A stretch of 64,000 bases of DNA. It comes from Bacteroidota bacterium (lineage in GTDB: Bacteria > Bacteroidota > Bacteroidia > UKL13-3). The DNA is taken from NCBI GenBank assembly GCA_947492885.1, contig CANLPK010000001.1, positions 36,852 through 100,851 of the forward strand, in the 5' to 3' direction. Of the stretch, positions 1-64,000 are shown piece after piece. A model generated the notes under the pieces. The model was not told the origin of the DNA. It searched no databases and worked only from the letters and a program-made list of their open reading frames with translations. Made by a program: the position numbers and the translations under genes. The stretch's first letter is position 1. Every line of letters starts with the position of its first letter.

Positions 1-1
1 A

Positions 2-670
2 TGGAATAGCACCTGGAAGAAATTATATAGCCGAAATAATATATTCTATTCAGAAGGAATGTCATCCATGTTTTTTGATGGCCCCAAAGATGATAGCACC
101 TATTCGTTTGATTCGAAATATGATTGCTACTTTAACAAGACCAATGGAAAAGCAGCGATTGTGCAACCCACCAATGGAATTCCAGTATGCAGTAGGTATA
201 CCAATGCAACGGTACTCGGGCTCGATTTAAAATTTTTAAGTAAAGCGCAAGATGTAAGCATTACCAACGATTTTAATATTTCACCAGGATTCATGAATGT
301 AAACAACGACTTACATTTACAAGGTTCAAGTATCTTAATTAATGCAGGAACAGCCATCAATGGGTTTTATGATTATGCTGGAAGTGCCCCCGATATTGGT
401 GCTTATGAGACAGGAAATATTGGTATTCAAAAAAGTAAGCCATCGAATTCGTTATTTCAAGTTTATCCGAACCCAGCAACGAATCAACTGCAAATTGAAT
501 TAGATACCAATCCTAAAGAATGGGTATACGCAATCTATTCTATTCAAGGTCAAATTTTGCAAACAGGAAAATTATTGAATCGTCGATCCATCATTGAAAT
601 TAATACACTCGCATCAGGTATTTATTTCATACAAGTAGGAGAGAGTACTGTTAAGTTTGTGAAAGAATAG
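2..670 (+). CDS. 5'-truncated secreted protein ending in a T9SS type-A C-terminal sorting domain
   Basis: The frame is open from the window edge (WNSTWKKLYSRNNIFYSEG precedes the first Met at 59), so the gene starts upstream. The C-terminal ~80 aa (FQVYPNPATNQLQIELD...LASGIYFIQVGESTVKFVKE) fit the Por/T9SS sorting-domain pattern. A DIGAYE motif lies just before it, as at the ends of the beta-helix proteins elsewhere in the window. Confidence 0.7.
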   Translation, partial: WNSTWKKLYSRNNIFYSEGMSSMFFDGPKDDSTYSFDSKYDCYFNKTNGKAAIVQPTNGIPVCSRYTNATVLGLDLKFLSKAQDVSITNDFNISPGFMNVNNDLHLQGSSILINAGTAINGFYDYAGSAPDIGAYETGNIGIQKSKPSNSLFQVYPNPATNQLQIELDTNPKEWVYAIYSIQGQILQTGKLLNRRSIIEINTLASGIYFIQVGESTVKFVKE

Positions 671-686
671 CCTGTAAAGTAATATC

Positions 687-2012
687 CTAATGCAATAAGC
701 GCCAATGTGTAGGATACATATTATTGATGCGATTCGGGATGCAGTTGATCCAGCCCAAATTAACACCTGCAAATCGAATTATTTTATATCCAATGGTGGT
801 ATCCAATGCAATGGTTTGCTTGCGCAGATAGGCCATGGCTGTGGCTTCGTCTACATCAATATATTCTACAGATGGGTTTAGCGCTTCGTTTAATGCGAGT
901 GCATGTGCTGGAATAAATTTCGTGCCTTTCAAATTCCCTACTTCTACTCCACATTGTATTAAATTTATTTTATGTTGACGTAAATTCTCGGTGAGTTCTA
1001 AAACAGAATTGGTAGCAGCATAAATGAAATCGTTGTGTATGAAATACTGAAAATCACCTTTTAAATAATCGGTGAAAGATGCATCGGGCTTGAGCATTTT
1101 AAGGGTGCGAGGAGCAGGTTTCGAAGCTGAGTTAGGGCTTCCTTTTTTTCGCAATACCGCCATAAAAAATCCTTCTCCTGCAAGTTTGTAAGGATAAAAT
1201 CGATAACATCCTTTTTGTGAATGAACGATATTCCATGCAGCTGGAATATTTAAATCCACAGGCTCAAGCCCGTGTTCGGCACATAACCAGTTCACCATCT
1301 CTTCGTTCTCTTGCACCGAATAAGAGCAGGTACAATACATCAATATACCTCCTGCTTTTAATGCAGGAATCAAGTTGCATACGATGCGTTGCTGGCGGTC
1401 GCTGCATAGATTTACATTCGCTTCGCTCCATTCGTTTATGGCAGCAGCATCTTTCCTAAAAAGTCCACTGCCACTGCAAGGTGCATCCACTACCATGGCA
1501 TCGAAACATTCATCCAGCTTTGAAAATTGCTGGGTATCGCTTTGTGTGATGATATTATTGGCGTGTCCCCAACGCACAATATTTTCTTGTAAGATATTCA
1601 CACGAGAACGAATCACTTCATTACTCACCAAAACACTTTCTGGACTTATGAGCGAAGACAATAAAGTACTCTTACCACCAGGAGCTGCACAGGCATCGAG
1701 TACACACAAAGGTTCATTTAAATTCAGGGTTTGTTTTACTGCTTCTTGTAAAAACATACTCGAGGCTTCCTGCACATAGAAAGCTCCCGCATGCCAGTAG
1801 GGATGTTGTGCATAGCGAGCCCGCTCATCTAAATAAAAACCATCATTACACCAAGGTACTGGTCGCGTATCAGGAAATGGAGAAGCATTTATTTTATTTC
1901 GATTGATACGAAATGAATTCACAGCCGGCTCATTGTGAGAAGCAATAAAAGCTTCGGCATTAAACTCCGGAGCATTTTCAAGGGTGGCAATTACTTTCTG
2001 CAACTCGAGCAT
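687..2012 (-). CDS. RsmB/RsmF (NOL1/NOP2/Sun) family rRNA cytosine-C5 methyltransferase
   Basis: 441 aa with an ATG start. SAM-binding motif DACAAPGGKS, and the catalytic Cys motifs DAPCSGSG and YCTCS typical of m5C RNA methyltransferases. Confidence 0.85.
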   Translation of the reverse strand: MLELQKVIATLENAPEFNAEAFIASHNEPAVNSFRINRNKINASPFPDTRPVPWCNDGFYLDERARYAQHPYWHAGAFYVQEASSMFLQEAVKQTLNLNEPLCVLDACAAPGGKSTLLSSLISPESVLVSNEVIRSRVNILQENIVRWGHANNIITQSDTQQFSKLDECFDAMVVDAPCSGSGLFRKDAAAINEWSEANVNLCSDRQQRIVCNLIPALKAGGILMYCTCSYSVQENEEMVNWLCAEHGLEPVDLNIPAAWNIVHSQKGCYRFYPYKLAGEGFFMAVLRKKGSPNSASKPAPRTLKMLKPDASFTDYLKGDFQYFIHNDFIYAATNSVLELTENLRQHKINLIQCGVEVGNLKGTKFIPAHALALNEALNPSVEYIDVDEATAMAYLRKQTIALDTTIGYKIIRFAGVNLGWINCIPNRINNMYPTHWRLLH

Positions 2013-2032
2013 GAATAGATTCAGATTTCGTA

Positions 2033-2875
2033 TTAAAGTATTTCGTTGAGTCGCATCACGGCTTCAGGCTTGAACCCTCGCTCTGTTTGGGTTACAATAG
2101 CACATTCATTCACCGGGTCATGCTCAAAGAAGAGCACTGTTTTTTCGGCAGCAGCACGTGTTAAGAATTCGGTACGCTCGCGCATGGTATCGAGTGGTCG
2201 CACATCATACCCCATCACATAATTGGGCGGTATATGGCCCAGCGACGGAATTAAATCGGCCATGAATGCCACCGTTACTCCACCATATTTTATCTGAGGA
2301 ATCATCATGCTTTGGGTATGACCAATACTTTTATAAAGGCTCATCTCAGGATGAATGATTTCATGATCTTTAAATAAATTCAGGTGACCTGTTTCTTGAA
2401 TAGGGATGATATTATCTCTAAGGAACGATGCTTTCTCACGCACGTTAGGATGCAATGCTTCTTCCCAGTGTTCTTCATGAACATGATACACTGCATTTTT
2501 AAATACGGGCTGAAAGGCAGTATGGTCGCTATTCCATTTTATACTTCCGCCACAATGATCGAAATGAAGATGCGTCAAAAAAACGTCTGTGATATCATCT
2601 ACACTAAACCCATATTGAGCCAGCGATTGCTGAAGGGTATCGCTACCATGCAAGTAATAGTAGCTGAAAAATTTTGCATCTTGTTTATCTCCCATACCAT
2701 TATCGATAAGTATTAGGCGTTTGCCATCCTCGATTAAAAGGCAGCGCATGGCCCAGCTACACATATTGTTTTCGTCGGCGGGATTGAGTTTGTTCCAAAT
2801 AGATTTGGGAACCACCCCAAACATGGCGCCACCGTCGAGTTTAAAATGACCGGTATTGATGGTATATAATTTCAT
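2033..2875 (-). CDS. MBL-fold metallo-hydrolase
   Basis: HxHxDH motif (THLHFDHCGG) plus downstream His/Asp ligands. The start was trimmed to the ATG at 2873-2875 (MKLYTINTG...). The 11-codon upstream extension in the ORF track looks non-native. Confidence 0.8.
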   Translation of the reverse strand: MKLYTINTGHFKLDGGAMFGVVPKSIWNKLNPADENNMCSWAMRCLLIEDGKRLILIDNGMGDKQDAKFFSYYYLHGSDTLQQSLAQYGFSVDDITDVFLTHLHFDHCGGSIKWNSDHTAFQPVFKNAVYHVHEEHWEEALHPNVREKASFLRDNIIPIQETGHLNLFKDHEIIHPEMSLYKSIGHTQSMMIPQIKYGGVTVAFMADLIPSLGHIPPNYVMGYDVRPLDTMRERTEFLTRAAAEKTVLFFEHDPVNECAIVTQTERGFKPEAVMRLNEIL

Positions 2876-2981
2876 AACAAGGTTGATTTTACAAATATGA
2901 AAGGCCATTTCATAAGGACCTTCAGATTACTCGTGTTGAATCGTTATTTTCGCGTGCAATTTACATATAACCCTTGTACAA

Positions 2982-3896
2982 ATGGAAATAGATTGGAAGC
3001 GAGCATGGTATTTTATCTCACAGATATTGTCGATCTTGGGCTTTACTTTTTTTGGATTATTGGTTTCGTATTCGGTGGCACTTTTCGCCGGACAACAATA
3101 TTTTAAATGCGATACTGACCATATCGAATCCATGCTTAATAATCCTTCGTTAGAGCCCGCTGTTGCGATGTTTCTTCGGTTCTTTCAGATGCTCACCAAT
3201 TTTGGAACCTTTGGAATCCCTGTAATTATCTATCTCATCGTTTATAAATATCCGGTGTTCAGTACTTTGCGATTAAACAAAGGCATTTCTTTTCTTCAAA
3301 TTATTGGCACCTTAATTTTCGCCGTAGCGGCCATTTTCGGGATGTCGTTACTTAGTGAATTCAATCATTGGTTACCCTTGCCAGAGAGTGTTAATGAAGC
3401 GGCACAGCGCATGGATGAAACACAAGAGAAGCTCATCAGTGGAATGATGTTTATGCCTTCAAGTGTACATCTCTTGGCTAATTTAATAGTTGTAGGACTC
3501 GTTGCCGCCATTAGCGAAGAACTTATGTTTAGAGGGTTATTGCAACCATTCTTTAAAAACTGGACACATAATATTCATTTGGGAATCATCATTTCTGCGG
3601 CCATTTTCAGCGCCATCCATTTTGATTTAAGTAATTTCATTCCACGCATGGCCATTGGTATTGCCTTTGGTTATTTATTTTATTGGAGTGGAAGTATATG
3701 GGTTACCATCCTAGCACATTTCTTAAATAATTCAATTGAAGTATTGATCTATTATTATAAAGACAATAGCTGGTGTAATTATTTTTTAGAAGTAAAGTAT
3801 ATGCCTGTTATGTGGGGCATTGGAGCGATGGCAATCATTGGAGGCGTGATGTTTTTATTCTATAAAAAACATAAATCCAGCTTAGCTGAGGCTTAA
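2982..3896 (+). CDS. CPBP family intramembrane glutamic endopeptidase (CAAX protease-like)
   Basis: Multi-pass hydrophobic protein with the family motifs EELMFRG and FxxxH (AIFSAIHF), followed by HFLNN. Confidence 0.8.
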   Translation: MEIDWKRAWYFISQILSILGFTFFGLLVSYSVALFAGQQYFKCDTDHIESMLNNPSLEPAVAMFLRFFQMLTNFGTFGIPVIIYLIVYKYPVFSTLRLNKGISFLQIIGTLIFAVAAIFGMSLLSEFNHWLPLPESVNEAAQRMDETQEKLISGMMFMPSSVHLLANLIVVGLVAAISEELMFRGLLQPFFKNWTHNIHLGIIISAAIFSAIHFDLSNFIPRMAIGIAFGYLFYWSGSIWVTILAHFLNNSIEVLIYYYKDNSWCNYFLEVKYMPVMWGIGAMAIIGGVMFLFYKKHKSSLAEA

Positions 3897-3898
3897 TA

Positions 3899-4492
3899 TT
3901 ATTCGTAATCGAAGCCGTAAATAAAAGAGACTAATCTATCGTTCTGAAACGTATAGGTGGCATAGTACAAAGTTTTTGAGTGTCGTTGTAAATAACCACC
4001 ACTTTTAATTCTGTACTGAACGATGCTTTTTGAATTGCTTCTAAGCAATTGACCACTGCTACCCCATATTTGTTGTACCTGAGCAACCGTCATTCCCAGT
4101 TTAATTTTCTTGCCACTTTCAAACGCAGTGAAATTCGTTTTGATGTAGCGAGTACTGGTATCTTTTGAATCAACATAACTCAATTTAAATTCAGAAACAT
4201 TGTAATCGGGATTGCCATAATGCTGAATTAATTCCAATTGTTGTTTGTTGTCGGCACTTCTCAAAATCAATCGAGGATATTGCGTTGTGTTGGTGATGGC
4301 ATGTTTCCAGGCGGTGTTACCCACCTGACGAATTACCGATGACTTATGATCGATGGCCATGCCATTGCAAGCGGTGTCAGGGCTTAAACGAATTGCCGGC
4401 TTGGCTCTTGCCTTTGATTGTGCCAAAGCAGTAAGTGGAAATAGCATGATAATTAAACATGCAAACAGGAAAAATCGGATGGACTTGTTCAT
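3899..4492 (-). CDS. hypothetical exported protein
   Basis: The start was trimmed to the ATG at 4490-4492, giving a classic signal peptide (MNKSIRFFLFACLIIMLFPLTALAQ). No recognisable catalytic motif. Confidence 0.55.
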   Translation of the reverse strand: MNKSIRFFLFACLIIMLFPLTALAQSKARAKPAIRLSPDTACNGMAIDHKSSVIRQVGNTAWKHAITNTTQYPRLILRSADNKQQLELIQHYGNPDYNVSEFKLSYVDSKDTSTRYIKTNFTAFESGKKIKLGMTVAQVQQIWGSSGQLLRSNSKSIVQYRIKSGGYLQRHSKTLYYATYTFQNDRLVSFIYGFDYE

Positions 4493-4517
4493 AGCAAATA
4501 AGGAAAATAGTGATGCG

Positions 4518-5939
4518 CTAATTTCTCTCATAGGCTCCGATACATGGTTGAAGATCGCGGGGTTTTCCAAGAATATCAAAATCTACAATACCTGTGAGTG
4601 GCTTTCCTTTATTGATATACTTAGAGGTGCTATCGAGTTGATAATTGTATTTACACATGTCTTTAAATATCGGATCAACATTAATCAGATTTCCATTTGT
4701 ATCCAAGCCGAGTAGTTTCGAACGAAGTGCACAATGATCAATAATTTGTTGCGTAACATTCGCGGGTCTGCCACCATCATAAATAGAGAATTCTTCATCG
4801 TTGGTACTTTGTCCGTAAATGATAGAATTCACCAGACTATATTTTAATTTGCTTGGAATGGTTTGAAGTACCGTGCCATTCGCATCGGTAATAACATAAT
4901 CTGAATTGCCTAAATAGAAGCATGGATAATTGCTTTGAAAGTTGAGGCAATGTGGGTTAGATATTGTGCAATAGGTAAAAGAGTAATCACCACCATACTG
5001 CGCAAATACGCAGAGCTGGCCTGCATCAAAGAAAGCACAGTTTACAAATGAAGCTGTTGCACTGTACATGGAAAGGCAGGACGACGACATGGTACGAATG
5101 ATACTGCCCGACATCCGCAGACTGGGGTTGCTATTCACATTCACCGAATCGATTTCAATTCCTACCACAGCATTTTTTATGATAGAACTATTGATGATAT
5201 TGTTTTTTGAGCCAGGTAAAAAACGAACCCCCCACCATTGGCTTGGCACATCATCGAGGTTACGTTCTAAACGATCGCCTTGAAGAATTACAGGTTCATT
5301 TACTGTCCCCTGCATTTCTAAAGTTCCTTGTACATAAATATAAGAACCCACATGGCTGCATACTTTCACCCCATTAGTAATGGTAAGTTTTTTTCCAGGA
5401 GCCACCAGGATGGAATTCCAAATTACATAAGGTTTGGTTTTATCGCTCCATACTGCATCATAGTCAATCACACTATCCATGAGGTAATGCGCATCTTGTC
5501 CCCAGGCAACCAAATGTACTTTTTCTTCATTGCCATTGGTACTAAAGAGGATGCTATCTTCAACAAACAATGGATTACTTTGGGTAGTAATTTTCGGTGT
5601 TACTTGTACAAAGAGGTAGAAGCTATCCTTTGGGGCGATTTTGAAATGATCGATATGATCGGTTGGGATGCCGTCGATATTAATGCGATAGACAGAGGCA
5701 TTGCCACCCATCAAACGAATATCTGTGTATACAATGCTATTATAGGGATTGAAAATCTTTAAAATTTTGGTAGTGGATAGTGGTGCATGATTGGTATCGA
5801 AACGACTGAATACCGTATCGAAAGCGATACTATCGGTAGAAAAATTGAGGTGTGCATTCGAATCCGTATTGATATCGCGTTTACGGCATGATATCAAAAT
5901 GACCACGGCACAAATAAAAAGGAGGAAGTATTTCGGCAT
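4518..5939 (-). CDS. lipoprotein with a right-handed beta-helix-like region, function unknown
   Basis: The start was trimmed to the ATG at 5937-5939, giving a lipoprotein signal (MPKYFLLFICAVVILISC). The central region has repetitive N/G/I/V-rich turns (NSSIIKNAVVGIEIDS...) typical of parallel beta-helices. It ends with PCIGAYERN, the same D/C-IGAYE tail seen in the other beta-helix proteins here. Confidence 0.55.
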   Translation of the reverse strand: MPKYFLLFICAVVILISCRKRDINTDSNAHLNFSTDSIAFDTVFSRFDTNHAPLSTTKILKIFNPYNSIVYTDIRLMGGNASVYRINIDGIPTDHIDHFKIAPKDSFYLFVQVTPKITTQSNPLFVEDSILFSTNGNEEKVHLVAWGQDAHYLMDSVIDYDAVWSDKTKPYVIWNSILVAPGKKLTITNGVKVCSHVGSYIYVQGTLEMQGTVNEPVILQGDRLERNLDDVPSQWWGVRFLPGSKNNIINSSIIKNAVVGIEIDSVNVNSNPSLRMSGSIIRTMSSSCLSMYSATASFVNCAFFDAGQLCVFAQYGGDYSFTYCTISNPHCLNFQSNYPCFYLGNSDYVITDANGTVLQTIPSKLKYSLVNSIIYGQSTNDEEFSIYDGGRPANVTQQIIDHCALRSKLLGLDTNGNLINVDPIFKDMCKYNYQLDSTSKYINKGKPLTGIVDFDILGKPRDLQPCIGAYERN

Positions 5940-6102
5940 CTGAGAATAGCAACGAAGATAGGAAAGAAATATTTTATAGCTATATGGAATTTGGGAATTC
6001 AAATATTAGTTGACGCTCAAATCGAAACATGAAAATATTTCAAGAAAACGTTCCTTTAATAAAAGAACTCATTACCACACTTCCAATTTAAATTAGTAAC
6101 GA

Positions 6103-6735
6103 CTACTGAATCAATATTTTTTTATAGGAATAGGTGCTATTATTTTGAATTAAGGTGGCATAATAGATCCCAATTGGAAGGGCATTCCAATCAAATAAAT
6201 CGTCACTTGAGAATATCGTTTTTTGAAAGACAATTTTGCCTGAAATGTCCGTAAGAATTAAATTAGCATTTGGTATTATGTTGGTTAATTGAAAGGTATT
6301 TGTGTATTGTCGCAGAAGAAAAATAGGGTAGTCTTTTTTTTGCGAATCAATCCCAGTTCTGTAGCCCTTATGTACAATAAGCTTAACAAGTCGGGCTCGA
6401 TATTGATTTGCATTATTTTGGCCTTCAACCCAAAATTGAATAAGGGTATCGGTTAGCATGGCATAGCTGGTGGCGGTGATATTAAAAATCACTGTTTTAG
6501 AAGTGTCGGAATATCCCTTCACTGTAGCTATTGCTGGGAAGTTGGTGGAAGATGCTCCTGGGTTTATTAAGATGGTAGTAGTTTTATCAGGTGAAGTAAG
6601 AACCGCTTCCAAGGAATCAATTCCAAAATACAAATGTTTAACTGTGATGGAATCAATTGGTTTTATAAATGTAATCTGACTTGGAAGTGATAGCGCCAAA
6701 AACAGGCTTGCAATTAAGATAAAGTTTCTATTCAT
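6103..6735 (-). CDS. small secreted protein with a T9SS type-A C-terminal sorting domain
   Basis: Signal peptide MNRNFILIASLFLALSL. C-terminus ...LTDISGKIVFQKTIF...LPIGIYYATLIQNNSTYSYKKILIQ fits the T9SS CTD pattern. Its start lies 1 nt after the upstream gene's stop. Confidence 0.65.
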   Translation of the reverse strand: MNRNFILIASLFLALSLPSQITFIKPIDSITVKHLYFGIDSLEAVLTSPDKTTTILINPGASSTNFPAIATVKGYSDTSKTVIFNITATSYAMLTDTLIQFWVEGQNNANQYRARLVKLIVHKGYRTGIDSQKKDYPIFLLRQYTNTFQLTNIIPNANLILTDISGKIVFQKTIFSSDDLFDWNALPIGIYYATLIQNNSTYSYKKILIQ

Positions 6736-6736
6736 A

Positions 6737-8113
6737 TTATTTTAATAATTTGAAATTATAATTGTATTGTGAATTTGAAATGGATAATAGATAAAATCCG
6801 TGGGCTAGCTGGGAAGTGTTTATTGTATTTTGAAGACGCATTGAAGGGTAATCTGCCAATAATTGCCCAGTTGCGTTATAGAGTCTTACCTCAAAAGCTT
6901 CATTCACATTAGGTAAAACGAGTTTAATTTCATTCTCAAAAGGATTGGGGAACACGGTGACTTCGGGGTGTGTTGAATATTCAATCCCTACAGGGGCTTT
7001 CACAATACAGCCTGTTTGAGAGGGATACGGCGGACCACCATTTGTATAATTAACAATTAGAGGCGTTTTTTGAATTGAACCATTAAATCCACCATCATAT
7101 AAAACACAAGTGCTATCAAAAAATACCGCTTGATTAAATTGATACCCTGGAGCCTGGGTTGTCTTTACCCAAGAGATACCACCATCCGCTGTTTTATAAT
7201 GATAATCATGAAATGTAGTGATAACACCTTCACAATTATTGTAAAAATGAATTCCAGTTATCGCCAGCCAATTATTTTTTGAAAGCGAATCTATAATTAT
7301 ATGGTCTGAAGCAAGTACACTATCGTTTTTGAAGCGAACCAAATAATCATATTGAGAATTTGAATTTATTGGTCCTGTAACACTGATATAACCTTCATTT
7401 TCCTTGGTTTGAGTAACACACAGATTAGAATAACTCCATGGTTTGAATTTAATTGGAACGGGAGTAACGGTCCAAGTTTCACCATTATCGCGCGAATGCA
7501 GCAAATCGAAAGTGGTGGTATCGGTATTGTTTCGAATTGGATAGGGCTTTAACCAATAAATTGAACTTCCTTTATAGCTTAAATAAGGTGGAATATTAAT
7601 ATTTAAAGGGTATTTTTTTAGGAAGTTAGATGGAATTTTTCGATAACTATTCCCTCCATTTTCGAAGATTACAATTTCATCGCTTAAACAAATAGATTTA
7701 TTACGATCAATATTTACAAAAAGTGGCCAAATTTGAGCCGAGTCACTGAATAATTTTACCCAAGATTTACCGCCATCATTCGAGTGATAGAACGTTAGAT
7801 TCTTTCGTTCCCAAGCTATTAGGCTATCCTTATTTATATAGCTAAACATACATGATTGATAATCTGGAATTACATTAGTAATATCATAGGAATTGAGTAT
7901 GGTCCAAGCATTATTTTTAAGTTCAGCCAAAATGAACATTCCTTTTTGCGGGCAATTTTCGCATCTCATAGTTCCATAAAATGTAGGGCATTTATTAGGG
8001 CCATCTAAAAAATAGCTGATATGCGTCGAATCAGTTGAATAAACTAAACTCCAAGTTTGGGATTTACTAAAGAGGGAAAAGGTAAGCAGGGTTAAAACTA
8101 AAAGTGTTTTCAT
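6737..8113 (-). CDS. BNR/Asp-box repeat (sialidase/sortilin-type beta-propeller-like) protein with a T9SS type-A CTD
   Basis: Signal peptide. Three SxDxGxxW Asp-boxes (SNDGGKSW, SRDNGETW, TADGGISW). C-terminal VTVFPNPFENEIKLVL...AHGFYLLSISNSQYNYNFKLLK matches the sorting-domain pattern. Confidence 0.7.
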   Translation of the reverse strand: MKTLLVLTLLTFSLFSKSQTWSLVYSTDSTHISYFLDGPNKCPTFYGTMRCENCPQKGMFILAELKNNAWTILNSYDITNVIPDYQSCMFSYINKDSLIAWERKNLTFYHSNDGGKSWVKLFSDSAQIWPLFVNIDRNKSICLSDEIVIFENGGNSYRKIPSNFLKKYPLNINIPPYLSYKGSSIYWLKPYPIRNNTDTTTFDLLHSRDNGETWTVTPVPIKFKPWSYSNLCVTQTKENEGYISVTGPINSNSQYDYLVRFKNDSVLASDHIIIDSLSKNNWLAITGIHFYNNCEGVITTFHDYHYKTADGGISWVKTTQAPGYQFNQAVFFDSTCVLYDGGFNGSIQKTPLIVNYTNGGPPYPSQTGCIVKAPVGIEYSTHPEVTVFPNPFENEIKLVLPNVNEAFEVRLYNATGQLLADYPSMRLQNTINTSQLAHGFYLLSISNSQYNYNFKLLK

Positions 8114-8115
8114 AT

Positions 8116-10668
8116 TTATCGATAGCTATTATTTACAATCGGGAAAGTAATTCCAGGGCATGACCTTGTAACCCCATAATTTAGAGTTGAGTTATAGACA
8201 TTTGAATTAAATACTTTTCGAATTTGTCTATCACAAAAGTTACTAATATCGGGATCGGTAAATAGGCTTTTCAATCTTACATCACCAAAATCAATAACAT
8301 GGAAATCGGAAATTGATACAGTATATAAATTTTGATATTCAATTAATCGGTCCTTCACAAAATTGCTGCAACATTCTTCAGGCCAACGTGTATTAAAGAA
8401 GTTATTTGTAATTGAGGAAATGTACAAGTTGGTACCTAAATAAAGAGTAGGGCAACCAGGGTCGTTATTGGTTGTATAGAAGCTGGTCAAAAATTCGCCT
8501 ATATATTCATCAAAAATTATATCATAAGCATTATCAAGAAAGGTGTCATTAGTGGCAATTAAAATTCCACCGGCCTTATCACTACTTAATCCAGGATGTC
8601 CAAATGTTCTCTTTCCAAGAAAAACAGCGATATCGGCATTGGAAATTGTTGTATTAATAATTGTAAGCTTTCCTTGAATAGCGTTCGGAGCGCACGAATT
8701 TACATCACCCCATACTTCAATACCTTGCCATCTGCATCCACCTATTCTAGAGTTGACAATTTTTAATTCAGCATAATTATCAACTACAATAATTCCACAC
8801 CTTTTCATTTGAATATTACAATTAGAAATAGTCAGTCGTAAACCTGGTGGAACTTTTATTGGAACACCAATAATAATATTAGTATTGTCTTTGAAATAAT
8901 TAGTATCTGCCGCAGTGAGGACATAATAAAATTGATGGAACATATCCTCAGTTTGTGCTCTGTTTTCAAATGGGGAATTGGCAACCAAATTGCTACAAGC
9001 ACTGATATCAAATTGAATGTAAACTGAATCAATTGTTGAACAATTACCTCCAGGCGGAAAAGCTATCATTTTATACCAGCCTTGTTGAGCTGGAACAATG
9101 TTAAAAATACTATTCGGATTATTTTGTTGCATCACACTCCCATTAGGTAATATTAATTGATATAGATAACCGGGAAGCTTTATTTTACAATCTAAACTTA
9201 ACAAATCTCCACTTGCAATGCAGCGAGTTAATATTAAAATTATATGATCATAATTATTTTGAACTTGTACATTTACTGTATCGGTATAGGAACAGAATGG
9301 TGCAGTGGTTGAAATAATACGTATAACATAACTGGCGTTTTCGGTAATAGTCTGTAATAAGGTTCTACTGTTTCCAATAATGGTATTATTACCTGTCTTA
9401 CGCCATTCATAGGTATAGTTGCCGTTGTTACCTAAGTTATTCTTATCACCATCTAACAATACCTGCTTAGAACAAGGAGAAGTTATATCAGATTGAGCAA
9501 AATTAGAAATCGGATTTGCATTTGATACAGAAACAAAAATACTATCAATAAGACTACAACCGGAACTTGGATATATTTTACATTTATACCAACCACTTCC
9601 AGGGTTATGAAAAATAGCTTGATTATTATATGAATAATTTTGCTGACTACCTGAAGGGGTTGTCCATGAATAAATCATTTGACCTGGAATTGTAGACCCA
9701 AGAATCAAGTCATTGCCACAAGTTGATGATTGAATAATTTGCAACATAGAAGTACCTTGAGGGCCAGGTATTATCTCTATTGTGTCAGTTCCTATACATA
9801 ATGGTGAATTCTGAGAAGGTAGGGTAACTCCGTTTACATAGAGTTGCCTATTAACAATTAATTTTGTATAGACTGATGTTGTATAATTAAATGATAAAGA
9901 ACTTCCTATTAAATTGCCATTTAAATCATAAATGCTATACTGTGGATTATAAAAATTATATGTTGGCATTTGCTTATCAACTAAGTTTATAGTGGAAGAT
10001 ATACCACAAGTTATTGTTATTTGTTTGTTTTGAACAAAATTGAAGTTCGGAATAACTTCAACATTATCAAAATAGAAACCAGATTGACTTGAACCACATA
10101 ATGGATTTGTACTGAAAGGAAAAATCCATAACTTACCTGAACTCATTCCCATTTTCCCGGGATTAAATTTTATTGAGGTACCATATGAATTCCAATTTGT
10201 ATTATTTGTTTTAGTGATTTTCATAATTTCCATTCCATCATTTGGGTTCATTGTTAATATTGCGGGATTAGTTAATAATCTAACTGCATCATAATCTATG
10301 GTAACCCCAGGAGGAAGAAGGTGTTTAATTTTCAACCCAATTAAATAGCAACCTTCGGAGAAAGAAAATGAATCACTAGCAACACTTTCAAAATAACCAA
10401 CACTATTAAAAGCCCAAACAAATCCTGAAGTTGGCAGCGATACATTATTCGGGTCCAAATCAGGGGTCGCGTTATATTCCCAATGATCAACAAACCCGAG
10501 AGAAAATGCATTGCCCATCACCATTCCATTTAAATACCAATGAGTATTAGGAGTTATTTCTGGATTCTTTATAAGATTGGCGGGACTTTGGGCAATAAGG
10601 CACAGAGAATTTAACTGCAAGAATAAATACAGAATGAAAAATGATTTTGAAGTTTTGTTTGAATTCAT
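8116..10668 (-). CDS. large Cys-rich exported protein (jelly-roll-like N-terminus, Ig-like repeats, beta-helix-like C-terminal part), no recognisable T9SS CTD
   Basis: 850 aa with a signal peptide (FFILYLFLQLNSLCLIAQS). Internal repeats are visible by eye (IYSWTTPSGSQQNY...GWYKCKIYPSSGCSLIDSIFVSV versus YLYQLILPNGSVMQQ...GWYKMIAFPPGGNCSTIDSVYIQF). A beta-helix-like stretch follows (NCNIQMKRCGIIVVDNYAELKIVNSRIGGC). It is the first gene of a 3-gene block with 1-2 nt gaps. Confidence 0.6.
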   Translation of the reverse strand: MNSNKTSKSFFILYLFLQLNSLCLIAQSPANLIKNPEITPNTHWYLNGMVMGNAFSLGFVDHWEYNATPDLDPNNVSLPTSGFVWAFNSVGYFESVASDSFSFSEGCYLIGLKIKHLLPPGVTIDYDAVRLLTNPAILTMNPNDGMEIMKITKTNNTNWNSYGTSIKFNPGKMGMSSGKLWIFPFSTNPLCGSSQSGFYFDNVEVIPNFNFVQNKQITITCGISSTINLVDKQMPTYNFYNPQYSIYDLNGNLIGSSLSFNYTTSVYTKLIVNRQLYVNGVTLPSQNSPLCIGTDTIEIIPGPQGTSMLQIIQSSTCGNDLILGSTIPGQMIYSWTTPSGSQQNYSYNNQAIFHNPGSGWYKCKIYPSSGCSLIDSIFVSVSNANPISNFAQSDITSPCSKQVLLDGDKNNLGNNGNYTYEWRKTGNNTIIGNSRTLLQTITENASYVIRIISTTAPFCSYTDTVNVQVQNNYDHIILILTRCIASGDLLSLDCKIKLPGYLYQLILPNGSVMQQNNPNSIFNIVPAQQGWYKMIAFPPGGNCSTIDSVYIQFDISACSNLVANSPFENRAQTEDMFHQFYYVLTAADTNYFKDNTNIIIGVPIKVPPGLRLTISNCNIQMKRCGIIVVDNYAELKIVNSRIGGCRWQGIEVWGDVNSCAPNAIQGKLTIINTTISNADIAVFLGKRTFGHPGLSSDKAGGILIATNDTFLDNAYDIIFDEYIGEFLTSFYTTNNDPGCPTLYLGTNLYISSITNNFFNTRWPEECCSNFVKDRLIEYQNLYTVSISDFHVIDFGDVRLKSLFTDPDISNFCDRQIRKVFNSNVYNSTLNYGVTRSCPGITFPIVNNSYR

Positions 10669-11061
10669 AAGAATAGAATTTTAAAATAAGAATTTTAGTT
10701 ATTCAAATCTATGGATTAATTGTTAGAATAAGATAAATTTTTTATAGTATCAGAATAGCTATGGTTTAAATACCCTTAAGGATCTTTCCAACATATATTT
10801 AGTGGGATGCATCTATTCAAGCAAATTTTAATCTTAGAATGTAGAAAAAACTAGATTTATACTATTTAATTATTTAAATGTATGAAAGAATTCAGTATTT
10901 GAGATCGATTATAGATAAGGTCTATGGATTAGTTGTGAAATGTTTATAGTGTTTTTAATATAAGCTTTGAAAAGTCATTTCAAAAAGCCAATTTGCTAAA
11001 AGTTCCAGAATAGAAATTCAGTGAAAAATTCAACGAATTATTAAGAAAGGTGATTTTGTTT

Positions 11062-11139
11062 TGTTCCGTAGGAACTTATCGTGGGTAGCCAAAATATGAT
11101 TCCCCTTCTGAATTGTTCCGTAGGAACCAATCGTGTTGA
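11062..11139 (-). repeat. two REP-like head+hairpin modules, inverted relative to the array at 11675-12146
   Basis: The first is GTTCCGTAGGAAC+TTATCGTGGGTAG (11062-11087). The second is GTTCCGTAGGAAC+CAATCGTGTTGAT (11114-11139). Their reverse complements (CTACCCACGATAA-GTTCCTACGGAAC and ATCAACACGATTG-GTTCCTACGGAAC) match the modules downstream of the HUH gene. Confidence 0.8.
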
Positions 11140-11209
11140 TTTTAATCGTGAAATTAATTTTGAACTTATTGAAGCAATTAATATAATTGTAGAATAATAA
11201 AATAAACTT

Positions 11210-11671
11210 ATGCCTAATAACTACTCCCAAGTTCATCTACAATTGGTCTTCGCTGTTAAATATCGTGAAGCTGTCATCCATAAAAGTTGGAAAGAAAATT
11301 TACATAAATTCATTACTCGAAATATAGAAACGAATAAACACAAATTGCTTCAAATAAATTCAATGCCTGATCATGTCCATATATTGATTGGTATGAGACC
11401 TCATCAATCAATTTCGAACCTTGTGCAGGATATAAAAGTAGAGAGCAGTAAATGGATTAAAGAACAGAAATTTTGCATTTTCCCATTCTCTTGGCAGGAG
11501 GGATATGGGGTATTCTCTTATTCAAAAAGTCACGTGAATGCAGTAATTCGATATATACAAAATCAAGAAATCCATCACGAAAAAATTAATTTTATAGATG
11601 AGTATCGAAAATTGTTAACTGTGTTTGAGATCAAATGGGAAGAACCTTATATCTTCAAACCATTGGAATAA
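11210..11671 (+). CDS. stand-alone HUH/Y1 transposase homolog (IS200/IS605 TnpA-like, REP-associated tyrosine transposase type)
   Basis: 153 aa. HUH motif in PDHVHILIG and a conserved Tyr helix in VIRYIQNQEIHH. There is no tnpB-like partner, and the gene is flanked by inverted copies of a short hairpin repeat. Confidence 0.8.
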   Translation: MPNNYSQVHLQLVFAVKYREAVIHKSWKENLHKFITRNIETNKHKLLQINSMPDHVHILIGMRPHQSISNLVQDIKVESSKWIKEQKFCIFPFSWQEGYGVFSYSKSHVNAVIRYIQNQEIHHEKINFIDEYRKLLTVFEIKWEEPYIFKPLE

Positions 11672-11674
11672 TGC

Positions 11675-12146
11675 AATATCTACACGACTGGTTCCTACGG
11701 AACAGGAAGACGGGGGGCGTGTCATATTTTCTACCCACGATAAGCCCCTACAGGGCGAGAATACAAGTCAAAATTTGTTTTCATTGTTATTTATTGTAAT
11801 CAATTTCTACACGATTGATTCCTACAGAACAGGAGAGACGGGTGATGTGCGTTTTTCTACCCACGATAAGCCCTTACAGGGCAAGAATACAAGAGTAAGT
11901 TTGTTTTCATTGTTATTAACTGAAATCAATATCTACACGACTGGTTCCTACGGAACAGGAAGACGGGGGCGTGTCATATTTTCTACCCACGATAAGCCCC
12001 TACAGGGCGAGAATACAAGCGTAAATTTATTTTCTTAGTTATTAATTGAAATCAATATCTACACGATTGGTTCCTACAGAACAGGAGAGACGGGTGATGT
12101 ACGCTTTTCTACCCACGATAAGCCTCTACAGGGTCAAGAATACAAG
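11675..12146 (+). repeat. tandem array of four ~126-bp units (A-B-A-B), each carrying two REP-like head+hairpin modules
   Basis: Conserved cores of the units lie at 11675-11767, 11802-11893, 11928-12019 and 12054-12146. Each holds tctacacga(c/t)tgGTTCCtac(g/a)GAACagga and tctacccacgataaGCCCctacaGGGCgaga. The AT-rich linkers are also conserved. The super-period is 252-253 bp. Confidence 0.9.
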
Positions 12147-12147
12147 A

Positions 12148-14169
12148 CTATTTTGTCTCCAGCATTTTTTGCATTGCAAACATCTCATCACGAAGCTTTG
12201 CAGCAAGCATAAAATCGGTTTCTTTGGCTGCTTTTTGCATGGCTTTCTGTGTATCAGCAATCATTTTTTCGAGCTGTGGTTTGCTTAATATTTTCATCAC
12301 CGGATCGGCAGCCAAATCAGGGGATATAGGTTCTAAATAGAATTTACTTCCACCATCTTTGCTATCGGCCACTTTTGTTTGACGCATGATTTCATCAATA
12401 CTCTTACGAACGGTTTGTGGTGTGATACCATGTTCGGTATTGTATGCAATTTGCTTTTCGCGTCGACGGTTGGTTTCTTCAATGGTTTTTCGCATGCTCT
12501 CGGTGATGCGGTCGGCATACATGATTACCTTCCCTTGATCATTACGGGCTGCACGTCCTATGGTTTGCACCAACGAAGTGGTGCTTCGTAAAAATCCTTC
12601 CTTATCGGCATCCATAATGGCTACCAAACTCACCTCAGGCAAGTCCAAACCTTCTCTTAATAAATTCACCCCAATCAATACATCATATACTCCCAAACGC
12701 AAGTCACGCAATATTTCTACGCGATCGAGGGTCTTCACTTCACTATGAATATAAGCACATTTGATATTCAAACGAAGCATGTATTTGCTTAGCTCCTCCG
12801 CCATACGCTTGGTGAGGGTCGTTACCAATACACGATCTCCCATTTTCACGCGCTCATCAATTTCATCGAGGAGGTTATCTACCTGGTTGATGCTTGGTCG
12901 AACTTCAATCACAGGATCTAATAAACCAGTAGGACGAATGAGTTGTTCTACAATCAATCCTTCTGCTTCATTCAATTCGTAATCGGCTGGGGTGGCGCTT
13001 ACATAAATTGTTTGTTTTGTAATCTCACCAAATTCTTCAAATTTCAAGGGGCGATTATCCATCGCGGCGGGGAGTCGGAAACCGTTTTCCACCAAGGCTT
13101 GTTTGCGACTTCTATCACCACCAAACATGGCTTTTATTTGAGGCATCGATACATGACTTTCATCCACCACAAGCAGGAAATCATCTGCGAAATAATCGAG
13201 CAAACAGAAAGGGCGATCACCCGCTTTTCGTTTGTCCATATATCTCGAATAGTTCTCAATGCCGCTGCAGTAGCCCAATTCACGCATCATCTCCAAATCG
13301 AACGTAACACGATCTTCGAGGCGGCGTGCTTCAACAGTAAGGCCCACATTGCGGAAATATTCGCATTGCTTCACCATATCATCTTGTATTTCGTGAATGG
13401 CTTGTTGCAATGAATCTTTTGAACTCACATATAAATTGGCAGGGTAGATGGCTACCATATCGGTCTTTTCCAAACGCTGTCCGGTAAGCGGATCAAACAT
13501 TTCGAGTGCTTCAATTTCATCGTCGAAGAAATGAATGCGATAGGCATAATCCGCATAAGCGAGATATACATCCACGGTATCGCCTTTCACACGGAAATTA
13601 CCTCGATTAAAATCAGCGGTGGTGCGACTGTAAAGTCCATCCACCAATTGATACAAAAGTGTTTGTCGGCTAATGCGTTGTCCGAGTTTTAGATGAATGA
13701 TACTTCCCTTGATATCCATTGGATTTCCGGCACCATAGATGCATGATACCGAAGCCACCACGATAATATCTCTGCGTCCACTCAATAAGGAAGAAGTTGT
13801 TTTCAAACGAAACTTTTCTATCTCTTCATTAATCTGCAAATCCTTTTCAATATAAGTTCCGGTAGAAGCAATAAATGCTTCTGGCTGATAGTAGTCGTAA
13901 TAGCTCACAAAATATTCTACTGCATTATCAGGAAAGAATTGCTTGAACTCCCCATAGAGCTGGGCAACGAGGGTTTTATTATGGCTTAGAATAAGGGTAG
14001 GGCGGTTTACTTGTGCAATCACATTGGCCACAGTAAAAGTTTTACCACTCCCCGTAACACCGAGCAATACCTGCGCTTTCTCACCTCGATTCAAGCCACC
14101 CACCAACTGTACTATAGCAGCTGGCTGATCGCCAGTAGGTTGAAAGTCGGATGTAAGTTTGAAGTCCAT
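12148..14169 (-). CDS. uvrB: excinuclease ABC subunit B
   Basis: Walker A GVTGSGKTF, helicase motifs, and the C-terminal UVR domain (LEKMIADTQKAMQKAAKETDFMLAAKLRDE). The start was trimmed from a TTG to the ATG at 14167-14169 (MDFKLTSDFQPTGDQP). Confidence 0.95.
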   Translation of the reverse strand: MDFKLTSDFQPTGDQPAAIVQLVGGLNRGEKAQVLLGVTGSGKTFTVANVIAQVNRPTLILSHNKTLVAQLYGEFKQFFPDNAVEYFVSYYDYYQPEAFIASTGTYIEKDLQINEEIEKFRLKTTSSLLSGRRDIIVVASVSCIYGAGNPMDIKGSIIHLKLGQRISRQTLLYQLVDGLYSRTTADFNRGNFRVKGDTVDVYLAYADYAYRIHFFDDEIEALEMFDPLTGQRLEKTDMVAIYPANLYVSSKDSLQQAIHEIQDDMVKQCEYFRNVGLTVEARRLEDRVTFDLEMMRELGYCSGIENYSRYMDKRKAGDRPFCLLDYFADDFLLVVDESHVSMPQIKAMFGGDRSRKQALVENGFRLPAAMDNRPLKFEEFGEITKQTIYVSATPADYELNEAEGLIVEQLIRPTGLLDPVIEVRPSINQVDNLLDEIDERVKMGDRVLVTTLTKRMAEELSKYMLRLNIKCAYIHSEVKTLDRVEILRDLRLGVYDVLIGVNLLREGLDLPEVSLVAIMDADKEGFLRSTTSLVQTIGRAARNDQGKVIMYADRITESMRKTIEETNRRREKQIAYNTEHGITPQTVRKSIDEIMRQTKVADSKDGGSKFYLEPISPDLAADPVMKILSKPQLEKMIADTQKAMQKAAKETDFMLAAKLRDEMFAMQKMLETK

Positions 14170-14268
14170 AATTGAGGATTGCAAAGGTAGTCAATGCCAA
14201 AGGAAAAACGAGGAGGGAGCTAAGTATTGGATGAAACAAACATTGGAACTAGGTTTCGTTAATTGTTT

Positions 14269-15120
14269 TTATCCAATGAACATTTCAAACCAGAATGATT
14301 TTTCTTCCTTTGGGTTTAAGTGATTGATGCCACGTTTTTCAATTATCTTAGAATTTCTGTCAGCCTCATCAGTTACACCCCACCAGGGTTCTATGCATAC
14401 AAATGGCGCGTTGGGTTGTTTCCAGAGGCCAAGATAAGTGCAATCATCCCAGGAAACTTTTAATGAATAGGTTTTGCTTTTTAATGCCACCCATTTCGAT
14501 TTGAATTTGGATAGTACCAAAGCATCGTCTTTAAATAGTAATTCAGAAATAGGAAGCCGTCTATTTTCTAGTGGGATTTGTTGTTCGATATTAGTGAGTA
14601 ATCCATCTTGTAATAAGGTACGATGCAAAATTTCATCTGCTTCAAATTCAAAAAAGTAATCCTCCAAATTTTCACCAGTATTCAAGGGGCATAAAAACCC
14701 AGGATGTGCTCCCACACTAAATTGTAACACCTTGCTTCCTTCATTCACAATACGATAGGTGGTGCGTACGCCTTCAGTCCCTAAAGTGTAGGTGATATAA
14801 AAATCATACTCAAAAGGATAGTTGGGGTTTTTGTTTTCAAGGAGTCGAAACTCAAGACTGCTGGATGTTTGCGCAACGAGTTCGAATTCACTGTCACGTG
14901 CAAAACCATGTTGCGATAGCGAGTATTCCTGGCCTTCATACACATAGCTATTATTTTTTAGTTTGCCAACTATTGGAAACAGAACTGGTGCATGTCGCTG
15001 CCAAAAAGGAGGGTTTTTGGTCCAAAGATAATTGACCCCATCTTTTTTCAATTCAGTGAGTTCGGCACCTAAAGTATCGACACTGATTTCATAATTATCT
15101 TTTGTGAGATTGTATTTCAT
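14269..15120 (-). CDS. aldose 1-epimerase (galactose mutarotase-like) family protein
   Basis: 283 aa with family-typical segments: FPIVGKLKNN, LSQHGFARD, GAHPGF, EPWWG. Confidence 0.75.
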   Translation of the reverse strand: MKYNLTKDNYEISVDTLGAELTELKKDGVNYLWTKNPPFWQRHAPVLFPIVGKLKNNSYVYEGQEYSLSQHGFARDSEFELVAQTSSSLEFRLLENKNPNYPFEYDFYITYTLGTEGVRTTYRIVNEGSKVLQFSVGAHPGFLCPLNTGENLEDYFFEFEADEILHRTLLQDGLLTNIEQQIPLENRRLPISELLFKDDALVLSKFKSKWVALKSKTYSLKVSWDDCTYLGLWKQPNAPFVCIEPWWGVTDEADRNSKIIEKRGINHLNPKEEKSFWFEMFIG

Positions 15121-15160
15121 AAGGAATATTTATTCTTATTCCATCTTTTACCAATATGAA

Positions 15161-15961
15161 TTACTCGCCTTTGAAATTGGCTTTGCGTTTCTCAATGAAA
15201 GCTTGCACTCCTTCTTTATAATCATGGCTATTGCCTGCAATTTCCTGGCAGTACATTTCATATTCAAGCATGGTATCAAGGTCGCTATGATATGATTTGT
15301 TCAACATTTTCTTCATTAACCCATACGCTTTCGTTGGGCCGTTAGCATACACAGTGGCTATGGCATTTACTTCTTCATCGAGTTTCTCTTCAGGCACCAC
15401 ACGATTCACCATACCCCATTCAAAGGCTTGTTGGGCGCTTACTTTAGTTCCCAATGTTGCGAGTTCAAAGGCACGAGCACTTCCTATTAATCGTGGTAAG
15501 AAATACGACGAGCCGCTATCGAGCACCAAACCAATATTAACGAATACCTCAATTAGAGAAGCCTTTTCAGAAGCCACAATAAAATCGGATGCCAGGGCGA
15601 GCGAACAACCTGCTCCTGCAGCAACACCATTCAAGCGGCATACAATAGGCTTAGGCATATTGCGCATGGCGCGAATAATGGGATTGTAACGGGTAGTCAA
15701 CGATTCGATGAAAGAACGTTTTTCGGCACCTGAGATGGCTTTCAAATCTTGTCCGCTGCAAAATGCTTTTCCAGCCCCAGTGAGCACTACCACATTCACT
15801 TTGGCATCGCGCTCCATTTGCTTCAAAGCGTCTTGCAATTCAAAGCTTTGGGTATTATCAAAAGCATTAAAAACTTCTGGACGATTCAAAGTAATTGTTC
15901 CTATTTTGTTTTCCACTTTCAAAAGTAAGGTGGTATAAACTTTCTCTTCTTTTTTAGCCAC
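15161..15961 (-). CDS. enoyl-CoA hydratase/isomerase (crotonase) family protein
   Basis: Crotonase oxyanion-hole region LTGAGKAFCSGQDL and full-length family architecture. The first codon is GTG (15959-15961) and there is no in-frame ATG near the N-terminus. Confidence 0.85.
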   Translation of the reverse strand: MAKKEEKVYTTLLLKVENKIGTITLNRPEVFNAFDNTQSFELQDALKQMERDAKVNVVVLTGAGKAFCSGQDLKAISGAEKRSFIESLTTRYNPIIRAMRNMPKPIVCRLNGVAAGAGCSLALASDFIVASEKASLIEVFVNIGLVLDSGSSYFLPRLIGSARAFELATLGTKVSAQQAFEWGMVNRVVPEEKLDEEVNAIATVYANGPTKAYGLMKKMLNKSYHSDLDTMLEYEMYCQEIAGNSHDYKEGVQAFIEKRKANFKGE

Positions 15962-15984
15962 GGTAATAATTTATTTAGTGTTGA

Positions 15985-16452
15985 TTATTCTAATTCGAGT
16001 TCTTGAAGTTTTTCGGAAAGGGTTTCAAAATCCATCATACCAGTTTCATCCTCACCACCTGTAGTAAAGGTGAGCGCGAAAATGGATCCATCCTGATTTG
16101 TAATCTGCTCAGGTTCGAGTAGGCAGTCGATGCCAAAAATACTACTTGGTCCAATTTTTTGAAATGGCATAGAAGCAATTTCTTCTGGAGAATAATTTCC
16201 TTGTATTAATACGGCATCCAATTGGAGTTCGAGTGCAATCGCCACAATTTCGTCGGCAGGTTTTTGGTTGAATTCGCCGATGAATTTCACACCACTCAAC
16301 CATCCCATAATTTCTTTGGCCTTGGCTACGGTAATGAACTGATCACTATTACTATCGAAACAAAAGCCAACATAATCTACCATCATCGCAGCAGCGTATC
16401 GGGCAGCGGTAAGGTTATTCACGGATAAAAATGCAATCGGATGTTTGTACAT
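15985..16452 (-). CDS. hypothetical protein with weak resemblance to phosphoribosylanthranilate isomerase (TrpF-like, probably non-catalytic)
   Basis: 155 aa. The pattern ...AARYAAAMMVDYVGFCFDSNSDQFITVAKAKEI...EIVAIALELQLDAVLIQGNYSPEE resembles the first half of TrpF barrels. The protein is short and the expected N-terminal KICG-type Cys is absent (AFLS). Confidence 0.35.
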   Translation of the reverse strand: MYKHPIAFLSVNNLTAARYAAAMMVDYVGFCFDSNSDQFITVAKAKEIMGWLSGVKFIGEFNQKPADEIVAIALELQLDAVLIQGNYSPEEIASMPFQKIGPSSIFGIDCLLEPEQITNQDGSIFALTFTTGGEDETGMMDFETLSEKLQELELE

Positions 16453-16516
16453 ATCTTCGCTGCGAAAATAATACTTTTACCGAAGCAAAATTATTTTTTG
16501 CACTGACTTATATCCT

Positions 16517-17401
16517 ATGATTGCTACCAAATTACATGAATTCACCGGACATTCCGATTGTATCTATACTTCTGCTATTCACTACCCAACCCAACAATTA
16601 TATACTGCCGGAGGCGATGGCATGGTGGCAGCTTGGGATTGCGTTTTAGGCGGAGATGGGACATTACAAGTGCGTGTAAGTGCATCGGTTTATAGCATGT
16701 GCCTATATCGTAACAAGATGTTACTGGGTACTCGTACGGGTAATTTATTTGTTATTGACATGGACTCTAAATTGGAGGAGCGCAATATTGAAGCACACCA
16801 GCAAGGAATTTTTGACATTGTGTATGATAAAGAACAGGAACAAATTTATACTGTTGGTTTTGATGGGGTGCTTTGTGTTTGGGATCTTGAATTTAATTTA
16901 ATACGCAGCACCAAACTATCTGAGAAGAGTTTGCGCAATATCTGTTTGTTACCGGGCATGCTGGCCATTGCCAGCTCCGATTTTCAAATTTACCTCCTCG
17001 ATAAACTCACCTTGAAACCCATTCAAACCCTGAAAAATCATACCAATTCGGTATTTGCACTTGCCTATAATCCTTTACGCAAGGAGCTTTTGAGCGGGGG
17101 CCGCGATTGTTATGTGAAAATTTGGGATACGGAAACCTGGCAATTAAAAAATGAATATGCTGGAGCCACCTTGCATATCAATCATATTAGTTTTAATCCA
17201 GAGCTGGCTTGGTATGCAGTTTCCAGCATGGATAAAACTATTAAAATCTTCGATTCGAACACCCATGAGCCATTAAAATTTATCACACGTGAAAAAGATC
17301 AAGGTCATACTTCCTCAATAAATAAAACCTTATGGCTCAATTCCAATACAATTATTAGTGTGAGTGATGATAAGAAAGCCATGGTATGGTCATTAAAATA
17401 A
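16517..17401 (+). CDS. WD40 repeat protein (cytoplasmic, single propeller)
   Basis: 294 aa with repeated ...GH...D...VW(D/S) units (VAAWD, LCVWDL, VKIWDT, IKIFDS, AMVWSL). No signal peptide. Confidence 0.75.
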   Translation: MIATKLHEFTGHSDCIYTSAIHYPTQQLYTAGGDGMVAAWDCVLGGDGTLQVRVSASVYSMCLYRNKMLLGTRTGNLFVIDMDSKLEERNIEAHQQGIFDIVYDKEQEQIYTVGFDGVLCVWDLEFNLIRSTKLSEKSLRNICLLPGMLAIASSDFQIYLLDKLTLKPIQTLKNHTNSVFALAYNPLRKELLSGGRDCYVKIWDTETWQLKNEYAGATLHINHISFNPELAWYAVSSMDKTIKIFDSNTHEPLKFITREKDQGHTSSINKTLWLNSNTIISVSDDKKAMVWSLK

Positions 17402-17453
17402 TAGCACAATTGTTATCTTTGAAAAATCAGACTGTAAACCCCGATCGAGAAAT

Positions 17454-19928
17454 TTGAGAAGCCTTCTATTATTTTTTTTACTAGCCCTAGCCATAAGTCA
17501 GCAGGCTCAGTCGATTACGGTTACCGGTAAAATTACCGATGCCACTACTGGAGAAGGGGTGGGTTATGCCGGTATATTTGTGCGCGGTCAAAATGTGGGT
17601 GTTACCGCCGACTTCGATGGAGCCTTTAAAATTGTTATTCCCAAACCTTCCGATTCACTTTGGTGTAGTTATTTAGGTTATATCACCAAAGCCAAGCCAC
17701 TGGGCAAGAATCCAATTCAAATTGTAAATTTCACACTCGAGCCTAATAATTTTAATTTGGCCGAAATTGAAGTGAAGCCTCGCGAGAATCCAGCCATCAC
17801 GCTGATTAAGCTCGCCAACAAGAATCAACAGAAATACAATCCAGATAATATTGATGCTTACAGATATGAAAGTTTCAGTGAGTTGAATTTATCCATCGAC
17901 CATCTCGATCCACGCATTCAAAAGATGCCATGGTTTAAAAACATAAAACCGCTCTTCGATAGTATCAACGGTATTCGCAGCGATGAAGGCAAACCATTAT
18001 TGCCGGTGTTTATCTCCGAAACTGTTTCCGATTATTACTTCCAGTCTCCACCAAAGAAGCATCATGAATATATTAAAGCAACCAATGTTAAGGGAATTGG
18101 AGTTACCGATGGAACTACCACAGTTCAAGTACTTGGTGCCACTTTGCAGCAATATAATTTTTACGATAGCTGGATTGTTGTAATGAAGAAGGCATTCATT
18201 TCTCCCATTGGTGACGGTTGCTTGTTCTATTACAAATACAGAATTCGCGATACCGTTACCATCAATAATAAAACCTGTTACAAAATTGAAGTAACTCCGA
18301 AACGAAAACAAGACCTTGCTTTCACGGGCAATGTCTGGATATCAGATACTTCATATGCCATCATGCGTATCAGTGTAACTATTGCAAAAGATGCCAATTT
18401 GAACTTTGTGAATCAAGTGAAAATTTCGCAAGAGATGACCGAAGTGGCTCCTGATGTTTATTTGCCACTCAATACCCGAGTACTTATCGATTTGGCCGAA
18501 TTGGTAAAAAACACACCGAGCTTTTTAGCGAAGTTTACCATCTCCAACAAAGATTTTGTGGTTCATGATAAGCAACCAGCATCAGTATTTGAACATAATG
18601 TAGATGTAGATAAGAATGCCATTGTGGTAGCCCGCGATACGGGATATTGGCAAGATCATCGACATGCAGCCCTTGATACCAATGAGATGCGTGCTTATAA
18701 CATGGTGGACTCTTTACGCAATGTAAAATCAATTAAGAATGGTACCAAGCTCGCACAGTTTTTAGGAACAGGTTATCAGAAAGTGGGCATGGTTGATTTT
18801 GGGCCGTATTACTATCTAGGTAACAGGAATTATGTTCAAGGTTTTAGAGTGGCCATGGGGGTACGTACCAATTATAAATTCAGTCATTTCACCACCATTA
18901 AAACGTATGCTGCCTATGGATTTAAGGATCAGCAGGTGCGTTATAGTGTGCTCGAAGATTTTGTGCTATCGCGTAAGAAGTGGACCAATTGCGGATTACA
19001 GCGTAGAGTGGATGTTGACCAAGCAGGAATTAGCGATGGGAATTCAGATTTTAATAGTGCGGCGTTTGCACTTACTTCCATCTTTTCAAGCTTGAGCAGA
19101 ATTAACCTGAGTGAAGAAAATAAAATTTATTTCTTACGACAGTTTCAAAAAGATTGGATACTAAAACTCAATGGAACGCAAAAGAAGTTTACCCCTTATT
19201 TCCCATTTCAATATATCAGAGAAGATGGCATATTAGACAGCACCTTCGTGAACACTACTGCCAATTTTGAATTGCGTTTTGCCCATAACGAGCGGGTTTT
19301 GGTCGACGACAATACTCGTTACTTAATGGGTACCGAGCGTTCGCCAATCATTACAATGGGTTATACTGTAGCCCTGAAGGGCATTTTGAATGGTAGTTTT
19401 GGTTACAATAAATTTTACTTTAATGTACGGCAATCAGTGAATACGGGCATATTGGGACACGCGTATTATTATATTAAAGCGGCCAAATATTTTGGAACAG
19501 TGCCATTCCCTTCTTTGGATGTTCATCCAGGAAATCAAACATTCTACTTCAACACCACTTCTTTCAACCTGATGAATTTTTATGAGTTTGTGAGTGATCA
19601 ATTCGTAAGTGTATTTTATGAACAATACATGGAAGGTTTAATCACCAATCGTATTCCGCTTTTGAAAAGATTGCATTGGCGTACACTCACTACTGTGAAA
19701 GGAGTGTATGGGAGCATGAGTACAAATAACAGAAACATCATCCCAGCCAAATTTCAAACCTTTAGAACCTTAGAAAAGCTGCCATATATTGAAGTGAGTT
19801 ACGGTTTCGAAAATATCTTCAAATACTTCCGTGTCGATATGGTACATCGGATTACCTATCGGGATACCTATCTAAATCAAACGCCTCGCAAATGGGGTGT
19901 GTTGGTATCCGCTCAATTTAATTTATAA
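17454..19928 (+). CDS. CarboxypepD_reg-like domain protein of the DUF5686 type (outer-membrane-associated, function unknown)
   Basis: Signal peptide followed by ITVTGKITDATTGEGVGYAGIFVRGQNVGVTADFDGAFKI, a carboxypeptidase-regulatory-like fold. Its ~820 aa length is typical of this family. The start is TTG at 17454-17456. There is no upstream in-frame ATG, and the first internal Met is >150 aa downstream. Confidence 0.7.
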   Translation: MRSLLLFFLLALAISQQAQSITVTGKITDATTGEGVGYAGIFVRGQNVGVTADFDGAFKIVIPKPSDSLWCSYLGYITKAKPLGKNPIQIVNFTLEPNNFNLAEIEVKPRENPAITLIKLANKNQQKYNPDNIDAYRYESFSELNLSIDHLDPRIQKMPWFKNIKPLFDSINGIRSDEGKPLLPVFISETVSDYYFQSPPKKHHEYIKATNVKGIGVTDGTTTVQVLGATLQQYNFYDSWIVVMKKAFISPIGDGCLFYYKYRIRDTVTINNKTCYKIEVTPKRKQDLAFTGNVWISDTSYAIMRISVTIAKDANLNFVNQVKISQEMTEVAPDVYLPLNTRVLIDLAELVKNTPSFLAKFTISNKDFVVHDKQPASVFEHNVDVDKNAIVVARDTGYWQDHRHAALDTNEMRAYNMVDSLRNVKSIKNGTKLAQFLGTGYQKVGMVDFGPYYYLGNRNYVQGFRVAMGVRTNYKFSHFTTIKTYAAYGFKDQQVRYSVLEDFVLSRKKWTNCGLQRRVDVDQAGISDGNSDFNSAAFALTSIFSSLSRINLSEENKIYFLRQFQKDWILKLNGTQKKFTPYFPFQYIREDGILDSTFVNTTANFELRFAHNERVLVDDNTRYLMGTERSPIITMGYTVALKGILNGSFGYNKFYFNVRQSVNTGILGHAYYYIKAAKYFGTVPFPSLDVHPGNQTFYFNTTSFNLMNFYEFVSDQFVSVFYEQYMEGLITNRIPLLKRLHWRTLTTVKGVYGSMSTNNRNIIPAKFQTFRTLEKLPYIEVSYGFENIFKYFRVDMVHRITYRDTYLNQTPRKWGVLVSAQFNL

Positions 19929-19950
19929 TTGCATACTGGAATCAAAATAA

Positions 19951-20925
19951 ATGTCGGGCGAATTAAACACCATAAAGAAACCAATTGCCAAAGAGTTGGC
20001 CTTGTTTGAAGAGAAGTTTAAGGCTTCTTTAAAAAGTGATGTGGCCTTATTGGACACCATCATGAGTTATGTGGTGAAGCGCAAAGGCAAGGAGATGCGG
20101 CCGATTTTAGTATTTCTTAGCGCCCGTATTTTCGGAGAGATTAATGATGCAACCTATCGAGGAGCTAGTTTAGTAGAACTCTTACATACTGCCACCTTGG
20201 TGCATGATGATGTAGTGGATGATTCTATGGAACGTCGAGGCTTTTTCAGCATCAACGCGTTATGGAAGAATAAAATTGCAGTGCTTATTGGAGATTATCT
20301 TTTAAGCAAAGGCTTGTTATTGAGTATGGATAATGATGAGTTTTTTCTATTGAAAATACTCAGTGATGCAGTACGAAGAATGAGTGAAGGTGAATTACTG
20401 CAAATTGAACGTACGCGCAGACTCAATATCACAGAAGCCGATTACTATACCATTATTGGAAATAAAACAGCTTCCCTTATTTCATCCTGCTGTGCCATTG
20501 GAGCAGCTACTGTTACACAAGATAAGGCGCATATTGATACTTTAAAACAATTCGGTGAAATTATTGGTGTCGCATTTCAAATGAAAGACGACCTCTTCGA
20601 TTTCGGTACTGAAGATATTGGTAAGCCAACGGGCATCGATATCAAAGAAAAGAAGATGACCTTACCTTTAATTTATAGTTTGAATAATTGCAGCCAGGCA
20701 GAGCGCAAACGCATCATCAATATTGTAAAAAGCAAGACCAAGGATCGGTCAAAGATTGATGAAGTGATACGATTTGTGCATGAAAAGGGGGGTATAAAAT
20801 TCACTATTGCCAAGATGTATGAATATCGTGATCAGGCCATAGCGACATTAAAAACTTTACCTCAAAACGAAGCCAATCAATCGATGCAACTTCTGGTAAA
20901 CTACGTGGTGGAACGCAAGAAGTAA
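19951..20925 (+). CDS. polyprenyl diphosphate synthase (trans-isoprenyl diphosphate synthase, IspB-like)
   Basis: First and second Asp-rich motifs (LVHDDVVDD and MKDDLFD). 324 aa. Confidence 0.9.
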   Translation: MSGELNTIKKPIAKELALFEEKFKASLKSDVALLDTIMSYVVKRKGKEMRPILVFLSARIFGEINDATYRGASLVELLHTATLVHDDVVDDSMERRGFFSINALWKNKIAVLIGDYLLSKGLLLSMDNDEFFLLKILSDAVRRMSEGELLQIERTRRLNITEADYYTIIGNKTASLISSCCAIGAATVTQDKAHIDTLKQFGEIIGVAFQMKDDLFDFGTEDIGKPTGIDIKEKKMTLPLIYSLNNCSQAERKRIINIVKSKTKDRSKIDEVIRFVHEKGGIKFTIAKMYEYRDQAIATLKTLPQNEANQSMQLLVNYVVERKK

Positions 20926-21036
20926 AATTGCCTCAGTTTCTCGCCCTAGTTTAATCCGTCTAAAATACCGACAACCACCTTTTTTAGTCGCCTTCGTGTG
21001 CATAACTACTGCGGTCAACAAGCCAATACTCGTGTT

Positions 21037-21044
21037 TATTTTTG
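21037..21044 (+). promoter_or_regulatory. candidate Bacteroidota -7 box (TAnnTTTG)
   Basis: TATTTTTG lies 49 nt upstream of the ATG at 21093. I found no convincing -33 TTTG at canonical spacing. Confidence 0.3.
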
Positions 21045-21092
21045 TGCGTACTTCATCATTATAGTTTTATACGACTCATAAATTATTAGGTC

Positions 21093-22298
21093 ATGGCCGT
21101 TCTCGAAAAAATACAGGAAATCAATTTACGTGTTGCCGATCTTATTAAACAGCAACAACAGTTTAAGGCCCAAGCACAGAATTGGGAACATCTTTACAAG
21201 GAAGCAACCGATATTCAAAAGCGCTTACTGAATCAGAATACGGATACTGCTCGTATTAATGATGAACTTCGCCAGGAGCTTGATGCATTGAAATCAAATT
21301 TGAATGCCAGCGAACAAGAGCAGAGTCAATGGCTGGATACGATGAGCCAACTCGAGACAGAGGCTGCCACTTGGAAATCTCAATTACAAACGGCCCAATC
21401 GGAGTTGGTAAATTTGAGAGCACAGCAAGAGCAACAATTGAGTATGCATTTTGGCGCCGAGAAGGAGCAAGAGCAATTAAAAGCATTGAGTGAAGATTTG
21501 AAAGAGCAGTTGCATGCATCTCAACAACTCAACGGAGAGTTGCAATCGGAAGTACAGCTTGCTAAAATTAATCTAGTTGAAGAGCAAGCACTTCTAAATA
21601 ATACTAAACAACAAAACGTTTCTCTAGATAAAGAGTTGAATCTGCTCAAGGAGAAATACCAACACGAAATTTCAGCGCTACACAGTCAGCATGCTGCGCT
21701 TACTCAACAGCTCGATAAGTCGGGAGCTGAGCAACGTATGCTACAAGAGAATTTGCTGGCGCTCAGCGAAAGCGAAAATAAGAAGATACTCGCCCTCGAA
21801 TTATTACAACAGCAATTGGAAGAGATGGAAATGAGCTCGAACCTACCCGTAGAACCTGTTGAAAGCGAACACCTTACTTCGAGAATCGCCCAATTGATGG
21901 CCCAAATTGCCAATTTGGAGTTTGAGAAGGACTTGATGAAACAGAATCGGGTTTCGCATCCTATAGAGATTATTCAAGAGCTGGTAGCCCCTGTTCACCC
22001 TGAAGCTGCTGGCAACCCACATCAAATGGAGTTTCTATACGCCGAGCTGAAGGCCAGTCAGGCTGCCAATTCGGAGCTTGAAAGACAAATACATCAATAT
22101 ATTGAACGTTTGGCAACCCAACAGGCAGCCACCAAAGAAGAAAGTACCGAATTAAAAAATTTAGCAGAACAAAATAAAATCGTTAAACTTGCAGAAGCGA
22201 TAGAAGGGAATACGGTTGCTTCGAATATAGAGTTAAAGCAGAAGTTGAACGAAATGATAAAAGAAGTCGACCGTTGTATTGCTAAATTAAGCAGCTAA
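21093..22298 (+). CDS. Q/E/L-rich coiled-coil protein, function unknown
   Basis: 401 aa, almost entirely heptad-like and low in Pro/Gly. No TM segment or signal peptide. It lies directly upstream of zapA. Confidence 0.6.
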   Translation: MAVLEKIQEINLRVADLIKQQQQFKAQAQNWEHLYKEATDIQKRLLNQNTDTARINDELRQELDALKSNLNASEQEQSQWLDTMSQLETEAATWKSQLQTAQSELVNLRAQQEQQLSMHFGAEKEQEQLKALSEDLKEQLHASQQLNGELQSEVQLAKINLVEEQALLNNTKQQNVSLDKELNLLKEKYQHEISALHSQHAALTQQLDKSGAEQRMLQENLLALSESENKKILALELLQQQLEEMEMSSNLPVEPVESEHLTSRIAQLMAQIANLEFEKDLMKQNRVSHPIEIIQELVAPVHPEAAGNPHQMEFLYAELKASQAANSELERQIHQYIERLATQQAATKEESTELKNLAEQNKIVKLAEAIEGNTVASNIELKQKLNEMIKEVDRCIAKLSS

Positions 22299-22319
22299 AT
22301 AAAAAATTGATTCATCATA

Positions 22320-22598
22320 ATGGCTACATTAAAAGTTACCATTGCAGGGAAGGAATTCCCGCTTACCGTTGACGAGAGCACCCATAACGAGGTGTTGGCG
22401 GCAGTGGAATTGATTAATCAAAAGATACAACAACATCAGCATCAATTTAAAGTAGATGTAAAGGATGCCCTGGCCATGTGTGCATTGGAATTTGCTACAC
22501 ATAACGGTCAGTTGCAAAAAGTGGCACTCGAGTGGGAACAAGCCCAAACCGAAATTGACACCTTACATACCACCTTACAATCGGCTGAATCTATTTAG
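22320..22598 (+). CDS. zapA: cell division protein ZapA-like
   Basis: 92 aa. The N-terminal VTIAGKEFPLTVDES pattern and a C-terminal helical tail are typical of ZapA. It sits upstream of rny, as is common in Bacteroidota. Confidence 0.65.
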   Translation: MATLKVTIAGKEFPLTVDESTHNEVLAAVELINQKIQQHQHQFKVDVKDALAMCALEFATHNGQLQKVALEWEQAQTEIDTLHTTLQSAESI

Positions 22599-22674
22599 TA
22601 GCTTCGTTTTCATCCCCTTCCTCGCGTAATTTTTAAACCTTTAATTACGATCCCTTTTTAGAAGGAAACCCATT

Positions 22675-24243
22675 ATGGATGATAGTAAATTGTATGCACT
22701 CATTGCATTTTTAGTAGGAGTGATTCTGGCCACCATTATAACTTTGGTAATTAATAGCAGCCGGAACAAGAAAAACGAAATCAACGCCGAAGCCGAGAAG
22801 AAGAAAATTATAGCAGCAGGGGAGGCTCAAGCCGAAGTATTACGTAAAAACAAGATTTTAGAGGCTAAAGAGGAAATTCTGAAGCTGAAAGAGGAAAACG
22901 AAAGAGATGTTGTTAAGCGTAACAGTCAGCTTGTTCAAAGCGAACAACGCTCCAAAGCACTGGAACAGGGCTTAAAGCAGAAGATGGACAATATGAGCCG
23001 CAAAGAAGTGGATCTCGATAAGCTTAAGAAAGACTTGACAACCCAACTCGAAATCAACAAGGCCAAGCACGACGAATTACAGAAACATCAAAGCCAACAA
23101 ATTAAACAGTTGGAGGTGATGGCAGGCCTAACCGCCGAGGCAGCCAAGTTACAGCTCATCGAAAGCTTGAAAGACGAAGCCCGCGCACAAGCCGCCAATC
23201 AAATCAAAGACATTGCCGATGAAGCGAAACTCAATGCTTCAAAAGATGCTAAGAAGATTATCGTTCAAACCATTCAACGAACAGCATCGGAGCATGCCAT
23301 CGAAAATTCAATCTCGGTATTCCATATCGATAATGATGAAATCAAAGGTCGTATCATTGGTCGCGAAGGCCGTAATATCCGTGCCTTAGAAGCCGAAACT
23401 GGGGTGGAGTTTATTGTGGATGATACCCCGGAAGCCATCATCTTATCTTGCTTTGATCCATATCGTCGTGAAATTGCCCGTTTGAGTTTGCATCGTTTGG
23501 TGCAAGATGGACGTATCCATCCAGCACGTGTGGAAGAGGTGGTGAAGAAAACCAAACGCGACTTGGAAGAAGAAATTGCAGAACTAGGAAAACGTACTGC
23601 CATCGATTTAGGAATCCATGGATTACACCCTGAGTTGATACGCCTGGTAGGTAAGATGCGTTATCGCAGTAGCTACGGACAAAATTTATTGCAACATAGC
23701 CGCGAGGTAGCCAATCTTTGTGCTATTATGGCTGCCGATTTAGGATTGAATGTGAAATTGGCCAAACGTGCCGGTTTATTGCATGATATTGGTAAGGTGA
23801 GTGAAGAAGATCCAGAAATGCCGCATGCATTATTGGGTATGAAAATCGCGGAGCGTTGCAAAGAAAACCCAATCATTTGCAATGCTATTGGAGCCCATCA
23901 TGATGAAATTGAGATGACAGATATTATCTCACCGATTGTTCAAGCTTGTGACTCCATCTCAGGTGCACGCCCAGGAGCGCGCCGTGAAGATACTGAGCAG
24001 TACCTCAAACGTTTGGGCGACCTCGAGAAATTAGCACGCAGCAATAATGGGGTAACCAATGCTTATGCTATTCAGGCAGGACGTGAGTTACGTGTTATTG
24101 TAGAAGCAGAACGCGTTACCGATGCGGAAGCAGACGTAATGAGTTTGAATATCGCACATAAGATTCAAACAGATATGACCTATCCAGGACAAATCAAAGT
24201 AACCGTTATACGTGAAAAACGTGCGGTGAACTTCGCAAAGTAA
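22675..24243 (+). CDS. rny: ribonuclease Y
   Basis: N-terminal TM helix, long coiled coil, KH domain ([15 protein letters not shown]) and HD domain (LLHDIGK, GAHHDE). Confidence 0.95.
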
Positions 24244-24267
24244 GCGAATCGATACATTAAAATAATC

Positions 24268-24299
24268 ACCGGAGTAGGATCACCTGCTCCGGTTTTTTA
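24268..24299 (+). terminator. Rho-independent terminator after rny
   Basis: The stem ACCGGAGtAGG / CCTgCTCCGGT has ~11 bp including one G-U, with a 4-nt loop. It is followed directly by T6 (24293-24298), 25 nt after the rny stop. Confidence 0.75.
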
Positions 24300-24431
24300 T
24301 TGGAAAAAGAAATGCGTTTTTGTCTATTCATTTTATCTGTTTTTTATACGGCACAAATAGTTAAATAATCAATCCACCATTTATTATTTGGAGCTACCTG
24401 CACCAAGTCAACTTAATGCAACCATTTTCGT

Positions 24432-24439
24432 TATATTTG
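24432..24439 (+). promoter_or_regulatory. candidate Bacteroidota -7 box (TAnnTTTG)
   Basis: TATATTTG lies 17 nt upstream of the ATG at 24456. Confidence 0.35.
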
Positions 24440-24455
24440 TCTATTGCATATCGGG

Positions 24456-27400
24456 ATGATTCACGAACGTAAACCATTACATATTGCCTTCCTGCTGCTG
24501 GCATGTTTTTGCTATGGGACACTGCATGCCCAAAAGAAAATGGTTCGCCCTCATCCCTCTTCCGCACTTTCCTTCGTAAAAAATATTGGTCAATGGCAGG
24601 AGCCGTTTTTGTATAAAACGAATCTTCCTAATGGTTCTTTGTATCTCGATAAGAGCGGGCTTACATTTAATTTTATTAATAGTCAAAGTGCTGAAACTTT
24701 GCATCAGATGATGCATCATTATTTTGCGGTGGATACTTTAAAGGAATTGACTGCATATTTTCATGCATTCAAAATGAATTTCGTGAATGCCAATCCTGAT
24801 TTAAATATAAGAGAAGAAGAGAAACAACCGACCTATCATAATTATTATTTAGGCAACAATTCGGCGCAATGGAAATCGGAGGTGCCCTTGTTTAATAAAC
24901 TAGTTTACGAGCAAGTTTATTCAGGAATTGATTATGAATTATACTCTGCAGGCAATACCTTTAAATATAATTTCGTATTGCAACCCAAAGCGAATTCACA
25001 GCAAATCAGCATGCGCTATTCAGGTTGTGATCTAAAACTCATAGATGGTAAGTTGCACATAAATACCTCAGTAAATGAAATGACCGAGGCGGAACCTTAT
25101 GCTTACCAATACGTTCAAGGAAAAATTATAAAGATTCCATGTTCTTTCGTACTGAAAAATAACGAAGTGAGTTTTCAATTAGGAGAATACAATACCAATG
25201 AAACGCTAGTTATTGATCCGATACTTGTATTCGCCACCTACTCAGGAAGCACCGTAGATAATTTTGGATTCAGTGCAGCCTTTGATAGTAAAGAATGTCT
25301 GTTCTCCGCAGGAATTACGACTCGAGGTATAGGTTATCCGGTGACTACTGGCGCATTTCAATCAAAATTTCAAGGAGGGAGTAACAGAATTGTTTTTAAT
25401 GGAGTAGATATTAAATTTGGTTGGGATATCACCATTAGTAAGTATGATTCAAGTGGTGCAAATTTACTTTACGCTACTTATCTTGGAGGGAAAGAGAATG
25501 AATATCCTCATAGTTTGTTACTTGATAAAAGTGATAATTTAATTGTATTGGGAACTACATGTTCCAATAATTTCCCTCATACAATCAATGCCTTCGATAC
25601 CATATTAAATGCCAATGGAGATACCGCAAGTACGGATTTATTTTTAGCTCGGTTTAATACTTTAGGGGCACTTGTTGCTTCAACATTTATTGGAGGTAGC
25701 GATTATGATGGCAATAATATGGGAGCCGATTTACAATATAATTATGCAGATGAATTTCGAGGAGATGTGATAGCGGATAATGATAATAACTACTATATTG
25801 GATCGGTTACCGCTTCGAATAATTTTCCTACTAAGAATGCATTTCAAGGTTCAAAGAAAACATTACACGATGGGGTAGTTTTTAAAATTGACTCCAACCT
25901 GAGTAAACTTTATTGGAGTACTTATTTTGGAGGAGATGATGATGATGCGATTTATTCTATCGACCTAGATAAACAAGATAATATTTATGTTTCAGGGGGG
26001 ACTAAGAGTAATAATTTTCCAGTTTCAACGAATGCGTATCAAAAAAATTTAGGCGGATACGTCGATGGATTTATTTCAAAATTTTCAAATGATGGTCAGG
26101 TAGTCATTGCGAGCACCTATATAGGAACGGCCAATTACGATCAGGTATATTTTATTGAAATAGATAAAAATGGAAATGCATTTGGCACTGGACAAACTGA
26201 AGGAAATTTCCCTGTCTCCTCTGGTGTGTATAGCATCGCCAATGGCTCTCAATTTCTTATTAAACTCGATCCCGATTTAAAGACAAGGTTGCGTTCTACC
26301 GTATTTGGTTCAGGTCGTTTGCAAAGTGGTAAACCGTATCCGGATATTTCTCCCACGGCATTCCTGGTTGATAATTGTGATTTGGTTTACGTATGCGGAT
26401 GGGGTAGTGATTTGGGTTTGAAGCATCCTGGTTCATCGAAAGATTTATTGGTTTCAGCCACAACCCCTCCATTATATAGCACCACCGATAACAATGATTT
26501 TTATATCATCGTTTTTAACCGAGATTTTGGGAGTGTAAAATTCAATACTTATTTCGGAGAGAATGGAGGAGAAGATCATGTAGATGGTGGCACCAATCGT
26601 TTTGATAAGAAAGGAATTATCTATGCATCAGTATGTGCTAGTTGTGGCGGCACTTCTGGGTTTCCAACAACTCCCAATGCTAAATTTCCAACAAATCTTT
26701 CACCAAGATGTTCCAATGCAGCATTTAAAATAGACTTCCAATTACAAACTTCCATCATTGCGGCTTTCAGACCTACACCACGAATTTCATGTGCTCCACA
26801 AGTGATTGCCATGAATAGTAAAAATAAAGCGGTACGATATTATTGGGATTTCGGGGATGGGACGACGGATACAACGCAAGATCCAACACATCTTTACCAA
26901 ACACCGGGCACTTATAAAATTCGCTTGATTTGTGAGGACACGAATACGTGCAATCGGTTTGATACCATCTATGACGAAGTAACGCTATTGGATGTTTCAA
27001 AAGCAAGTTTCAGTTATGATATCTCTTTTTGTGAAAACAGTATTGTCCTGAAAAATGAAAGTAAAAATCAAATTAAATATTTATGGGACTTTGGTGATGG
27101 AGTGCTAGATAGCACCACAGAAAAACCAAAGCACATTTACTCGGCTAGTGGTAAATATACGCTAATACTATATGTAAACAGAGGATTTCTATGTACGGAT
27201 AGCATGGTTAAAACGATCGATTTTGATCAGTTCAAACCCACACCCCCCATTGTTCCCAATGTGTTTACACCCAACGGAGATGGAAAGAATGATTTCTTTG
27301 AAGTAGGTGGCATTAATCCAAAATGCGATTCGATGGAGATGAAAATTTATACCCGCTGGGGGCAACTGGTATTTGAAACAAAAGAAGTTGGCAACTGGTG

Positions 27401-27518
27401 GGGTGGCAAAAACAATACGACGCCATTGCCCGAAGGCGTTTATTATTATACCCTTAAGGTGACCAATTTCAAAGGGGATGTCACCAATAAAAAGGGCGAT
27501 GTAACCATTATCCGATAA
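24456..27518 (+). CDS. giant exported beta-propeller-repeat / PKD-domain protein with a T9SS type-B (gliding-motility-associated, CHU_C-like) C-terminal domain
   Basis: The start was trimmed from TTG to the ATG at 24456. Signal peptide present. SBBP-like repeats (YLGG...D.A, NNFPVS/T). Two PKD modules (YYWDFGDGTTDTTQDPTHLYQTPGTYKIRLI and YLWDFGDGVLDSTTEKPKHIYSASGKYTLILYV). C-terminal PNVFTPNGDGKNDFFEV...IYTRWGQLVF...WWGG. Confidence 0.8.
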   Translation: MIHERKPLHIAFLLLACFCYGTLHAQKKMVRPHPSSALSFVKNIGQWQEPFLYKTNLPNGSLYLDKSGLTFNFINSQSAETLHQMMHHYFAVDTLKELTAYFHAFKMNFVNANPDLNIREEEKQPTYHNYYLGNNSAQWKSEVPLFNKLVYEQVYSGIDYELYSAGNTFKYNFVLQPKANSQQISMRYSGCDLKLIDGKLHINTSVNEMTEAEPYAYQYVQGKIIKIPCSFVLKNNEVSFQLGEYNTNETLVIDPILVFATYSGSTVDNFGFSAAFDSKECLFSAGITTRGIGYPVTTGAFQSKFQGGSNRIVFNGVDIKFGWDITISKYDSSGANLLYATYLGGKENEYPHSLLLDKSDNLIVLGTTCSNNFPHTINAFDTILNANGDTASTDLFLARFNTLGALVASTFIGGSDYDGNNMGADLQYNYADEFRGDVIADNDNNYYIGSVTASNNFPTKNAFQGSKKTLHDGVVFKIDSNLSKLYWSTYFGGDDDDAIYSIDLDKQDNIYVSGGTKSNNFPVSTNAYQKNLGGYVDGFISKFSNDGQVVIASTYIGTANYDQVYFIEIDKNGNAFGTGQTEGNFPVSSGVYSIANGSQFLIKLDPDLKTRLRSTVFGSGRLQSGKPYPDISPTAFLVDNCDLVYVCGWGSDLGLKHPGSSKDLLVSATTPPLYSTTDNNDFYIIVFNRDFGSVKFNTYFGENGGEDHVDGGTNRFDKKGIIYASVCASCGGTSGFPTTPNAKFPTNLSPRCSNAAFKIDFQLQTSIIAAFRPTPRISCAPQVIAMNSKNKAVRYYWDFGDGTTDTTQDPTHLYQTPGTYKIRLICEDTNTCNRFDTIYDEVTLLDVSKASFSYDISFCENSIVLKNESKNQIKYLWDFGDGVLDSTTEKPKHIYSASGKYTLILYVNRGFLCTDSMVKTIDFDQFKPTPPIVPNVFTPNGDGKNDFFEVGGINPKCDSMEMKIYTRWGQLVFETKEVGNWWGGKNNTTPLPEGVYYYTLKVTNFKGDVTNKKGDVTIIR

Positions 27519-27625
27519 TCATTTCTCTAATAAAATAGTTGCTAAATTTCTTGGGAAGTATTTTCAATACACCCATGATTTAACATCTTCTTCATCTGCA
27601 AGTTGCGTATTTTTACCTCCCTAAA

Positions 27626-28594
27626 ATGAAATTTAAATTCAGTATTCTTAGCATTGCAACCGTGCTCCTTATTATTAGTTCGGCATGGGGCTTCTTTGCA
27701 CACAAAACCATCAATCGATTGGCCGTATTTACTTTGCCAGAGCCTATCGTGGGCTTCTATAAGCAAAATATAGAGTATATCACCGACCAGGCTACAGCAG
27801 CAGATAAGCGCCGATACAGCGACCCTAAGGAAGCACCTCGCCACTATATCGACCTCGATCATTTTGAGCAATGCCTACCCATTGATACCATGCCTTTCTT
27901 CTGGGATAGGGCTAAAGAAAAATTTACCGAAGACACCCTCAATGCCTATGGGATTGTTCCTTGGATTATCAACTGGAAGATGCGTGAACTCACCCAGGCT
28001 TTCAAAGACAAGAACAAAGAAAGAATTTTACGATTGAGTGCAGATCTTGGCCATTATATCGGTGACGCGCACGTGCCACTTCATACCTCTGAAAACTATG
28101 ATGGACAAATGACCGACCAAAAAGGGATTCATGGATTTTGGGAAAGCCGCGTACCGGAAGTATCCTATACACAATACGATTTTTTTGTAGGCACCGCCGA
28201 ATATCTCGATAGTCCTTTTTATAATGTATGGAAGGCAGTGAAGGAAAGTTTCAATGCACGTGATAGCGTTTTGCGTTTCGAAAAAATGCTCAGTGCAAAA
28301 TATGCCGACGATAAAAAATACACGCTGGTTGCTAAAGGTGCCACCATGGTAAAAGGCTATAGTGAAGAATATACCAAAGCTTACGAGCAAATGCTGAACG
28401 GCATGGTAGAACGCCGTTTCAGGGCGTCTATTAAATTGGTTGGAAGCGTTTGGTATACCTGTTGGGTAAATGCAGGCCAGCCCAATTTGGATGGGATGAG
28501 CGATACACCATTAACCGAAGAACAAAAGAAGAATCTAAATGCTGAAGAAGAACAATACAAGAAAGGAAAAGTAATTGGGAGGCCAGAGAATTGA
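27626..28594 (+). CDS. zinc-dependent phospholipase C / S1-P1 nuclease superfamily protein (exported)
   Basis: The signal peptide ends in ...SSAWGFFAHK, with Trp as the likely mature N-terminus, as in this metalloenzyme superfamily. Metal-ligand block HYIGDAHVPLHTSENYDG. Confidence 0.65.
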   Translation: MKFKFSILSIATVLLIISSAWGFFAHKTINRLAVFTLPEPIVGFYKQNIEYITDQATAADKRRYSDPKEAPRHYIDLDHFEQCLPIDTMPFFWDRAKEKFTEDTLNAYGIVPWIINWKMRELTQAFKDKNKERILRLSADLGHYIGDAHVPLHTSENYDGQMTDQKGIHGFWESRVPEVSYTQYDFFVGTAEYLDSPFYNVWKAVKESFNARDSVLRFEKMLSAKYADDKKYTLVAKGATMVKGYSEEYTKAYEQMLNGMVERRFRASIKLVGSVWYTCWVNAGQPNLDGMSDTPLTEEQKKNLNAEEEQYKKGKVIGRPEN

Positions 28595-28704
28595 AATTAA
28601 TTATAGTAGGGCTTCTATTTTCTTAGAACTGAATATAAGGCCTCTCTAAATTTTAATAGTTAGATTACTAATAATAGAAGCTTAAAACGAACGACAATAA
28701 ACAC

Positions 28705-30363
28705 ATGTTACTACATTTAAAAATTAAGAATTATATTTTAATCAAAGACCTGGATATTGATTTCGAGGAAGGGTTTGCTGTGATTACGGGGGAGACGGGT
28801 GCTGGAAAATCTATCCTATTGGGCGCTTTGGGGCTCATTTTGGGCGAGAGGGCGGAAAGCAAACAACTTTTCAACGACCGAGAAAAATGTGTGATAGAGG
28901 GTACTTTCAATATTCGTGATTATGATTTGAAATCCTTCTTTGAAGAGAAAAATTTAGATTACGATAACCAAACCATTTTGAGAAGAGAGGTTTCCGAAAA
29001 TGGGAAATCAAGAGCTTTCATTAACGATACACCAGTAACACTTGCCGACTTAAAAGAGCTGGGCATTCGACTGGTTGATATTCACTCTCAGCATGAAACG
29101 CTTCAATTGAATTCTGCGAAATATCAAATTGGCTTTATTGATTCGTATTGTGGTAATAAGCCACTTGTTCAACAATACTATGGCCAATACCGCCAATACC
29201 GGATTATGCAGATGGAATTGCAATCACTGCTTGAGCAAGAGTCGCAGATGAAAAAGGATTTGGATTATTATCAGTTTCAGTTTAATGAACTGCATGAGAC
29301 CCAATTGAATGAGGATGAATATGAGAATATCCAACTAGAAATTGAAGTCTTAAATAATGCCGAAGAAATAAAAAACAGTGCAATCAATGCATCGAATATC
29401 TTGTTGGAACAAGAATTCAATGTGCTTGATCAAATCAACGAGATAAGACAATTATTATCAAGCGTGGCCAAGTATCATGCGCCTTTGGCCTCCTTGCATG
29501 AGCGCGTACAAAGTGCAGGAATTGAACTCAAGGATATTGCCCGCGACTTACAACATATAGCCGACAGTACTTTTGCCGATGCTGAAAAAATTGCTATTTA
29601 CAATCAGAAACTACAAACCGTTTTCAATCTTCAAAAGAAACATCAAGTACAAAGTGTTGGCGATTTATTAAAAATCTATCAGGAACTGGAAGAGCGAATA
29701 AATAGTATCACGGGCTTTGATGATAAAATTTCAGAATTAAAATCGGGTATAGTTCAATTAGAATCGAGCTTAAAAGCAACAGCCATTTCTTTAAGTGATC
29801 AACGCAAAGCGGCCATGCCAAAAATTATTGATGCATTGCAACAACTATTGCATCAAGTTGGATTAGTGAATGCAGTGGTACAATTTGAGCACCTCATCAC
29901 CGAGAACAATTATAATGATACAGGCATCGATAAAATTCAATTGATGTTTACTGGCAATAAAGGAAGTGCCTTGGCACCAATTCACAAGGCAGCCAGTGGC
30001 GGTGAGCTCTCCCGATTGATGTTGTGTATTAAATATCTGATGGCACAAACGACCCTTTTGCCAACTTTAATTTTTGATGAGATAGATACTGGTGTGAGTG
30101 GTGAAGTAGCGATGAAGGTGGGAGCTATCATGCAACAGATGGCCAAGAAACATCAATTGTTTGCGATAACACATTTGCCTCAAATTGCGAGCAAGGGCAC
30201 CCATCATTATTTTGTATACAAACAATTGCATAACGATATTACAGTCAGTCATATACGTAAGCTTAATGATAATGAGCGCACTATTGAAGTGGCTAAAATG
30301 TTAGGAGGGGAGAAACCATCAGAATCGGCTTTGGCCAATGCCAAAGAATTATTAGCCGGATAA
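28705..30363 (+). CDS. recN: DNA repair protein RecN
   Basis: N-terminal Walker A GETGAGKSILLGAL, long central coiled coil, C-terminal signature ASGGELSRLML and Walker B LIFDEIDTG. Confidence 0.95.
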   Translation: MLLHLKIKNYILIKDLDIDFEEGFAVITGETGAGKSILLGALGLILGERAESKQLFNDREKCVIEGTFNIRDYDLKSFFEEKNLDYDNQTILRREVSENGKSRAFINDTPVTLADLKELGIRLVDIHSQHETLQLNSAKYQIGFIDSYCGNKPLVQQYYGQYRQYRIMQMELQSLLEQESQMKKDLDYYQFQFNELHETQLNEDEYENIQLEIEVLNNAEEIKNSAINASNILLEQEFNVLDQINEIRQLLSSVAKYHAPLASLHERVQSAGIELKDIARDLQHIADSTFADAEKIAIYNQKLQTVFNLQKKHQVQSVGDLLKIYQELEERINSITGFDDKISELKSGIVQLESSLKATAISLSDQRKAAMPKIIDALQQLLHQVGLVNAVVQFEHLITENNYNDTGIDKIQLMFTGNKGSALAPIHKAASGGELSRLMLCIKYLMAQTTLLPTLIFDEIDTGVSGEVAMKVGAIMQQMAKKHQLFAITHLPQIASKGTHHYFVYKQLHNDITVSHIRKLNDNERTIEVAKMLGGEKPSESALANAKELLAG

Positions 30364-30751
30364 ACCATTCGAATATTGCATCAGAAATCTTGTTTTTTTA
30401 AGCAATTCTTATTTCATATTTCTTCAAAAATATTTCTATTCCAATTCTTCAAAAGATGATCAAGGTCATCATTTATTTATCAACAATTTTCCAGTTTTTT
30501 TAGCTTAGAGGGGGTGTTGCATTTTTGGACACTATCCAATTTTGGTATTTATAAAGCATTTTTTGAGTCCAAATCCGATTCTATTTATACTCTGAAACAC
30601 CTAATTTTATTGAGCTTCAGTGTACACGGCAATAAACACCGTGTATTTAAAAAATAAATAAATAAAATATTTTTTTATTTAAATTCCATGTTTATAATTA
30701 CAAAAGTTTTTATCCAATTAAAAGAAACAAAAGCGTATAAAACTAGTATTT

Positions 30752-33700
30752 ATGAAAGGTATTTTTATAAGAAAAAAAAGCTTCGTAACAATTTTGACTC
30801 TAATTCTGAGTCACACGTTATTCTCTCAGGTAGGAAAATTGGCCTTTATTCAAAATAAGGGACAATGGCCATCTGACATCAAATTCAAAACAGATTTTAT
30901 TGGAGGACAAGCGCTGGCAACAACAAGTGGAATGTTGGTAGGCTTGTTTGATTCAGCTTCTTTAATGCAAAGACAAGAATGGGGGCTGCTTACAGAAGAT
31001 CACTACACAGGGAATCAGTATTTTGAAGAACATCCTCAAATGCCTGACTTAAAAGGCCATGGTTGGAGATACCATTTCCTAAATGCAAATCTCACAACGA
31101 TGATTGAAAGTAAGTTTGAAAGCAAAGATTTTTATAATTTCTGGATTGGTGATGTTAGCCAGCATGCAAGTAAAGTAAGAAGCTACGAGGAAATCACTTA
31201 TAAGGAAGTATATCAAGGAGTTGATGTTAAGTATTATACTGCTCCTGATGGTTATCTTGAGAATGATATCATTGTTAAGCCGTTTGCTAATGCAAATAAT
31301 ATCTTATTTGAATTAGAAGGTATTGATGAGCTATCACTCAATGCTTCAGGTGGTTTGGTTTTAACTACTACCGTTGGTGAAGTCATTGTACCGGCACCAA
31401 TAAGTTATTTAATTGATTCAAAAGGAAATAAAACACCCATCTTGGTAAGCTTTATTTTAGAAAACAAGCGTGTACGATTTTCTATTCCTGTTTATGATAA
31501 TAGCAAAACCTTAGTAATTGACCCAATTGTATTAAGATGGGCTTCTTGGGCTACAAATAATACATCGGCTGCAAGTGGCGCTAATGCACATAACCATGGG
31601 GCTGGGATTGACTCATTGGGAAATTTATATATCGCAGGAAAGTTTGATAATACGGGTTTAATTACTGTTGGTGCATTTAAAGCTACTTCTGGAGGAGGTC
31701 AAGATATTTTCGCAGGAAAATATACTGAGCCTACTACTCCAGGAGGAACTGGAAGTCGTATTTGGCAAACATATATTGGAGGCATTTATACGGAAAATTG
31801 TAATGCTGTTGAAATGGGAACCGATGGTTATATGTTTTTAGCTTGTAAAACCACTTCTGACATTTCGAAAACGATGGGTACTGGATTTACTGCTGGGAGC
31901 TGGTCACAGCGAACCGCTTCGGCAGGTACAATTGCGCAGGCATTGCTATTAAAACTTGACCTTCAAGGTAATGGGGCTTTGGCGCGTGAAATTGGTTCTG
32001 TTTCAAGAGATTATGGTTTTGAAGCAAATGATGTTCGAAGCTTAAAAACGGGGGTTACTAAATCAAGTTATCACTTAATTTTAGCTGGTCAAGGAACGCA
32101 TCCTAAAAATATTGGAGTGGCGGATGGTGATTTTCCTGCTCCAAAAACACCTGCGGGCACTACCTATACAACGCCGAATACTACCAAGGAGGAAAACGCG
32201 CTCATTATGAGAATCACGAATAATTTCGACAGTATTTATTGGGTACGTAATATTGGCTCTGATTCTGTTACTGCAAAGGATGACTATATTAATATTGTTA
32301 AAGTAGATAATGCTGGTAATATTTATGCAGGTGGTGCAACGAATGCGACACAATGTATTTCATATAAAAACCCATCTACACAAACTACGCTCGTTGGAAC
32401 GCTTGACGGTTGGCTTATGAAAATGAATAGTAGTGGTGTGGTTCAATGGTCGCGTTATTATAATAGTAAGACTGCTTCGAATGATACCACTAATATTCTT
32501 TGTATGGAGTTGAATAGCACAGATACTGCCATAATTATAGGAGGAATAACCACCGGTTTGGCTGCAGCCAATATTACAACCGGTGTGGTTCAAGCAACTT
32601 ATGGAGGTGGACTATATGATTTTTTCCTAGCAAAAATCCCAACAAGAGGAAATGCCACCACCTGGGGAACTTATTATGGTGGCTCGGGTGAAGAAACTAA
32701 TTTAATGGGATTAAATTTAGATGTTAATGATGATGTTTATTTTCTAGGTTATACTAGGTCAACGAATTATATTACAGCTTCCAATCCAATACAAGCAGTA
32801 AATTACGGAAGTGTAGATGCCGTGGTTACAAAGCTCAATTCCCTTGGAACTACTACTATGTATGGAACTTATTTTGGTGGAAGCAGTGGAGATAACGACC
32901 CAATTGGCCAGAGAGGTATCATCGTTTCAGGCTGTAGAATATATTTAGCAATTTCATCACAATCTAACGATAATCCATTTACCTCCTCTACATTAACGCC
33001 GACGAGGGTTTCAGTGAGTATTATTGAGCCAATTGTTGTTTCAATGGCAAATCCACCCGATTTGAATGGAAATAAAATCAATTCAAATCAAACGATCTCA
33101 TGCGGACAAACGCCTTCAACTTTAACAGCAGGAATTCCTACTTATAATATCGCAGATATTAGCAGAAATGCGATTGCACAAACTTCTGGAACTGCAGGTG
33201 CATATCCGTCAGGTAAGCCTACTCCATCAGGTTACCAATGGCAAAAAAGTATTGATTATAGATTTACTTGGACAAATATATCAGGGGCTGTAAGTCAGAA
33301 TTATAGCCCTCCAGCTACTGTTCAAACCACTTATTATAGAAGGGTTGTTTCTGGTGACTATTGTGTGCCAAATGATTCAGTAGCAGCAATCATCGTAACT
33401 GGGGGGCCAAGTGTTTCTCCAACTGTTACTTGTGCGGCAAGTACAGTTTCCTTCTTTGCAAATCCAACAGGTGGTTCAGGTTCTAATACATTTGTATGGT
33501 CTGGTCCATTATCATTCTCTTCTACTTTACAAAACCCTCAGATTCTTTCTGCTACAAGTGCTGTGAATGGATATTATACAGTAACCGTTACTGATGTTGC
33601 AGGTTGTAAGAATACTAAAACATTCTACTTCGATTTTGGGTCATGTTCATATAGCGTTGTACTAAGTGTATCACTTTTAACCTTTGATGCAGTTAAAGTA

Positions 33701-34219
33701 GGTTCGAAGTCAAAGTTATTATGGCAAACAGTAAATGAACATAATAGTGAATCATTTATTGTTCAACGCAGTGCTAATGGAATTGATTGGACTGAAATAG
33801 GAATACTTGAGGCGGCAGGAAATTCTTCTGTAACGAAAGGATACCAATTCATTGATGTGGCGCCACTCGTAGGCAAAAACATATACCGATTAAAAGTAAC
33901 TGAATTAGGTGGAAAATTTCAATATTCTTCAGCCAAGAATTTAACTTTTGAAGGTTTAAACACCGCACGAATAAATCAAGTTACCCCGAATCCATTTCAA
34001 AACTCACTAATGGTTAATTATAATATTATTGAGAATGCAAATGTCAGTATTGAAATTTTAGATGCTCAAGGTAGAATACTAAGTATTACTAATGAAGTGG
34101 CACAAAAGGGAGAAAATACCGTTACAATTAATACTTCTGAATTAACTAAAGGGATCTACTTTATTACGGTAAAATGTAATGAGGTGAATACAGGGTATAA
34201 AAAATTAATTAAGGAATAA
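30752..34219 (+). CDS. giant exported beta-propeller-repeat (SBBP-like) protein with a T9SS type-A CTD
   Basis: 1155 aa with a signal peptide. The N-terminal module is paralogous to the 24456 protein (FIQNKGQWPSDIKFKT / FVKNIGQWQEPFLYKT, and ...TLVIDPI...). It has repeated YYGG/YFGG...D motifs, Ig-like segments, and C-terminal VTPNPFQNSLMVNY...LTKGIYFITVK. Confidence 0.75.
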   Translation: MKGIFIRKKSFVTILTLILSHTLFSQVGKLAFIQNKGQWPSDIKFKTDFIGGQALATTSGMLVGLFDSASLMQRQEWGLLTEDHYTGNQYFEEHPQMPDLKGHGWRYHFLNANLTTMIESKFESKDFYNFWIGDVSQHASKVRSYEEITYKEVYQGVDVKYYTAPDGYLENDIIVKPFANANNILFELEGIDELSLNASGGLVLTTTVGEVIVPAPISYLIDSKGNKTPILVSFILENKRVRFSIPVYDNSKTLVIDPIVLRWASWATNNTSAASGANAHNHGAGIDSLGNLYIAGKFDNTGLITVGAFKATSGGGQDIFAGKYTEPTTPGGTGSRIWQTYIGGIYTENCNAVEMGTDGYMFLACKTTSDISKTMGTGFTAGSWSQRTASAGTIAQALLLKLDLQGNGALAREIGSVSRDYGFEANDVRSLKTGVTKSSYHLILAGQGTHPKNIGVADGDFPAPKTPAGTTYTTPNTTKEENALIMRITNNFDSIYWVRNIGSDSVTAKDDYINIVKVDNAGNIYAGGATNATQCISYKNPSTQTTLVGTLDGWLMKMNSSGVVQWSRYYNSKTASNDTTNILCMELNSTDTAIIIGGITTGLAAANITTGVVQATYGGGLYDFFLAKIPTRGNATTWGTYYGGSGEETNLMGLNLDVNDDVYFLGYTRSTNYITASNPIQAVNYGSVDAVVTKLNSLGTTTMYGTYFGGSSGDNDPIGQRGIIVSGCRIYLAISSQSNDNPFTSSTLTPTRVSVSIIEPIVVSMANPPDLNGNKINSNQTISCGQTPSTLTAGIPTYNIADISRNAIAQTSGTAGAYPSGKPTPSGYQWQKSIDYRFTWTNISGAVSQNYSPPATVQTTYYRRVVSGDYCVPNDSVAAIIVTGGPSVSPTVTCAASTVSFFANPTGGSGSNTFVWSGPLSFSSTLQNPQILSATSAVNGYYTVTVTDVAGCKNTKTFYFDFGSCSYSVVLSVSLLTFDAVKVGSKSKLLWQTVNEHNSESFIVQRSANGIDWTEIGILEAAGNSSVTKGYQFIDVAPLVGKNIYRLKVTELGGKFQYSSAKNLTFEGLNTARINQVTPNPFQNSLMVNYNIIENANVSIEILDAQGRILSITNEVAQKGENTVTINTSELTKGIYFITVKCNEVNTGYKKLIKE

Positions 34220-34336
34220 CAAAACTCATTACAACAACAATAAACTAAATTATTAGCAACTTTTACTGTACGATTTAGGTATTAGAAAATTAAAAAACTA
34301 GCATCAGAATCATTACTGTAACAATTTTAAATTATC

Positions 34337-36286
34337 ATGAACACACTAAAAAATTATTCTCGAATCACTTTGTTTTTAATTCTATGGTTAGGAAGTTATG
34401 CCATAGTAACTGCCAATGTTATTAACGTTTCATCAGTAGCTGCATTGCAATCTGCAAGCAATAGTGCTTCAGCAGGGGATACCATTAAATTAGCAAATGG
34501 CACGTACCTCAACAACTCGTTAACGCTTAGCACAAGTAATATTACTGTGATGCCTGTTACCAATGGAGGGGTTTATTTGAATGGTACCAATGCGATAAGT
34601 ATTTCAGGTAATTACATTACTTTTAGTGGATTTCAATTCACTTCTGGAAGTATTGCAGGATTTATTATTGAAGTAACAGGAAGTCATAATTTATTAACTC
34701 AGTTAAATTTCAATGGGTATTCAGCTCAAAAATATATTAACCTTAAGAATACGGGTACATATAACGAAATTTCATATTGTAATTTTGAAGCCAAACCAAC
34801 TACAGCGCCAATTGGGAATTTGATTCATGTAAGTCCGCACGCCACGAATCCAGGCTATCATAAAATTCGTTATAATTCATTTCAGAATATGCCAGGAGCT
34901 GGAGGAGATAATGGAAACGAATGTATTCGTCTTAGTAACGGAGCAACATCTACCTATGTTTCACGAACAGTGGTAGAATACAACTTCTTCAAGAATACGG
35001 GCATGGGTGATAGTGAAGCCATCTCGGTGAAGTGCACCGAAAATGTATTACGCTATAATACATTTGTTGATAATCCAGATGCGATGTTGACATTTCGCAA
35101 TGGAAACAATAATGTTGCTTATGGTAATTTCTTTATCCGTTCGGGTGGTATTCGTGTAAAAGAAGCAAATAATATATTTTGTTATAATAATTATTTTGAA
35201 AATGCTGGCTTAGGAAGTATGAATGCAGTGACCTATATATATATAAGCCCTAATTTAAGTAATATTAATTTCATTCACAATACTTTCTACGAATGTGGAA
35301 TGATTGATTTGGCAAGTGGAGCAACTGGCAACACTTGGGCAAATAATATATTTAAAAAGACTACTGGTAATATTTTTATGGGCTCTCCAGCAGGGATCTC
35401 ATGGGCGGGTAATATTTATAGTGGAACATTAGGTGTAACTATTGCCTCTGGAATGACCAATGCTAATCCTTTATTAACGCCGAATGCAGATGGTTATCAA
35501 AGTATTTCATCTTCTAGTCCGGCTATAAATTCTGCGAGCAGTAGCTATCCATCTATTTTAAATATTGCAAGTGTAGATGACGACCCAACTTTATTGCAAG
35601 ATATTAGCAATCAAAGCCGACCAACAACTGTAACTCAAAAAGATGTAGGTTGTGATGAATACAGCACAAGTTCCACAGCGAATCATCCATTGTCATTATA
35701 CGAAGTAGGCCCTACCTATTTGATAGTCCCACTTCCTGTCACAATGACTTCATTTGATGTTAATGCAAAGAATAACAAAGCTATTGTTAATTGGTCAACA
35801 TCATCTGAACAAAACAGCAGCACTTTTGATGTAGAAAAATCACAAGATGGAAAACACTTTGTTAAAATAGCCACCGTAGAAGCAGCTCATAATTCATACA
35901 TTCAAGTAAACTATTCATATACCGATGGATCGCTTAATGATGGAGTTACCTATTATAGATTAAAACAAATTGACTTGAATGGGAAATTTGAATATACCAA
36001 AATCGCAAAATTAAATTATAACGGAAGTAATGTTCTTAAGGTATACCCTAGTCCTGCATCCGATAAATTAAATCTTCAATTTGAGACTCCTCCAACACCA
36101 ACGTCTACAGTAAAGATTTTCAATCAGAGTGGTCAGGTTGTTAAAGAAGAGTCATTTGATATGCTTAAGAAATTAAGCAGTTCTTCTTTACAATGTGATA
36201 TTAGTAATTTATTAGAAGGTATCTACTTCATTCAAATTCTGGATGCCGAATCATTCCAGTCATTAAAATTTATCATTAAAAGATAA
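34337..36286 (+). CDS. polysaccharide lyase family 6-like (chondroitinase-B / alginate lyase-type beta-helix) protein with a T9SS type-A CTD
   Basis: Signal peptide. The N-terminal V.V.S...LQ.A...A..GDTI.LANGTY is typical of PL6. It has a GDNGNECIRLSNG block and DSEAISVKCTENVLRYNTF...LTFRNG, a Lys/Arg pair at about the spacing of the PL6 catalytic residues. An extra ~100-aa module precedes the CTD (VYPSPASDKLNLQF...GIYFIQILD). Confidence 0.7.
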   Translation: MNTLKNYSRITLFLILWLGSYAIVTANVINVSSVAALQSASNSASAGDTIKLANGTYLNNSLTLSTSNITVMPVTNGGVYLNGTNAISISGNYITFSGFQFTSGSIAGFIIEVTGSHNLLTQLNFNGYSAQKYINLKNTGTYNEISYCNFEAKPTTAPIGNLIHVSPHATNPGYHKIRYNSFQNMPGAGGDNGNECIRLSNGATSTYVSRTVVEYNFFKNTGMGDSEAISVKCTENVLRYNTFVDNPDAMLTFRNGNNNVAYGNFFIRSGGIRVKEANNIFCYNNYFENAGLGSMNAVTYIYISPNLSNINFIHNTFYECGMIDLASGATGNTWANNIFKKTTGNIFMGSPAGISWAGNIYSGTLGVTIASGMTNANPLLTPNADGYQSISSSSPAINSASSSYPSILNIASVDDDPTLLQDISNQSRPTTVTQKDVGCDEYSTSSTANHPLSLYEVGPTYLIVPLPVTMTSFDVNAKNNKAIVNWSTSSEQNSSTFDVEKSQDGKHFVKIATVEAAHNSYIQVNYSYTDGSLNDGVTYYRLKQIDLNGKFEYTKIAKLNYNGSNVLKVYPSPASDKLNLQFETPPTPTSTVKIFNQSGQVVKEESFDMLKKLSSSSLQCDISNLLEGIYFIQILDAESFQSLKFIIKR

Positions 36287-36314
36287 TTCTAATTGGAATT
36301 TTGAAAGTACCTAT

Positions 36315-37961
36315 ATGGAAAATTTAAGAAGAATTTTATTGTCAATAGGGATACTGACAGTATTGATGTTGCTAAATATTAAAGGATATGCAACACTTGT
36401 TAACGTTACTTCCACTTCCGCAATGCAATCAGCTTGTAACAGTGCCGCTTCAGGCGATACTATTGCGTTGGCAAATGGCACCTATTTGAATACCACCTTA
36501 ACCCTTAATACCAATAATATTACGGTAATGGCTCAGACAGTCGGTGGAGTATTTTTAAATGGCACCAATGTTATTTCAATTCCCGGGAATTATATCACAT
36601 TTTCTGGATTTCAATTTACCTCTGGAAGTATAGCTGGAATTGTTATTGAGGTTGAAGGAAGTCATAATATACTAACCCAACTTAATTTTAATGGATATTC
36701 GGCACAGAAGTATATTAATTTAAAATCAACGGGCCAGTACAATGAAATTTCGTATTGTAATTTTGAGAATAAACCAACTTCGGCTCCTGCAGGAAACTTA
36801 ATACATATTTCACCTGATCTTAGTAAACCTGGATACCACAAAATACGTTATTGCTCATTTCAAAACATGCCTGGATTAGGTGGTGATAATGGGAATGAGT
36901 GTATTCGAATTAGCAATGGATCTACATCAACATATATTTCTAGAACCATTGTGGAGTATTGTTTTTTCAGTAATACAGGGAATGGTGATAGTGAAGCAAT
37001 ATCGGTAAAATGCACTGAAAATGTATTGCGTTATAATACTTTTACGAATAACCAGAATGCGATGATGGTATTTCGAAATGGGAATAATAATGTTGCATAC
37101 GGAAATTTTTTTATTGGAGCCGGAGGTATACGTGTTAAGGAAGCCAATAATATTTATTGTTACAATAATTATTTTGAAAATTCTGGAGTGGGAGGTACGA
37201 TGAATGCTGTAACTTACATATATGTAAGTCCCAACTTAAATAATATTAATTTCATTCATAATACTTTCGTAGAGTGCGGTTTAATTGACTTAGCATCCGG
37301 TGCAGTAAATAATACTTGGGCAAATAATATTTTCGTTAAAACAAATGGTCCAATTTTCTCAGGTTCTAATTCTGGCATATCATGGGCTGGCAATATTCAT
37401 CAAGGATCGCTCGGTCTTACTTTTTCTAATGGGTTTGTAAATGCCAATCCATTGCTTGTAACCAATGCAGATGGATTTAAAGGACTCACTTCAAATAGTC
37501 CAGCTGTGAATGCGGCTAGTGCGAGTTATCCCTCAATACTAGATGTGGCAAATGTAGACGATGACCCATCCATCTTACTTGACATTAATGGACAAGCCAG
37601 GCCAAATACTGCAACCTCAAAAGATATTGGATGTGATGAGTTTGTTACTGGAATAACTAAAAATCACCCGTTGAAATTATCAGAAGTGGGCCCGAAATAC
37701 CTTGGGGGTCCTGCACTCGGACTTAATTCACAGGAAGCTATAACTACAAACTATCGATTGATTTCAAATCCAATCACAAACAAAATTAAATTAGAAAAGA
37801 CTAACGGCACGGAAATTTACGAATTGATAAATTCTAATGGGAAAAGTGTTTGGATAGGTTCAAATATTGAAGACTTTGACGGTACTGCTTATGCCAGAGG
37901 CATCTATTATTTAAGGATTGAAACCAGTCAAAGATCACAATTTCTAAAAGTTATCATTTAG
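36315..37961 (+). CDS. PL6-like beta-helix lyase, tandem paralog of the upstream gene, with a short divergent T9SS-like CTD
   Basis: By eye, roughly three quarters of residues are identical to the 34337 protein over ~440 aa, including GDNGNECIRISNG and DSEAISVKCTENVLRYNTF. The C-terminus is LISNPITNKIKLE...ARGIYYLRIETSQRSQFLKVII. Confidence 0.7.
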   Translation: MENLRRILLSIGILTVLMLLNIKGYATLVNVTSTSAMQSACNSAASGDTIALANGTYLNTTLTLNTNNITVMAQTVGGVFLNGTNVISIPGNYITFSGFQFTSGSIAGIVIEVEGSHNILTQLNFNGYSAQKYINLKSTGQYNEISYCNFENKPTSAPAGNLIHISPDLSKPGYHKIRYCSFQNMPGLGGDNGNECIRISNGSTSTYISRTIVEYCFFSNTGNGDSEAISVKCTENVLRYNTFTNNQNAMMVFRNGNNNVAYGNFFIGAGGIRVKEANNIYCYNNYFENSGVGGTMNAVTYIYVSPNLNNINFIHNTFVECGLIDLASGAVNNTWANNIFVKTNGPIFSGSNSGISWAGNIHQGSLGLTFSNGFVNANPLLVTNADGFKGLTSNSPAVNAASASYPSILDVANVDDDPSILLDINGQARPNTATSKDIGCDEFVTGITKNHPLKLSEVGPKYLGGPALGLNSQEAITTNYRLISNPITNKIKLEKTNGTEIYELINSNGKSVWIGSNIEDFDGTAYARGIYYLRIETSQRSQFLKVII

Positions 37962-37984
37962 GAAAGAAGGAATTTTAAGATTAG

Positions 37985-38407
37985 TTATTCGAAATACACC
38001 AAGGGTATTCTTTGACTAAATACCTCAATGCCATTCACAAATTTCTTCTCTGAATACCAAATAATTATTTTGTGTAGTGATGCAAAGTCGTCGGCCTTTA
38101 CAGCCAATGCATGATTTCCTTCTGGATCGAATATGGGGAAGGTGCGGAAATCCTTTTGTGCCGAATCACTTACGATAATATTCCGGGTTATATTCTTTTC
38201 AATCGAGTCTTTCACATAAACCACAGTTACTCTATCTCCTGGCTTAAGTGCTCCCTGCGCCTTCAGCATCTTAGCATTAAATCCGTTTTCCGAACAGGTA
38301 GAGATACATTCAAATACGCGTTCTTCATTAACCAAAATAAGCCAATGGTCGGCCTTGGAAATAATTCCAACAAAAATTAAAAAGAAAATAATTACTACTC
38401 GTTTCAT
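37985..38407 (-). CDS. hypothetical exported protein
   Basis: 140 aa with signal peptide MKRVVIIFFLIFVGIISKA. Its start lies 1 nt after the stop of the upstream membrane-protein gene. Confidence 0.5.
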   Translation of the reverse strand: MKRVVIIFFLIFVGIISKADHWLILVNEERVFECISTCSENGFNAKMLKAQGALKPGDRVTVVYVKDSIEKNITRNIIVSDSAQKDFRTFPIFDPEGNHALAVKADDFASLHKIIIWYSEKKFVNGIEVFSQRIPLVYFE

Positions 38408-38408
38408 C

Positions 38409-39878
38409 TTACTTCATATTTTTAAGTTCTACATCATTCAATGTTTTATAAATTCGAATTTCTAAGGTGTCGCCTCGGCTGCTGAAATTACGGTCATTTC
38501 GCACCTGATGCAATAATAAAAAATTATCATTCTCATCGAGCCAACGTTTTGGAAGCTGCCCCTCTTGAGGGCAAAATTGCGAATCCCAAATTATGATTGC
38601 ATCTTTTCTAAATGTGATCGAGTTGTTGATATATAAAATGGATGATGTTTTTTCAGAATCAAATTTATCCAAATTTAATAAATGTGCCACAAATGGATCG
38701 AAGAAATAGAAAAAATTATTTTGCAAATTATTTTCCTTCACCCATTGACATGATTGGTATTGAGCCTGCTCCAAATCGCTTAGTTTGTAAGGGATATCGT
38801 GCCTGTTTTGTTTTAAAGGTATAAAGAAAACAGCAACGATAAACAAAACCGCCAGTACTTTTGCCCAAGTCTTTTGTGCCAGTTTCAAGTCCAAGGCCCA
38901 TTGAAATGCGAAAAATGAACTTAATCCAATCACGGGCCCAATGCCAGCCATCACACGTATAAGCCCTAACGAACCAAAGATACCCAATCGCCAAAATATA
39001 CTATGGGCAACAAAGTAGGAAGCGAAACTCCCGAAAATTAAAACCGCGCGAATATTCAACAATCGGTCCGTTCCCAAATTCTTTGATTTGACTTGTTTAA
39101 AATAAGCCATCCCAAAAATTATGATTGCAAGTAAAACCATCATTACTTGTGGCAATCCAGCGATACTCTCGTTGGCCCCAACAAACTGAAATAAGGAGCC
39201 TTTTCCGTAAACATTCACTGCCATGAGGTACGGGTTGGTACTAAAAACCCATTTCCAATTATTGTATACAATGAATCCTATCACTGAAAAAAGTAAGGTA
39301 CCAAAGAATAAAAAGCCAATGGATTTAAACTGCCGGTAGTAAAGAGCCAACAATATAAATACAGGCATGATAAGGAAGCCTTCACTGCGAATGAAAGGCA
39401 TGAACGATACAATAAGGAAAGCCCATTGTGGCTTGTTGACCTGATATAAATAAATTCCAGAAACAAGAAAGAGTGCAAATAGAATTTCGGTGAGTCCACT
39501 AAATACACAAACAAAATAAATGGGAACACCGAAAACAAAAACGATACTCAGCCACGCATATTTTGGGTAATGTGCTTTGGCAATGAGATAGCTAATATAG
39601 CCTGTAAGCAAGGCACAAATTATATTGAACACTTTCACACCCATAAACCCAAACTGAGCCCAAGGAGATGCTAAGAGCGTAAATACGGGCTTTCCCCACT
39701 GATCCATCAAATTGTCGGGATGTTTATAAGCGAATTTTGCAAATAAGTAATGCATCCAACTATCGCCACCTCCGTAGGTTCCAATACTGAACCAAGCACA
39801 TGCTAAAAAAGCCAGTGCATAGAATACAAGGCAAATTTTTACCATCAGACTATTTCTTTCCCACCACGGTTGATGCAT
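38409..39878 (-). CDS. polytopic membrane protein, GT-C (ArnT/PMT, GT39/GT83)-like glycosyltransferase candidate
   Basis: 489 aa with ~11 predicted hydrophobic helices in the first ~370 aa, followed by a soluble C-terminal domain. The first loop contains GGGDSWMHY, reminiscent of the acidic first-loop motif of GT-C enzymes. The assignment rests on architecture only. Confidence 0.45.
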   Translation of the reverse strand: MHQPWWERNSLMVKICLVFYALAFLACAWFSIGTYGGGDSWMHYLFAKFAYKHPDNLMDQWGKPVFTLLASPWAQFGFMGVKVFNIICALLTGYISYLIAKAHYPKYAWLSIVFVFGVPIYFVCVFSGLTEILFALFLVSGIYLYQVNKPQWAFLIVSFMPFIRSEGFLIMPVFILLALYYRQFKSIGFLFFGTLLFSVIGFIVYNNWKWVFSTNPYLMAVNVYGKGSLFQFVGANESIAGLPQVMMVLLAIIIFGMAYFKQVKSKNLGTDRLLNIRAVLIFGSFASYFVAHSIFWRLGIFGSLGLIRVMAGIGPVIGLSSFFAFQWALDLKLAQKTWAKVLAVLFIVAVFFIPLKQNRHDIPYKLSDLEQAQYQSCQWVKENNLQNNFFYFFDPFVAHLLNLDKFDSEKTSSILYINNSITFRKDAIIIWDSQFCPQEGQLPKRWLDENDNFLLLHQVRNDRNFSSRGDTLEIRIYKTLNDVELKNMK

Positions 39879-39931
39879 GAATTTCGGGTTCTTTAATTAT
39901 GTTGCTAAGATATTATTTTTAAATTTTCCAG

Positions 39932-40384
39932 TCACGATTTATTCTTGGAATCGATGAGAATGGTTACTGGTCCATTATTGACGAGTGCTATCTTCATATC
40001 GGCTCCAAAGGTGCCCGTGGCAATGGTTTTGCCCAAATCGGTTTGAAGCTGCGCAACCATTTTCTCGTATAATGGGATGGCTATTTCTGGTCGTGCTGCT
40101 GCAATATAACTAGGTCGGTTTCCTTTCTTAGTGGAGGCATGTAATGTAAACTGGCTCACAAGCATCAGTTCGCCATTCACATCCATCGCACTTAAATTCA
40201 TAACCCCATCCGCATCATCGAACAATCGCATATTGCAAATTTTTTGAGATAACCAGCTTATGTCCTCCTCGTTGTCGGCAGCCTCAATCCCTAATAAAAC
40301 CAGTAGCCCATTACCAATTTTCGATTTAATAATACCATCAATGGTTACCGATGCTTCCGATACACGTTGAATAACTGCCCGCAT
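39932..40384 (-). CDS. dtd: D-aminoacyl-tRNA deacylase
   Basis: [14 protein letters not shown]-terminus, SQFTLHA motif, and C-terminal [16 protein letters not shown]. 150 aa. Confidence 0.95.
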
Positions 40385-40426
40385 AAAAACTATTTTAATT
40401 TACTTTGCATCGTAGAATTATTTCCG

Positions 40427-41143
40427 ATGACAAAACTTTCTGTAAATATAAACAAGTTTGCTACCCTACGCAATGCACGTGGAGGCAACAATCCGGATGT
40501 GATCAAAGCCGCACTTGATATCGAACGCTTTGGTGCTGATGGCATCACAGTGCACCCTCGCCCCGACGAACGACATATACGATACGACGATGTGATGGAA
40601 CTAAAAAAGGTGCTCACCACTGAATTTAATATTGAAGGCAATCCAAGAGAGCAGAAGTTTATTGATTTGGTATTGGCAGCAAAGCCAACACAGGTAACCT
40701 TAGTGCCCGATAGCATCAATCAGCTTACTAGCAATCATGGATGGGATACCGTAGGTGAAAAGCAATTTCTAATGGAAGTGATTTCATTATTTAAGAAAGC
40801 ACAAATTCGTGTTTCCATTTTTTGTGATCCCAACATTGAAATGATAGCAGGGGCTGCCAAAACTGGTACAGATAGAATAGAATTATATACCGAATCGTTT
40901 GCAACACAATATCTTGCCAATAAAGAACAAGCCATAAAACCTTATATTGAAGCAGCCAATATGGCCCATGCTCTTAGCTTAGGCATCAATGCAGGTCACG
41001 ATTTGAGTCTGGAAAATTTAAAGTATTTCGCTTCACAAATCAAGCAACTCGACGAAGTATCAATCGGACATGCCTTGGTATGCGATGCAATCTATTACGG
41101 ATTAGAAAATACCGTACAACTATACAAGCGTCAGCTAAATTAA
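40427..41143 (+). CDS. pdxJ: pyridoxine 5'-phosphate synthase
   Basis: The start was trimmed to the ATG at 40427 ([20 protein letters not shown], matching the conserved PdxJ N-terminus). Other motifs: [19 protein letters not shown]. Confidence 0.92.
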
Positions 41144-41159
41144 TAGCAGACGCTTGTAT
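41122..41159. terminator. strong hairpin between convergent pdxJ and rho (candidate bidirectional terminator, no clean U-tract)
   Basis: A perfect 11-bp stem ATACAAGCGTC (41122-41132) / GACGCTTGTAT (41149-41159), with an inner GCTA/TAGC extension. The left arm lies inside the last pdxJ codons. No T-run follows on either strand. Confidence 0.4.
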
Positions 41160-41198
41160 TATGTAAAATCAGCTTAAGAAATAAAAATTAGCGGATTA

Positions 41199-42941
41199 TT
41201 ATCCGTTCATGGTAGCAATAAATTCTTCATTGCTGCTAGTTAAACGCATGTGTTTAAGTAACATTTCAATCGCTTCTTCCGCATTCATATCGCTTAAATG
41301 TTTACGCAAGATCCAGATACGTTGTAAGAATTCTTTTGATAATAATAAATCTTCACGACGTGTACCTGATGCAGGAATATCGATGGCAGGGTAAACACGT
41401 TTGTTCGATAATTTACGATCGAGTTGCAATTCCATATTACCAGTACCTTTAAATTCTTCAAAGATTACCTCATCCATTTTACTTCCAGTATCTGTAAGCG
41501 CTGTAGCGATAATAGTAAGCGATCCTCCGTTTTCTATTTTACGTGCGGCACCAAAAAATCTTTTTGGCTTGTGTAATGCATTGGCATCAACACCACCACT
41601 TAATATTTTACCTGATGCAGGAGTCACTGTATTATAAGCACGTGCCATACGAGTGATAGAGTCCATTAGAATCACTACATCATGCCCGCATTCTACCATA
41701 CGCTTGGCTTTTTCGTGAACCATATTACATAGTTTCACATGCTTATCTGCAGGCTCATCAAAAGTACTTGCAACCACTTCAGCACGAACGCTGCGGGCCA
41801 TATCGGTTACCTCCTCTGGGCGCTCATCAATTAATAATACAATCAAATATACTTCTGGATGATTGGCAGCAATAGCATTGGCTATATCTTTTAAGAGCAC
41901 GGTTTTACCTGTTTTAGGTTGTGCTACGATCAATCCACGTTGCCCTTTACCAATGGGAGCAAACATATCAATTAATCGAGTTGAATAATTGTTACGATTG
42001 TATACCAGATTTAATTTCTCATCTGGAAATAAAGGCGTTAAATGTTCGAATGAAACGCGGTCGCGCACTTCGGCTGGTGTACGGCCATTGATGCTAATTA
42101 CTTTAATGAGCGCAAAATATTTTTCTCCTTCTTTTGGAGGACGGATTGTGCCTTTTACAGTATCTCCGGTTTTTAATCCAAATAATTTTATTTGAGAAGG
42201 CGATACATAAATATCATCCGGGCTCGGCATATAATTATAGTCACTGCTTCTTAAAAATCCATATCCATCGGGAATTAGTTCAAGCACCCCCTGATTGATG
42301 ATATGATCATCAAATTCATACACGGTGGCTACTTGCTCTTTTTCCTTTTGATTTTGATTTGGGTTTTGATTTGGATTCTGACGATTCGGATTTTGCTGAT
42401 TATTGTTTTGCTCATTTCCGCGATCTTCTCCTGATTCGTTCTCGGAATTATTATTATTTCCGTTTCCGTTATTGTTTTGGGTATTGCCATTCACCTCTTT
42501 CTTCTCGTGATTTGGGCGGGCATGAACATTGGGCTGTGGTTTTGGCTTATGTTCTTCTTTTTTCAGCTCCTCTTTTTGTTGAAGGCGTTTGCGTTTGCGT
42601 TCTTCGTGCAATTCTTCTTCGGTTTGCTCTTCCGATTTTTCTTCTTCGTTTGTGGTTTCTTGTAATTCAGGTGCTGGAGTTGTTATTTCAGCAATGGTCG
42701 TTTCTTCAACTGTTTCATCAGTATCAGATTTCTTTTTACGTCCACGTTTCTTTTTTTCTGGAGATGCTTCTGCGTCAGAAGTAGCAGTTGCATCGGCCTT
42801 ATTGGCTTTTTGTTTTAAGATTATATTACCCATGAGTTCTTGTTTCCCAAGATTTTCGAAATTGGAAATGTTCAGCTTCTGCGCTATTTCCTGTAATTCA
42901 GGCATTGGCATTTCGCTTAATTGAGAGATGGTGAAGTTCAT
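41199..42941 (-). CDS. rho: transcription termination factor Rho with a ~160-aa low-complexity N-terminal insertion
   Basis: N-terminal helix bundle ([18 protein letters not shown]), cold-shock-like RNA-binding domain ([15 protein letters not shown]), Walker A (PKTGKT) and the C-terminal ATPase core. An E/K-rich then N/Q-rich insertion occupies aa ~46-205. Confidence 0.95.
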
Positions 42942-43289
42942 AATAGAATGAATTTCTTTATTTGATTTATTAAAATTGAATTTTTACGATTTGCGGAAAC
43001 AATTTTTAGTAAGCTTGTGATGGAAAACCAAAAACAACAATTGCGGGAAACAAGTTAAAACAAAAAAATGATTGATTGAATATTTGCCCTCGAAGTGTGT
43101 TTTGCCCTGCAAAATCTTTAGCTATGTAATTCTTTTGAGATATTAAAAGAATTAATGATGCAAGTATAATGAAAAATATTGGCTCCAAACAAAAATTATT
43201 TTATGATTATTATTCTTGTAAATATTGACTTTGCGCCCTATTAATGAGCCTTTAAAAAAGGAGATTCATAAAACCGGTTTTGTCATTTC

Positions 43290-44075
43290 ATGCCATTGCA
43301 TACCTTCGCACTGTCATCTATGAAATATTTAAATATTGCATTTAAGCATATTTGGGGAGTTTGGTTCTATCTGAATCTTGTAATCTGGTTTTTTATCCTG
43401 TTTCCCATTTTCTTTGTTTCTCTTAGTTTTGAGAAGCTTTATCCCATTGCCCATCATACACGTCGGATATGGGGCGCTATTTTACAGGCCGTTTCTTTAC
43501 AATGGTGGCGGGTTAGTTATACGGTTCCAATCAACTTTAAAGACCAGCATTATATTCTTTGCAGTAATCACACCTCCTATCTAGATATTCCAATGATGTG
43601 CCTAACAATCCCAGGTTATTTTAATTATATGGGCAAGGCTGAACTTTCAAAAATTCCTTTATTCGGTCGTTTTTTTCGCACCCTAGATATTGCAGTTAAT
43701 CGCAAATCGGCACGTGATAGCTATCGGGCATTTGAAATGGCTAAAAAAAGTTTAGCTACTGGAGCAAGTATTGTAATATTTCCTGAAGGTGGTATTCCCG
43801 ATAGTGCACCTACCATGCGTAAATTCAAACCCGGTGCTTTTAAAATTGCCTTACAATTGGGCATCCCTGTTTTGCCCATCACTTTTGTAGATAATTGGCG
43901 ACTCTTGCCCGATGATGGCAAGTATACTGCCTTGCCCGGTTTCACCCGTGCCATTGTGCATGCACCCATTGAAGTGGCAGGTCTCACCGATGAAGATTTA
44001 AGTGATTTCGCTGAAAAACTTTATAATACAATTAATGGCCCCTTGATTGAACATGGAGTTGTAAAAGCATCTTAG
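43290..44075 (+). CDS. plsC: 1-acyl-sn-glycerol-3-phosphate acyltransferase family protein
   Basis: HX4D motif (NHTSYLD) and the FPEGG block, with an N-terminal TM helix. An alternative ATG at 43320 (MKYLNIAF) is equally plausible. Confidence 0.8.
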   Translation: MPLHTFALSSMKYLNIAFKHIWGVWFYLNLVIWFFILFPIFFVSLSFEKLYPIAHHTRRIWGAILQAVSLQWWRVSYTVPINFKDQHYILCSNHTSYLDIPMMCLTIPGYFNYMGKAELSKIPLFGRFFRTLDIAVNRKSARDSYRAFEMAKKSLATGASIVIFPEGGIPDSAPTMRKFKPGAFKIALQLGIPVLPITFVDNWRLLPDDGKYTALPGFTRAIVHAPIEVAGLTDEDLSDFAEKLYNTINGPLIEHGVVKAS

Positions 44076-44082
44076 GATAACT

Positions 44083-46986
44083 TTAACGCAATGCCTCGTA
44101 TACTACTTGCTGCATTTTACTTCTCACACTTAATTTTAAAATCTTGTCGTTCTCTTGATCGGGACAAACGCGGTTACTTAGAAAAACAAATACCATATTA
44201 TATTTTGGATCTGCCCATACACTGATTCCGGTGAATCCAGTATGCCCAAAGGTTAAAGTACTCGCCCCATTATACATAACATCGGCATCTGTTGGCTTGC
44301 GCTTCTGTTTATCAAAACCCAATCCGCGGCGGCTGGTAAGCGATTGATAGGAAGTAAATAAATCAACCGTTTCAGAACTAAAATATTTTATACCATTATA
44401 GGTTCCTTTATTGAGAAGCATTTGAAAGATGATACTTAAATCATAGGCATTGCTAAATAGTCCAGCATGCCCAGCAACCCCACCAAATAGTGCTGCTCCA
44501 GGATCATGCACATAACCTTGCAATAATTGTTTCCTAAATACGGTATCATTTTGCGTGGGAACAATATCTTCTTTTTTATAATAGTGAAGTGGATTGAAGC
44601 TGGTAGTTGTAAGCCCTAAAGGTTGGTAAAAAGTTTTATTTAGGTACTTCTCAAAATCCTGAGCGGTAATTTTCTCAACCAATCGTTTTAATAAAATAAA
44701 ATCCAGATCGCTATACACATATTTTCCTGGAGGCGCCACCGGGCTTTTTAGAATCGTCTTCCAAATCACATCCAGATAATTGGAACGCATATACATACTA
44801 TCAGCTACCTGTATCGAGTATTTTTTATCGGGTGAATTACGAAACGCAGTAGTGTCTTTCATTGCATCTATGTAGAATGGAATCCAAGCCTTTAGTCCCG
44901 CTTCATGCAGGAGCACTTGTTTCACTGTAATATCTTTTTTGTTGGTAGTCTTTAACTCGGGCAGATAAAAGGATAGCTTCTGGTTCAAATCAATCTTTTT
45001 CTCATCATACAATTTCATCACCGCCAAATTGGTCGCTGCCACCTTAGTCACAGAAGCCAAATCGAATAGATTGTCATTATGAACAAACTGTGAATCGGTA
45101 TTGTAGGTGAAAGTGCCAAATGACTTTTCATAACAAATCATCCCGTCTTTTGCAACGAGCACCTGACAGGCTGGAAATGCTTTTTCGGCAATGGCCCAGC
45201 GTGCAACCGTATCGATATTATTTAAAATTCTGCTGTCGAGTTGTACCGCTTCAGGTATGGTGTATTGCATCCCTTTCATGGCGGTGGTATTCACCGTTTG
45301 ATGCAATACATAATGGTTATTCACATTTACTGGTAAGCTCCCCAAAGAAGGTTTCAATCCAAAAATTATTTGCGAAGCGGTGAGCATATTAGGTTCTGTT
45401 TCTTCAAATGCTTCAATTACATTCTTGGCATCATTAAAGTTGGAGAGGCTGTATGCATTGGCGAAGTTCACTAGAATCGTTTTTTTCTTTTTGCATAGTG
45501 CATTCACAAATGCTGCTTCTGTTGGGGTTATGCCATATTCCTTGGTGAAAAATCGGCTGGTACCATGCAGGCTCACAATGACGATATCGTATAAGGCCAG
45601 TTTCTTCATCCATGCATTTACTTCGGCTTTGGTAAAATTTTTATCGGTGGCATACACATCCATTTTTGCATAATGCCGCAATTGCACTTGAAAGAAATTC
45701 TCCTTTTTATCACCGATAACCAAACTTGCAATCTTTAATCCTGGGCGTTTTATCAATGGGAGTAATTGCTGTTGATTCGTCACAATACATACCGATGCAT
45801 CCGCCATTTGTTGTATCAATAGTTTTGTTTGTGGTGGATTCAAATCATCGATCACACATGCCGAATCTATTGTATTAAATGTTTTGTAACCACTCCATGC
45901 CTTCGCTTTTAAAATGCGTAAAACATGTATATCAATATCTTTTTCATTGATGATATTGCTATCTAAAGCGCCCTTGATTCTTTGCACTGCCGTAGCTACA
46001 TCATCCACACAAAGTAGCACATCGCAACCAGCCAAGAGTGCCATGAGCTCGGCATCCCCATTCTTGTAGTATTTGGTGACCCCTTTCATGTTTAAAGCAT
46101 CTGTAAAAATCAAGCCGTCAAATTTCAGGCGCTTGCGTAACAAATCTGTTACAATGATTGGTGAAAGTGTTGCTGGTATATTTGGTGTGGTATCAAAGCA
46201 AGGCATATTGATATGTGCTACCATCACACCCATGGCGCCCACATCACTTAAGTATTTAAATGGAAATAATTCCAATGAATCCAGTTGTTCCAGCGTCTTA
46301 CACAAGATGGGTAAATCTTTATGCGAATCAACGCCTACATCTCCATGACCCGGAAAATGTTTGGCAGAAGTGATGATATGCGCTTCTTGTATACCTCTCA
46401 TATAGGCAGCACTGTATTGTGCCACGCGGTGGGGTTCTTCTCCAAAAGAGCGATCACCAATCACAGGGTTTAGCGGGTTATTATTAATATCTACATCAGG
46501 AGCAAAGTTGATATTGATGCCCATGCGTTTACATTCACGACCCACTTCCTTTCCCATCTCATAAATCAAACTATCGTTGCGCATGGCTCCAAGCTGCATC
46601 TGTTTGGTGAAGCTGGGAGTATTTTCTAAACGCATACTCAAACCCCATTCTCCATCTATGGCAATAAACAAAGGTATTTTAGAAATATTTTGATAGTAAT
46701 TGGTTTGTTCCACCTGTTTTGCTGGACTTCCTTTGAAAAATATTATTCCACCAACATGATAAGTTTTTATGAGGTCTTCAATCACAAATAAATCTTCCTT
46801 GGCGGAAGTAGCTGATACGATAAAAAGTTGCCCAATCTTTTCTTCCAGTGTCATTGTTTTTAGAAGACTATCAGCCCATTTATTCGGAGCCTTACATGGA
46901 TGAACCTGAGCGTAACTCGATTGCGCCAAAAGAAATAGAATCAGGGTAATTAAAGGTTTTAGTAAATTTTTAGTAGCACTCATCAT
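44083..46986 (-). CDS. exported fusion protein: GH3 (NagZ-like beta-N-acetylhexosaminidase) N-terminal domain + serine beta-lactamase/PBP-like C-terminal domain
   Basis: Signal peptide. GH3 motifs (KHFPGHG, FTDALNM). C-terminal SxxK motif (ASVTKV) in a class-C beta-lactamase-like context (YSDLDFILL...GHTGFTG). Confidence 0.85.
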   Translation of the reverse strand: MMSATKNLLKPLITLILFLLAQSSYAQVHPCKAPNKWADSLLKTMTLEEKIGQLFIVSATSAKEDLFVIEDLIKTYHVGGIIFFKGSPAKQVEQTNYYQNISKIPLFIAIDGEWGLSMRLENTPSFTKQMQLGAMRNDSLIYEMGKEVGRECKRMGININFAPDVDINNNPLNPVIGDRSFGEEPHRVAQYSAAYMRGIQEAHIITSAKHFPGHGDVGVDSHKDLPILCKTLEQLDSLELFPFKYLSDVGAMGVMVAHINMPCFDTTPNIPATLSPIIVTDLLRKRLKFDGLIFTDALNMKGVTKYYKNGDAELMALLAGCDVLLCVDDVATAVQRIKGALDSNIINEKDIDIHVLRILKAKAWSGYKTFNTIDSACVIDDLNPPQTKLLIQQMADASVCIVTNQQQLLPLIKRPGLKIASLVIGDKKENFFQVQLRHYAKMDVYATDKNFTKAEVNAWMKKLALYDIVIVSLHGTSRFFTKEYGITPTEAAFVNALCKKKKTILVNFANAYSLSNFNDAKNVIEAFEETEPNMLTASQIIFGLKPSLGSLPVNVNNHYVLHQTVNTTAMKGMQYTIPEAVQLDSRILNNIDTVARWAIAEKAFPACQVLVAKDGMICYEKSFGTFTYNTDSQFVHNDNLFDLASVTKVAATNLAVMKLYDEKKIDLNQKLSFYLPELKTTNKKDITVKQVLLHEAGLKAWIPFYIDAMKDTTAFRNSPDKKYSIQVADSMYMRSNYLDVIWKTILKSPVAPPGKYVYSDLDFILLKRLVEKITAQDFEKYLNKTFYQPLGLTTTSFNPLHYYKKEDIVPTQNDTVFRKQLLQGYVHDPGAALFGGVAGHAGLFSNAYDLSIIFQMLLNKGTYNGIKYFSSETVDLFTSYQSLTSRRGLGFDKQKRKPTDADVMYNGASTLTFGHTGFTGISVWADPKYNMVFVFLSNRVCPDQENDKILKLSVRSKMQQVVYEALR

Positions 46987-47489
46987 GTAGGGAACGTATT
47001 ACCACAAATATAATTTTAAGCCAACCGATAAATGATTCACTTATAAACAAAAACAGTACGAAAAGCGCGCTGTTACTTGTTAATTAGACAATGAAATAAT
47101 GGTAACTTTAAAGTGTAATTTTAAATTGATAACCTACTTGCAATGCATAGGCAGGATTCATCACTTCCAGAATTATCGGTATGTCCTTAAATTTCAATAT
47201 TGGTGTAAGTATTCTTGGTGAGTACGATGGCAAAATTGGCGAGGTGCCTTTTGGCAAAAGAAGACAAATAATATTTATCAAAACGAAAATGAATTTTTCA
47301 CTAAATGCATTGACAATCCTGTTTTTAATTTCTTTCGATTCTTTTGAGTTTTAGGCAATACACCGTTGTTGTAAGAATTTCGATGCACGAAGTATAAGTG
47401 ATATCAATTTGGCAAATTTTACATTCTATGGTAAATTAATTACAAAATTCTCACCCCAAAGTCTCTTGTACTTCAATTATCTTTGCCCT

Positions 47490-48773
47490 ATGCAACCCAT
47501 ACCATTAGCAGAACGCATGCGCCCCAGCCAACTCGATGAGGTGGTGGGACAAAAGCATCTCATAGGGAAGGGTTCGGTTTTGCGCAACGCCATTGAAAGT
47601 GGTAATATTATGAGTATGATATTTTGGGGACCTCCAGGTGTAGGTAAAACTACCATGGCCAATATCATTGCACATACTTTGAAACGCCCATTCTTTGGAC
47701 TTAGTGCGGTAAACTCTGGGGTGAAGGAAATTCGTGAAGTGATTGAAAAAACCAATGCACACGATTTGTTTGCTTCGCGTGTACGCCCCATTTTATTTAT
47801 TGATGAAATTCACCGATTCAATAAATCACAACAAGATGCTTTACTCGGCGTTGTTGAAAAAGGCACTGTAACTCTTATTGGTGCTACCACAGAGAATCCT
47901 TCCTTTGAAGTGAATGCAGCGTTATTATCTCGTTGCCAAGTGTATGTATTACAACATTTGCAACGCGAAGATTTGGAGTTGTTATTAAATCAGGCCTTTG
48001 AACGCGATGCATGGCTTCAATCAAAAAAGGTCACCATCAAAGAAAATGAAGCTTTACTAAGATTGAGTGGTGGTGATGCAAGGAAGCTTCTCAATGTCTT
48101 GGAAATTGTAGTGAGTGGTATGGAACAACAAAATCTGCACGAGATAACCAATGAAGTCGTTGAAAATATCGTACAACAAAAAATGGCATTGTATGATAAG
48201 AGTGGTGAGCAGCATTATGATATCATCTCAGCTTTTATTAAATCGATGAGAGGGAGCGATCCCAATGCAGCGGTTTATTATTTGGCCCGAATGCTTGAAG
48301 GCGGAGAGGATCCATTATTTATCGCACGACGAATGCTGATATTAGCAAGTGAAGATATTGGCATGGCGAATCCCACCGCCTTGGTGATGGCCAATAATGT
48401 ATATAGTGCAGTGCACGCTATTGGGATGCCTGAAGCCCGAATTATATTATCACATGGTGCTATTTATTTGGCCACCTCACCCAAAAGTAATAGTGCTTAT
48501 ATGGCTATTGAAGAAGCGATGCAAACTGTAAGAGAAACCGGTGATGCACCCGTTCCGCTTCCTTTGCGCAATGCACCTACCCGACTCATGAAGGATCTAA
48601 ATTATGGGAAGGATTATCAATATGCACATTCGTATGAAAATAATTTTGTGGATTTGGAATTCCTGCCTGCATCGCTTTCAGGAAAAATGTTTTATCAGCC
48701 TGGAAATAATAATAGAGAAAAAGAGGTGGGTGAAAATTTGAGGAAATTATGGAAAGAGAAATATGGTTATTAA
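47490..48773 (+). CDS. rarA: replication-associated recombination protein A (AAA+ ATPase)
   Basis: The start was trimmed from TTG (47409) to the ATG at 47490 ([21 protein letters not shown], the conserved RarA N-terminus). Walker [10 protein letters not shown], Walker [11 protein letters not shown], and the C-terminal MgsA domain. Confidence 0.93.
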
Positions 48774-48780
48774 TTGGAGA

Positions 48781-49221
48781 TTAATCTTTTCTTTTCCAAT
48801 GAATAACTCTTACTTCATTATCTTCTAAAGCGGCTTCTGCCTCTACCCAAAACATGGCCCTTTTATTCCAGGATGGAGTGCACATAAAAACAGTTCTTCC
48901 TGTGGTTTTTCCAGTAGTGTCGGGATAGTGCTGAACTGCACTGATGCGCGCTTTAGAGCCTTCAAAAGTAACAGGGCAGCGTTTTCCATCAATATCGCCT
49001 TTACTGAAAAAGTATTCGTAAAAATCGATTCCTGTTTCCCATTGCCATGCCGTGCTCGTATCTACCCAACGCGTTTTAACTAAATAATCAATATTCTTAT
49101 AATTTGTGCTATAAGCCGGTTTGAGCAATACAATAGTATCACCTACCGTGATCTCAACACTTTCTTGGGCGTATAATCCTAAGGTGAAAAATACCAAAAA
49201 CAAAAACAAGATTTTTTTCAT
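48781..49221 (-). CDS. hypothetical exported protein
   Basis: 146 aa with signal peptide MKKILFLFLVFFTLGLYAQ. No recognisable motif. Confidence 0.5.
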   Translation of the reverse strand: MKKILFLFLVFFTLGLYAQESVEITVGDTIVLLKPAYSTNYKNIDYLVKTRWVDTSTAWQWETGIDFYEYFFSKGDIDGKRCPVTFEGSKARISAVQHYPDTTGKTTGRTVFMCTPSWNKRAMFWVEAEAALEDNEVRVIHWKRKD

Positions 49222-49344
49222 GACAGCCTCAAAAATAGGATGTTTAAAAGTAAAGAAATGTTAATGAATAATCTCATGCATTAAATGGGTTGCGATATAG
49301 GAAATACCATATAGCAAGAACTGGCTGATTAGGAATTATTTTCA

Positions 49345-52300
49345 TTACCAAACTTCCCAATTATTTTCGGTGTTCTCTTTCCGGGAAGTAGGTCTTTGGC
49401 GTCCACCTGTAAGTATTTGTACCTGTGCACTCACGTAATTTTTTAATTCTTCAATGGTGGTCTTTTGATTTTTATCTAGGTCGGCAGCCCCATTTTGCAA
49501 AGCATTGAGCACACAATAAGTGAAAACGCCATTATTCCATTGAGCACTTTCAAGTGCATATTCTTTCCCTCCGGCTGCACTTATCACGATGGCTCCGTTG
49601 CCATTACTGATATCACTAAAAAGGTCTTGCATTAACTCAAAACTATTTTCCAATCCGATGCTATTACTATCGATTATCAAATCGGATCCTCTGGCTGCAA
49701 TGCCAGAAACGCCTGGGTTTGCAGGTCCATTCACGACGCTAATATTCTCCGATTTATCAATTTCCCCACTATGGCATGCATCCACCAATAATAGCTTATT
49801 ACGTGCAGGTATTCCATCAAGCAAACCTTCCAGATCGTCATACAATAAACCTTTTGACTCGGGATGCTGAAAATCGATATCATAGGTGGCATAGTAAAAA
49901 TCGAGTGACTTGCTTAATAATCCATGCCCACTCAAGGAGATGATAACTTTATCATTCACCGATGTTTTCATCAGGAGTTCTTTAAGTGCAAGGATATTGG
50001 CTTTGGTAGCTTTCTCATTGGTGAGTAAAATTACCTTCGCATTTTTTAATTGGAGTTGTTTCGATAAGTCACTCACATCTTTTTCGGCATACTTCAAATT
50101 AAAAGAGCTGTCTTGATAACGACTCACTCCAATACCAATAAAGTAAGTAGTATAGTTTGCGACTCCTCCTTCATACACTATTTCAAATTGCTCTTTATAA
50201 CTTTCCACTCCCTGAGCATTGATGCATGATACCGTGATTTTATTTTTTTCATTGCTTAATGTCAAAGTACATTTTTCACTTGCAGCATGGCCTGTAATCG
50301 CTTTGCCTTTGATGCCATAAACGGGTACATCATTTACCCATACATGGATACTTTTGAGCGCATATAAGGGGTCCTCGGCTTTAATAGTGAAATGCAATTC
50401 AGAAACTTTGGTGCTAATTGGTAGCTGACTATTAATAATGGCAATAGTGGGAACATGAAAAGTACCACCCAATTGCTTCTCTTCAAAACCAGCTCTCACG
50501 AGGCGTTTTTGATAGGCCACATAATATGATTTGATTAAGGGGACGTTGGGATTATTTTTTTCATCATCGAAGGCCAATCGTGAAATATCAGTCAAGATGA
50601 TATCCGGCCGGTTGTACTTTAAATCGAATTGCTCGAAGGGATAAATTTCATTTCCAATTCTAAATGATAGCGCCTTCGCAGCACCCTTGGTTGCAAAATA
50701 ATAGCCTTGCGGGTTGGTGATGATATAGTCATTGCCTCCCTTTAAAATGAGGTAACTCAAGAGTTCCTTCCCACTTGTTATATCCCAAATTTTGAGTTGT
50801 GTATCGAGGCTACCACTAAAAATATATTTTTGGTTATTACTGAATAAAACACTCCGCACTTCATTTTGATGACCTATAAATGATTTAATTAAAGTACCAC
50901 TTGTTACTTCATAAAGTCTCACGATAAAATCAGCTCCACCACTACAAATTAATTTCCCATTTGCACTAAAACCGATGGTAGAAAAGCCCGCACCATATTG
51001 CTTAATATGTTTGATTAGATCGCCAGTAGTGGCATCAAATATCTTTATCCAGCTGCCGCCGCATGCAGCAATGTATTTGCCATCCGGACTATAGGCCACC
51101 GACATGATGGAAGTGTATTTCATGGCAAAATTTCCATCCATACTCATCGAAGTTACAGAGCCATACGCCATTACCATCGAGGTATCATAATATCCACTTA
51201 TCAAACTATGCGATTCAATGGTTTTAAATAGCGTTTTACTTTCATAACTGTACATGAGTAATTTCCCATCTAAGGTGCCTGCCGCAAAGCTAGTGCCATC
51301 AGGGCTTACAGCCAGGGCACCTATTCCACTTTTATCGGCAAAAATGGTTTCCGATTTATTGCGATCTGGGCGCCAAAGTAAAATATTTCCGTCTTTGGTA
51401 CCCCCGAGATAATTTTTTCCATTGGGAGTCATGGTAACTGCATTCATTGCTGCCGAACCAATACTCATATCACCACTATTGCCATTAGCAGGAAAAGCGT
51501 ACCACATTAATTTTCCATTAACACTGGAAGCACCTATTGATTTGTTGCGCGCACTGAAAGCAACTTCTGTTATAAATTCATTTGCATCTTCGCCTTTGTA
51601 AAAAGGAAGCAGTTTCCCGCGTTGTAAATCCCATACTCCAACATGATTGCCAGTTTCTAAATGCCCTGAAGAGAATGCCAAATAATTTCCCGAACCACTT
51701 AAGCTAAGGCTTTGTAGGTATTCGCTGATGGAGGCAAAATTGCGAACCACTTTCCCGGTTGCTAAACTATAGAGCTTGGATGTCCAGTCATTACTCGCAG
51801 TAAGAAGAAATCGTCCATCGGTACTAAACACTAAATCATTCACCATGCCAGTATGCGCTTTCACCAAATTAACTATATCACCCGATTGATTGAGTAAGGG
51901 TTTTCCATCAATGGTTTTCACATTTACACTTCCATCTTCTAATGCATACGCTAATTGTGTTCCAGGTTCATTCAGGGTGGAAGTGGTATATCGTAGAGAG
52001 TCTTTGGCCCATGCTCCAATTTTTTTCTGGGTGCTTAACTGATAACATACCAATGATTCATAATTGCTTAATACTACGATATCATGATGGGCACTCATGG
52101 CATCTGGACTATAAATTCCAGGCATCGATTGTAAGAGTTTACCATCAATCATTGAATAGGTAAGTATTTTTTCTTTTTTATATTCAGAGGTGGCAATGAA
52201 TAAGGATTTATCATCATCACTAAATTGTATCAGCTTTGCATTACTCATTGGTAACTTGCGGTAAGTATTAAAATCGTTGGTATTAAGTAGGAATACGCCA

Positions 52301-52707
52301 TCATCATTCTTGCATGCCAACCATTGATTGGAGTGACTTAAGGCAATACAACTAACTGGAGATTTCGGGTTAACAAGTTGTTTTAAAATCTTACCCGTGA
52401 GTGCATCCCATTTGATAATTCGTTGATCGTCCCAACTACAGCTATAGATAGTTTTTCCATCTTTACTAATCTGAACAGCATATACCAAACCACGATGACC
52501 ATTAAATGTGCGGATTAATAATCCGTTACTCATATTCCATAATTTGATGGTATTATCACTACTTCCGGTTACTGCATATTGCCCATCGGGGGTCATGCTT
52601 ACACAACGCACACGGTCGCTATGGCCAAGCTGCACCAAGGTTTCTGCTTGCTGAGCATAGGTATGATAGCTGATAAATAATAGAAGAATGTAAAATAATT
52701 GTTTCAT
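49345..52707 (-). CDS. exported WD40-repeat (two-propeller-sized) protein with a C-terminal caspase-like (peptidase C14) domain
   Basis: Signal peptide MKQLFYILLLFISYHTYAQQ. About 670 aa of WD40 repeats (SSDNTIKLWN, DQRIIKWD, DWTSKLYS, DFIVRLYE, DTQLKIWD...). The caspase domain spans aa ~855-1110 with the His/Cys dyad in canonical contexts: ISLSGHG (His codon 49924-49926) and LLLVDACHSG (Cys codon 49774-49776). Confidence 0.85.
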   Translation of the reverse strand: MKQLFYILLLFISYHTYAQQAETLVQLGHSDRVRCVSMTPDGQYAVTGSSDNTIKLWNMSNGLLIRTFNGHRGLVYAVQISKDGKTIYSCSWDDQRIIKWDALTGKILKQLVNPKSPVSCIALSHSNQWLACKNDDGVFLLNTNDFNTYRKLPMSNAKLIQFSDDDKSLFIATSEYKKEKILTYSMIDGKLLQSMPGIYSPDAMSAHHDIVVLSNYESLVCYQLSTQKKIGAWAKDSLRYTTSTLNEPGTQLAYALEDGSVNVKTIDGKPLLNQSGDIVNLVKAHTGMVNDLVFSTDGRFLLTASNDWTSKLYSLATGKVVRNFASISEYLQSLSLSGSGNYLAFSSGHLETGNHVGVWDLQRGKLLPFYKGEDANEFITEVAFSARNKSIGASSVNGKLMWYAFPANGNSGDMSIGSAAMNAVTMTPNGKNYLGGTKDGNILLWRPDRNKSETIFADKSGIGALAVSPDGTSFAAGTLDGKLLMYSYESKTLFKTIESHSLISGYYDTSMVMAYGSVTSMSMDGNFAMKYTSIMSVAYSPDGKYIAACGGSWIKIFDATTGDLIKHIKQYGAGFSTIGFSANGKLICSGGADFIVRLYEVTSGTLIKSFIGHQNEVRSVLFSNNQKYIFSGSLDTQLKIWDITSGKELLSYLILKGGNDYIITNPQGYYFATKGAAKALSFRIGNEIYPFEQFDLKYNRPDIILTDISRLAFDDEKNNPNVPLIKSYYVAYQKRLVRAGFEEKQLGGTFHVPTIAIINSQLPISTKVSELHFTIKAEDPLYALKSIHVWVNDVPVYGIKGKAITGHAASEKCTLTLSNEKNKITVSCINAQGVESYKEQFEIVYEGGVANYTTYFIGIGVSRYQDSSFNLKYAEKDVSDLSKQLQLKNAKVILLTNEKATKANILALKELLMKTSVNDKVIISLSGHGLLSKSLDFYYATYDIDFQHPESKGLLYDDLEGLLDGIPARNKLLLVDACHSGEIDKSENISVVNGPANPGVSGIAARGSDLIIDSNSIGLENSFELMQDLFSDISNGNGAIVISAAGGKEYALESAQWNNGVFTYCVLNALQNGAADLDKNQKTTIEELKNYVSAQVQILTGGRQRPTSRKENTENNWEVW

Positions 52708-52830
52708 TAGCTATTAACGATAAGTACTGCAAGTTAGGAATTATAAAATAATTGAAGATACCTTTAAGAGGGTATTCCAACATATTGCTATTATTCTTAA
52801 ATTCACGACTTCAAACAAACAGCTCATCTC

Positions 52831-53868
52831 ATGAAAAATTTCTTCTTCATTCTATGTTTTATAATTATAGGACAATCGTTAAATGCCCAATTATACCCGA
52901 TTAAAATCAATAATGATTGGGGTTATATTGATACTACTGGAAAGATCGCGATTGAACCTGCATTTAAATGGGCAGGCTTTTTTATTGATGGTTTAGCATT
53001 TGTTTCATCAGGAAAACAATTTGGTTTTATTGATGAAACAGGGAAGCTGGTTATCAAAGAGCAGTTTGCTAATGTTTCAAATTTCTCGGAAGGATATGCT
53101 AGTTTTTTGGAAGATGAAGATTGGGGTGTAATCAATACCAAAGGGGAAATAGTGATTGAACCAAGGTTTGCAGCCCCATTAATATTTCATGATGGTTTAG
53201 CCAAATTCAAATTGGAACGTGGATTATTCTCCACTTATGGCTTTGTAAATGCCAAAGGAGACACTGCAATTTATCCCCGATACGAAAAGCTGAGTGAATT
53301 TAGTAATGGGGTATGTATGGCTTCAGAAGATGGAAGTAAATATGGATATATCAATACCCAAGGCGAATGGGTTATACCAGCAACCATGGATATTGGAGTG
53401 ATGATGAAAATCAATGGAGAATATGATTTCAGTGATAAAGATTTTAGCAATGGATTTATTGCAGTTTCTAAAAATGATAAATATGGTTTGATGGATATCA
53501 ATGGGAAAATGGTGCTCGATTATAAATTTGATTTCATTGGCAAATACTCCGAAGGACTAGCCCCTGCAAAGAAAGATAGCTTGTATGGTTATATCGATCA
53601 ACGTGGTAATTGGGTAATTAAACCCATTTATAACGGAGCTGAAATGTTTCGTAATGGATTGGCCGCCGTTTCCAAAGGTCCTTACTTAAGTGAGTTATGG
53701 GGCTTTGTTGATCATACAGGTAAGGTAATTATTCCATTAAATATTTATGGAAATTTTAACCCATACAAACCGATGGAATTTTTCAAAGGCGCGGTAGCAT
53801 GTTATATCACCGAAGGGGTTTTTGGATATATCAATAGAGCAGGAAAGGTGATCTGGAAATTAGAATAG
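52831..53868 (+). CDS. WG (KWG)-repeat-containing exported protein
   Basis: Signal peptide, followed by about ten repeats of the form (W/Y/F)G(Y/F)I(D/N)..G..VI.P.(F/Y). Confidence 0.8.
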   Translation: MKNFFFILCFIIIGQSLNAQLYPIKINNDWGYIDTTGKIAIEPAFKWAGFFIDGLAFVSSGKQFGFIDETGKLVIKEQFANVSNFSEGYASFLEDEDWGVINTKGEIVIEPRFAAPLIFHDGLAKFKLERGLFSTYGFVNAKGDTAIYPRYEKLSEFSNGVCMASEDGSKYGYINTQGEWVIPATMDIGVMMKINGEYDFSDKDFSNGFIAVSKNDKYGLMDINGKMVLDYKFDFIGKYSEGLAPAKKDSLYGYIDQRGNWVIKPIYNGAEMFRNGLAAVSKGPYLSELWGFVDHTGKVIIPLNIYGNFNPYKPMEFFKGAVACYITEGVFGYINRAGKVIWKLE

Positions 53869-53882
53869 ATAGTTTGAAATTA

Positions 53883-55196
53883 CTAAGAAGAGATTTCCAT
53901 TTTTATTTTACGGTTTTTAATCTTCTCATTTCGAATCAAGGCAAGGGTTGCTTCCATCTTATAACTTTTGATGGCAGCATACGCCGAATGATCTAATATC
54001 TCAATCTTTCCAAGCTCTTCTTTTTGTAGCTTGCCTTTTTGCAAGAGCATTCCTACAACATCCATCTTATTTATTTTATCTTTTTTCCCTGCCCCAATAT
54101 ATAAGGTCTTCCATTCACATGGCTTGGGTTTGCTGAACTTTCCTGGGAGCGGAAAATTCTCAGGAGTAGTTTTTAGAAACGTTGGTAAATGATCTTTTTC
54201 TTCCAACAGGAAAAAGGCAGTTCCTTTTGCATTCATCCGTGCAGTTCGACCATTACGATGAATCATGATATCTTCCGAAAGCGGTAATTGATAATGGATG
54301 ATGGCTTCAATCTCAGGAATGTCCAGTCCTCTGGCGGCGAGGTCGGTGGTGATGAGTAACTTGGTACTTCCATTACGCAATTTGATTAATGTTTTTTCTC
54401 TATCAATTTGCTCAAGCCCTCCATGATAGAAACCGTGCTCTACTCCAAGTTCACTGAGTTGCTCACTAATACGATCTACCGCATCACGATGATTGCAAAA
54501 AACTATTTTTGATTCGTTGCTTAGCCTTCCAATTAACAGGAGTAATGCATCCAATTTTTCCATGCCAATCGCTCTCACCATTTTCAATGATAAAGTCGTT
54601 TCAGCATTTTGTTTGGGCGCCGAGAAATTCAGTTCTACCGATTTGCGAAGTCCAACAAAGGCAGGAATCTCCTCGAGTTCAGTAGCTGAGGTGAGAATGC
54701 GTTTTTGCAAGCCTTTTAGTTCGCTAATGATAAACGACATCTCATCAGCAAATCCTGCTTCAAGCGATTTATCAAACTCGTCAAGAACGAGGGTATGTAC
54801 CGTTTTTAAATCGATGTTTTCGTTGCCAATATGAAAAGCAATTCTTCCTGGCGTTCCAATGAGCACTGCAGGAGGATGCATCAAATTGTTCTTCTCAATT
54901 TTAACAGCATGGCCTCCATAACAACAATTCACCTTGAAACCAGTGCTCATCTTTTTGAAAACCTGCTCAATTTGCTGCGCCAATTCACGCGTTGGAACAA
55001 TAACCAAAACCTGCACTCCTTCCTTCTGAGCGTTTAAAAGCTGCATGATTGGAAGTAGAAATGCCAAGGTCTTTCCAGTACCTGTAGGCGATATCAGAAT
55101 TACATCGTTGGGTTTTGGAATGGCCTCGCTGGCGGCTTCCTGCATTTTATTTAACGATGTTATATTAAATAGGCTAAGGGTATTGGTATAATCCAT
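53883..55196 (-). CDS. DEAD-box RNA helicase, DbpA-like (C-terminal DbpA RNA-binding domain)
   Basis: Motifs: I (PTGTGKT), Ia (PTRELA), II as DEFD (VLDEFDKSL), III (SAT) and VI (HRNGRTAR). The C-terminal LYIGAGKKDKINKMDVVGML...AAI resembles the DbpA RRM-like domain. Confidence 0.85.
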   Translation of the reverse strand: MDYTNTLSLFNITSLNKMQEAASEAIPKPNDVILISPTGTGKTLAFLLPIMQLLNAQKEGVQVLVIVPTRELAQQIEQVFKKMSTGFKVNCCYGGHAVKIEKNNLMHPPAVLIGTPGRIAFHIGNENIDLKTVHTLVLDEFDKSLEAGFADEMSFIISELKGLQKRILTSATELEEIPAFVGLRKSVELNFSAPKQNAETTLSLKMVRAIGMEKLDALLLLIGRLSNESKIVFCNHRDAVDRISEQLSELGVEHGFYHGGLEQIDREKTLIKLRNGSTKLLITTDLAARGLDIPEIEAIIHYQLPLSEDIMIHRNGRTARMNAKGTAFFLLEEKDHLPTFLKTTPENFPLPGKFSKPKPCEWKTLYIGAGKKDKINKMDVVGMLLQKGKLQKEELGKIEILDHSAYAAIKSYKMEATLALIRNEKIKNRKIKMEISS

Positions 55197-55417
55197 GAGT
55201 GATAAAGTAGTGGGGACAATGGTGCAACAAGGAATCTGGTTGCGTGCTCAAAAATACCAATTAAAAAACAAAGACGATTTCAATGGGTACTGCATCATGA
55301 AAGCCAGCTCAAAAAATAAATTCCTTAATAAGAAGTTAATACAGGCGTAATAATCTATTTTTTAACGAGTATTAGGAATAAAAGTCTGAATGAATTGCAT
55401 AAATAGAAGAAAACACC

Positions 55418-55425
55418 TATTTTTG
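55418..55425 (+). promoter_or_regulatory. candidate Bacteroidota -7 box (TAnnTTTG) for the arginine operon, embedded in a 21-bp palindrome
   Basis: TATTTTTG lies 45 nt upstream of the GNAT ATG (55470). It forms the left arm of CTATTTTTGC/GCAAAAAATAG (55417-55437). Confidence 0.4.
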
Positions 55426-55469
55426 CGCAAAAAATAGATAAATAAACTAATTATTATAGTGCTACAGCA

Positions 55470-56060
55470 ATGATTGATTTATTCTTTGAGATTTTAATCG
55501 CAAATGCCGCTCACCATCGGTATGCTTCACAAATATGTGAAGAGATGGAGCATTCTTCTAAGCAAAGAGGAACAGGTATTTCAAAGCGTTCTCCCGAAAT
55601 GATTATGGAGAAAATGTCGGCAGGCAAAGCCGTAATCGCTCTCACCCACGATGGGCAATGGGCCGGTTTCTGCTATATCGAATCGTGGGAATACGGAAAG
55701 TTCGTTTCGAATTCGGGGCTCATTGTTGCGCCCTCATTTCGCAAAGGTGGACTGGCTCGAAAAATTAAAAATGAAATTTTCGAGTTATCACAAATGAAAT
55801 ACCCCAATGCAAAAATCTTTGGATTAACCACCAGTGCTGCGGTGATGCGTATTAATTCTCAAATGGGATACGAGCCAGTAATATATTCGGAAATTACTGA
55901 GGACGAGAAATTTTGGGACGGATGCAAAAGCTGTGTGAACTATGAAATTCTAATTAGCAAAGGCAAGAAGAACTGTTTTTGCACCGCCATGCTTTTTGAA
56001 CCCATGGCCGAAATCAAGGAAATGTCACAACCTCAACCTTTAAAACAATTGGCCTCATGA
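55470..56060 (+). CDS. GNAT family N-acyltransferase, first gene of the arginine biosynthesis operon
   Basis: 196 aa. Acyl-CoA-binding-like block VAPSFRKGGLARKI. Its stop overlaps the argG start (ATGA at 56057-60). Confidence 0.7.
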   Translation: MIDLFFEILIANAAHHRYASQICEEMEHSSKQRGTGISKRSPEMIMEKMSAGKAVIALTHDGQWAGFCYIESWEYGKFVSNSGLIVAPSFRKGGLARKIKNEIFELSQMKYPNAKIFGLTTSAAVMRINSQMGYEPVIYSEITEDEKFWDGCKSCVNYEILISKGKKNCFCTAMLFEPMAEIKEMSQPQPLKQLAS

Positions 56061-57256
56061 TCCAACCCAAAGTAGTACTTGCATTTAGCGGCGGACTCGA
56101 TACCTCGTATTGTGCTATCTATCTTTCTAAAATAAAAAATTTAGAAGTCCATGCCGTATTGGTTAATACTGGTGGATTTTCTGAAGAAGAAATTCAAGAA
56201 ATTAAGCAAAGAGCCCTAACCCTTGGTGCGAGCTCGTTTGAATGCGTTGATGAAACCACTCATTATTATGAGCAATGTATCAAGTATCTCATCTTTGGAA
56301 ATGTATTAAAAAATAACACCTACCCACTTTCAGTGAGTGCAGAGCGTATACATCAAGCTTCTGCCATTGCGCGGTATGCAAAAAAAAATGGAGCGCAGTA
56401 TGTTGCCCACGGAAGCACTGGTGCAGGCAATGATCAGGTTCGTTTCGATATGATATTTAATATCCTCATTCCTGGTGTAGAAATTATTACACCCATTCGT
56501 GATCAAAAAATATCACGTGCAGAGGAAATCAGTTTCCTGAAATCTCATGGGGTGGAAATGAATTTTGAGAAGGCTCAATACAGCGTGAATAAAGGAATCT
56601 GGGGGACTTCCGTTGGCGGTGTTGAAACCATTACGTCACATTCAGGTTTGCCCGAAACAGCGTATCCTACCCAATGTACTCAAGAGCAGCCCCTCGATAT
56701 TACGTTACATTTTGTAGGTGGCGAATTGGTGGGATTGAATGAATTAAAATATAATAATTCAGTGGAAGCAATTCAAGAATTACAAAAAATGGCGGGGCCT
56801 TTTGCTATCGGAAGAGACATACATATTGGCGATACCATCATTGGGATTAAAGGTCGTGTGGGCTTTGAAGCTGCCGCACCACTTATCATCCTCAAGGCAC
56901 ATCATGCACTCGAAAAGCATGTGCTCACCAAATGGCAATTATTTTTAAAAGATCAATTATCCGATTGGTATGGCAATTGGCTTCACGAAGGTCAATTTCT
57001 GGATCCAGTGATGCGTGATATTGAAGCGTTCTTCGAAAGCACTCAAATAAAGGTTACGGGTAAGGTATTTGTAACTCTTGCTCCGTATCGCTTTCAGGTA
57101 ACAGGCATCGAATCGGAACACGACTTGATGTCGGCAAAATTTGGAAGCTATGGCGAAATAAATAATTCTTGGAGCGGGGAAGATGTAAAGGGATTCTCAA
57201 AAATATTTGGCAACGCTACCGCCATCTATCATCAGGTAAATCAAAGCGTACTCTAA
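56057..57256 (+). CDS. argG: argininosuccinate synthase
   Basis: N-terminal ATP pyrophosphatase motif AFSGGLDTS. HGSTGAGNDQVRF. 399 aa. Confidence 0.95.
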   Translation: MIQPKVVLAFSGGLDTSYCAIYLSKIKNLEVHAVLVNTGGFSEEEIQEIKQRALTLGASSFECVDETTHYYEQCIKYLIFGNVLKNNTYPLSVSAERIHQASAIARYAKKNGAQYVAHGSTGAGNDQVRFDMIFNILIPGVEIITPIRDQKISRAEEISFLKSHGVEMNFEKAQYSVNKGIWGTSVGGVETITSHSGLPETAYPTQCTQEQPLDITLHFVGGELVGLNELKYNNSVEAIQELQKMAGPFAIGRDIHIGDTIIGIKGRVGFEAAAPLIILKAHHALEKHVLTKWQLFLKDQLSDWYGNWLHEGQFLDPVMRDIEAFFESTQIKVTGKVFVTLAPYRFQVTGIESEHDLMSAKFGSYGEINNSWSGEDVKGFSKIFGNATAIYHQVNQSVL

Positions 57257-57261
57257 GATTC

Positions 57262-58245
57262 ATGAAGAAAATAAAAGTAGGTATTGTTGGCGGTGCGGGT
57301 TATACAGGAGGCGAATTAATTCGTTTGCTATTGCTTCATCCCTTCGTGGAAATTACGGGGGTAGTGAGTACGAGCCATGCACACCAACCGGTGTATTCCG
57401 TACATACCGATTTAATTGGTGATACTGATTTGAAATTTACCGATACGTTGCCTGCAGTTATCGAAGTTTTGTTTTTATGTGTTGCACATGGTGAAGCCAT
57501 TAAGTTTCTTCAGCAAAATAATATTGCAGAGCATATCAGGATTATTGATTTGAGTCAGGATTTTCGATTGCAAGCCACCAATGAATTGGGTGCCAGAAAA
57601 TTTATTTATGGTCTTCCAGAATTACAACGCGAACAAATAAAATCGGCTACAAATATTGCTAATCCTGGATGCTTTGCCACCTGCTTACAATTGGCATTAT
57701 TACCTTTGGCTGCTTCGAATTTACTGAACGATGAAGTGCATGTGCAAGCCACCACGGGTGCTACTGGAGCCGGACAAAGTTTGTCAGCAACTTCTCATTT
57801 TGCCTGGAGGAACAATAATTTATCGGCCTATAAAGCATTTGAACATCAGCATCTGTTAGAAATTAACCAGAGCATACATCAATTGCAACCGAGCTTTGAT
57901 CAACACATCAATTTCATTCCTCAACGAGGGAATTTTTCGAGAGGAATTTTTGCAAGTACGTATGTGAATTCAAAACTTTCTTTGAATGAGGCATACACAC
58001 TCTTTGATGAGTATTATTCAACACATCCTTTTGTTGTTATAAGCAAAGAAAATATTGATTTAAAACAAGTAGTCAATACCAATAAATGTGTGATGTATCT
58101 TGAACATCACCACGATAAACTATGGATTGTGAGTATGATTGATAATTTACTTAAGGGGGCTTCTGGGCAAGCTGTTCAAAATATGAACCTCATGCTTGCT
58201 TGGCCCGAAACTACTGGATTAAAACTAAAGGCATCGGCCTTCTAA
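57262..58245 (+). CDS. argC: N-acyl-gamma-glutamyl-phosphate reductase
   Basis: The start was trimmed to the ATG at 57262 (MKKIKVGIVGGAGYTGGELIRLL, a Rossmann motif). Catalytic Cys in ANPGCFAT. Confidence 0.93.
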   Translation: MKKIKVGIVGGAGYTGGELIRLLLLHPFVEITGVVSTSHAHQPVYSVHTDLIGDTDLKFTDTLPAVIEVLFLCVAHGEAIKFLQQNNIAEHIRIIDLSQDFRLQATNELGARKFIYGLPELQREQIKSATNIANPGCFATCLQLALLPLAASNLLNDEVHVQATTGATGAGQSLSATSHFAWRNNNLSAYKAFEHQHLLEINQSIHQLQPSFDQHINFIPQRGNFSRGIFASTYVNSKLSLNEAYTLFDEYYSTHPFVVISKENIDLKQVVNTNKCVMYLEHHHDKLWIVSMIDNLLKGASGQAVQNMNLMLAWPETTGLKLKASAF

Positions 58246-58258
58246 ATTTGACAACACT

Positions 58259-59413
58259 ATGAATTTATTTGACGTATATCCGCTTTTTAATATCACTCCT
58301 GTGCGTGCTTCAGGAAGTTATCTCTGGGACGAACATGGGGTACAGTACCTCGATTTATATGGAGGACATGCTGTGATTTCGGTAGGGCATGGGCACCCAT
58401 TTTATGTGAAGCAATTAACCAACCAACTTCAGAAAATTGCGTTCTATTCCAACTCTGTTCAGATACCAATGCAAAAGGTATTGGCACAGAAACTTGGAGA
58501 GCAAAGTGGGTATCAAGACTATCAATTATTTTTATGCAACTCAGGTGCTGAAGCCAATGAGAATGCGTTCAAATTGGCGTCGTTTCATACAGGTCGCAAG
58601 AAAATTATATCGTTCGAAAAATCCTTTCATGGCCGCACTTCTGCTGCTGTGGCTGCCACCGACGATCCATCCATCGTTGCTCCCATTAATGAAACATCCA
58701 ATATTATTTTCTGCAAATGGAATGATGCACCTATGCTGGAACAAATATTTGCATCCAATGAAATTGCAGCAGTTATTATCGAAGGAATACAAGGAGTTGG
58801 AGGTGTAAATATTCCAGAGGTGACTTTTCTCCAAAAAATAAAATCACTTTGTGAAGCGAATGGGGCATTGATGATTGCAGATGAAATTCAATCGGGATAT
58901 GGCAGAAGCGGGAAATTCTTCGCCCATCAGTATGCAGATATTCGCCCCGATATTATCACGGTAGCCAAAGGAATGGGCAATGGATTTCCTGTAGCAGGCG
59001 TGCTCATTCACCCGAATATAAAACCAAAGCATGGTATGCTGGGCACCACCTTTGGAGGAAACTACCTTGCGTGTGCTGCAGCGATTGCTGTGCTCGATAT
59101 TATCAATCATGAAAATTTAGTAACGAATGCAAACGAGGTAGGCGAGTATCTCATACATCAGTTGCATGGCATTCCAGGCATCAAAGAAATACGTGGATTG
59201 GGACTCATGATTGGTATTGAGCTTCAAGTGCCTTGTGCAGCCATTCGCAACGAACTATTAAATGAGCATAAAATATTTACTGGATCTTCTTCGAATAAAA
59301 ACACACTAAGAATTTTACCAGCACTTAATATTTCAAAAACGGAAGCTGATCTTTTTATCACTGCTTTTAAAAGCATCATGCATAAACAATTTAAAACAAG
59401 CCTTGCACAATAA
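58259..59413 (+). CDS. argD: acyl-ornithine aminotransferase (class III PLP aminotransferase)
   Basis: SGAEANE, DEIQSGYGRSGKFFA, and a PLP-Lys context (TVAKGMGNG). Confidence 0.9.
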   Translation: MNLFDVYPLFNITPVRASGSYLWDEHGVQYLDLYGGHAVISVGHGHPFYVKQLTNQLQKIAFYSNSVQIPMQKVLAQKLGEQSGYQDYQLFLCNSGAEANENAFKLASFHTGRKKIISFEKSFHGRTSAAVAATDDPSIVAPINETSNIIFCKWNDAPMLEQIFASNEIAAVIIEGIQGVGGVNIPEVTFLQKIKSLCEANGALMIADEIQSGYGRSGKFFAHQYADIRPDIITVAKGMGNGFPVAGVLIHPNIKPKHGMLGTTFGGNYLACAAAIAVLDIINHENLVTNANEVGEYLIHQLHGIPGIKEIRGLGLMIGIELQVPCAAIRNELLNEHKIFTGSSSNKNTLRILPALNISKTEADLFITAFKSIMHKQFKTSLAQ

Positions 59414-59429
59414 CCACAATCAAAATACC

Positions 59430-60389
59430 ATGAAAAATTTCACCTCTTTATCCGATGTTTCCAATATCGACAAACTGGTGCAGGAGGCTTTACAATTGAA
59501 GGCCAACCCCTTATCGTTTCGCTCTTTGGGAGAAGGCAAGACGATAGGATTGGTTTTTCTAAATCCTAGTTTACGTACCCGAATGAGTACTCAGAAAGCA
59601 GCCATGAATCTGGGTTTGAACGTGATGATCCTCAATGTAAATCAAGAGAGTTGGGCATGGGAGTTTGAGGATGGCGCTATCATGAATGGAATGAAAGTAG
59701 AGCATGTGAAAGATGCTGCAGCAGTGATTAGTCAGTATTGCGATGTCGTGGGTATCCGTTGTTTCCCATCATTACAAAATAAGGAAGAAGATACCAACGA
59801 ATATGTATTGAACCAATTCATGAAATATTGCCAGGTACCTGTCGTATCATTAGAATCGGCAACACGTCACCCGTTGCAAAGCTTGGCCGACCTGATTACA
59901 ATAACAGAAGCATGGAATCAACCACGTAAACCCAAGGTAGTGCTTACCTGGGCTCCTCATATCAAACCCTTACCACAAGCGGTTGCTAACTCTTTCAGTG
60001 AATGGATGTGCAAGGTACCCGTAGATTTTGTTATTACCCATCCCGAAGGATATGAATTGCATGAGTCGTTTACCCAAGGTGCTAGGATTGAATACAACCA
60101 GCAGCAAGCCTTGCAGGGCGCCGATTTTGTGTATGTAAAAAACTGGTCGTCATACCACGATTATGGAAGGATACTTCCAGAAAATAATGACCATTGGTTG
60201 TTGAATGAAAAGCGTATGCAAGTAACGCAGAACGCAAAAATTATGCATTGTCTTCCAGTGCGTCGTAATGTGGAATTGAGTGATGCCCTGCTCGATGGCC
60301 CTGATTCCCTCATTCAACAACAAGCAGGGAATAGATTATTTGCAGCACAAATTGTTTTAAAGGAAATTCTTCAAAGCCTGAATCAATAA
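59430..60389 (+). CDS. argF': N-acyl-L-ornithine carbamoyltransferase of the AOTCase/SOTCase family (not a classical OTCase)
   Basis: The start was trimmed from TTG to the ATG at 59430. Carbamoyl-phosphate motif as SLRTR (classical OTCases have STRTR). HCLPVRRNVE near the C-terminus. Confidence 0.85.
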   Translation: MKNFTSLSDVSNIDKLVQEALQLKANPLSFRSLGEGKTIGLVFLNPSLRTRMSTQKAAMNLGLNVMILNVNQESWAWEFEDGAIMNGMKVEHVKDAAAVISQYCDVVGIRCFPSLQNKEEDTNEYVLNQFMKYCQVPVVSLESATRHPLQSLADLITITEAWNQPRKPKVVLTWAPHIKPLPQAVANSFSEWMCKVPVDFVITHPEGYELHESFTQGARIEYNQQQALQGADFVYVKNWSSYHDYGRILPENNDHWLLNEKRMQVTQNAKIMHCLPVRRNVELSDALLDGPDSLIQQQAGNRLFAAQIVLKEILQSLNQ

Positions 60390-60392
60390 GTA

Positions 60393-61187
60393 ATGCAGAC
60401 ACTACAAATTATAAAAATTGGAGGCGATATCATCAATCATGAATTGAAATTAACGCAATTTATTTCCATGATTTCTGAAATCAAGAAACCGATGATTTTG
60501 ATTCATGGTGGTGGCAAACTCTTGGATCAATTGGCTATTCGCTTGGGCATCGAACAGCAAATGGTTGACGGACGACGCATTACTGATGCGGCTACTTTGG
60601 AATTGGCAAGCATGGTGTACGCCGGAGGAATCAACAAGAAAATTGTTGCACTTTGTCAGTCGCAAGGCCTCCATGCTTTAGGACTCAGTGGAGCAGATAA
60701 TAATTGCTTGCAGGCCCAGCAACGCAAAATTGGTGAAAATGATTTTGGTTTTGTGGGTGATATCAACAAGGAAGGGGTGAATTCAAAATTCATTTCCTTA
60801 TTGTTATCCAATGATATCATGCCTGTATTTTGTTCAATCACGCATGATAACCAAGGCCAATTATTCAATACCAATGCCGATACCCTCGCTTCCGTAATCG
60901 CTCAGTCGATGAGTGCATTTTATGATGTACAATTGATTTATTGCTTTGAAAAAAATGGAGTACTACGAAATATTGATGATGAAGAAAGTGTAATTCCAAG
61001 TATCAATACCAACGAATATATAACACTGCAACAAGAAGGAATAATTTCCAAGGGCATGATTCCTAAGCTGGATAATGCCTTCGATGCAATTCAATCGGGT
61101 GTGCAAAAAGTAACCATCATGCATGCGCTTCATATTCTAAAAAATAATCAAGATGAATCCAATGTCGGAACAAAAATTAGCCTATAA
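60393..61187 (+). CDS. argB: acyl-glutamate kinase
   Basis: Amino-acid kinase fold with IIKIGG, LIHGGG and NTNADT motifs. 264 aa. Confidence 0.9.
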   Translation: MQTLQIIKIGGDIINHELKLTQFISMISEIKKPMILIHGGGKLLDQLAIRLGIEQQMVDGRRITDAATLELASMVYAGGINKKIVALCQSQGLHALGLSGADNNCLQAQQRKIGENDFGFVGDINKEGVNSKFISLLLSNDIMPVFCSITHDNQGQLFNTNADTLASVIAQSMSAFYDVQLIYCFEKNGVLRNIDDEESVIPSINTNEYITLQQEGIISKGMIPKLDNAFDAIQSGVQKVTIMHALHILKNNQDESNVGTKISL

Positions 61188-62259
61188 GTCGCCGCCAATT
61201 GAGGCTTTGCAAAATGGAGCAATCGATTTATTGAAGCAATTGATTGCTATTCCATCCTTGAGTAAACAAGAACATGACACTGCATCGTGTATTGAACAAT
61301 TCTTGCATTCAAAAAATATTACCACACAACGCCTGGGCAATAATGTTTGGGCACGCAACCAGTTTTTCGATGCCAGTAAACCTACCATCCTGCTCAACTC
61401 TCACCACGATACGGTGAAACCCAATGCTGGGTATACCAACAATCCATTCGAACCCATTGAAGAAAATGGCAAGCTCTACGGGCTGGGAAGCAATGATGCT
61501 GGAGGCCCCTTGGTAAGTTTGATGGCAGCCTTTTTATATTTCTATCCAGTTCCTGAATTAAAATATAATTTTATTTATGCTGCTACTGCCGAAGAGGAAA
61601 TCTCTGGAAAGGATGGGGTGGCATCTATTCTCGATAGTATTGGCCCCATTGATGTTGCGATTGTAGGGGAGCCAACGCAAATGGAACTCGCCATTGCCGA
61701 GAAGGGATTGTTAGTGATTGATTGTGTATCCAAAGGTATTTCAGGGCATGCCGCACATCCCAATCCGAATAACGCGATCATCAATGCCCTCGATGATTTA
61801 CATTGGTTCCGAAATTTTCGCTTTCCAAAAGTATCTAAATTTTTAGGTGAAGTGAAAATGAGTGTCACCATCATTCATGCGGGCAATCAGCATAACGTGG
61901 TACCCGATACGTGTACGTTCACGGTTGATATTCGCACTACCGATGACTATAGCAATCAGAAGGTACTCGATATCGTGCAATCGCATGTACAGTGTGAGGT
62001 GACGCCTCGATCGATGATTCTGAATGCTTCTGCTATCGCCGAAGAACATCCACTGGTAGAGGCAGGAATTCAACTTGGGCGCAAAGTGTATGGGTCGCCT
62101 ACCAGTTCAGATATGGCGGTGATGAATTTTCCAGCAGTAAAAATGGGTCCAGGAAACTCTTTGCGTTCGCATACCCCTGATGAATTTATTTTCATTGAAG
62201 AGATTGAATCAGGGATAGAAATTTATATTCAAATGCTTTCTAAAATTGTAATCTCATGA
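61153..62259 (+). CDS. argE: M20 family deacylase (acetyl/succinyl-ornithine deacylase, ArgE-like)
   Basis: Metal-ligand motifs NSHHDTV, GSNDAGG and ATAEEE. It overlaps the argB 3' end by 35 nt (26 nt if the ATG at 61162 is used), and its stop overlaps the argH start. Confidence 0.8.
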   Translation: MNPMSEQKLAYKSPPIEALQNGAIDLLKQLIAIPSLSKQEHDTASCIEQFLHSKNITTQRLGNNVWARNQFFDASKPTILLNSHHDTVKPNAGYTNNPFEPIEENGKLYGLGSNDAGGPLVSLMAAFLYFYPVPELKYNFIYAATAEEEISGKDGVASILDSIGPIDVAIVGEPTQMELAIAEKGLLVIDCVSKGISGHAAHPNPNNAIINALDDLHWFRNFRFPKVSKFLGEVKMSVTIIHAGNQHNVVPDTCTFTVDIRTTDDYSNQKVLDIVQSHVQCEVTPRSMILNASAIAEEHPLVEAGIQLGRKVYGSPTSSDMAVMNFPAVKMGPGNSLRSHTPDEFIFIEEIESGIEIYIQMLSKIVIS

Positions 62260-63572
62260 GTCATAAAATTTGGCAAAAAAACATTGCTACTTCCAGTGAA
62301 CACGCCGATATCGTAGGTAAATTTACGGTAGGTAACGATCGCGAATTTGATTTGCAACTGGCACGTTACGATGTGATAGGTTCTATGGCACATGCTGAAA
62401 TGCTCGTGAGTATTGGCTTATTGACTGCTGATGAAGGGCAACAAATACAAAACGCCTTACAAGAAATAGCCCAGGAAATTGAAGCGGGAGAATTTAAATT
62501 AGATGATACTGTTGAAGATATTCATTCGCAAATTGAGTATCTGCTCACGCAACGCCTTGGTGAAGCAGGAAAAAAAATACATAGTGGTCGCTCCCGCAAT
62601 GACCAGGTGCTGCTCGATTTAAAATTGTTCATGCGAAATGAGCTGGAAGAAATTACTCGCAATGTTCATACTTTATTTAATGAGCTCATTACCTTAAGTG
62701 AAAAAAACAAGAACCATCTTTTACCAGGCTATACCCATTTGCAATTGGCTATGCCTTCGAGCTTTGGGTTATGGTTTGGCGCTTATGCAGAGTCGCTCAC
62801 CGACGATTTGGAAATGATACGTGCAGCGCATGCGGTATGTAATAAAAACCCTTTAGGATCGGGCGCAGGCTATGGTTCATCGTTTGCATTGAACCGAACC
62901 ATGACCACCGAACTCCTACATTTTGATACCATGAATTATAATGTGGTATATGCTCAAATGACAAGAGGGAAGAGCGAAAAAATTATGGCCATGGGTATGT
63001 CTACGTTGGCCGCTACCTTGTCCCGACTAGCCTACGATATTTGTTTGTATATGAATCAGGAATTTGCTCTCGTATCATTTCCTGATTCACTCACCACGGG
63101 CAGCAGCATCATGCCACATAAGAAGAACCCCGACGTATTCGAACTCATCAGAGCACGTTGCAATAGAATACAAGCCTTGCCCAACGAACTAACCTTGCTA
63201 ACCAACAATTTACCATCGGGCTATCATCGCGATGTGCAGCTTACCAAAGAGTGTTTATTTCCTGCTATCGAATCGTTAAAGCAATGCCTTACCATGACCA
63301 CGTTTATGCTTCAACATATATCAGTAAAGCACGATGCACTTGCTTCATCGCATTTTGATGTATTGTTTAGTGTGGAAGAGGTAAACCAGCAAGTATGTGA
63401 GGGCGTGGCTTTCAGGGATGCGTATAAAAATGTCGCAGCAGCTATCGAAGGCAATAATTTTCATCCGTCCAAAGAAATGCATCATACCCATGAAGGCAGT
63501 ATGGGCAATTTATGTAATGATAAAATTGTTGCTCAGTTTAATTCGGTGCTGGGGCAGATTCTTAAAAGCTAA
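62256..63572 (+). CDS. argH: argininosuccinate lyase
   Basis: Fumarate-lyase signature GSSIMPHKKNPD. SRNDQV. 438 aa. Confidence 0.95.
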   Translation: MSHKIWQKNIATSSEHADIVGKFTVGNDREFDLQLARYDVIGSMAHAEMLVSIGLLTADEGQQIQNALQEIAQEIEAGEFKLDDTVEDIHSQIEYLLTQRLGEAGKKIHSGRSRNDQVLLDLKLFMRNELEEITRNVHTLFNELITLSEKNKNHLLPGYTHLQLAMPSSFGLWFGAYAESLTDDLEMIRAAHAVCNKNPLGSGAGYGSSFALNRTMTTELLHFDTMNYNVVYAQMTRGKSEKIMAMGMSTLAATLSRLAYDICLYMNQEFALVSFPDSLTTGSSIMPHKKNPDVFELIRARCNRIQALPNELTLLTNNLPSGYHRDVQLTKECLFPAIESLKQCLTMTTFMLQHISVKHDALASSHFDVLFSVEEVNQQVCEGVAFRDAYKNVAAAIEGNNFHPSKEMHHTHEGSMGNLCNDKIVAQFNSVLGQILKS

Positions 63573-64000
63573 ATTTTGTAAGCTGTTTCGCGCTTCACTT
63601 CTTTGAGTACAATATTGCTATGGTACTGACCGATATTGGGAATATTAGAGATGACATTCACCACAAAATCGTTGTAGGCATTGATATCCTGCGCAACAAT
63701 TTTGAGCATATAATCGTAGGTGCCAGAGATACTAATCACTTCCAAAACTTCTGGCATTTTGAGTACCGCGCTTTCAAAACTCATCAATGCTTTTTTCGAT
63801 TGTTCTTTCAGCACGATATTGCAATAAACGAGTAGATTCAATCCCACCTTTTCGCGATTCACGAGCGCCACATATTTGGTAATCACCCCTTCCTGTTCCA
63901 ATCGTTTCAAGCGTTCGTAAGTAGGCGTGGTAGATAAGCCAATACGTTCGCCAATATCTTTCACGGCAATAGTAGAATCCTTTTGAAGGATATTCAAAAT
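63569..64000 (-). CDS. Lrp/AsnC family transcriptional regulator (N-terminus cut by the window edge)
   Basis: HTH segment (IAVKDIGERIGLSTTPTYERLKRLEQEGVI) followed by an RAM/AsnC_trans_reg domain. The frame is still open at 64000. It is convergent with argH, and the two genes overlap by 4 nt (63569-63572). Confidence 0.85.
   Translation of the reverse strand: MLNILQKDSTIAVKDIGERIGLSTTPTYERLKRLEQEGVITKYVALVNREKVGLNLLVYCNIVLKEQSKKALMSFESAVLKMPEVLEVISISGTYDYMLKIVAQDINAYNDFVVNVISNIPNIGQYHSNIVLKEVKRETAYKI

Follow-up and report, generated by a model that had tools for sequence, protein, structure and literature searches.

What is a lone Y1/HUH gene that stands between oppositely oriented hairpin modules in a Bacteroidota genome: a RAYT/REP system, an insertion sequence of the IS200/IS605 family, or something between the two? 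The question is raised by a locus at positions 11062-12146 of a 64-kb stretch of DNA (called the window hereafter), which the initial annotation had taken for a RAYT/REP (BIME-like) locus. With moderate confidence, the locus is explained here as a compact Y1 single-stranded-DNA endonuclease cassette of subclass 1.2, which would be REPtron-like in function and would lie on the IS200 side by descent, and which would therefore stand between insertion sequences and RAYT/REP systems as an intermediate.

The Y1 gene and its hairpin modules in the window

The Y1/HUH gene (11210-11671, + strand) encodes a protein of 153 amino acids whose sole significant Pfam match is Y1_Tnp (E 3e-29), the HUH motif being HVH in PDHVHIL and the tyrosine motif RYIQNQEIHH. 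Its neighbours, both on the minus strand, are the gene for an 850-aa secreted protein (8116-10668) and uvrB (12148-14184). As the initial annotation stated, no tnpB adjoins the gene, and no second Y1 copy is found in the 64-kb window. The ORF and the hairpin positions also bear out its description of a solitary Y1 gene flanked by hairpin modules of opposite orientation, two on the left and eight on the right.

The left flank carries its two modules on the minus strand, with hairpins at 11063-11075 and 11115-11127. The outer module (11063-11088) consists of the hairpin GTTCC-gta-GGAAC followed by ttatcgtgggtag, the reverse complement of the head CTACCCACGATAA, and fits the outer-module consensus of the protein family, TTCTACC-N8-stem-TAC-stem. 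The inner module (11115-11138) consists of the hairpin (TG)GTTCC-gta-GGAAC(CA) followed by caatcgtgttg, the reverse complement of the head CAACACGATTG, and fits the inner-module consensus, CAC(C/G)A-N3-stem. The head of this inner module has CAAC in place of the CTAC that had been ascribed to every module.

The eight modules of the right flank all lie on the + strand, with heads that begin at 11680, 11731, 11807, 11857, 11933, 11983, 12059 and 12109. All eight are present as described, but they are not independent of one another, that is, they form 3.7 tandem copies of a 126-bp unit (11674-12147; unit 1, 11674-11799; unit 2, 11800-11925; unit 3, 11926-12051; unit 4, 12052-12147), with a 252-bp period that matches at 92%, and the array stops at the uvrB stop codon. 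Each unit has the order R1 module, G-rich spacer, R2 module and AT-rich linker. The R1 module of unit 1 (11680-11703) is CTACACGActg plus GTTCC-tac-GGAAC, an inner-type head with the hairpin called A, and it recurs at 11807-11830 (degenerate), 11933-11956 and 12059-12082, always on the + strand. The R2 module of unit 1 (11731-11765) is CTACCCACGAtaa plus GCCC-ctaca-GGGC with the tail gAGAATACA, an outer-type head with the hairpin called B; further + strand copies lie at 11857-11891, 11983-12017 and 12109-12143 (degenerate), and R2 is characterized by a 4-bp stem, a 5-nt loop and then a conserved (G)AATACA tail. The stems of the degenerate modules are ATTCC..AGAAC at 11818 and GCCTC..AGGGT at 12122. 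The left flank is a single inverted copy of the same two-module R1+R2 unit (79 nt, 72% complementary).

These motifs exceed chance in number and are confined to the locus. Against 100 shuffles, TCTACNCACGA gave four matches where 0.02 are expected, GTTCCTACGGAAC with up to two mismatches gave six against 0.67, and GCCCCTACAGGGC with up to two mismatches gave four against 0.35; for none of them did any of the 100 shuffles reach the observed count. Every match falls within 11062-12146; the remaining 63 kb of the window has no match. When modules and units are folded as single-stranded DNA, the hairpins do appear in the minimum-free-energy structure, but at only -3 to -4 kcal/mol (z -1.2 to -2), which is not significant; the folding energies are thus not evidence by themselves, and covariation is relied on instead. 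A longer stem between the R1 head (ACACG) and a downstream CGTGT was considered and rejected, being present in unit 1 only and absent from the other units and from the left flank. A 4.9-kb indel adjoins the locus, and its junctions hold no module remnants.

The class of the Y1 protein

The reading of the protein as a canonical RAYT/TnpAREP protein is not borne out. The NCBIfam RAYT model REP_Tyr_transpos (NF047646) gives 28.1 bits, well below its cut-off of 80, and the NCBIfam IS200 model (NF033573) is passed with 75.4 bits against a cut-off of 55. The sequence and fold matches in the PDB are the TnpA proteins of ISDra2 and IS608, and PDB 4ER8, the structure of E. coli TnpAREP (yafM), was found neither by phmmer nor by profile search at E<=10. 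Foldseek did not tell RAYT-like from IS200-like folds apart: IS608 and ISDra2 come first by E-value and 4ER8 has the top query TM-score (0.62), for a model whose pLDDT is only 73.5. Furthermore, the tyrosine motif is YIQNQEIHH and not the YIxxNP-like form of class 2, to which RAYT/TnpAREP proteins belong (PMC6006769, Table 1).

Subclass 1.2 was defined by DH[IV]H, WQ and Y---Q--HH, a length of about 148 aa and a conserved C-terminal domain (Quentin, Siguier, Chandler & Fichant 2018, PMC6006769). Its members occur in Bacteroidetes or Cyanobacteria at low copy number (1.7 copies per genome at 36% identity), without typical IS200 ends and without IS properties, and they are marked "REP: no" and have no entry in Table S1 (PMC6006769). 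The present protein agrees in organism, copy number, ends and length (about 150 aa), and it has DHVH at the HUH position, WQ, Y115 in YIQNQEIHH and a conserved C-terminal tail, in which columns H122, H123, F128, E131, Y132, L136, F139 and F149 do not vary among 23 homologues. Motifs and length place it in TnpA-Y1 subclass 1.2 as a predicted member, that is, in class 1 and on the IS200 side. Unlike the published description, this locus and about 85 relatives have regular inverted hairpin modules, and one lineage has dispersed copies of them. The named homologues come from Chitinophagaceae, Mucilaginibacter, Ferruginibacter and Bernardetia, and the mean column identity of the family is 83%.

Two further groups of Y1 genes bear comparison. 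TIRYTs (TIRtrons) are likewise Y1 genes between non-REP inverted repeats, sometimes with small dispersed families, but they are mostly of subclass 2.1, with C-terminal HTH domains and with TIRs that contain the motif GGGGWSAS (Di Nocera et al. 2013, PMC3733652); subclass 2.1 features and the HTH domain are absent here, and GGGGWSAS was not found in the flanks of the Y1 gene. "IS200 Group 3" comprises IS200-family genes without duplicates, with none on plasmids and with flanking 16-mers repeated in the genome, and was called "RAYT-like", with no repeat structure described (Bertels, Gallie & Rainey 2017, PMC5581495). The behaviour of the Bacteroidota family fits this description.

Hairpins and cassette boundaries across the family

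The family comparison covered about 85 related loci (47-100% identity), which carry NNNCC-GTA-GGNNN hairpins upstream of the gene and NNNCC-TAC-GGNNN hairpins downstream. Nearly all of those with sequence have the CC-GTA-GG type at about -20 to -110 and the CC-TAC-GG type at about +10 to +80, and some have no modules on one side. The loops on the left are in reverse orientation in 89 cases and forward in 5, and those on the right are forward in 69 and reverse in 10. Read on the TAC-loop strand, the outer module is TTCTACC, about 8 nt, and a 5-6-bp stem NNNCC / loop TAC or TAAC / GGNNN, and the inner module is CAC(C/G)A, about 3 nt, and a hairpin of the same kind.

The hairpins are selected for pairing. 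A perfect 5-bp hairpin stands at offset 7-9 after CTACC in the expected orientation at 101 of 166 near-gene sites against 18 of 488 far sites, and all 18 far ones resemble chance. With CC-TAC/TAAC-GG as the anchor, Watson-Crick pairing holds for all three outer pairs at 252 of 294 near-gene sites and at 4 of 22 far ones. Of 127 unique stems, 99 pair in full, the permutation mean being 13 and the maximum 25, and each outer stem position shows several pair types. In addition, the A and B hairpins of the window lineage differ by compensatory changes from TT/AA to CC/GG, and the observed value was not attained in any of 500 shuffles. The stems also track the protein lineage: the same stem is found in 88% of protein pairs with at least 75% identity against 2% of pairs below 55%, a difference that none of 500 permutations matched, although simple co-inheritance would also yield such co-variation.

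Module number differs between close relatives, the window having four units and the sister MAG KTt_bin-2886 two, and arrays of 5-12 modules occur at many family loci. Metagenome contigs break within the module array.

The cassette ends at the outer hairpins. Homology between cassettes (78-82% nucleotide identity) stops at -100 to -119 and at +72 to +95, which is where the outer hairpins have their distal feet. Between lineages the cassette stands in unrelated contexts, with no synteny in any of 276 pairs of family loci, and within a lineage it keeps one fixed locus: each protein variant checked occupies one locus, and one of them (P0023), although on 24 contigs, has a single context. The gene is single-copy, as had been expected, in every assembly that carries it. 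Gene and modules thus travel together as a unit of about 0.65 kb, which is IS-like and unlike a purely domesticated gene.

Is the cassette, then, simply an autonomous IS200/IS605 insertion sequence, ordinary though not typical, which transposes as a unit of about 0.65 kb, with gene-less clusters as MITE-like (PATE-like) deletion derivatives and arrays as by-products? The IS200 equivalog model that the protein passes, its closest structural and sequence relatives, the sharp boundaries and the unrelated contexts all speak for it, as do the breaks of metagenome contigs in the array. With IS608, ISDra2 and IS200 the cassette shares the Y1 fold, the catalytic motifs, hairpin-containing ends and compactness; as expected of this family, no target-site duplication was found outside the outer hairpins in 10 canonical loci, nor was a target motif. 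With IS608 in particular it shares a conserved short motif on the 5' side of the hairpin, spaced from it much as the left-end cleavage site is. Moreover, divergent gene-less clusters in two loci (L001 and L005) look like the gene flanks without the gene.

We nevertheless consider an ordinary insertion sequence unlikely. The ends are inverted, whereas those of IS200/IS605 elements share one strand. The conserved heads are found on the inner side of the terminal hairpins and not outside them, there is a module doublet at each end, there are local arrays, and tnpB is lacking. Identical copies are not seen, no protein variant has more than one locus, and conservation of the protein is high. Hardly any plasmids carry a family member (2 of 72,556) and no viral contigs do, and the subclass, at the copy number and identity given above, was described as having no IS properties (PMC6006769).

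Gene-less module clusters and the nature of the cassette

Modules were also sought away from the gene. In the window lineage, gene-less four-module clusters stand at other intergenic sites: the sister MAG KTt_bin-2886 (95.6% DNA identity) has them at at least four further intergenic sites, each with four modules in BIME-like alternating orientation. This dispersal is known from one lineage, through one strict pattern scan. The expectation of cognate modules elsewhere in the genome thus held in the sister MAG, at very low copy number, but not in the rest of the window. In 422 kb of DNA flanking the related loci there are no head-bearing (CTACC) modules, and cognate-stem matches are chance-like; a core-anchored scan of the same DNA gave isolated hairpins without the CTACC head, namely a convergent pair in L060 and two singles in L074. 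When the Bernardetia module was searched by BLAST in its 602-kb replicon, three places matched, taken as the copies beside the gene, with none beyond that locus. For the cluster at L006, no empty site was found by way of the neighbouring serine hydrolase, and the three contigs L016-L018 are all occupied; since only occupied sites were found, mobility of the clusters is not demonstrated.

These clusters, whose A and B subtypes recall the Y and Z REPs of BIMEs, bring back the reading as a bona fide RAYT/REP system (REPtron plus BIME), in which a domesticated, vertically inherited TnpAREP spreads a genome-wide REP family. Like the REPtron of E. coli yafM, the locus has a single-copy Y1 gene between oppositely oriented hairpin repeats, and as in REP-BIMEs, the repeat subtypes of a cluster take alternating orientations. 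In both, the hairpin is accompanied by a conserved CTAC/GTAG tetranucleotide. REPs are targeted by IS110-family elements, and here, too, an IS110-family element is inserted exactly in the loop of a module. Many homologues bear the JGI label "RayT", which is merely the name of COG1943. Three things had been named beforehand as speaking against a RAYT/REP reading (modules nowhere else in the genome, several identical copies of the whole unit with target-site features, and a protein grouping with tnpB-associated TnpA and without RAYT-specific features), and none of them was found in full.

Even so, a bona fide RAYT/REP system appears quite improbable. The protein is of class 1 by its tyrosine motif and not of class 2, it stays far below the RAYT model and it has no sequence match to 4ER8. 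In RAYT REPs the palindrome has a 5' GT[AG]G at its foot, which is absent here; the CTAC(C) head is set off from the stem by 8-9 nt on the 5' side, and its polarity is opposite (GTAG 3' of the hairpin, on the other strand). The stems are of 4-6 bp, and in the DNA scanned the modules number tens at most against hundreds, apparently orders of magnitude under REP families. Furthermore, the gene changes its genomic context together with its modules. What stands of the RAYT/REP (BIME-like) reading is the REPtron-like architecture with its inverted modules and the clusters of the sister MAG; the protein class, the position of GTAG and, in the DNA scanned, the copy number depart from it.

That the hairpins act in RNA or transcription, governing Y1 gene expression as terminators, as stabilisers or as structures of the 5'-UTR and 3'-UTR, is very improbable: the inner hairpins do lie 10-60 nt from the start and stop codons, and IS200 uses an upstream terminator and a 5'-UTR stem-loop, but the stems are not followed by a T-run, arrays run up to 12 modules, gene-less clusters occur elsewhere, an Rfam scan of 10600-12300 at E<=1 gave no match, and the upstream and downstream hairpins, being reverse complements (GTA against TAC loop, heads inverted), would be different RNAs.

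The intermediate cassette of subclass 1.2 that we prefer would work as follows. Its basic unit is the 153-aa gene between two mutually inverted doublets of hairpin modules, of which the right one has been amplified in the window to four tandem 126-bp copies. By analogy with the TnpA proteins of IS608 and ISDra2 and with E. coli TnpAREP, the protein may bind the folded hairpin on single-stranded DNA, on the top strand to the right of the gene and on the bottom strand to its left. Cleavage and rejoining, with a 5'-phosphotyrosine intermediate, would take place close to the conserved head that contains CTAC, the cleavage site and strand being proposed by analogy only. A difficulty for this account is that IS608 excises as a single strand and needs both ends on it, with which inverted ends are hard to reconcile. 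Acting mostly in cis, the enzyme would cause local gain and loss of modules; REP/BIME-like module clusters would rarely be seeded elsewhere, and movement of the whole cassette would be very rare.

A bolder view is that subclass 1.2 cassettes constitute a distinct, previously undescribed type of Y1 element, bounded by inverted doublets that are made of covarying hairpins with a conserved TTCTACC head, and that they are a living intermediate between IS200 and RAYT/REP; it is offered tentatively, as somewhat short of an even chance. If it is true, one and the same enzyme stays single-copy, remodels the adjoining arrays and occasionally founds small REP/BIME-like families, and since the ends lie on opposite strands, the strand-transfer chemistry would differ from the "peel and paste" of IS608.

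An IS200-side group that behaves as a domesticated gene was picked out both by Bertels et al. 2017 (PMC5581495) and by Quentin et al. 2018 (PMC6006769), and the searchable literature describes the Bacteroidota protein family as being without such repeats. What is new is that hairpins in this family are regularly arranged, inverted across the gene and covarying, that the arrays vary in length and that at least one lineage has dispersed gene-less clusters. In practical terms, loci of this kind are annotated as "IS200/IS605 family transposase", give rise to spurious ORFs and break metagenome assemblies. The modules, with two head types and several stem types, also provide defined DNA substrates for biochemistry. 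The finding bears on how REP/RAYT systems arose from IS200-like transposons, and the cassette may offer a tractable intermediate for the shift of a Y1 transposase from moving itself to moving short repeats.

The Y1 locus and its flanking modules

The Y1 gene (11210-11671, plus strand) encodes a 153-aa HUH/Y1 protein of the IS200 type (Pfam Y1_Tnp, E 3e-29) and is located between two minus-strand genes, one for an 850-aa secreted protein (8116-10668) and uvrB (12148-14184). The initial annotation had described a lone gene without tnpB, flanked by eight head-plus-hairpin modules on its right and two in the opposite orientation on its left, and both descriptions are confirmed: the 64-kb window contains neither an adjoining tnpB nor a second Y1 copy, and the modules are present in these numbers and orientations, far above chance. 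That is, TCTACNCACGA was matched 4 times against 0.02 expected and, with up to 2 mismatches, GTTCCTACGGAAC 6 times against 0.67 and GCCCCTACAGGGC 4 times against 0.35, counts that were reached by none of 100 shuffles; the motifs are confined to the Y1 locus and occur nowhere else in the 64 kb. The modules on the right constitute a tandem array (11674-12147) of 3.7 copies of a 126-bp unit, each with one R1 (inner-type head with A hairpin) and one R2 (outer-type head with B hairpin), and a 252-bp super-period is also seen (92% match). The left flank is one inverted copy of the two-module unit (79 nt, 72% complementary), its hairpins forming an A/A doublet; the tandem units on the right are A/B hybrids.

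A 137-aa ORF (11625-12038, plus strand) crosses the array and is a gene in the public annotation (contig L008, 10416-10829); it has no Pfam match and has most probably arisen from the repeats as a spurious ORF. In addition, the exact protein is carried by two independent metagenome contigs, L010 (1012 bp) and L011 (999 bp), that both stop within the flanking modules or the array, which suggests that assemblers break at these repeats.

Hairpins across the family

Homologues of the Y1 protein are numerous (2,931 at E<=1e-5) and nearly all are 153 aa long. Their conservation is high: column identity averages 83%, and the C-terminal pattern HH..F..EY...L..F is invariant. When 80 metagenomic loci (47-69% protein identity) and several from genomes were compared, almost every locus with flanking sequence had hairpins of the form NNNCC-GTA/GTTA-GGNNN upstream, at about -20 to -110, and NNNCC-TAC/TAAC-GGNNN downstream, at about +10 to +80, usually two per side and spaced about 50 nt apart. 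To the left of the gene, 89 loops run in reverse and 5 forward; to the right, 69 run forward and 10 in reverse. On the strand with the TAC loop, the consensus is tTTCTACCaACat.t-stem-TAC-stem for the outer module and ..CACCAa.C-stem for the inner one, and the heads in the window, CTACCCACGA and CTACACGA, are lineage versions of these two. At many family loci, 5-12 modules follow one another in an array at intervals of 50-55 nt, and the layout of two inverted modules, gene, two forward modules and two inverted modules recurs in L100 and L105-L113.

Selection of the hairpin is supported by two non-circular tests. In the first, 101 of 166 CTACC sites near the gene in the expected orientation were followed by a perfect 5-bp hairpin at an offset of 7-9, against 18 of 488 sites more than 1.5 kb away, all 18 of which are chance-like. 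The second was anchored solely on CC-TAC/TAAC-GG and scored the three flanking positions, which were fully Watson-Crick at 252 of 294 sites near genes versus 4 of 22 far from them; among unique stems 99 of 127 were fully paired (permutation mean 13, maximum 25), and each stem position shows two to four pair types. Furthermore, stem identity tracks protein relatedness: the same stem is present in both members of 88% of the protein pairs with at least 75% identity, versus 2% of those below 55%. A 50%-identical family member on a 602-kb replicon of Bernardetia sp. (L099, NZ_CP147018.1, 19790-19975) has the hairpin GTTGC-tct-GCAAC; its modules are without the CC-TAC-GG core, retain the TCTAC head, and are all upstream of the gene in both orientations, with none downstream.

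Module clusters away from the gene

When 185,579 species-representative genomes were scanned once with a strict pattern, the motif was located on five contigs belonging to the sister MAG KTt_bin-2886. One of them (L003) is the orthologous Y1 locus, with 95.6% DNA and 99% protein identity to the window and two tandem units versus four in the window. The other four (L001, L005, L006 and L007) carry intergenic module clusters without the gene, each with one A doublet (GTTCC-tac-GGAAC in both hairpins) and one oppositely oriented B doublet (GCCC-ctaca-GGGC in both hairpins, then an AATACA tail). In L006 and L007 the two doublets converge, and in L001 and L005 they diverge. The 15 doublets aligned share an architecture of inner-type head, hairpin, G-rich spacer, outer-type head and hairpin, and compensatory changes, TT/AA to CC/GG, distinguish the A stems from the B stems; 19 cells are altered on both sides, a covariation reached by 0 of 500 shuffles.

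A third related module, (C/T)TACCCACCA-a-ATGTCCC-tawk-GGGACAT-AATACA, is repeated in tandem, about every 107 nt, adjoining A/B clusters (L005 460-930; L007 5741-5890 and 6357; L004 1830-1940) and is absent from the window; its partner might be a second Y1 paralogue in that genome. The 4.9-kb stretch directly left of the Y1 locus (6013-10954), with three genes, whose products are 210 aa, 458 aa (with a Por_Secre_tail domain) and 850 aa long, is missing from the sister MAG (L003 6469-6509), and no module remnants are visible at the junctions.

REPs are known targets of IS110 elements. In a contig of MAG LJ_bin-3609 (L004 1-1955, CAIYOV010000172.1), an IS110-family element with a 359-aa ORF (Pfam DEDD_Tnp_IS110 and Transposase_20) lies exactly in a module loop (gataaGTTCC / IS / TACGGAACag); its left junction corresponds to the L007 cluster and its right junction to the L005 cluster. 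Either two or more modules contain the element, or it has given rise to a chimeric contig. A second IS110-family transposase gene (L100 8344-9447) lies 1.9 kb downstream of the Y1 cassette of a 71%-identical relative.

Outside the KTt lineage, no head-bearing module turned up in the 422 kb scanned at distances above 1.5 kb from family genes. The core-anchored scan of far DNA gave hits in two other lineages: in L060 two hairpins that converge at close distance (AGCCC-gta-GGGCT ttaacggttaa TGTCC-tac-GGACA, about 10010-10050, +6.7 kb relative to the Y1 gene) and in L074 two isolated CC-TAC-GG hairpins (positions 238 and 14039). These may be rare dispersed modules. BLAST of the Bernardetia module hit only three places on the 602-kb replicon, taken to be the copies beside the gene. 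Module density is far below REP densities, and these results are compatible with a frequency like that in the KTt MAG, about one cluster in each Mb.

Inheritance of the cassette and its place among HUH systems

Cassettes that are 78-82% DNA-identical cease to be similar at -100 to -119 and +72 to +95, that is, at the distal feet of the outer hairpins (with 1.5 kb of flank to compare per side). Synteny was found in 0 of 276 locus pairs with flanks up to ±6 kb, 8 pairs sharing only paralogue-level matches (27-41% identity), and the closest relatives examined (67-71% identity) have differing contexts, none adjoining uvrB. Each exact protein variant checked has one context in all samples: P0001 on every one of its 8 contigs long enough to show neighbours, and P0023 (24 contigs, many samples) in all ten places shown. 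Therefore, the cassette of about 0.65 kb, comprising the gene and four modules, relocates whole over evolutionary time without multiplying inside genomes. Neither a target duplication nor a target motif can be seen, the family is nearly missing from plasmids (2 of 72,556), and none was found in IMG/VR viral contigs.

The initial annotation had proposed a RAYT/REP (BIME-like) locus, which is partly supported: the REPtron-like architecture stands, but the protein is not a RAYT and the modules are not classical REPs. Read as a classical RAYT, the locus fails on several membership tests: its protein scores 28 bits against a cut-off of 80 with the NCBIfam model for REP-associated tyrosine transposases and 75 against 55 with the IS200 equivalog model, and PDB matches, by single sequence and 23-sequence profile alike, are ISDra2, IS608 and Sulfolobus TnpA, E. 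coli TnpAREP (4ER8) being found by neither. Foldseek with an AlphaFold model (pLDDT 73.5) also ranked IS608 and ISDra2 best (E about 4e-8) and 4ER8 30th (E 1e-5), but with a comparable TM-score, so the fold comparison does not discriminate between RAYT-like and IS200-like proteins. The reading as an ordinary insertion sequence fails, being contradicted by copy number and by end polarity. Since the sequences left and right of the gene are reverse complements of each other, the hairpins are unlikely to act at the RNA level.

What fits the data is a Y1 enzyme that has its own ssDNA hairpin sites, acting in cis and arranged as in a REPtron. By analogy with the biochemistry of IS608, ISDra2 and TnpAREP (PMC8266576), the enzyme would bind the folded hairpin and cleave near the CTAC head; most commonly modules would be gained or lost locally, occasionally gene-less BIME-like clusters would be seeded, and most rarely the entire cassette would be relocated.

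IS200 Group 3, a 'RAYT-like' group that lacks duplicates, is found on no plasmid and is flanked by repeated 16-mers (Bertels et al. 2017, PMC5581495), may be identical with the present family. The catalytic motifs DHVH, WQ and YIQNQEIHH agree with the signature of TnpA-Y1 subclass 1.2 (DH[IV]H, WQ, YIKNQKEHH; median length 148 aa), which is hosted by Bacteroidetes and Cyanobacteria, whose genomes have 1.7 copies each that are 36% identical to one another (Quentin et al. 2018, PMC6006769). The same study states that this subclass is without REP, and subclass 1.2 does not figure in its table of REPs identified by hand; a literature search found no later paper on these modules. This published absence of REP in subclass 1.2 is contradicted by the hairpin rule that holds across the family and by the dispersed clusters, both of interest to those who study bacterial repeats and HUH transposases.
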